Shown piece by piece: positions 1 to 64,000 of a DNA stretch of 64,000 nucleotides. The notes under the pieces are model-generated. The model ran no database searches. It was not told the origin of the DNA and was given only the letters and a program-made list of their open reading frames with translations. The DNA lies in assembly GCA_051294375.1 (NCBI GenBank), contig CM119266.1, positions 873,554 through 937,553 of the forward strand. The letters run 5' to 3'. The position numbers and the translations under genes are program-made. The stretch comes from Paraspadella gotoi. Taxonomy: Eukaryota > Animalia > Chaetognatha. Position 1 is the first letter of the stretch, and every line of letters begins with the position of its first letter.

Positions 1-782
1 TTTGAAATCGTCATTTCCGATCAGACCGATATCTTTAGGACAAAATTGTATTTATTTAGTTATTACTTACTGCTTCCTCTACTAAAGTTTTCTTTTAGCT
101 TTTACCTATGTTAACTCCTTTCTGTTAGTTTCTAATACATATTACCCAAATCCTACCATATTCCATACCAGTTCTTGTTGCTAATTTACTGAATCTATCG
201 TATTTAATATTTATCATAGATGCGGAAAAAGTTTCTCTCTAAATCTTAAAACATCTTAAAATCTTACAAAATGTATTCATTTCTCATTTGCGACTAATTT
301 ACTCATTTTCTATATTAGTTAAACAAAAAAAATTATTTTATTGAAACTCATTGTATTTTTGATTGTAGCATTTTCTGTTTTACTTTACAATACAAATTTT
401 ACGCGGTATTCGTTTGTCTTCCTTAAAATAATAATTATAGTAGTCAGATTTTCTAAAAAACTTTTACAGGAAATTTTGATGAAGATAGAGCTAATAAAGC
501 CGAGACAAAAGAAGCGGATCACTAATAAAAGTTATGTTGACTTACGATGCCGAACTAATAAGAAAAAATACCTCATTTAAATGATTTTAGCTGTAAGTTT
601 GTGTTAATTCAAAATGTTCCACAAAAGTTTGTACAACATAAATGATATCATTTCTCGCTTAATTTTGAAAGTTTTAAATGTAAAACCAAAGTCACTTTAT
701 GACGGCATTTGATCCGACGTCAAATCAAAATATGGCAGTTCGGGAAAAACAAATGATTTAAATGGACCAATCAATCGATCGA

Positions 783-2137
783 TCACGATTCGGTGTAAAA
801 GATCTGGTTGTCGCCGCCATGCTTCTCCCACAACTTCATGCTCGTCCCTTGCTCCTGGGAATATTCGGGGACGTCGACTGCGCGACCGTTGCCGATCGCC
901 GAGACGATCACCCACGAGTTGTCGCCATCGCCGGCCGGCTGATAATTGACGGTAGCGTTTAAATAAAATCAATGAATAAAGTTTTTTAGGTAATGAAAAT
1001 TTGGGTAATATATATATAATTATATAGTTATAGTTCCAAATGGCAACTAAAAGAATATAAAATGAGTTGCGTTTAAGTTACTCCCTGTTTCACAAGAAGC
1101 CTCCTTAAAAAGATGTTTAGTCAGACCCACCTCAAACTTCCACTGTTGATTGACGCCGCCGTGGAGCTCGTACTTGATGATGTCCGCTCCGTCGTCGTCA
1201 GCGCCCCTGGCGGAAAACGAAAAAAAAAAAATTTTCACCTTAGTGCGTTCAATTGATCATTTGTTTCTAAAAGTTTTCTCCCTTTTGTATTTTTCCCTCA
1301 CTTCTTTTATTTACCCGGCGACGTCCAAAGCCTTCCCGTCGTTCTCACTGACGATGTGATACTTATCGTCCTCAACGTGAATCAAACGGAACTTTTGGTG
1401 ATCGCCGTCGTTGCGTTCCCACTAGAAAGTGACAAAGATCTGATGAAGCTTTTTTCAACAAAATGGAATTATGACGTTCTTTATTTCGTAATGAAAATGA
1501 GCCACACTAAATTAATAAAGTTTTCATTTCTAATTACATATCGTCAGCAACTTTGATAGGAAAAGGCGAGTACTCGCGGAGCATCTCTATAAGACACTTT
1601 TCGTTCGGACTGTCGGACTGTCAGTCGTTCGGTATGTCTGTCCATTGGTCTGTCCTAGTTAAAAATTTGCCTATAGTTGCTCATTTGTTAAGACAGAAAA
1701 AACCTAAAATCTCTGGGACTGGTAGCGCCGCCTTCAGGAAATCTAAAACTATAAAGAATAAATGACGGAATTCCGTTAAAGTCGTCATGTCATGTCGGGT
1801 CATTTTATGTCATGTATCGTCATGTTACGTTATGTCACGAGAAATACTCCTGAAAATAAAGTCACTGAGTCGCAACACATTGGATGAACCGATCTTGTTT
1901 TTTTTTCATTGTACTGTACCGCGTTTTAAACTCTTCTCGGATTATTTAGAAGATATAAATTGATAGTTTGATAATATGATAATATGATGTGAACGTATTT
2001 TGTTTACTGAACAGTGAACAGTGCAATGTACATGTAAGTACCTGACAGATGTTCCTATCCGGTCCGGAGTCCAAAACGTGTCCCGTGCATTTGTTGCGCA
2101 GAAACACAACTTGATCATTTAAAGATCCGTCCGCCAT
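783..2137 (-). CDS. Single-domain ricin-B (R-type, beta-trefoil) lectin, 144 aa, 4 exons (2042-2137, 1315-1421, 1131-1206, 783-938)
   Basis: GT-AG splicing with matching phases gives MADGSLNDQVVFLRNKCTGHVLDSG..NICQWERNDGDHQKF..ENDGKALDVAGGADDDGADIIKYELHGGVNQQWKFE..GNGRAVDVPEYSQEQGTSMKLWEKHGGDNQIFYTES*. Three Gx(2)[LV]D...[NH]Qx[WF] subdomains; no signal peptide. Confidence 0.9.
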
Positions 2138-2628
2138 TTTTATATTTGAGATTTTGTTTAAGTTCGGTTGTAAGAAAAAAATTTTAACTACTGTTCAATG
2201 AAAACTTGGAATCTGAATAAAAAGTTATTTGATATAAAACAAAAACAAAGAACCTAAAAATATTCTATGAAAATTCAAAATTTTTTTTCAAAAGTTTTTA
2301 TTTTGTTGTTTTAAAAAATTTTCCCTTCTTCCCCTTGATGAAAATAAGAGGGAGTGCCTCGCGCCGGCGAGCTCGAAAACCAACGAAGTCCAGAGAGCTT
2401 TTTTTTTTAAATTGAAACTCTAAACCTAATTAAAAAAAAAAAGATTGAAATTGATATAGAAAAGCCGTAAGTTATTGGAGTGTAATATTAGGAGCTGTTT
2501 TGTGCTTACTGCATTGGGAAAATTAAAATGTGGGTTGTAAAAAGAAAGAGACGAAAAAAAATATTAAAAATTTATCTTGCGACTATGAGAAAAAAGAGAG
2601 AGAAAGAAAAAAAAAAAGAGAGAGAAAG

Positions 2629-2691
<63 letters not shown>

Positions 2692-5009
2692 AGTGATAAG
2701 AGAAATCGCAATCCCGAAAGCCAAGGCCGAAAAGCAAAAAGGATCCTGAAGTTGGAGTTGAAGTCGGAAAAAAAAAAGATATTTTTTTAACAAAACTTTT
2801 TCAAGTCAGAGTCCAGACGAATAAGAGAGATGGGAAACTGTATGAATGGGATTTATATTTAACGAAGCCAAGTCGTAATTTGTGAAAACTAACTAACAGT
2901 TAACTGTTAATTCATCATAGTTTAAAATCCGACGAATAAAAATTGTTTCTCGAGGATAATTATTATTATTTCTTCACAAGAAAATAAGAAAAATATTCCC
3001 CACTAAATTGGTTTGAGTGAGAAGTGATCGATTCGTGAAAGTGACCCAGTTTTAACGACGATTTAACGAATCACTATGTAGTGGCGTCTCCTTGAGATGT
3101 GAATCGGAGATAAAAATCGGCGAAAACTAACGCATCTCGCTCTTCGACTTTAATCGCGTTTCAGTGTAGCGAGTCCAGACGCGGGACGAAAGGCAATCCC
3201 AAAAATGATCGAAATCCAAGGAGAAATTCTTAGCGATTTTTTTTCCTATTTTTTAGTTAATCATTTCACATAAAATTCATATTGGTTTTAAATGTTCACA
3301 AATAAAAATTGAATTTAGAACAACAAACATTTCTGTCGAGTGAGACGGAGAAAAAAGAGAGTGAGAGGAAGAGAGAGAATGTCTCACCTCGAAGATTCTG
3401 GTTGGAATCGTCGGTGGCGGAATGGTCGAAAGAGAGAGAGAGAGAGAGAGAGACAGAGTGAAGCAAAAAAAGGGAAAGAAAATAAAAAGGAATGACAAAA
3501 AAAGAGAAAATTTGGCGGGAAAGAAGGAAGAGGATGAAGACGATGATGACGACGATGATATAGAAGTTCGAATTAGAGTTGATGTCGAATATGTGAAAGT
3601 TAAGGATGAAGTCGAATCCAATGAAGTTACTTGAATCTCACCAAGAAACAGATTGTTTAATAACTGGACTCTCCAGATAATTAATCAGTATCAATACCCA
3701 GGCTCAGAATTGTGACTGACTCGTGATTTGATGCGAAAAATTATAGATTTGATCAAGGACCACCGCCAATAAAAATACCACCGAAATAATTTTGAAAAAT
3801 TTCTAAAAAAATGGAAAAACTGATGAAACGCCTAAAAAAAATAGGATTGACATTGAAAGTAAACGGCGAAGAAAAAAGATTAGGACCGAAATCGACGATA
3901 AAGTTTTCAACGAGGTTATAACTGACATTGAAAGCGAAAAAGAAATACTTTTCATCTCAAGTTCTCTTCTCCCCCACCTCCCCACGCAAAAAAGAAAAAA
4001 AAAGAAGCTGTTAGCAGAAAGAAAAATATATGTCGTAAAACTTTATTCTTCGGCCACCCGGCTGTTTTCACCGTCACGGTTAACCAACCTGTACTAACTA
4101 ATAATTAGTAACTGTGCTCCATACTAAATACGCCATCCATCGCTGCTTTTCTATTCGTTTCCACAGACGCGCGGACTTTTGTCCCCAGAGAGTCTCGGTT
4201 TCGAATCCCGAGCTCCGGATATGTCAACTTTTTCCCTTTTGTTTGTCCGGGGATTTTCGATTTTAAGACTCGAGAAACGATTCGAGGCAGAGATGACGAA
4301 TCGTTACTGAGATTCTTTTTTCTTTATTTAAACATTTTTAAAACTTTTTATCCATGTTGAATCTGTAAAAGTTTCTTTTCCAATTTTCGTTCTGCCAGGA
4401 AATAATGAGTCACTTTTCAAAAATTGTTTTTCTTAATTAACTATATATGTTAATGTATAATGTATATTTTTAATTCAAGTGTAATCAAAACAAATATTTC
4501 ATTAATCTAAAAAATGTAAATATTATACTTTTCATTCTTAACACAGTACAGAGCATTTAATCTTCGTCTACTTTACAACATTTCACTCTTCAAGCAAAGA
4601 ACTCCAAGGATTGCGCCGAGAGGGCGAGATGCTGCGTGCCAGAGGCTGAGCCACGAGGGTCGGACGGCGTAAGAGGGAGCGCCGAAAGGCGGGGCGTCGT
4701 CGAACCTTCTCCCGGGGAATGTAAACAAAAGAGAAATGTAAACAAAATGTTGTTTCTTTCTTCTGTTTTTTAAATCTCAAAACATCGCGAAGAGGAAAAA
4801 AAGGTCGAGAAGGTTTTGAAAAGTCTTGGCGCTGGACGCATTCCTGATTCGAGCCTCTTTCGGGTGTGGGTTGCGTGTGAAGAGGGTGGGGCAGTGGGGA
4901 GAAAAATCATGTGGAATTGTGGGCAATTGAATGAGCGGGACTGTGGCGAGAGAGCAGGTCGTCTGGATGTGAATCAAGGATAGCTTTGTTGACCGAAAAG
5001 CCGCTGGGA

Positions 5010-6113
5010 CTAGAAAGAATGAGACGATTGCGAGTGTGTGGACTGTTGAGTGTGGAGTGTGGGGTGGGCGATGTGGTCAGGATGTGGCGAGTGGGCCACA
5101 TCCCGTTCAATGTTTAAGGAAAAAGCAGAGAAGCGGTGAAGCAGAGGAGAGCGACGACCCAAGATAAGTAGAAGCTCCATCCGAAATCTGGGTCTGGGGG
5201 AGAGATGGTGGGCGGGGGGGGGGGTTGGGGGACTAGTTAATTGACTAAGAAAGAATAAGTTTATATTATTATTTATCTCTTTATTTTTTATTACTTTTTT
5301 AACTTTTTCTTCTAGACTTCTAGACTATGATATGAAAAAGACAAAAAGGAGCTGTTATTTAATTTTTTAAATTCTTTTTTTTATCTGTTTAAATCTTCGG
5401 ATGAAGAGATTCAAGCGAACCCTACCCTAAACTAAGTTATGTCACTCCTTAAATGTTGGGGCCTTGAGTAAGTTAAATTTTATACTTTTCCCAACCTAAA
5501 TTTTTCCGAATCCGTAACAGAACCAGCGATGATATTTCTTTCCTCTTTTGGATTCGTAAAGTTTTCTCTTATTGAGAGAGATGACTGATTCGAGTGAAAG
5601 AGAGAGCGTCTGTCACTTAAACTTTTTCAAAAAGACTTTTAATTAATGTTTGTTTTAAAAAAAGTCGGTTAACGAACATCGAACTCGCGGAAAAAGTTTT
5701 TCCTCTCTGGGAAATAAAAGGATAAATAAAACGTCGAAGCCCTTTTCCGTTGTGAAATTTTTTTAGAAGAAAAAAAAAGCGTTTAGTTTCAACGGAGATG
5801 AATATTTTGTTAGATCTTTAATTCTGCTTCTCCCTTGCATCGCCGTTCTGTAAATTCTTTTCTCGGAAGATTTAAAAAGATTTCGGCTTCGTAATTTCAG
5901 CTATATAGCTACATATATCGTCAACTCAAAATACATTAAAAATTATGATACGCAAAATTAAGAAAACGTTAATTCAAATCTGATAGTTTAATTTTCAAAA
6001 TAACTTTCTGAATATTCTCCGTTTATTGTCTCGCTCCCCGCAGTTAAACCACCAACCTTGGTTCTATTTTTATTAATCTATTTTTTAAAGATTTTTATAT
6101 ATATTTCATGGTA

Positions 6114-6158
<45 letters not shown>

Positions 6159-7522
6159 TTCAAGTTTTGTTTTCCCTTTTAAGATTTCTTTTAATCTTTG
6201 TTTCTCAAGTTTTTCTCATTTCCTCTTCACTCGAAATTTTCTGCTCATTATCAAGTCTTTCGTGATTATTCGAGTTTTTCCTCACCTCGGATCCACTCGC
6301 CCTGTTCATTCACCTCACCTCCACCCCCAGCCCCTCTTTTGCCACACCCGGAATTCACCTCGACCGACGTGAAGTCTTTTCTGAAAGGCGAGACCGAAAA
6401 GCAAAACTCCGATGAACTCCAATGCACCTAAATTGAACAAAAGAACAAGTCGCAACACGAATGGCTTTTCTTGAAGTTTATAAAATTAAAAATATTTAAA
6501 CTAATCCAAGAAAACTTTTTCTAGAAGAAAAAAACGTAGACGTGACTAAGAATTACTCGCGGCAAAAGCCGCCAAAAATTATTACAGAAAAAAAAAGATT
6601 TTAAGCTTCCAACGAGTTCCGCCCAGCATTTAGTGGCGCTGCCAAAAAAGGAATATCCGAAAAATAAACAAAAGTCAAAAGACTAAAAGATATATTTTTC
6701 TCAAACTAATAAAATAATCATATAATTGCTGTGGTTATTTGTTATATACTTGAATGTAATTGAAATTATGTTGCGATACCTAATTTACAAATGAGAAAAT
6801 ATTATCCATTTCAACACTAATTAAAATTTTCAGCATTAATAAATATCAACAATCTTCCACTCACCAGCCACCAAGTATAACGCCATCCAAACCCTCGTCG
6901 GTTTCCTCCTCCTCTTCTTCCCCGTCCCCGTTCTCCCGCGACCAAAGTGGGCGTGGCAGAACCAGACGAAGGCGACGACGACGAGCGAGAGGGAGACGCC
7001 GACGAGGATTTGCGAGGCTAGGAGGAAGTGGGAGGAGGAAGGGGCGCTGTCATTAGCTGCGGCGGCGGAGTAGGAGGCGGTGGCGGCAGCGGTGGCGGCG
7101 GAGGCGGCGACGTCGTCGTGGTCGTTTTCATTGCGGCCTTTAAAATGTTAAATTATTAAATATACCTCATAAATTGCTTTTCGTTTTACTACGTATTATC
7201 ATAAATTTTTCAATAGAAAAAAACAGGGAGACGAATGAGTTCCTTCCTCGACCGAGTTGGAAAAACATAGAATGTAAAATCAGCAGCAGGATCATCATTG
7301 GATGAACGGCAAAAGCAGCAGAAAAAGCAGCAAAAGCAGCAGCAAATTGTCCTCACCAGCGCCGAAGACGTTGACGCTCTCTCCTCTCACCCACCCTCGA
7401 GAGGAGGAGGCGAGGAGGTGGAGGAGGAGGAGGATGAGGAGGAGGAGAAAGCGGAGGAGGGCGAAGGGGAGAAGGTGAAGACGCAGGTGGACGGAGATGG
7501 AGTCGTCGAGACGGCCGTCCAT
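5010..7522 (-). CDS. Claudin/PMP22/EMP-like four-TM protein, exons 7357-7522, 6865-7137, 6359-6427, 5193 onward
   Basis: Phase-1 GT-AG introns join TM1 (LLPFALLRFLLLLILLLLHLLASSSRGW), TM2 (ASQILVGVSLSLVVVAFVWFC), TM3 (VWMALYLVAGALEFIGVLLFG) and TM4 (DFGWSFYLSWVVALLCFTASLLF; GWSFYLxW is typical of claudin-superfamily TM4). As assembled it stops at 5114; one extra T in a homopolymer would extend it to 5010. Confidence 0.7.
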
Positions 7523-7845
7523 GGACGAGGGGGTTGGGGGGGTGGGGCGGTGGGTGATGGTGGGAGGAGGAAGAGGGAGGCTGAGGAGGAGGAGGGGATG
7601 GATACAAAATTAGCAGCTATTGATTAGGGATGTATATTCATTGCTAAAAGATTAGTGTTGTTTTTAATGTTTGTTTATGTATCGTTTGTTAATTATTATA
7701 ATAGATAGTCCTTCGGAATTTTAAACTTTGTCTTATGTCTAAAAATAGGGCTTCATTTCATTTATTACAAAAGTAATTTTATATCTCTTGTAGGTTATTA
7801 TTGAATAATGAATATTGGAGTTGTCATCTCTCGGTTATTATATCG

Positions 7846-13715
<5,870 letters not shown>

Positions 13716-14446
13716 GACGAAATTTCGAACCAATATGTTTCAAGAAGATAGCCATAGTTTTTGTTGACAACCGAGACGAAACTATACGGAGAACAGATTT
13801 CATACTTTTTGACAATCAGTAGAAAAATTATTTAAAAAAAAAAATTATATTATTATTTGAAAGTAAATGATAAATGATAAATAAATAAGTAAATAAATAA
13901 GTAAATGATCCAATGAAATCTTATTCTCAAGATGCTCTTTTACCCAAAAAAAATTTTTTTTATTGTTCCAAGTTTTTTGTTTGTGATTTTTTTTTCAAAG
14001 ACAAAAAAACGATTAAAAGATTTTGTTTTTGCTTTCAAAAAATCAGGAAAAAATAAGATCAAAAACTGAGATTTCTTCGTTTTTATTTTTTTGTTTTACC
14101 AGAAAAACCAGAGAAGAAACGTTTAAGGGCAAATTAAATCAGAAAAAAAAGATTAGAATAAGTTTTAATCCATTAAAAAAAAAAAGAAAAGATTTTCCTT
14201 AATTTTTTTGTTTTCCGTCGGCGGAAGATCTCTCCTTTCAGTCCCCTCGCGCCTTCTCTTCAAACAATTCTTTTTTTTTTAAGATCCAGTCTCCTCTATG
14301 AAACACCTATCTCTTTCCCCATTCCTCTACAGTCTACAAACTCTAAACTCTTTCTTTTCTTGACGACCTCTCTTCTTTTAAACCCTTATTTTCTGCGAGT
14401 AAACCTTTGCTCCTCTTTTAAAAACATACATAAATACATATATACA

Positions 14447-14481
<35 letters not shown>

Positions 14482-14839
14482 TCCTCACTTGTCTTCCGTA
14501 ATTTTTTCTCAGATACAAACCCCATTTTCCCTCTTACACTTCTTTTCTTTTAATTCCTATCCTTTTTAATTTTAACTCAACTTCTCTTTCAAATTTTCTT
14601 AATTTAAAATGTCCTCTTCTTTTCAGCCCTAAAGGTATATTGCTTTTTTTTAGTTTCTAGTTGTGTGTGAAGAAAAGTAAAAAAGAATATCATCTTTCAA
14701 CGATGACAAAAATACATAGATTATCGCTAACTCGGTCGAACTAAAACTTATACACCATACTACACCAATCAGTATTCACTATTCAAACACTCTAACAGGC
14801 TTAGATCCACCTACACCTTAAAAGGGATTAAAAACTAGA

Positions 14840-14902
<63 letters not shown>

Positions 14903-15585
14903 CGGGCGTTCCTTTCCGTCTCGTGTTCGGAAGTGAAGTATTCGAGGAATGAGACGAGAAGATGAGAGAAAGACGACAGTCCAGGACCGCAGGAAAGAAG
15001 CTTGGATTTTGCGATCCAAAACGCGAAGGGGAACCGCGCGGCCCAACACAGATACAATAGTACTTCTTCCTGACTTATTTCATTTTTGTTATTTACGTAT
15101 AGATACACCCTTAATTTGTATTATTTTTCTTTCTTTCACCTCATACAATTATTCATTTAATAGAAAATTTAATAATTGATCCTGAGAAATGTTCATTCGC
15201 ATCAAATTTCGGGATTTTTGGGTTAATTTATCTATAAAAAAGACTGATACAAGAATTAGATTAGATCCTATCAACAATAAGCCATAATGTCATTTTAAAT
15301 TCTACTACATCTAAACTGTGTTTTTCAAAATTTATATGTTTTATACGTATGATCATAAAATGGGATATACTTGTTGTTGCTCCACAATACATTTGTTATT
15401 CCATCTTTGATTGATTCTCCTCTAGCGTTTAAAGAAATCAAATTATATTTCAACTTTTTCTTGTGCAAATTATGTATCAGCAATGTTTTACATAATGTGC
15501 AATGTATTTTCATCATACTATTGATAAAATAAATTCAATGAAACAAAAAGAGACGAAACAAAAATTCACGCGCGTAGTTTAAGCT

Positions 15586-18500
15586 TCAAAGTCTCGTTAT
15601 GAAAACCAATTTATTGGTATCAACTACGCCGTTGCCACGCGACGCGACCGCGTTGCCATAGGAGACCGTTCTTATGTCACTAGAGTCGCCGCTGATTCCA
15701 TTCGAAGCGCCGCCACCAGCAACTGCAACATTTCTTGGCGCGGATTCGATTGTCCTAATATCTTTGTCTTCGGTGATGATTCGGTTGTCGTAGCCTCCCA
15801 AGTTTGTCGTCGACGTCGGCGTCGTCCCTTTTGGCTCCGTTTCGTCCTCGACGCTCCCGCGACAGTAAAACGAGTTTTTGTTTAGCCTCACGACCGAACC
15901 GGCCGGCGCCTCCTCCCACTCGAGGCGCTTCCGTCGCCTTCCCAGACACCGGGCGCTCGGTGGCAGCGTCTGCAGACGCCTCCGCACGCCGCGGCGACAT
16001 GACGCCGCCAGCGAAGCCAATTCGCGTCGGAAGGCGGCGCCGGTGGCGATGTAGCACAGAAAGTTGGAACAGTGATTTATAGTGGAAGCGAAGATGGCGA
16101 GGGAGAAGTGACGCTCCATGCGAGATTTGTAGAAGTCGCCTGGGTGCAGTGGTAAGGATACATAGAGGGCGCTTTTTTTTTAATGAAATCTGGAAATATC
16201 TAATTAACTTTTTCAACTAATAACTTAATAACTAATTAATGAATGATATTATATTAGTAAACTTTATAAAAAAAAGGTATATAAATTGGTGTATAGATAA
16301 TTATAAAAAAATACAATTTGCAAATGAGATGGAGAAAGCCAAGTTTTTCAAAGTATTAAGCGAGTAGCTTAGTAATATCGTCAATAACAACAACAACAAC
16401 AACGACAACAAGAAGTAGGACGACCAGCCTCACCCGCCCATCGTTCGGCGCTGGTGAAGACGCACATGGGGAGAGAGAGGACGAGGAATGTGATGGAGAC
16501 GATGGACAGCATGATGGTGAGGCGCTCGGCCGAGTCGGGCAGCATACCTGACACCGTGGCCGACGCCTGCCGACGACTGGGTTGGCCGGACGAGCGGGGG
16601 AGCTTGTCTGGGTGAGAGAGTGGACGGACCGGGGAAGGGGGACCGATATTATATTACAATATGACCCATGAAATAGGTACAACCAAAATAAAATTATGAA
16701 GAGGCTGGTTTTACAGGGCGCCACACCCGCAGCGGTGTCACCTCGTGGCGACAGCGAGACAGCATGTTCATGTAGTCCAGAGCTTTGGATCTGGCAGTAG
16801 GCCCATGCCTACAGGCGGGTTACCCGGTCCATCCCACTTTCTACATGACAACCTCAGGGCTCGAACCAGGGACGCACATTGGGATGGTGCATTAGTCCAC
16901 TGAGCCACTGAGGCGCTGCGGAAGAAACAGCTTTAATCCATCTGTGGTGATAGGACCACCAGAATTACACAATACCGATTCATTCAATTAATAAGCTATC
17001 TTGCCCCTGACTTAGAACAGGCTATGGTTGGTTAAGGCCTGCATCCTTGTTATAAGATAATCAATCCACAAACTTTTAATTAAATTAAGACCACTCAATC
17101 TGAGAACGTACATAAAAGGACAACTCCCATAAGTATTGGTTCAAGAAATATTTTATTTTTAATCTTTGACTTTGATCCGGTTCCAATACGGTTCCATTCG
17201 ATTCCATTCGATTCCATTCGATTCCCTCTTTTGGAGTTCTATATATTCCTACAATGATAGTTTACCCGCCTCTCCCCGGATGCGACGTTTGAGTCCCCGT
17301 ATGTGATAGAGAATGACGCCGTTGCAAACGCCGAGAATCAAGACTGGGATGACGAGGTAAGTCACGCTGGTGAGAGTTTTAAACGCCGCGCCCACCGATT
17401 CGTATTCGGGGTAAACGTCGCAGTGAGTTGTGTGATGATGGTCGCTGTGATTGGCTACAATTGAAAGAAATCGCTGTGATTGGCTACAATTAAAAGAAAT
17501 GCGTTACTGATGTGGGGGGGGGGAGAGTTGGAGAAAAATTATTTTTAAAAAAGTTATTACCTAAAATTCAAATTTAAATAATATGACACTTTCAATTTTC
17601 AATTATAAATTTTAAGTGAGCAATGTAAAGAAAAGACTAAACTAAACTTGCAATCGACAGCAAAGACGACGACGAGTCAAACCACAATCGACCAACTCAC
17701 GTAAAATATTCAGATGGTCGTGATCGCCGTAATTAGCGTCATCTATGGTGTCGGGTCCCATGATGACGAGATTCCATGACGACATTGCTGCAGCTAAAAC
17801 GAAGATGACGCACGTGACCCGAAACGCGTGAGTCCGACTGAAAACATTAATATGAAAATATCATGGGTGGAGTTTCGATGGATTTTTCATTTTGGCTGCA
17901 GCTTCTCCACTCTCTATCACCACATTGGTAAAACCATTATAAAATTATCCATTAATTCGTAAAATTTTGAACAGGCTGCTGTCATCTTTTCGCCGACCGA
18001 ATAGAACCTCAGACAACTTAAAAAAGAAAGGCGCTGCGACGGTGACAGCCTTTTCCGAGTGCCCAGCCTGTACCATTCCACCGCACACCGCCCAACCACG
18101 CTCACCTCGAAAACGAGGCTACCCTCAGCGGCGCTGCGACGGCTACAGCTTTTTCCAGCGTCACGGCGCAGATGATCCACGAGGCGGAAGTGAAGGAGAC
18201 GAAATTCGCCCAGGAAGAGATTTTGCAGAAGGAATCCGTCACGTGAAGGGAAGGAATTGATCTGGAGGCGGGGAAAACAAATAATTGGTCCGTCTGTCTG
18301 TCGCTCTGTCGCGTTACGTATCAACCGAATCCGTGACAATTACTTTTCAGACAACAACCAAATTTTTCCTCATTACCCAGTGAGTCCAATCAGCCCAATA
18401 CCCAGATCACCAATTAGTCCATAAGGCGTAGAACAAACCTAACCTGGGTCGCTCTCTCATTAATGAAGTCCCTGATACTCGTTATACTGACAATATTACT

Positions 18501-21500
18501 GACAAAAGTTATTATCTAAACACATAAAAATATCTTATTACCAATTATTCTTTTCCCAAAGACTTCATTACTCTGTTATTTAATAACTTTTAATCCACAG
18601 CTCGTTTCTCTTTCTAAACTGTTACTGTTACTAGTCAAGGCTACTCGTTACTCCCTACCCCATTACTCATACCGCGGTTACTCATAACGCTGTTATTAAT
18701 GCGCTAGTTAATCGTTACCCCGTTCCTCGTCACACTCTTAGTCTTAGTCTTAGTCTTGGTCTTGGTCTTGGTCTTGGTCTTGGTCTTGGTCTTGGTCTTA
18801 GTCTTTGTACCTCGGCAAGATGCGAACGAATCCTGTGAGGATGACGAGAGAGTCGGCGACGGCCAGACCACGGAGATAAGCGCAGATCACTGGGGGAGGG
18901 AAAGAGAGAAGGGATGAAGAGAGGGAGAAGAAGTGAGAGGGGAGAGAGAAGAAGAGGGAGGAGAGAGGAGAGGAGAGAGAAGAGGGGAGGAGAGAAGAAG
19001 AGAGAGGAGAAGGGATGAAGAGAGGGGAGGGAGAGAAGAGTAGGGGAGGAGAGAAGAAGAGAGGGGAGAAGAGAAGAAGAGAGAGGAGGAGAGAGGAAGA
19101 GAGGGGAGGAGAGAAGAGAGATGGGAGGAGAGAAGAAGAGATAGGAGGAGAGAAAACAGATACGAGGAGGAGGAGAGAAGAAGAGATAGGAGGAGAGAAA
19201 AAGAGAGAGGAGGAGGAGAGAAGAAGAGAGAGGAGGATAGAAGAAGAGATGGGAGGAGAGAAGAAGAGTGTAGGTCAGCATAGATGAGAGGAAGATGGAG
19301 AAAAATTATTTTTAAAAAAGTTATTACCTAAAATTCAAATTTAAATAATATGACACTTTCAATTTTCAATTATAAATTTTAAGTGAGCAATGTAAAGAAA
19401 AGACTAAACTAAACTTGCAATCGACAGCAAAGACGACGACGAGTCAAACCACAATCGACCAACTCACGTAAAATATTCAGATGGTCGTGATCGCCGTAAT
19501 TAGCGTCATCTATGGTGTCGGGTCCCATGATGACGAGATTCCATGACGACATTGCTGCAGCTAAAACGAAGATGACGCACGTGACCCGAAACGCGTGAGT
19601 CCGACTGAAAACATTAATATGAAAATATCATGGGTGGAGTTTCGATGGATTTTTCATTTTGGCTGCAGCTTCTCCACTCTCTATCACCACATTGGTAAAA
19701 CCATTATAAAATTATCCATTAATTCGTAAAATTTTGAACAGGCTGCTGTCATCTTTTCGCCGACCGAATAGAACCTCAACAACTTAAAAAAGAAAGGCGC
19801 TGCGACGGTGACAGCCTTTTCCGAGTGCCCGGCCTGTACCATTCCACCGCACACCGCCCAACCAGCTCACCTCGAAAACGAGGCTACCCTCAGCGGCGCT
19901 GCGACGGCTACAGCTTTTTCCAGCGTCACGGCGCAGATGATCCACGAGGCGGAAGTGAAGGAGACGAAATTCGCCCAGGAAGAGATTTTGCAGAAGGAAT
20001 CCGTCACGTGAAGGGAAGGAATTGATCTGGAGGCGGGGAAAAACAAATAATTGGTCCGTCTGTCTGTCGCTCTGTCGCGTTACGTATCAACCGAATCCGT
20101 GACAATTACTTTTCAGACAACAACCAAATTTTTCTCATTACCCAGTGAGTCCAATCAGCCCAATACCCAGATCACCAATTAGTCCATAAGGCGTAAGAAC
20201 AAACCTAACCTGGGTCGCTCCTCTCATTAATGAAGTCCCTGATACTCGTTATACTGACAATATTACTGACAAAAGTTTTATCTAAACACATAAAAATATC
20301 TTATTACCAATTATTCTTTTCCCAAAGACTTCATTACTCTGTTATTTAATAACTTTTAATCCACAGCTCGTTTCTCTTTCTAAACTGTTACTGTTACTAG
20401 TCAAGGCTACTCGTTACTCCCTACCCATTACTCATACCGCGGTTACTCATAACGCTGTTATTAATGCGCTAGTTAATCGTTACCCCCGTTCCTCGTCACA
20501 CTCTTAGTCTTAGTCTTAGTCTTGGTCTTGGTCTTGGTCTTGGTCTTGGTCTTGGTCTTGGTCTTAGTCTTTGTACCTCGGCAAGATGCGAACGGAATCC
20601 TGTGAGGATGACGAGAGAGTCGGCGACGGCCAGACCACGGAGATAAGCGCAGATCACTGGGGGAGGGAAAGAGAGAAGGGATGAAGAGAGGGGAGAAGAA
20701 GAGAGGGGAGGAGAGAAGAAGAGAGGGGAGGAGAGAAGAAGAGAGGGGAGGAGAGAAGAAGAGAGAGGAGAAGGGATGAAGAGAGGGGAGGAGAGAAGAA
20801 GATAGGGGAGGAGAGAAGAAGAGAGGGGAGAAGAGAAGAAGAGAGGGAGGAGAGAGGAAGAGAGGGGAGGAGAGAAGAAAGAGATGGGAGGAGAGAAGAA
20901 GAGATAGGAGGAGAGAAAAAGAGAGAGGAGGAGGAGAGAAGAAGAGAGAGGAGGATAGAAGAAGAGATGGGAGGAGAGAAGAAGAGATAGGAGGAGAGAA
21001 AAAGAGAGAGGAGGAGGAGAGAAGAAGAGAGAGGAGGATAGAAGAAGAGATGGGAGGAGAGAAGAAGAGAGGGGAGGAGAGAAGAAGAGAGGGGAGGAGA
21101 GAAGAAGAGATGGGAGGAGAGAAGAAGATTGANNNNNNNNNNNNNNNNNNNNNNNNNGAGGAGGATAGAAGAAGAGATGGGAGGAGAGAAGAAGAGAGGG
21201 GAGGAGAGAGTAAGAAGGCAAGGAGAAGAATGACCAGAAAAAAAAGAAGGAAAAAGAGAGGATGAAATTTGATGATAGTTTAAATCTAAAGAGCGATCAA
21301 AACTTCTTTGCCTCTTACAAGAAGTCAATTATGAAAACAGTTTTTATTTACGTTAATATAATTCGTATATTTAACTAAATTTTAAAATAGCAGCATTTCA
21401 AAAAGGCTCGAGGCTATCCGATGAGGATAAATCAATGATAATAACTGCGGATGGACCAAGGGTCGTCGCCGATATAAATCGGCGACCGATCTCCGCTTAT

Positions 21501-22010
21501 ATGGGTTAGTAAACGTCGGTATTTTAAAATTCTGCTTTTTAGATCGCGTATTGGGTATTGGATTTCCTGAATAATGCAAATTCAATAGGTTTAATAATTA
21601 ATACGGATGTCTTTTTTATACGCCTTGTTCTTGTCTTTTTTCTCTAATTGCACTTTTGGGTTTAATAAAAAAATAACTAAAATTAAAATAAATTTAGAAA
21701 ATTCCGGATCTCACATCTTTTTTTATAAAATGTTTTAATTGATTTCTGTCATGACCTTCTCCATACTCTGGAACTCTGGCACATCACTGCGAACCCTTAC
21801 CCTCGCACCTCACCCATTTCAATCCTCACCCGAGGAGATTTTGTTGAGATTTTTCGAGGAGAGGACGATAAACGAGACTCCGTTGCCAAGGAGACCCAAG
21901 ATTTGAACGACGATGGTGACGACTAAAACCGGAAGCGGAATTTCGCCGGCGTCCGTCGCGTTCGTCGTCGTCGTCGTCGTCGTCGTCGGAAAAATCGTAT
22001 AGTTGACCAT
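15586..22010 (-). CDS. Class A (rhodopsin-like) GPCR of the invertebrate peptide/orphan type (FMRFamide-receptor/GPR139-142-like), 7 exons
   Basis: TM1 ILGLLGN; TM2 YLRGLAVADSLVIL; TM3 FCKISSWANFVSFTSASWIICAVTLEKAVAVAAP; TM5 YLVIPVLILGVCNGVI; TM6 LTIMLSIVSITFLVLSLP; TM7 INHCSNFLCYIATGAAFRREL. Splice phases are consistent using the exon copies in 17.7-18.9 kb. Confidence 0.9.
16695..16969 (-). mobile_element. 275-bp TG...TA element (family A) with tRNA-type A/B boxes and a twister-like fold; putative solo LTR of a retrozyme
   Basis: Minus-strand ends TGTAATT...CTTCATA; flanks aaat/caat (3 of 4 match as TSD). A box TGGCTCAGTGG (16897-16907), B box GGTTCGAGCC (16858-16867). 5' half resembles the elements at 44217 and 60606. 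Lies in a GPCR intron. Confidence 0.7.
16768..16848 (-). ncRNA. P5-type minimal twister ribozyme-like motif
   Basis: TCATGTAG-AAA-GTGG-GA-TGGA-CCGGG-TAA-CCC-GC-CT-GTAGGC/GCCTAC-TG-CCAGA-TCCAAAGC-TCTGG-A-CTACATGA. Loop UCCAAAGC, UAA site, GA, and T1 and T2 pseudoknot partners are all present; P2 appears to lack one nucleotide. Confidence 0.65.
17529..21130. repeat. Near-identical tandem duplication (offset about 1767 bp) of GPCR exons 2-4, next to an N gap
   Basis: 17529-~19290 is repeated at 19296-~21130 with only scattered 1-nt differences. The second copy of exon 2 has a 1-nt insertion (GGATTCCGTT vs GGATTCGTT). Confidence 0.9.
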
Positions 22011-22932
22011 CTGGGATTCGTCGCGATTAATTTAGGTTAATGAGTTTCCTGACGAAATTGAAAATAAAAATGGCGGCTTTTATGTGGAAAATGGGAGAGC
22101 GTGGCGCCTGGGGAAATATTGCTTTTAACGTTTTTGACCTTTGTATTCGACTTGTAATTATGATCATTTGACCTTTGATTTTTTTATTTAGATTTAGATT
22201 TAAAAAAATTAATAGTGATTCTTTTTAATACTTTATTATTACCACTCGCGTAAACAAAAAAAATTCACCTCTAACAACAGACGATGAGTAAGAGATCCAC
22301 GAGAAAAATATCGTTGTCGTTGTTATTTTCGTCGTTGTCCTTTCTTCTTTCTCGCTAGAGGATTTGACTTCGTCGTCGCCGTCGTCGTCGCCGTCGCCGT
22401 CGCCGTCGTCGTCGCCGTCGTCATCGTTGACGTCACCGTTACGTCGTCATTTTTGTGAACGAAATCATTTTCCGTTTCACGATTCTCAGCGTATGATTCA
22501 CTGTTCGATCAAGAAAAACGTGAATTCGAGAGAGAAAAGAAAAGAAAAAAGTGTCATTGGGTGGGAGAGAGTGAATGATTAAGTGAGTGAAAGAGTGAAT
22601 GAGTGAGTGTGCGAATGCGTGAGTGGATCAGCGCGTGAGTAATTGAATGAATGAGTGAATTAAAGAGTGGGTGACTGAGTGAGCAACGATAAGTAGATAA
22701 TTACGAAGAAAACCGATGGCAGAAAAAAATTAAAATGATGTTATTGATTACATGGAACGACAATTTGATAAAACAAAAAACAACTGTGAGGCGACAAATA
22801 ACTGTGCGCAGACGACGTCACGTGACTTCGCAATCAGGATATTTTGTCTCTCGGATTTCGCGCCAATTAGCGGAGAAGAATTTTGACATTAATTGTTGTC
22901 GAGATTGGAAAAGAGGAAGAATTTTGGGCCAT

Positions 22933-23026
<94 letters not shown>

Positions 23027-23384
23027 AGAGAGAGAAGAGAATCGTCAAGAATATTCGAGAGGTTAGATCACAGACGGTAGATTGATCTTCTCTCTTTGTT
23101 CATGAATGAACGGGTAAGAATTTTTTTTAAGAGAGAGAGAGAGAGAGCTAGAGTCCTAAAAATAAAAAGAACAGAGAGAGAAAGAAAGAAAACGAAAAGA
23201 AAATAAAAGAAAATTCGATGGGATTAGAGAGAAAATGAAGTTGATTCCGGGTTCGGATCGACGTTTGTTTTACAAAAGCAAAAAACAGGATCGAGTCAAT
23301 GTTAACCAGTAAAACTGTTAGTGTAAATCCTAATTGTAACGGAATATTAACAAAAACAAATAATCAAAAATAGAGAAAGAAATA

Positions 23385-23385
<1 letters not shown>

Positions 23386-23468
<83 letters not shown>

Positions 23469-23470
23469 AA
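23386..23470. repeat. (GAAA)n microsatellite
   Basis: About 20 GAAA units. The window also has many (AG)n/(CT)n tracts (e.g. 2630-2692, 8515-8620, 10214-10410, 34881-34980), (ACTA)n at 50848-50943 and (TTTTC)n at about 57100-57214. Confidence 0.95.
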
Positions 23471-24432
23471 AAAAGAAAGAAAAAAAAGAGATTTATTTCA
23501 CAATTTCCTAGTGATATAAAAATAATTCATATACTCAATATACAATGTAATAAAATAGCAGGACCCAGCAAGCTTACAATCTACCTCACAGTTTAGTTTA
23601 TTAATTCCCAGAGTGCAATGAAGTGATATTATATTTTTTAATTGTTTTAGATCTAGGAGTATATCACCTATACTACGCCAATTACCAAAATGATTTCCCC
23701 TCATAAATTGATAAAATGAATTTAATTTTATTTAACAATATATCTAATGGCCTGGCATCGGTGCATGAACTGGCCAATTATAAAAATTAACGGTAAACAA
23801 CCTACAACTTCATTCGATCGTTTCTTGAGTTGGCATAAATTCGTTTCTTACAACCGTCTTGGGAGATTTTTTGATAAGAACAAATAAAACTGAGATAAGA
23901 TTTAAATGAGGAAGAGAAAGAATAAAAACTGAACTCAAACGCGGCTTTTTCACAAAAGGATTCCCGGAAAGGAATTTCAACAAAAATTTGAGTTAAAAAA
24001 AGTTTTTGTCTGATATAGTGAAACCGTATCAAAGATATCCTTCTCTCTCTGACTCTGTCTCTCTCTCAGGCCTCTCCCCCTCTCTCTTTCTGACTTCACT
24101 CTTTATTTGCTTAAGAATTTGCCGTCAGTGTTGGAGAATCCCTTCGATCGAGCGCTGGCGGATTATTCGATATCCAGCGGGTCGCGACTATAATCAGGTT
24201 TTTGTTCACAAAACAAAGACAAAAGCGTTTACGTCCCTTATGTTTCTAACTTTCTAAACATTGTTATTAAGAAAAAGGGTCATTCAATTCAACTTCAAAA
24301 TAGGCTAAAATGGAGAAATTCAGAAAGCTGAGCTCCTGGCGATTCCGAAAATGTATTCACTTTATGCATTTGATGCATTCTACCCCATTTTATATCGGTT
24401 TTAATTATAATATAAAATAAAAGAAACCTATC

Positions 24433-24705
24433 TGAAGAGTTGCAGGTCAAACGAAAAGGCCAATCCATCTGATATTTTTTATGAATTCTTTATTACTGAA
24501 TTAGAAAAATGTAATAGAGAGACATTTTTAAATTTCAACTTGTATCCTTGAAAATCAAACGTTTTTAAATTTTAACCCTGAATTCTTTCCAACTGGAACG
24601 CGTTTATCAAAATGTCTCTCTATTACATTTTTACAAATGTTTTTAAGATTGCTAATCAAATTTTTAATTCAATATTATTGCAGTCGTTTAGGCTGCAACT
24701 CTTCA
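24433..24705. mobile_element. MITE-like foldback element, about 270 bp
   Basis: TIRs TGAAGAGTTGCAGGTCAAACGA / TCGTTTAGGCTGCAACTCTTCA plus an internal inverted pair AAAAATGTAATAGAGAGACATTTT / AAAATGTCTCTCTATTACATTTTT. No clean TSD. Confidence 0.65.
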
Positions 24706-26009
24706 AATTCAATGTAGATTCATTGTAGCTCGAATTTCTTTACTATCTATTTAACTGAAGATTTTGTTCATGACTGGAAAACCAACAGAGTAACGAGATT
24801 AATTGTTTAATTCTCCCCTTCTAAACTATCCCATACCGTGTTTTAACTTCTTACCTAGAATTTTTTAACAACCAGATTGAAAAACAAATCTTTAAAAAAT
24901 GTGCTTACCCATTTAACTTAACAATTTTGTTATTTACCCATTAAAAAAAATTATTGAAAACAGAATGAACACAAATAAATAAAAACTTATTTCTTTGTGA
25001 TTACTGATGACTATAATGTATTTCTCGATATATTAGCTCTAACACATCAATGCATTACGTATTGTTATGCTGAATGACCTTTCCTCTTAAGAAGTTTTCT
25101 TTCTTTTTCCGTTTCTTTAAAACTGTGACTTTAAAAATTCGCACACGCATGCACGCTCATTCACACGTTCACATTGTCAATTTCCTATTGCTCCTTCGCG
25201 TTTTATTTTCTTAATAATCCGTCCTCTCACCAACATTCTATATTTAGTAATAAACATACTTATAGTTCGAGCTGCTAGGAGGCAATCGGGACTAATTACG
25301 TTGAATAGAAAAATCATCGTGAAGATTGAGTTCATCTTATCTAAGTCGATATTACTGAGTGATGGAGTTGTAATAAATATGTCGTTGATGTTTAGTCAAG
25401 TAACGAAAGTAATTAATAAGAGAAGGCAAATATTTGGTTGACAATAGTTTTATTAACAACGGACAATGATTAAGGTGATGACAAAGGTTACGACTTAGGA
25501 CAAAGGTGATGACAATAAATTGATAATTCAAATATAATTTGAAGAAGAGTTGTTTCTTGAGTTTGGATCTTGAGTTTGGATGTTGAGGAGAATCCCTCGA
25601 GATTCCTCAGCAATCTCGGCCGTTGACTCCTTAGTCTCTCTGTCGGTCATTGGTCGGTCAAAGGTTGAAATAAGGTCTGTGATTGGCCAACTTTTTGATG
25701 ATTCGCGAAGACAATGATCAATCACATCACAAGGCCGACAAAGTCCGTCTATAGGTCTATTCCGTTTATGATGTCAGGTGTCTAAAAAATTCAAACGACC
25801 AAAGAGACAAGTTATATTTAAAAAAAAAACAAAATACAAACAAAGAGCATTCAGAGAGTGACGCACTTACGCCAATGGGCAGTCAGCCTAAAAGCCAAAC
25901 TCCTTAAAAAGAGATAGAAAGGAATGGAATTGAACCTGGTTGGTGGTCTCTCGTCAGAGGTCAGCACCTAGGGAATCCGATCGAATACTTTTTGGTCATT
26001 TGTGTCAGA

Positions 26010-26051
<42 letters not shown>

Positions 26052-26058
26052 TTCCTCT

Positions 26059-26098
<40 letters not shown>

Positions 26099-26601
26099 TG
26101 AAACTTACCTCCTTCAACCGATTCACTTTTTTCCTCGCAGCCAAAGACCGACCTTATTTTGGTGAAGACTTTTCTTTGGCTCAATTTTTTCTCTCCTTTT
26201 TTTTCATTTACTCTTCTTTCTTTTCTCTTTTTAATATTTTCTCTACTCGATACATGCTACGTTTAAAATAGATTTTCGTTCTACATAAATTATTTATTTT
26301 TTTCTTCCTATGCTTCCCCTGAGGCATAATTTATCATTTATTACCTAAAATTTGTTTATGGTCACGGATTAAGATTACTTAATTTGATTTGTAACTTCTT
26401 TTACTGTGTTTGTTTTGGCTTCTTTCTTTCTTTTGAATCTTATATATTAATACTATTAATACTATTAATATATTCTACTTCCGCTATTTCTTTATTGCAT
26501 TTATTTCTTTATAAATTTCCCTTCTTTTATTTTTTTAAATCCTACTAGCGACTATTGTCATTCTAACATCCTTCTCTCTCAACCTTCCTTCCTCCCTTTT
26601 T

Positions 26602-26681
<80 letters not shown>

Positions 26682-26934
26682 CCCCTATCCCGTTTGTAGG
26701 ACCGGTTTTTTGTCTGTTGTCTTCTTCGACCAAATATAGGTCATTTTTTATAGGGCCATCTCGTCGGATAATCATTGAAATTTACTTCGTATCAATTTGA
26801 CTAATTTCGTTGCTCAAAAAATATGTCGTTTTCTTTTTGTCAAATAAAATTAAAATTTGTTATGCTTTGATCATCTCAGTGTAACGAAATATTTGTTTTT
26901 ATTTCGTTTTTCTTCTTCCACAAACACATTGACG

Positions 26935-28879
26935 ATGTCGAGTTTTGTATCCAATGAAAACCGCAATGCCAATGGAATCGTCCATGAGCTTAATCTCTCT
27001 CCAAGTCCTCTCTCTTTTCTCCCTTCTCCATTCGTGGAATCCGATGATTTTATGAAAAAGTTTAATTTTGACAAAATTGTGGAAAAAATTCGCAATTTGG
27101 AGAAAAAGAGTTATCGAGTACAGGTTAATCGTTGACTTAAAAAATATATAATTCATTTATATATGTACCTAACTATTGAACTTTTAGGTTATAATTGGAT
27201 TGGTAGGCAGCCTTGATGACAGTATGGGATTTGACAAAAACGTACGAGGTAATTGTTTGAAAGTTTGAAACAAATCATTTTGAAATATTAAAATGATTTA
27301 TGTCAAACTTGACATGGTTCCGAAGTATAGCCTGTCACGATGCATAATATGTATACTTATCCTATCGTTGTCATCAATTAGATTCACGGTTTTTCAGTCA
27401 TTTTTTTGTTTGGTATTATTATTTTGATACATAATAGCAAATTTAAACTTATGATGCCAACTTTTGATATTTTGTTTTTTTATGAATCCAAATTAATATG
27501 GCATGACTGAATGCTGATTGCCATTACTTTATTATACTTATTTCACAACATAGCTCTTGTGACACTATTTTCTTTGATCTACATAATTTACGGCTTTACA
27601 CTTTCCCCATCTTGAGGCGACGAGCTCCTTGCCTCCGTCATCGAGCGAACCAATTCCAACTGCCTCGTCGTCTCTGTCCCCTGGGACGACGATTCCATCG
27701 ATTGGACGCGATTCCATCTCCTCATCCTTCGAGGATGCTACAACTACATCCATCACGTGACCGAGTTCCGACGCTGGCTCGACCTGCTGGAGCATCTCGC
27801 CGTGCCGCTCTGCAACTCTGTCGACGTGGTCAGGCAAAACCTGGAGAAAACTTACCTGCGGAGGCTGGAGGAGAAGGGGCTTCCCGATCGGGTGAGGCTG
27901 CCGAAGACGTGGTGGTTCGATGGGATCCACAGCGACGACATCTTTGACTTCAAGGCCGAGTTGATCAAGAAGGAATTTAAAAGGGGAGTCATTAAGCCCA
28001 TCATTGGCTGCGGTGAGTCAAAAGAATAAGATTTAAAGTATGAAATAAAGATATCAGCTATTTTTTCATTGTTTTTTCGATCAAATTTTTTACGACATAG
28101 TAAATTAGTATACAATTATTCTTTTCGTTACGTTTTAAATTTTGACCGAAAAAAGTTTTATTTGTACAAACACGAATAATATTCTAGCGAATATAATAGC
28201 GAAACTTATAGTTTTAAGAATTTTAAAAGTTTAAAATATTAAATTTAAGTAATTTAAGGTAAAAAATGACTTAAAATTCCCCCACCCAAAAAAAACCCCC
28301 CATACATACCCTTAATAATTCTTCCCTCCACTCCACGCCCCGCGCCACCCGCTCTCAGATTCCTATACCCAGTGGTGCTTCTCAATCTCGAGCTTCGACC
28401 AGAATCATGATCGTCAACTCCGATCGCAAATCGACTCCCCTCCCGGCGTCATGATCCAAGAATACATCGAAGCCATCGACTTCGCCTGGGAGGTCAACCT
28501 CGTCTTCATCGCCCGCCGCTTCAGCCACGCCGTCGTCCGCTCGCCCGTCCACGGCCCCGCGCGAGTAAAGGGAAAGCAGCGGGTGCGCAAGTGTCGCCCG
28601 GACGAAGCGTTGGTGAAGGCGGCCTCGCGGGTGCTGGATCTGGTGGAGGGAGAGTTGCTCTACGCGAGAGTCGATGTTGTTGTCGACAATGGGGAGGGAA
28701 GAAGTCTGATGGACGAGGGGATCAATGGTGATGCAATTTGGGTTCCATTGCATCCTTCTGGCGTTGTTTACTTGATGGAAGTGGAGCTGATCGAACCCAA
28801 TCTCTTCTTGAACGAAAAGAGTGCGGCGACGCTTGGCCGCGTCGTGCAGAAGATTTTTAAACGAGCTCAATGCGTTTGA
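26935..28879 (+). CDS. Bacterial-type RimK/glutathione-synthetase-like ATP-grasp ligase (DcsG-like), exons 26935-27123, 27188-27248, 27617-28012, 28359-28879
   Basis: Motifs VPWDDDSIDWTRFHLLILRGCYNY, LCNSVDVVRQNLEKTYLRRLEEKG, VIKPIIG, MIQEYI..EVNLVFIARRFSHAV, LLYARVDV and LMEVELIEPNLFL. Three phase-consistent introns. Confidence 0.88.
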
Positions 28880-29387
28880 CTCGATTATTTGCGTTTGTTC
28901 TTATAATTATTATGGTTTTATTTTTAAAATGAATGATTTTTGGCTTAATTACGTTACATTACAAAGGCGATGTACTTTTAGAATACTTGATGTTCGAGAA
29001 AATATAGTAGTTTATTTCATATCAAGAATTTGATACAGTTCGAGATATTAAAGTACCGTTCATTAAACTCAATACCTTTTTTTTCACTCATGGCCCCTCG
29101 GGGTCCCCTCCGCAACCCTTCCACTTTATCTTCTCACGCAGTTCCAACCCACACACAAAATTCCCTAGAAATGATTAAACTTTTTGTTTTTCTTAAACTG
29201 ATGTCGAATTAACCGGATTCCATCACGAACGAAGCTTCGGCGAAATCGATCTATACTTCAAACTAATCAGAACAAAACCTTAACATTAAACTTGGACCAG
29301 ACATTAATGTATTCTTGGCAAAACTTTTATCTTTCGTTCACAACCAAAAAGTTTTTTTTTTATTCGAGGGAAACGATAGAAAAAGAT

Positions 29388-32300
29388 TCAAATTTTTTTC
29401 TGCAATTTGAGTTCGAGTCGAACTTGCGGGATGACGTCCTTCATTAGTTTCATTAACTCTTGAGTCTTTTTCCTTTCATGAATTTAAAATAATTTTAATA
29501 AGTAAATGGATGAATAAATTATTTATTAAAATAAAAACAAAATCACCTAAACATCCTCAACTCTTTCTGGTCATCGTGACACGTGTCATCCAAGACACTG
29601 TCGTCCGTGACAATGTCGATCTTCGCTCCCACGTTGAACGAGACATTTCTAAAAATAAATCAAACTAGTTAATATCTTTTATAAATAATTAGTCTATGAT
29701 TATAATTTAGAGATTGATTGATTTCCTAATGTATTGATAAATTGATTTCTTTGATCGATTGATTAAATTCCCCGACCTCGAATCAGCGCCGAAGTCGAGG
29801 AACATCCTTTCCTGACTGACGATTTTGACGCCGATATTCCGGTCGATCTTTCCGGCGACGACGCCGAGCGACGCCGGTTTTTTCGTCGGCTTCGGTGGAT
29901 CCTTGACCACCTTGGCAGAAGACGTTGTCGTTGGTTTAAACGATGATTACGAAAATGATCATTAATGATAATGAATAGTCGAAAAACCGATATGATTAAC
30001 CTAATAAAACAACTGTTGAAACAGCAAAGCCTTCAACAACGATCCAATGAACCAACAAAGCAACAAACCAGACTCATAATTTTTTCATAAATATCCACAA
30101 CCATTCACTCTCAGTTCAACCACATTTCTAGACACCCTCAATCTCCCGCTTTTACACCCTTCACTAATCACTATTGAACCACCTTTATGGCGTGGAAATC
30201 TCCGGCGTTGACCGGCGTCGCGGGCACAATTTCCGGCGTCGGCGGAAGCGAATCTCCGAATCCAAGACCCAAATCGTCGCCGCCGCCCTGCCAATTGAGG
30301 AAAGATCCATCAATCTCATTTGCATATTGTAGCGTTTTGATAAAGTTTTTATTGATTTTTATTCCGTTACGAAAAAGTTGCTTTTTTAAAAATTTTACCA
30401 TATTAATTATTATTCATGTTTAGAAGTTTAATCGATCCTTGAAAGGTAACTTGTACGTATTGATTTGTTCAATAAATATTTTATGTATTCTTTATTCTTC
30501 TAAAACCAATCAACAATCGCTCGCCTTCTTCAACATCATCATCATCATCTCCAAGTTGAGATAATCCGCGTCGCCTCCGGCTTTCTTCGCCTCTTCCACG
30601 TCCTCCATCCACCTCCAGTTCCTTCCAAAGTCTCCGTTCGGTCGCAGGGCCACGCCCATTCGTTTGTCGGTGACGAGACGGAGGGAGCCGACGCGGCACC
30701 CGCGGGGCTGTGGAATGGGCAGAGAATGGGGGTTTAAGGCAGCGGTGGGCGTCGAGATGGCGATGGGAGAAGTCGCCCGTCTGGAACGGTAGTTTTTACG
30801 GATTCAAAGGATTTTATATAAGAATGTATCAATTTACTTTTGTTCCGCTTAATTCTAAATCCCTATCGCTTGTCTCACAACGATCAAAATTACGCAACTT
30901 AACATCGTCCATTTTCCTTCATTGCCTGATTGTCCCTGATCTCTTTTCCGGCTGTGGTTCTGAAGTGGCACCTGTCCTTAACGCTCTGGTAGTACCAGGT
31001 CGTTCTCGCCGTCGGCAGAAAAAGACCGACGATTGCTCCTGATGTGGGACAAGATCACAAGGATGTTCAATTATATTGTTATGACTTATGTCATTTTATA
31101 TCAATAACTGATTAAATTAAGTGAAGTTAAACGAATCAAATTAATTTAGAATACATGGTAACTTCGATTTCTTTTCATGATCTCCGACCCTAACCATTTT
31201 TATGCGAATGCGCCGTGTACATAAAGTGATCTTTGTAACTGTCCAGAACCTGAAGAGAGAATCGATCACGCGGTCTCAACTCAAAGGGTCACTGGGTACA
31301 AAAAAATCATTTTAAACCCACGTAGCTCTTCCGCCGATCGTCCCACACGGGCTTCTTTATGATGTCCGTGCCATCCGGGGCGCGGTTCTGCCACGGCACG
31401 ATGTTGATGGCTACGCGGCCCGAAGGGTGGAACACGCTGCCGCTGCCATCGTCGAAAAGGGCGATCCATGTCTTGCCGTTGGGGTAAGTGCGTATTAGGC
31501 CTGGAGATGGAAAGGTGAGGCATTGGGAATGGAGGCAGGGGATGCAAAGTGAAGGTGAGGCTCGGGTACGAGAAATGAAAAAGATGATCGGGATTGCAAA
31601 TCAAAGATCAGGCACGATTTAAATTACAAATACATACAAACTTAACCTTTTTTGAGAACGTTTTTCGGCTGCGGAAATCCGATATTCTCCAGCAGGATGA
31701 CCGACGGGAGTCTGGAGGAGGTCGGTGTCGACGGGGAGGTTGAAGGATGGTTTCGGTGAGAAGCCGCCAGGGATGTCGTTTAATATAAATAATAATAGAA
31801 AATTTGATGATTTTGTGTTATATCTGTTTTTAATCGCATTGTCGCTGTTTATGTTGCGACGTGTTTATTGTTTATATAATGTTATAATGTTTAATTAACC
31901 TCGGTGGTTCCGGTTCTGGTTCCGGCTCTGGCGGCGGCTTTTTCTCTCCCTTTCCTTTCTTTCCTTTTTTTCCCTTTTCTTTGCCTTTTTTGCCCTTATC
32001 TTTTCCTTTCTTTCCTACCGGAAAAATGAATGACTGTTATAGGCTAGGTTAAGAAAAGCCCGACAATAGTCGAGCGAGTTATGATCATGAAATTAACTAA
32101 TTTTATTATTTAACCTGATGCGGATAACGTCCTTCATTAAAGACATATGCGAATTCATGCCATCCTCGTTCACCCAACTTACCGTTAGCGTCACGAGCGA
32201 TCTCATTATGGTCTCGTGCCATTTCACACCGTCGTCACCATTACGACCTCACCCTTAGATCCGCTGCTTTTGCTGCTCTTATCGCTCTTGCCCTTTTTTG

Positions 32301-34572
32301 ATGCTGAATAAAAGTTCATAAATAAACCGCCAGGTTATCTTATGGCATAAAAGTTGTAAAAGTTGCAAATTTTTTTTATTCTTTCGTACGAGTTAATCCT
32401 TTACTCTTCTAGTAGGGTAGTCTGGTGATATTTTATTTTAATAAAGAAAATTTTTTTTCACGTGCTGACATGTGGCATTAAAGTTGTTTTGTGATAGCAT
32501 TGTGACATGGAAAGAAAAAAACTGTGATAATTTTTTTCTGCCAGGCCAACCATTCCACTTTAGGTCCCTTTTTTTATATCAAGATGACCAAATTTTTCTC
32601 GCGCTCCACCGGCAACGGCTTCCCAAGACGCCAAGCTTTCCAAATATGCTCATATTTATACTATTTATTACGGTCTTGTGGTTTACTAGTAACCTGACGA
32701 CATCCAGCGACGGAGGTTAAGTTCTCTTGTTGTATCAAAAAGAAAAATTAATTCTGATATTTATAGTTGATATCTGTCAATTTCAATGAAAAAAAGGGCA
32801 TTGGATGTGTTGCATGTGATTGAACAATGTTATCACAATAATAATTTTATCAATTTGATGTATTTTATAAGTATTTTAAGTATTTTTATTCAGTGAGTAA
32901 AATAACGACTTTTTTATTCGCTAATTTTTATCTCGGACGCTTAACGCCAGACTTCCCTACTTCTAGGATTGTTCCACCTCGCCCTCATTCTCCCTCCCAA
33001 TTTTCCTAATCACTTTATGTTCTCTTTCATCCCAATTATCGATATTCGATCTTTTTCATCCCAATTTTCAACGTTACGACCTCGTATCTCTTTTCATTTA
33101 CCTTTCGACGATTTGCCCGATTTTCCGCTTTTTTTGCTTGATTTTCCGCTTTTTTTGCTCCCTTTTCCTTTCTTTCCTCCTTTCCCCTTCTTCCCCTTGG
33201 CCGCCATTTTTGCTTTGATCGCCGCCCTGATTTTTTTTGCGGGAGGGGGGCGTAGAGGGTAAGACTTTAATATCGGGGATGAAAATTGGGAAGCTTTAGC
33301 TTGATCTCTTTAGCCAATCCTCCAACAAAACCCCCAGCCTGTGGACCCTGTGGATTCCACAGTGTGGAACTCATTCCAAACGCACTCTCCTCCCAAAACA
33401 TCTCCACCCCTTTGTCCTCACCACTCCGCGTCCGACATGGGCGGAGGTTCGTCGAGGAGCCATTGGCGGATGTGGCGCTGGGAGAATCTCTTTACATCCG
33501 CGTTCAACGTCCACGTCCAGCTGAACGAGATGAGAAAGTCAATTACGTACGGAAATTAAATTAATTAGTATTTTGTGGCGGTATATTCACTCCGCCTCAC
33601 ATCTACCATGGTTCAGCCAATCCCATTGACTCAGAGGGGGAAGGCACCATCCCAAGCGTTACGTTCTATCCACAGTCCTAAGGACTTCCCTCTGCGTTGG
33701 CAAAGAGAGACCGTCCTAGTGACTGTTGCCTTAATTTATTATTTTTTTGAATGATTAATTTTTAACATATTGAATGTCAATTGTCACACATCCCTGGGAA
33801 AATGTGATTACTGAAATTACTGAAGTTATATGTATAAAAGAAAAAAAAATTCTTTGGGTTGAAATGCTCATCACACCACATCGGGATGAAATGCTTGTAG
33901 GAAAGCCTGTATTCGATGTCGGGTCCGTGAATTTTCGGCGCTACCGGCCCTTTGTTGGCGCCGCCCTTAGCGCCCCCTTTGGCGCCTTTCTACGAAATCA
34001 AAAGTCAGGGGGAGAAAGATCTATATTTAAAATGGCTTAAGTCACGGAAGAACGAAACTTACCGTCCTCTAAGTCGGCCGCTAATCGCGTGTTTTAAAAA
34101 CCCTTCCACCCCGCCAATCGCCACCTGGCTTTCTGCCACTCTGCCCCTTTGCCACACTGCCGATCGTTCCTTTGCCACCACGCCACTCAACCCTATTCCA
34201 CCCTGCCACTCACCCCTTTCTTTCCTCCTTTCTTTCCTCCTTTGGCTTTGTTCACATTCTCTGCGTCAGATCTCGTTGGCGACGGCGAAGTCGACGGCGA
34301 CTGCGAAGACGACGACGAAGGCGACGGCGAACGCGACGCATCTCGCGACCGGTTCTCGTTTTTCAACGTGGCCGCCGACGCCCGTTCGTTGACCACTGAA
34401 ATTTGAAACCGATATCGTAAACAAATTGAATATTAAAAAATAATTGGACAACGAAAACATGAATATTTAATAATAACATTGAATAATAACCAGATCTGAA
34501 TGGAACAACTACCCGACAGCCGCTCCGATATTCTCGCTTTAATTGCTCCCATTTCCGAAGATCGAGACACAT
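29388..34572 (-). CDS. FAM194/ERICH6-like protein with a Lys/Gly-rich N-terminal region (about 13 exons)
   Basis: Spliced exons give YPNGKTWIALFDDGSGSVFHPSGRVAI, GSLRLVTDKRMGVALRPNGDFGRNWRW and IGVKIVSQERMFLDF..VSFNVG, the FAM194 domain pattern. Upstream exons encode KGKKGKGGKKG repeats. First and last exons are uncertain. Confidence 0.7.
32489..32838. mobile_element. Possible degenerate MITE in an intron
   Basis: 15-bp inverted pair TTGTGATAGCATTGT / ACAATGTTATCACAA (1 mismatch) about 350 bp apart; no TSD identified. Confidence 0.3.
33574..33733 (+). mobile_element. 160-bp TG...TA element with exact 4-bp TSD (ATTT); short relative of the Pol III/twister elements
   Basis: attt|TGTGGCGG...GTTGCCTTA|attt. 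Same TGTGGC..GCCTCAC 5' hairpin and GTTGCC(A/T)TA end as the 44217 element; shares GCACCATCCCAA with the 16695 element. Confidence 0.7.
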
Positions 34573-34875
34573 CGCGTTCGAACGCGGGACTTTCGAACAA
34601 CGACCGCGCTGACGGCGGCGGAAAGCTGCGTTTATTTGGGGGGGGGGGTGAATTCGAATAGAATGGAAGTTGAATGACTCAACGATCAATTCAGATGTAG
34701 TCACCTTAAAACTTTCGACGCCAGTTTTCAGGTTCAAAGACAACACAGTCACTTTTTTATTCTTACTGTTCCGGTCTTTTTCGATTAAACGCCGATTTTT
34801 ACTCCCGTTTTTATCGAGATAAACTTTTTTTTTAATTTTCTTGAAATTTTTTCGATTATTATGGAGACAACGATT

Positions 34876-34985
<110 letters not shown>

Positions 34986-35337
34986 AAAAATTGTTTCTTG
35001 CTCTCCTTTATCTACGATTCTACATGTCTTTTTGATATTTTTGGTAGAAAAACGTTAGTTGATCTGTAGAGATGTGATTAATGAGATCAAAATTAGTTAT
35101 TCTGGACGACATAATAAACCTGTGAATTCTCACGGAAAAGCTTTCTTTTATTTGCCTCGGGTTTATTTTTAATCGCATTCCCGGGATCAACTTATTTTTA
35201 TTTTTTTTACATTTATTTCTGTAAACAATAGGTGATTTCTGTGATGTAATTTTTTAAATAATTATAGTCAATGAATTCATTCCTGAATTACATCTCACAC
35301 ATATCATGCAACCAATTTAAAAGTATGTGTTGTATAC

Positions 35338-35941
35338 TAAGGCGTAGTGAAAGTTACATACAAAAATTCTAAAAGTCAATTATGAACAACATACCATCAG
35401 TGAACATTAATTTGTAAAAAAAATTAATTTTATGTTTTTTAATTTTCGCAGTAGGCTATATTTATATATAGTACTATCCTTATAAAATCGAAAAATTTCA
35501 AATTAGGCTTTTCTTAATTTTGATTGCAGATTTGAATTTCTCGTCAAAAGTTTATAAAAGAAAATATAAATCATTTTTAAAAATTCTTTCATTAAGTGGG
35601 TTAAAAATTAAAAAAACTATATTTAAAAAATTAATTTTCAGCTTAAAATATAGCTTTTTCTAATTTTTGACCCACTTAATGAAGAAAATTTTCAAAAAGA
35701 TTATATTTCTTTTTATCAACTTTTTATGACAAATCCAAATCTGCCAAAAAATCTTAGAAAAAACTGTTTTAAAATTTTAACATTTATTGGTTTAGTACTA
35801 GTATAAATATGGCCTACTGCGTAAATTGTAAAATTTATTATAAATTTTTTTTATGCATAAATGTTTATAAGTATAATGTTGTTCGTTCTTCACTTTTAGA
35901 TTTTTAATTAAAGTTAAACTTAGGAATTTTACTACGCCTTA
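35338..35941. mobile_element. hAT-type MITE, 604-bp imperfect palindrome with 8-bp TSD
   Basis: ttgtatac|TAAGGCGTAGT...ACTACGCCTTA|ttgtatac. Inverted matches run along the whole length (e.g. TTCATTAAGTGGGT / ACCCACTTAATGAA). An 8-bp TSD and TAAGG ends fit hAT. Confidence 0.85.
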
Positions 35942-35956
35942 TTGTATACAATTATA

Positions 35957-36197
35957 TTGTGTATAAACTATCAATTTCGTTGCGTTTTGAAATTTAGGAG
36001 AAAAAACAATTTATTTGTTTTTATCAACGAATTGTTTTATTGTTAATTGTTAATACATGTTTCGACTCTTGAGTTTTAGAGTCTTCATCAGTTATGTTAT
36101 GATGAAGACTCTAAAACTCAAGAGTCGAAACATGTATTAACAATTAACAATAAAACAATTCGTTGATAAAAACAAATAAATTGTTTTTTCTCCTAAA
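35957..36197. mobile_element. Penelope-like insertion: perfect 99-bp inverted repeat carrying two minimal hammerhead cores, 12-bp TSD
   Basis: Arms 35992-36090 and 36100-36198 with a 9-nt loop. Core (C/A)TGATGA-A-GACTCT..AGAGTC-GAAA-CATGTA on each strand. TATACAATTATA at 35945-35956 and 36198-36209. Confidence 0.75.
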
Positions 36198-36266
36198 TAT
36201 ACAATTATACAATTATACCTGTTTGTTAGATTGGATTCGCTCCTCAGGCGGCATAAACTTTTAACA

Positions 36267-39861
<3,595 letters not shown>

Positions 39862-41084
39862 TTGAAAGACGAGTTAATTTAATATTTAACATATTTAATA
39901 TGCAACAAACGAATCAGTTTGATTTGCTCGTTCATGAAATTATTGAATAAAAAGACAGCGCTCAAAAAATTTGCTCGAGTTGAAAGATTAAAAGCGACGT
40001 TACTTATTACCCGCATTCAGAGAGATAGAGATGGAGACGAAGCAATGACCCCCATATTTCTCCCCCTGGACCATCTTGGGTCTCCATGGAACCGACTTCA
40101 TCATTTTTTTCTTTTCAGATTTTTTTCCCCTTCATTTTATCTTTCATTTTATCTTCTTCGTTTTATCTTCTTTTTTTCCTTCTTCCATTTTTTGGTTCCA
40201 GAGAATTCGAATGAACTTTTTTTGCCCCTTTTTCGATTTTCGTGCGATGAGAAAACGAAATTAAAATTTCAATTTCTTTCTTTTCCCTTCTTTCCTCCCA
40301 TTTTTTTCCCGAAAACAAAAATTCTATAAATTTATTGCAAGTCGCCATTTCTCAATTTGTTCAATCGTTTTTGATTATTGAAAAAACTAACACCGAACCC
40401 ATTTTAATTATTGCAAAGTGTTGCTCCCATTTTTTTTTTTTATTTTCTCTTTTTTTCCTTCTCCATCTCCACCTCTTTTTTTCCTCTCCATCGTTCATTC
40501 ATTGTTAGTTTATTTCTTTCTTTCTATGATGAACTGTCAAATTATATGAAGCGACTAAACGGACGAAAAGTAGATTACTCGTTGCCTCAAGGTTACTTTT
40601 TCCTTTTTTTCTTTCTTTTTCTCTTTTTTCATTTTTCTTTCTTCCTCTCTATTTCCTTTTCTTTTCGTCTTCCATCAAAGCGAGGTCGCCGACCCAAAAC
40701 GCATTTTATTCAGATTAATAACAACATGCCAAAACCGAGGGAAATTAATGTCTTCCTCGACCCACCTATCTCCCCTTACCTATCTCCCCTTACCTCCGAC
40801 ACACCTCTCCGTCCTTTCATCCATTTTTCCATCCGCCTTCCTAACCCCGACCGACAGATGCCCCAATGGAATCGCCTGATGCCTTCCAAAATTCCATCGT
40901 CTTTTGTCTTTGTTCCTCTCATGGAATTTGAATCCCCAGAGTTTTAAAGAAACCATTTCCAGGAATGACGAAAACGACGAAGAAGACGACGGCGCCCCTC
41001 TTACGTCATCATTCGACGCCGCCCCCTCAAAATCTTTATTCCAAAAAACGCCGCTTATTACGGCGTCATTTGTCCTTTTCTACG

Positions 41085-53117
<12,033 letters not shown>

Positions 53118-53761
53118 ACCAAGGAGAATTTAAGCGAAACTAGTGAGATTGTGATTTAGTCCAGATGTGAAAACAATCTTAAAGTCTGTGGAAACAGGCA
53201 ATGCCCGAAATGGTGCTACCTTTTTTACTATATATTTATCGCTTTTCATTTATATACTTTTTGACGATGGCAATAACTCTTTTGTCTAATTTCTGACGTA
53301 CGAATTTATACATAATTAAGCACATTATATATTTAAATATCTAGCTAATTAATATTATGTCTTATTTATTGCACTGTTTCAATTAGCTTTTGCTGCAGTT
53401 ACAAAATATATCTGATGCTACAACTTTAAAATAAACCAATTCATCGTTAAACGAATTAGTTCAGCTTAAACGGGACGAGGAATGTTCGAATAATTATAAT
53501 AAACTACAAGCTTCGCAATGTTTAGAAATGAAACTTTTTCCATTTATCATACCATACCATAGCTCAGCAATGAACGAACTCTGACACTGAAAATAAAATA
53601 ACGATGACAAAACAAAAAAACAAACAAATTAAAATCCACTTAAGTCTTAACGAATCACTCGTCTCCACAAACCCAGCGCACATCAACTACAACAAGTCTG
53701 TGCTCGAACGCAGTTTGAACTCGAAACTGAGAGTCGACAAAGTAGGGCAGCGGGACCCGTG

Positions 53762-54140
53762 ATTGGACGAAGCGAAGTCATTGGTCATATGATTACCGAC
53801 TAAATTAATTCTACGAAACGCTATTGGTCGAGAGCAGTTTCAGACCCGAATTGTTATTGGTCCCCATTTTCTTATGTAGCTAAGTAGGAATATAACAAAA
53901 GGGCCGAGGTTCCGTAATGATTATATATTAAAACAAAGAGTTCGAACCGTGGATTGCTTTGATACGAAACGGCGAGCTATAGATTTTTTCGAGAGATGAA
54001 TAGAAAAAACCCGGAGTTCTCCTTATGAAACAAGTGAGTTCTCGGCTGTTTCTTTCTCTACTTCAGTCTTTCCCGACCTGATAGATACACAAACTCAGCT
54101 GGATGAGCGAACTCAAAAACCACGGACAGCCAATGACGCG
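53762..54140 (+). promoter_or_regulatory. CCAAT-box cluster upstream of ZFYVE1 (putative NF-Y promoter)
   Basis: ATTGG at 53762, 53780, 53823 and 53856 and CCAAT at 54130, in a CpG-richer stretch 250-630 bp before the ATG. Confidence 0.4.
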
Positions 54141-54392
54141 CCTTCCTCGCAACGTTAATCGTGGCGTTCTCAAAGACTGAAAGGATCTCTCTTTCTCTCC
54201 CTCTGTTTATCTGGTTCAACGAAGAAAGGCTCATCGGTAGTGTTGCCCCAACCTTCGCAATAATTTTTCATTCCTGTTTTATTGATAACAAACGAAAAAC
54301 TAACACATTAATATCTTGAATTTCTAAACTCAGTGACTCCCCCAAACGACTGACCCCTTCCACATCCCTTCGACACTCCGCCATGGTCAAGA

Positions 54393-57300
54393 ATGAGCTC
54401 TAAGCTCGTCGTCGGGGTAGCACAGGGCGCGTCGAGTAAAAAAAGCGTCTCCCAACGAAAGACTCGAAGCTCGAAGACACTGTGCAAAGAACGCTTGGCC
54501 TGCCTCAGCTTGACCAGCGAAGTGACAGTCTCCTGCGAGGAGTGCAATCTGTCAATGTGTAGGGAGTGCGACTCTGGTGAGTGATATTTATCTCGGTAGT
54601 TATCCTTTTGAGGAATTTCGCTTGCCTAATCCTATATACGTAATTTGAGTCACAAAGAGCATAGTTTTATGTGGATATAACAGGGGGTGACTTAATTTTC
54701 GTAAATATGAAATAATTTATCTCCCTGATTTCCCAGAAATTCACAAACCGGAGAACAAGAGATATCACAACCACATCCGCTCAAAACCTTTGCCTCCTAA
54801 TCCTCAATTATTGTGCCAAAACATTCGTCAGGTGAGGCGAAAAGTTTGCTCAGTGAAAATAAATAAAATTAATAATTTCTTTCAACTTCATCGCATACAC
54901 CAGAAGGATTGTAATTCACGAATATATTTTTATAATGGAGAAAAAAAGAAAAAGAAAAAGAAAAAAAATATTTTTTAACAAATATTTCGAATAAAAAAGA
55001 GACTAAAAGATTTAACTACTGATAATGACTTTGCAATTCAGTCGAAATATTTTGGAAAAAAAATTTATACTGTTATTGCAGTGTTCTCCATTCTAAAAAT
55101 ATGCTCGTATATTGAAATTAAGAATTTGAAGTATAAAAAAATATGTAATTACCAGTATAATTACAGCATTGACACTGATTGTCCCCAGTGCACGGAGAAA
55201 AACTTTGCCGACGTGACTTGTGAAACCTGTCTGTTAAATTTGTGTCACGGTTGTGATCGACTAATTCACTCGACTCCGCCGAAGAAAAAGTTGCATAAAA
55301 GGAAGACGTTCAAAGGTCAGACCTAAATAAATTTAAACAAACAATGGATACTATTTCCTTTTTTTATTAATCCCGTAATTAATAACCACGTAAGAAATGA
55401 CAAATCGAAGCAAATCAATAATCAAAAAATCTAAATCAAATAAAATTGTTTTTAAACTATGATTCATTTAATTTTTTGATTGAAAATAAAATTTTATCAC
55501 CAAGCAAAAGTGAAATTAAACTACATTCATTTATTCATTCATTCATTCATTCATTCGTTTATTCATTAGTTTTTTTCCTTCTTTCCTCCTTTGTTCATTC
55601 ATTCATTCCTTCATTCATTATTAATTAATACATTCATACATTCATTCATTGAATCCAGTCGACTCCTACTCTCTCGAGAACGGGATCGACGACGTTGTGG
55701 TCCTCGATCCTCCGCCGACTTCCGCCCTCAACGGATTCGATGAACAGTTGGAGGAGTCGTCCTCTAAATTCTTTTCTTGCGTCTCGGCGCCGAACGTAGC
55801 GCGCCGAAAATCGAAGGTTTCCGCGGGGGGGGGGAGTTTGGAATTGTCTTAATTACAGATATACGGCGGAAACGGATTAGAATTTTGTAATCAGTCAACG
55901 GATAGTTAAATAGTAATAAATAAGTCAGCTCGTTTTTTTTTCCTTTTATGTTTCTCAATCGTCAACGATTATTCAATCATATTTTAACTGTTATTCGGCG
56001 CGTTATAATTCAAAACATGCTTTCTTTTTAATGTAACGCTCTCACCAATCGTAAAATATATTCATTCAAATTCTAAATCATCAAAAATAGTAATTCTGTT
56101 CCTTTTCCACTTCCGAGCTTTATTATTATTTTATCGCTTAAATGTCCTAGTAAACTTTAAATCAATCTAGTGAGGCGACGTCTCAGGTCTGCTCCCTTAC
56201 TAGTAAACTATAAATGGATCAATCTAATAAAAGAACCCATGTCCATCTGCCCACAGCCACAACCCGATTCCAAAACACATTCCGTCCATCCTCCAGTTCG
56301 TTGCGTCTCAGACTTTCAACTCATTGACTCGGCTCTTCCTCCATCCGACTTCACTCTGACCGGATCGGCGCCGCTTACCGGCGCCGGGTCCGCGCCGCCG
56401 GGGTCTCGCGTCGCTTCAGACGGCGAGGACGCCGGAAAGAAGAAAGCAGGTTAAAAAAAAAATAGGCTGGAATTTTTAGATGGAATTCCTATTTAAATGA
56501 CTACTACCGTACTCCGTTAGTTTCTGTACCTATTATATTTACAGTATTCCTGTAAAAACAGGCCATAATTTAAAATTACATATTTAGGTCAGTTCCTTTT
56601 TTTTAAAAAGAATTCGAACCTTTTTTTTGGGGGGGGGTTTGTTTTTTGTTCCGAAATATTTTATTTTCTATCTTTATATTCAATTCTTATTTTTTTCCCG
56701 AATCTTATTACCCGGACATTGTAAATTAGTTTCAGTTTGCATGAAGTCCTTCTTTCTTTCCTTTCCCTACTAAATATCTTAATCTAATGTTTTCTCAAGT
56801 GACTTGACGATCAATGGCGAAACCGCTTCAGTCCTCTGGTTATGGTTTTCTTTTTAATTTAGCCTCAGATGGCCTCTCTCCTTCACTACGTAATTCCCCT
56901 CTCCCCAGATGGCGTAACCCTCTCTCGATCGGCGCCCGACATGGAGGACCTTCAGTCGATCCTCGATGAGGTCGACGCCGACGCCGCGCGAACGTCGGTG
57001 CGCCGACCCAGCGACGGACGGTTTGAGTCGCCTGGAGGATCTTTGGAGCATCCCTGGAATAAGGTTGAAAGCAATTTTTCTTTTCTTTTTTTTTTTCCTT
57101 TTTCTTTTCTTTTTTTCCTTTTTCTTTTCTTTTCTTTTCTTTTCTTTTCTTTTCTTTTCTTTTCTTTTCTTTTCTTTTCTTTTCTTTTCTTTTCTTTTCT
57201 TTTCTTTTCTTTTCTTACAATCTTAATAGTCCAGATCATCAGGCTAAGAAAATCAACGAAGTATGGTGGACTAAAATCCACCAACCATCAATCATTATTG

Positions 57301-60300
57301 TCTCTTCAGCAGGAAAAGAACTGTCTCGCTCGTCTCTCTTGACCGACAATAACCGACAATAACAAAACCAATTCTAACAAAATTACAATAATCAATACAA
57401 CAAGAATTCCCCCTTCCATCAGGTGCCCGAGGATGAGCGCAAGGCCCGCCTCTCTCGTTGCGAGAGCGTCGCTCTCTTCAACGATCAGGACGAACTCGTC
57501 ATCAAGTCTGCCAACGGCGTCGCGGAGAAGCTCAACATCTCCAAGTCTGACGCCGGTCAGTCAGTCTGTCTTTGAGTCAGTCCGTCCGTCTCTGTCAAAC
57601 TAGTGAAATCGGACTGTCTGCCGGATACCCTGACAACTCTGTTTATCTGTCGTTTATCTGACTGAAAATATGTTTTGTTAGTATGTTCCTGTTAGTTTCA
57701 CAGGCTTAATCTTCTTCTTCCTCCCCTGCCCGATGCTTTCCTATTTCCCAACTCTCCCCTTGCCCCCCCCCTTACCCCCCTTGCCCCCCTTCCTTGAAAA
57801 AGGCGCGGTCAAAGTTCTCTCCATCTTCGGCAACACCGGCGACGGAAAGAGTTACACACTCAACCACACCTTCTTCGGCGGGGAGCACGTCTTCCTCACC
57901 TCGGCGTCGCAGGCCGCGGGGACCTTTGGTGAGTTTTATTTAAGTAAAAAAGAAAGTCGTTGTACTCTTCAAGCAAAACCGCTATCGAGATTTTCTCAGA
58001 ATCGTCGCTAGATTTTCAGAGAATTGTCAACGTGAATCTTTTTTGGGCCGAAATGAAAAACTGCTGTATTCGCGCTATTTGATCCATCAGTAATCCGCCC
58101 CTTTACCAATTCCCCCTGCGTAATTACCCAATAACATTGAGCCCACAAACCCACGCACCCCACAAAACCAGGCGTGTGGGCGGCCTTCGATCCTTTCCAC
58201 AAAATGCTCGTTCTCGACACGGAGGGTCTCCTCGGTTCCACCGCCAACGCCAATCGAAGGACGAGGATGCTGCTCAAAGTTTTGGCCATTTCCGACATCG
58301 TCATTTACAGGTGGGTGGATGGAAAGGGGAGGGAGAGAGAGAGAGGGAGAGAGGGAGAGAGATACAGAGAGACTGTGTGTGTAAAAAAGAAAGAGTATCA
58401 GAAATGGCAAATTGTCAAATCCGAATGAGAAATGTCGCATGATTGATGATGATACTTCACCGTGTTTACAAACAAGCTTACTATTACATGAATGCGTCGT
58501 TAACATTGAATTAAACTTTCTTAACTCTCCGAACAGAACTCGAGCCGAACGCCTTCACACGGACATGTTCAATTTCTTAAGCGACGCGTCCGAAGCTTAC
58601 GAGAAACACTTCACCAAAGAACTCCAGGCCGCTTGCGATCGAGGGGGCTTGCAGGTCTCTGACGCGGGTCCTCCTTGGGCCTAGAGGTCTTGGAGCCTCC
58701 TTAATTATTGACTACGAAAACGATGACGATGAAAATTTTAAGTTTGAGACATCGCTTGTTAACGAGATATCGTATCGTCCATACCTTGACTTAAAGGGAA
58801 GCATATTTAATAACTGGCCCGCTGCAAACCACAACAGAAGCTACAAAAAGAACGAATGTGAAGACTTAAACTTAAACTTACTTCCAACCAACTTTCCCCA
58901 TTTCCTGCGTTCCAGGTGAGCGTCGCCAACATGGGTCCCATGTCTATAGTTTTTCACGAAACTCAATACACGGCGACTCTGGGCCAAGAATCCAGCGACA
59001 GCAACTTGCTGCAACCTTCCGCGGTCGAGATTCTGCAGCAAAAGTTCGTCAGCCTCAAAAGGAGCATCGCCGCTTTCTCTTGTCTGCAATATGTCGGTTC
59101 GTGCAGAGGTTTTTGGCTAATTATTATTATTATATTATCATTATTACTAATAAATTTGATGTCATAATGGCACAATCTGGCGTTATGATTTTGTTCATTT
59201 ATTTATTACGGACTATTGTTATTACACTTACAGGCATCCGTACTCCCCCCGGATCGACGACCGACTTCAAGCCTCTCCGCAAGCTCGTCTACTCGTTCCT
59301 CCGCAACAACTCTGTCCGCTCCCCACGCTCCCTCAAGGTCGTCCTCAAGACGCTGCAGGTTCTGCAGGAAAAGTTCTCCGGCGAAATCTCCGAGGCGTCG
59401 AAGCCAGCCTTTCCCGACGAATACTTCACCTGCAGCACGAGGTTCTGGTTGTTGCGGCAATTAATGCTTTTAATTCTGGACAAAATGTTCAACGTTGTTC
59501 TAAATACTTTTTTCAGATGCTTATCCTGCATGGTTCGATGCGGCAGCAGCATGAACCACGAGAAGGACGGCATTCCGCATTCCTGCCTGACGACCAGATG
59601 CAGATTCCAGCATCAGTACGAAAACCGCGTCTTCCTCTGTAAGAAATGCCTCAATGAAGGGATGGAGACGATCGTAGTGCCCAAGGCCACGTCGTCCAAG
59701 GTTTGCCAGTTGATTTAATCGATTGATTGATTGATTGATTAGATTAGAATGTTTGTGTTTGGATGATTTATTGGTTTAAGAATACTCGATTAAGTGATTG
59801 AAATTTAATGATTGATTAGTTTTAATTCGAATTTGAAAACTTTTAATTAGATTTGATTGATTGATTCAATGCATTTTGAATGATTGATCGAATTTTATTG
59901 ATTTTATTTTTATTTTATCTTTTCCCACTTTTTCCTCCCTTATTCCCAGGACAATGCCTGGTTGGGTCTTGCTAAGTACGCCTGGAGCGGCTACGTGCTT
60001 GAGTGTCCCTCTTGCGGCATCATCTTCCGGAGCCGCCAGTTCTGGTACGGAAACTCCGACCCTGCGGCAGACGCTACCGTCGTCTCCACCGAAGTGCGGC
60101 ACGTTTGGCCGGGTAGAGGATCAACGGTCCTTCAAGGAACGGAGAATGCGGCACGTCACCTTATTGGTTAGTCGTTTGAGGATGGGGTGGGGAAATAAAA
60201 CAAAAACAAAAACGGGTTTAAAGTTAATGTAGTATTGCAAATCAAAACCAAGAAAATAGAATAACAACGACCAACGAACAACAAGTGAACAACCCTCATT

Positions 60301-62001
60301 TCTCCGCCACCAGACGGCGTGAGTTATCTCTCCTCCGCGGTGATGGGCGTGACTGCGCGACCGACCAAGATGATGATGGAGTGGGTCAACGACCGTATCG
60401 CTCCAGCCTATTGGGTCCCCAACGCCGAGATCCACGTCTGTCGTCACTGCCCTACCTACTCACCGCTCCGGAGACCAAGCACCACTGCAGGTGAGTTGAG
60501 GGGTTTACCAAGCACACTAAAAGTGTGTTCGGGGGCAGACCAAGCACACTATTGCAGGTGTGTAATAGGGTAAATCAAGGTGTGTTTACGTCTGAAAACT
60601 GCCACTATGGCAACGGAGGATAGCCTGTGATAGCCGGGGCCGCGGGGTATCTCACCAACTGGCGTCAGGGGCTGCGACCCTCAGTGACCGCCTCTGTCAC
60701 TGGCATTGTTTAATAACCGGCAACCGGATCACATTTAAGCAGAACCGGGATACCCAGGGATTGAACCCGGGACGCGCCAACGGATGGAATGAGATGATTT
60801 AGCCTGCTTCAGCCATTGAGAACTAGGCTGAGGACGGCACAGCCAGTGAGGCAGCTTTAGTCTTGCTGCCACACCACAACATTTACCGCAAGATTATTAG
60901 GAAAAATCATTGTCGAAGTATAAAAAGAGCGAGCAAGTTGAGTAGATCAGAAACCTAAGTTGAAAAATTTTAAGATAGGAATCTTTCAGCATCCCTTCCT
61001 CCTAAAATGGATCATTTTCACTTTCCCCACTTCTCCCTATCATCACCACATCCATTTCATAAGCCTTTTCTCTCCTTTTTTTCCCTTCTTTCGACCAACT
61101 CCATTCAGACGATATATTCTTTTATTCCCCCCCACGCCCCCCCACCACTCCTCCTTTCACTATATTCATTCTCCTCCAAAGGTCCTGCGGAGGCGGGTTC
61201 TGCGACGACTGCAATCGTGGCGCCGCCTGTCCTCAGCGTGTGGGGAGACTTCCGGTTCGCGTCTGCCGGCCTTGCTACGAGGCGGCGTCGACTCCGACGA
61301 CGCCGGGTCCCCGCGGCAGCAGCGGCGGCGCGACGCTGCGGGAGAGTCGACGCCGGTTTGACGGCGCGGAGGATCGAGGAGGCCGTCCAGTCGACGCTGG
61401 GCGTCGTGGCCTCGGCGGCCGAGTATCCCATCGAAATCCTCAAGGTGAGAAATTCGATCGATCGATTGATGATGATTGATCGATCGATTGAATCTTTGAT
61501 TTATTTATCACTAATAGTTATTGAAACCAAATAATTAATTAATATTTTTTACTTTTGTTTGGAACTGGTTATTTTAATCAAATGATTAGAGTAAAGAATT
61601 GATTTAAATAATTTGTGTCGTGATTAAATTAACTGAGGTTTATTATTTATTGTATTGTGTACTTTACTTGTTTCTAAGTTATTTATCATGCGGCGTCGAA
61701 TGTTTGTGAGAAGTCTTCCCTCGCCCTTCCTTCCAACTTCACTCATCCTTTTCTCTCTCCTCCCCCCCATTCAAAGGACTCTGTTCGCCCCACCTACTGG
61801 CGCCCCGACGCCGAAATCTTCTCCTGCTGCGTCTGCGGCGGCTCCTTCGGCCCTAAACTCTCTATCCATCACTGCCGCTCCTGCGGAGAGGGCGTCTGCG
61901 AGGCCTGCTCCCCGCACCGCAAAGCGGTTCCCTTCCGGGGCTGGGATCATCCAGTTCGGGTCTGCATCTCTTGCGTCGACTTGCCTCCTCCGCCGCCTTG
62001 A
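54393..62001 (+). CDS. ZFYVE1: Zinc finger FYVE domain-containing protein 1 (DFCP1), about 17 exons
   Basis: N-terminal B-box-like CKERLAC..CEEC..CREC..H; P-loop SIFGNTGDGKSYTLNHTFF; LDTEGLLG..RMLLKVLAISDIVIYRTRAERLH; FPDEYFTC; KYAWSGYVLECPSCG; two C-terminal FYVE domains (YWVPN..KHHCR; YWRPD..IHHCRSCG). Apparent 1-nt indels at about 60460 and 61200-61350. Confidence 0.95.
60606..60873 (-). mobile_element. Second copy of the family B Pol III/twister TG...TA element, 4-bp TSD CCAC
   Basis: ccac|TATGGCAAC...GCTGCCACA|ccac on the plus strand. Colinear with 44217-44473 apart from small indels. A different TSD shows an independent insertion. Confidence 0.85.
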
Positions 62002-63171
62002 GGAGCGTTGTGGGGGTGGGGGAGGAAATTTGGGGTTCGAGTGACGAGTAGACTGATTTGGGGATGTGGTTTGCGGTGTGTGACACTGTGTGTGTGGGAA
62101 GGGGCGGTTTAAGTCGTAATGGTTTTGCTATTACTATTTTTTTCTTTGTCAGCTGTCGTATTTTGTTTTTTTTTCCCTCTCCCAAATTTTAGCTAAAATT
62201 TTTTTGGGGTTATTTAATATTTTTTTCTTTAGTGCTATCGTTTTGCTTTCTTGTTTTGTTATGTTGTCTTCATAAGGTTTTGCGCTTAGACTTTGTCTTA
62301 AAAAAACTGTTTTTTCTTGTCGAGTTGAAAACTTTTGAGCGTCATTCGATGAACATGTTATAAAAACAATATTCCATACTTTAAAGAATAGTAGTTAGGT
62401 TAGTAGTTAATATTTGTGTTTTAGTTTGTTGCTTTAATCAGGAAATACAATTTTATTTCATAATATTATTTCCGAATTTTATGTTTGGGAAAAAAGTTTG
62501 ACTTGGCTGAAGTTCTACGACCTAACAAAGACGTAGATTTTTAATTTAAAGATATATTTGCATACTTGCATATATATACGAGATATCTTGTACAATGTAC
62601 CTCAGTGGACGTACTCCCGCGTTTTAAAACTACTTGCATTCATACATTGATTCGTACACAACATTTTTTTAGACAGAAAACAATAATGTAGTTGTAAAAA
62701 CTATGATGATCGTTTGTCCTCGTTCCGCAACTTCCTTCTTCTTTTGTATCTCGATTTTGATATTACAATCAAAGGATAAAAAACTGACTATGATTAATGT
62801 TGACGCTCTGGTGGCTCCATACAATGACAGCACTGAAAGTTAGTCAGCTATTTTTGTATGAAATTGGTACAACCAATATAAAAATTATCCATTCATTTAA
62901 TAAATAAGCTATCTTGCCCCTTACTAATATCGGGTAACTATTATATGTACGAGAGCAGATTAAAAAAAACTTTTAAAAGGTTTTGAATAGATAATAACCA
63001 TAATAATAACTATTTTATACATCATACATAAAGTAACAATTTTTTTCAAGAATACGCTACATAAAAATAAGAAAAATAAAAATTGGATTAAAAACTCAAG
63101 AAGAAAAATACATTATTTTCTGGCGTCAAGAAAATGATTGGGTTTTCGGTGGAAGGCAATCATTTAATTTT

Positions 63172-63301
63172 CTAACAGCGCTTGATGTTGCAGAACCCAT
63201 AGGTATATGTTGCGTCCCCCTTCAAGATGTAGCACCAAGGGCCGCCATTGGATTTGGAGGGATTTCTGCAATAGTTATCTTTGAGACCCTCGTCGGGTTT
63301 T
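63172..63301 (-). CDS. Terminal exon encoding the C-terminal half of a kringle domain (upstream exons not identified)
   Basis: tag|A KPDEGLKDNYCRNPSKSNGGPWCY..YGFCNIKRC*, with NYCRNP and PWCY kringle motifs. Needs one extra G in a homopolymer near 63217. Confidence 0.75.
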
Positions 63302-64000
63302 CTACAATGGAGAACAAGTTTAGAAGATTGAATTCAGAATTGACTTCATGTTTAATTTTGCACAATTTTTCTTTATTTCTATTTATCTCTAACAATTTTG
63401 AAACAGATTAATTTTCAAATTTTCTTCAATTGATTTATTATCAATGTATTTTATTCTGACACGATTACTTATTAGAACTTTCTAGTTTCTTGTTAATTTT
63501 ACCTTTTTCGCTTCAATATTTAATATTTGGAAAGCGGTAACGAGGTTTGAACGAAAATAGTTATTAAGAAAGTGTAGGGATTCCTGATTTAGATGAGAAC
63601 ATTGTTTGAGCAGTGCTTAATCTCAATCTTAATCTTAATCTCAATCTTAATCTAAATCTTAATCTCAATCTTAATCTCAATCTTAATCTCAATCCAAATA
63701 CCAAAAGATAAATGTAGATAAGTAACTTTATTAAAAATTCAATATCAAAAGAAAAAGAAGCATAATAAATTAGTGAAACAGGTTTTTTGTTTTTTCCATA
63801 TAATCTCATTTCCACTCTGACGATTCCATCGAAACTTGATTTCCAGCTTAATCACACACTTTCCTACCCACATTCAAAATTTCAAGTCAATCGCCCAGTA
63901 CAACTATGAGTAATTGGCGTTCAAATAGTGAAATAGATTTTTTTGTTTTTTCCATTTAAACTAATTTCCACTCGCACGATTCCATCGAAACTTTACATCC

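What the first reader, a model, noticed from the sequence alone, without database searches (positions are those of the whole stretch)
16695..16969. A divergent family keeps the same twister architecture with every helix changed
Seen: same layout as the 44217 element (TG..CATA ends, TTAAAGCTG, A box, GTGCGTCCC-B box, then the fold) but different stems: P5 TCATGTAG/CTACATGA vs CTGGC/GCCAG; P3 GTAGGC/GCCTAC vs CAGTGAC/GTCACTG; P4 CCAGA/TCTGG vs AGGG/CCCT; P2 GTGG/CC-C vs ATGT/ACAT; T1 TGGA/TCCA vs CG/CG. The UAA, GA, GC and AGC nucleotides and a CCGG palindrome at P1 are invariant. The loop UCCAAAGC matches the UCCNAAGC loop of characterised twisters. Inference: the structure has been under selection across an old, diversified element group.
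Basis: partly seen in the sequence, partly recalled or inferred. Interest (0 to 1): 0.85.

Follow-up and report, generated by a model that had tools for sequence, protein, structure and literature searches.

The report
Twister ribozyme inside tRNA-promoter LTR
Two abundant families of short repeats in an animal genome carry tRNA-like promoter boxes followed by the same twister-ribozyme fold built from different sequences, and they are likely leftover end-repeats of miniature retrotransposons whose RNA would cut itself and close into circles, which would be a new job for this ribozyme class.

Summary
The fold is real. 16768-16848(-) is a P5-permuted twister-type structure, and the sister element at 44217-44473 has the same core with every helix rewritten. 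A descriptor ranks these two first in the window; 1 of 1,120 shuffled windows reached this copy's score. Read data add a test: over 99% of depth restores the sister family's broken pseudoknot pair, so that pair reads C-G (Schistosoma), A-U (here), G-C (sister). Both families are multicopy with sharp ends, A/B boxes and no T-run; the two sister-family copies have perfect 4-bp target duplications. Best reading: solo LTRs of a Helenus-type mini-retrotransposon that work like plant retrozymes, with a twister in place of the hammerhead. The palindromic P1 may make cutting depend on two LTRs. Not shown: cleavage, transcription, a two-LTR element with PBS and PPT, or the host taxon. Rfam does not recognise the fold, and a non-catalytic register is 6 kcal/mol more stable in this copy.

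The parts
16697..16969 (-). Element E1, one copy of a multicopy family, likely a solo LTR; family 3' end at 16697 (CA), 5' end between 16963 and 16969
   Evidence: Depth step and loose ends in 4 runs; flanks and candidate duplications
16941..16963 (-). 5' hairpin; a diverged copy in run X10 keeps both arms with a changed loop
   Evidence: Fold; loose end at 16935 in X10
16928..16936 (-). TTAAAGCTG, shared with the sister family (44451-44459); possibly a TATA-like upstream element (inference)
16851..16914 (-). Decayed tRNA-like segment closed by an acceptor-like stem; A box 16897-16907, GTGCGTCCC 16869-16877, B box 16857-16867
   Evidence: ARAGORN calls no tRNA in the window
16841..16848 (-). 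Twister P5, 5' strand (pairs with 16768-16775, 8 of 8)
16834..16837 (-). P2 3' strand; pairs with the 3-nt strand 16817-16819 if U16836 is bulged
   Evidence: same letters in the family majority
16832..16833 (-). GA: predicted general-base G and the A of the trans A.A pair
   Evidence: Position relative to P2 and T1 as in PMC8501958 Table 1 and PMC5408937
16829..16831 (-). T1 pseudoknot strand UGG, pairs with CCA 16786-16788
16823..16828 (-). P1 linker with central CCGG; cannot form a hairpin, can form a 4-bp self-duplex
   Evidence: self-duplex -8.1 kcal/mol, hairpin 0.0
16820..16822 (-). UAA; predicted cleavage between 16822 and 16821
   Evidence: cleavage rule from PMC8501958 section 17; untested
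16815..16819 (-). P2 5' strand CCC (16817-16819) and T2 GC (16815-16816, pairs with 16782-16783)
16795..16814 (-). P3 hairpin; its outer letters match the S. mansoni P3 stem
16777..16794 (-). P4 (16790-16794/16777-16781) and loop L4 16782-16789
16768..16775 (-). P5, 3' strand
16697..16767 (-). 3' segment with two hairpins and no T run; predicted to pair with the core once transcribed
44217..44473 (-). Element E2, sister family; TG...CATA, 4-bp duplication ATAT; A box 44406-44417, B box 44364-44374, twister 44270-44349, predicted cut 44323^44322; this copy has a private change in T1 at 44287
60606..60873 (-). Element E3, indel-rich copy of the E2 family, 4-bp duplication CCAC (+ strand)
16978..17012 (.). 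Right part of an unrelated high-copy host repeat that E1 interrupts (left part 16668-16693); an uninterrupted copy lies at 62858-62925
   Evidence: joints 16693 to 16978/16980 in X4

Best explanation
E1 is one copy of a multicopy 270-base repeat with sharp ends, tRNA-type A and B boxes and a P5-permuted twister fold, and it is likely the solo LTR of a Helenus-type miniature retrotransposon that would work like a plant retrozyme with a twister in place of the hammerhead. Steps: (1, inferred) RNA polymerase III starts near 16915 from the A/B boxes and, with no T run in the unit, reads through it. (2, predicted) The twister cuts at 16822^16821. [quoted passage not shown] (3, inferred from retrozymes) A host ligase closes that RNA into a circle. 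(4, inferred) A Gypsy-type reverse transcriptase and integrase copy and insert it, leaving 4-bp duplications; most copies are now solo LTRs. (5, least certain, about 35%) The palindromic P1 linker pairs between two ribozymes and so favours cutting in two-LTR transcripts over solo copies lying in host introns. Shown: the fold and its covariation, multicopy status, sharp ends, perfect 4-bp duplications at E2 and E3, A/B boxes, no T run. Not shown: transcription, cleavage, circles, PBS/PPT, the partner element.
For: Descriptor and shuffles. All of UAA, GA, GC, L4 U/A/GC present with complementary T1 and T2. At 44287 the sister family carries the pairing base in 581,819 of 583,520 depth (X2), 188,566 of 188,729 (X4), 6,236 of 6,241 (X9) and 518,629 of 519,440 (X1). 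CHiTA on 1,948 natural type-P1 twisters found P1, P2 and P4 imperfections (bulges and deletions included) and A-to-C at the trans A.A pair tolerated, and pseudoknot mismatches harmful (PMC11662667); both families depart only at tolerated places. Depth over the element is at least about 280-fold the flank in X4 (6,253 vs 22) and falls at both ends; loose ends have mixed AT-rich flanks, agreement 0.41-0.55 in the DNA runs. 4-bp duplications at 2 of 2 E2-family copies. Animal Helenus have tRNA-like A/B boxes in the LTR, 4-bp duplications, solo LTRs and Gypsy partners (PMC10886601); one LTR there ends in CATA and two gall-wasp LTRs show by eye a hammerhead core just 3' of the tRNA-like part. Plant retrozymes: ribozyme in the LTR, 4-bp duplications, circles, solo LTRs (PMC4918200). 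A diverged homolog seen in X2, X4 and X9 changes two linker bases and stays self-complementary.
Against: No two-LTR copy, PBS or PPT was seen; the listed loose ends and joints show none, though the tables are cut. E1's own duplication is imperfect with TG-started ends (3 of 4) and perfect only if the copy starts at 16963 without TG. Rfam gives no twister hit for E1 or E2 even at E 10. In E1 a 5-bp helix that buries the catalytic G and the T2 bases has probability 0.63 and is 6.0 kcal/mol below the twister register before tertiary contacts; in a full-length transcript P5 and P3 drop to about 0.1. The E2 window copy folds no better than shuffles (z +0.48, 139 of 200 as good), and E1's z of -2.15 is nearly matched by its other strand, -1.95. 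P2 was described as 4 bp with length changes possibly disruptive, and the G-C closing P4 as essentially invariant (PMC5408937); E1 departs from both. P1 is dispensable for twister cleavage, so the palindrome need not gate anything; its outer pair varies in 6-13% of E2 depth in X2.
Confidence: 0.5

Rival explanations
1. Same solo-LTR element, but in the E1 family the twister is a weakened or dead relic carried along passively; the element moves as an ordinary Helenus.
For: 3-nt P2 strand, A-U closing P4, competing 5-bp helix and anti-core pairing of the 3' segment; most published Helenus LTRs that I read show no ribozyme.
Against: Both pseudoknots and all catalytic bases are intact in the family majority; a homolog with 15 differences in 84 bases shows no listed change in the P2 strands, GA, T1 strand or T2 bases; such imperfections are tolerated in natural twisters.
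Confidence: 0.2
2. A tRNA-promoter non-LTR retrozyme or SINE, like Schistosoma Sm-alpha, copied by a Penelope-like (Naiad) or RTE element; the twister came from that partner and processes tandem transcripts.
For: Sm-alpha has a Pol III promoter followed by a hammerhead (PMC6765202); Penelope hammerheads have palindromic loops and cut as dimers; a 3,622-nt contig in X9 shares only the twister region, and Naiads are 3.4-4.4 kb and lack canonical hammerheads (PMC8557442).
Against: Sharp ends on both sides, 4-bp duplications, no tail, the tRNA part about 50 bases inside and no tandem copies among the 3 in the window; animal non-LTR retrozymes are tandem with longer duplications (PMC7229834); T-variant twisters sit at the 5' end of the element with insertion starting at the cut, whereas here the cut is internal.
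Confidence: 0.17
3. A miniature DNA transposon (4-bp duplication, TG-started inverted ends) that captured a tRNA-twister cassette.
For: E2 has a 9-base imperfect inverted repeat at its ends and occurs as single units.
Against: E1 has no such inverted repeat; a promoter and ribozyme kept under covariation in two families imply an RNA stage.
Confidence: 0.08
4. The twister pattern is a chance reading of GC-rich hairpins.
For: No Rfam hit; weak folding z-scores; descriptors written after seeing the elements.
Against: Shuffle rates, same place after the B box in two families, and the family base at 44287 completing the pseudoknot.
Confidence: 0.03

Closest known systems
Twister ribozyme, type-P5 permutation (class of Roth et al. 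2014, not read; described in PMC5408937 and PMC11662667)
   Same: UAA at the cut, catalytic GA, GC/GC T2, 3-bp T1, 8-nt L4, P2, P3, P4, P5 in the P5-permuted order
   Different: P1 is a 6- or 8-nt palindromic linker and not a hairpin; E1 has a 3-nt P2 strand and an A-U pair closing P4; Rfam models do not score it; activity untested
Helenus (TRIMp3), animal families; Kojima 2024, PMC10886601
   Same: tRNA-like A and B boxes inside a short TG-started unit, 4-bp duplications, solo copies, several families per genome
   Different: About 160 bases after the B box holding a twister and no T run, whereas in most animal Helenus LTRs that I read the tRNA part is followed soon by a pyrimidine run and the end; no ribozyme is mentioned for Helenus in the main text; two-LTR form with PBS/PPT not seen here
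Plant LTR retrozymes; Cervera et al. 2016, PMC4918200
   Same: Ribozyme inside a non-coding LTR-like unit of about 300 bases, 4-bp duplications, solo LTRs, presumed Gypsy partner
   Different: Animal host, twister instead of type III hammerhead, internal Pol III boxes; circles and PBS/PPT not shown here
Twister T-variants of Perere-3 (RTE) in Schistosoma mansoni; Liu et al. 2021, PMC8501958
   Same: Twister tied to a retroelement; very similar P3 stem and L4 loop
   Different: Those are type P1, at the 5' end of a non-LTR element, with P1 partly supplied by the target site; here the ribozyme is permuted and internal
Sm-alpha SINE-like elements and dimer-cleaving hammerheads of Penelope-like elements (reviewed in PMC6765202)
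   Same: Pol III promoter followed by a ribozyme; palindrome replacing a closing hairpin
   Different: Hammerhead, tandem arrays, non-LTR insertion

Membership tests
Twister ribozyme | U/N-A-A at the cleavage site and G-A on the opposite L1 strand | tested here: met
   16820-16822 and 16832-16833; 44321-44323 and 44335-44336
Twister ribozyme | Two pseudoknots, T1 (3 bp) and T2 (GC/GC) | tested here: met
   E1 3 of 3 and 2 of 2; E2 window copy 2 of 3, family majority 3 of 3
Twister ribozyme | P2 of four base pairs | tested here: not met
   E1 family has 3 pairs plus a bulge; met in E2. Described as 4 bp in PMC5408937 but imperfections tolerated in PMC11662667
Twister ribozyme | P4 with a near-invariant closing G-C pair and L4 U/A/GC | tested here: inconclusive
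   P4 5 of 5 and L4 letters present, but closing pair is A-U in E1; G-C in E2
Twister ribozyme | P1 stem (conserved, dispensable for activity) | tested here: not met
   Linkers form no hairpin, only self-duplexes of 4 and 8 bp; dispensable
Twister ribozyme | Score against the Rfam twister models | tested here: not met
   No twister hit at gathering score or at E up to 10
Twister ribozyme | Site-specific self-cleavage | not testable with these tools
   Needs an assay; only contigs, no raw RNA reads, were available
Helenus / TRIMp3 | tRNA-like sequence with A box (TRGCY..YGG) and B box (GGTTC) inside the LTR | tested here: met
   against the motifs in PMC10886601 section 3.5
Helenus / TRIMp3 | 4-bp target duplication (animal families) | tested here: inconclusive
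Helenus / TRIMp3 | LTR-type termini (TG ... CA or TA) | tested here: inconclusive
   E2 family TG...CATA confirmed; E1 family ends CA, 5' end unresolved
Helenus / TRIMp3 | Two LTRs flanking a short internal part with PBS and PPT | tested here: inconclusive
   All 3 window copies are single; no such form in the listed loose ends or joints, but 260 and 604 loose-end rows were not shown and no genome is held
LTR retrozymes | Hammerhead ribozyme in each LTR | tested here: not met
   No CUGANGA..GAAA core inside E1, E2 or E3; the fold is twister-type
LTR retrozymes | Abundant circular RNA bounded by the two cut sites | not testable with these tools
   No run on record as RNA was listed
tRNA-derived SINE | tRNA head at the 5' end, 3' tail, variable longer duplications, 5' truncation | tested here: not met
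   Head about 50 bases inside, no tail, sharp ends, 4-bp duplications

The most novel reading that the evidence does not exclude
These are the first animal LTR retrozymes driven by a twister and a Pol III promoter, and their palindromic P1 makes them natural domain-swapped dimeric twisters: two LTRs in one transcript must pair to cut, which counts LTRs, frees a circle and spares host pre-mRNAs that carry a solo copy.
Probability: 0.22. Interest if true: 0.85.

Novelty: new variant of a known kind. Interest (0 to 1): 0.66.

Why it matters
Twister ribozymes are widespread but have few assigned natural jobs. Here two high-copy families give a concrete, cheap test: a predicted cut site, a catalytic-G control, a natural pseudoknot-broken copy (44287) and a palindrome that predicts concentration-dependent cutting. 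If the LTR reading holds, it joins two classes described apart (tRNA-promoter TRIMs and ribozyme-bearing retrozymes), extends LTR retrozymes from plants to animals and from hammerhead to twister, and shows a permuted twister type that Rfam misses, so such elements may be hidden in many repeat libraries. A working 3-nt P2 strand would also widen the twister consensus.

Tried and rejected
No whole genome is held, so no copy set, family alignment, covariance model or R-scape-type test could be built; only 3 copies plus read tables were available. Rfam: no twister hit in 4 scans. ARAGORN: no tRNA. Pattern scans for relatives: metagenomes gave 2 stretches, both lacking P3/P4 pairing by eye and dropped as chance; viral contigs 0 and 0; prokaryote genomes 0. 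Expression: no RNA holder listed; X9 is only guessed to be RNA, so nothing is claimed on transcription. X10's small share is not used for habitat. One protein search to place the animal found nothing; the taxon stays unknown. A MAFFT alignment of the three cores did not recover the structural register and was not used. Helix coordinates were mostly off by one and its helix probabilities and energies were discarded (only the self-duplex and T-run lines are used); scripts 59 and 64 crashed, and 64 is used only for the E1 core lines it printed; one search is the corrected run. E2 and E3 as the two LTRs of one 16-kb element: rejected, each has its own duplication. PMC5785218 (dimeric hammerheads) is not held. 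Sequence look-ups of E1 and E2 in earlier findings found nothing.
Full report
Setting. The window is animal DNA with GC-rich exons in AT-rich introns (Pfam hits to GDA1_CD39, TSP_1, PAN_1 and ASC). No whole genome is held and the taxon is unknown. Ten public runs hold the stretch, nine of one coded organism. The finding, here E1, has two relatives in the window: E2 at 44217-44473 and E3 at 60606-60873, which are 91% identical to each other; E1 shares only 23 alignable bases with E2, around the B box. All three lie on the minus strand.

The observation. In order on the minus strand E1 reads P5, P2 3' strand, GA, T1 strand, a 6-nt linker with central CCGG, UAA, a 3-nt P2 5' strand, GC, P3, P4 with an 8-nt loop, P5. 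This is the order of a type-P5 twister. The fixed bases agree with the S. mansoni twisters tabulated in PMC8501958, whose P3 stem and loop are close to E1's. A strict descriptor hits only E1 and E2 in the window (it misses the indel-rich E3); 0 of 20,000 shuffles of either element give core plus P5, and 60 shuffled windows give 5 core hits, 3 with P5. Under a looser descriptor the window has 5 hits, scoring 25 (E1), 22 (E2), 18, 13 and 12; 1,120 shuffled windows gave 2,507 hits, 1 at 25 and 9 at 22 or more. Both descriptors were written with the elements in view, so these rates are optimistic.

An independent test. The E2 window copy has a mismatch in pseudoknot T1. Contigs laid on it carry the pairing base at 44287 in more than 99% of depth in 4 of 4 runs. 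The third T1 pair therefore reads C-G in S. mansoni, A-U in E1 and G-C in the E2 family. With P2, P3, P4 and P5 all rewritten yet paired, this supports selection on the fold between families. It is two lineages plus one from print. Within the E2 family most of the 34 listed variant rows are C>T or G>A and none can be phased.

Corrections. It is CCC: a 99-nt contig of X9 matches 16768-16866 exactly at depth 872 of about 1,060, and no indel reaches 5% in 4 of 4 runs. A diverged homolog (15 differences in 84 bases, no gap; 6 of the 15 can be read from the table) shows no listed change in the P2 strands, GA, T1 strand or T2 bases; it changes the base before the cut to C and two linker bases, leaving the linker self-complementary. 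T1 is 3 bp, since the first loop U has another role in the crystal structures. TG...CATA ends hold for E2 (loose ends at 44213-44217 and 44473-44474). For E1 the best-supported 3' loose end is 16697, so the family ends in CA, and the 5' end lies between 16963 and 16969.

What kind of element. Depth over E1 is far above its flanks in all runs (lowest listed 6,253 against 22 in X4) and the same holds for E2 (63,970 against 24); the tool warns that these sums are no copy numbers, so I say only that both are high-copy. Flanks of other copies are mixed and AT-rich. E1 interrupts another repeat whose empty form is seen at 62858-62925 and in X4 joints. Each unit has A and B boxes about 50 bases inside, no tail, and no run of four T before the flank. 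This is not a SINE layout. It fits solo LTRs of animal Helenus, TRIMs with a tRNA-like sequence in the LTR, 4-bp duplications and Gypsy partners (PMC10886601). The defining two-LTR form with PBS and PPT was not seen, and the read tables are cut, so membership is open.

How it likely works. Pol III would start near the A box and read through the LTR. A twister in each LTR of a full element would cut out a unit-length RNA that a host ligase closes, as shown for plant retrozymes, which also have a ribozyme in the LTR, 4-bp duplications and solo LTRs (PMC4918200; RtcB ligation for animal retrozymes in PMC7229834). A Gypsy-type enzyme pair would copy and insert it. The P1 linkers cannot form hairpins but can self-pair, 4 bp in E1 and 8 bp in E2, which recalls Penelope hammerheads with palindromic loops that cut as dimers (PMC6765202). 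A centred palindrome of 4 or more bases arises by chance in about 6% of such linkers, and the two families share ancestry, so this is suggestive only. P1 is dispensable in twisters, so a monomer may cut as well.

Is E1 active? For: every catalytic and pseudoknot base is intact, and a test of 1,948 natural type-P1 twisters found P1, P2 and P4 imperfections and the A-to-C change seen in E2 tolerated (PMC11662667); base-pair swaps in T1 and T2 keep activity (PMC5113685). Against: the 3-nt P2 strand and the A-U closing P4 depart from the consensus; a 5-bp helix that buries the catalytic G is favoured by 6.0 kcal/mol in secondary-structure terms; the 3' segment is predicted to disrupt P5 and P3 once made (0.09-0.11, against 0.78-1.0 when the RNA ends at P5); Rfam gives no twister hit; folding z-scores are weak. 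I put activity of the E1 form at about 60%.

Host context. E1 lies in the sense orientation in an intron, 16608-17265, between two in-phase exons that look by eye like GPCR transmembrane segments (Pfam gave no hit for these short exons). E2 lies in the sense orientation just upstream of an exon that hits PF00858, amiloride-sensitive sodium channel (E 5e-11).

Novelty. Eight full-text searches listed no paper on a twister in an LTR, a TRIM or a tRNA-promoter element, or on a natural dimeric twister; the library lacks most subscription papers, and Repbase and Dfam could not be checked. Twisters are reported at the 5' ends of RTE elements. Kojima's main text names ribozymes only in a reference title. 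In his consensus file I found no E1 or E2 motifs in a twister context, but two gall-wasp LTRs show a hammerhead core after the tRNA part (by eye, recalled motif, untested). Earlier AI notes of this scan describe palindrome-armed P5 twisters in Naiad elements of other genomes and Helenus-like solo LTRs without ribozymes; I did not test them and use them only as leads for the origin of the module.

What I read. PMC8501958: abstract, sections 3 and 17. PMC10886601: main text parts 1-4 of 6; supplement parts 1 and 5-9 of 11 and two word searches (parts 2-4, 10, 11 not read). PMC5408937: parts 1-3 of 7 and passages. PMC11662667: abstract, sections 32 and 38, passages; its supplements, which hold the P2-length data, were not read and bear on the activity estimate. 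PMC5113685: whole main text. PMC6765202: passages and the first part of section 11. PMC4918200, PMC7229834, PMC7761336, PMC8557442 and bioRxiv 10.64898/2026.07.22.740005: passages only. Roth et al. 2014 and Lunse et al. 2017: not read.

Verdict. A real twister-type fold, conserved by covariation in two high-copy families that most likely are solo LTRs of tRNA-promoter mini-retrotransposons. New variant of a known kind; interest 0.66.

Noticed in passing
run X9, record 26 (matches window 16775-16858): A 3,622-nt contig shares only the twister region (15 differences in 84 bases). Depth 160 in X9, where most other listed single-locus contigs lie at 2-19, while the same variant sits at flank-level depth in X2 and X4. 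It may be a transcript or an autonomous partner; its sequence could not be fetched.
   Followed up: partly
PMC10886601 supplement, Helenus-2_SyJa-LTR and Helenus-2_SyUm-LTR: By eye these two published gall-wasp Helenus LTRs hold a hammerhead core in type III layout just after the tRNA-like part, which the paper's text does not mention; they would be hammerhead counterparts of E1 and E2. Motif recalled, not scanned.
   Followed up: partly
window 16668-16693, 16978-17012 and 62858-62925: A short AT-rich repeat with higher depth than E1 itself in all runs; E1 is inserted in one copy and an empty copy lies at 62858.
   Followed up: partly
window 35992-36198: A near-perfect 207-bp palindrome; on the minus strand a CUGAUGA...GAAAC core with a short palindromic helix begins at 36091, like the minimal hammerheads of Penelope-like inverted ends (recalled). 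Rfam returned only generic hairpin matches.
   Followed up: partly
window 35363-35905: A 543-bp imperfect palindrome (75% arm identity), MITE-like.
   Followed up: no
window 17526-19287 and 19293-21045: A 1.77-kb tandem duplication (97% identical) holding GPCR-like exon pieces; real duplication or assembly artefact.
   Followed up: no
run contigs laid on 16708-16852: A diverged single-locus relative (31 differences in 145 bases) keeps the twister and 3' part but joins 16852 to 16896, so it lacks the B box.
   Followed up: no
window 4150-4240: Another tRNA-like B-box segment followed by T runs on the plus strand, possibly an unrelated SINE.
   Followed up: no
window 28319-28879 (+): An intron-poor reading frame with motifs that look by eye like a bacterial-type ATP-grasp enzyme; no Pfam hit.
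   Followed up: partly
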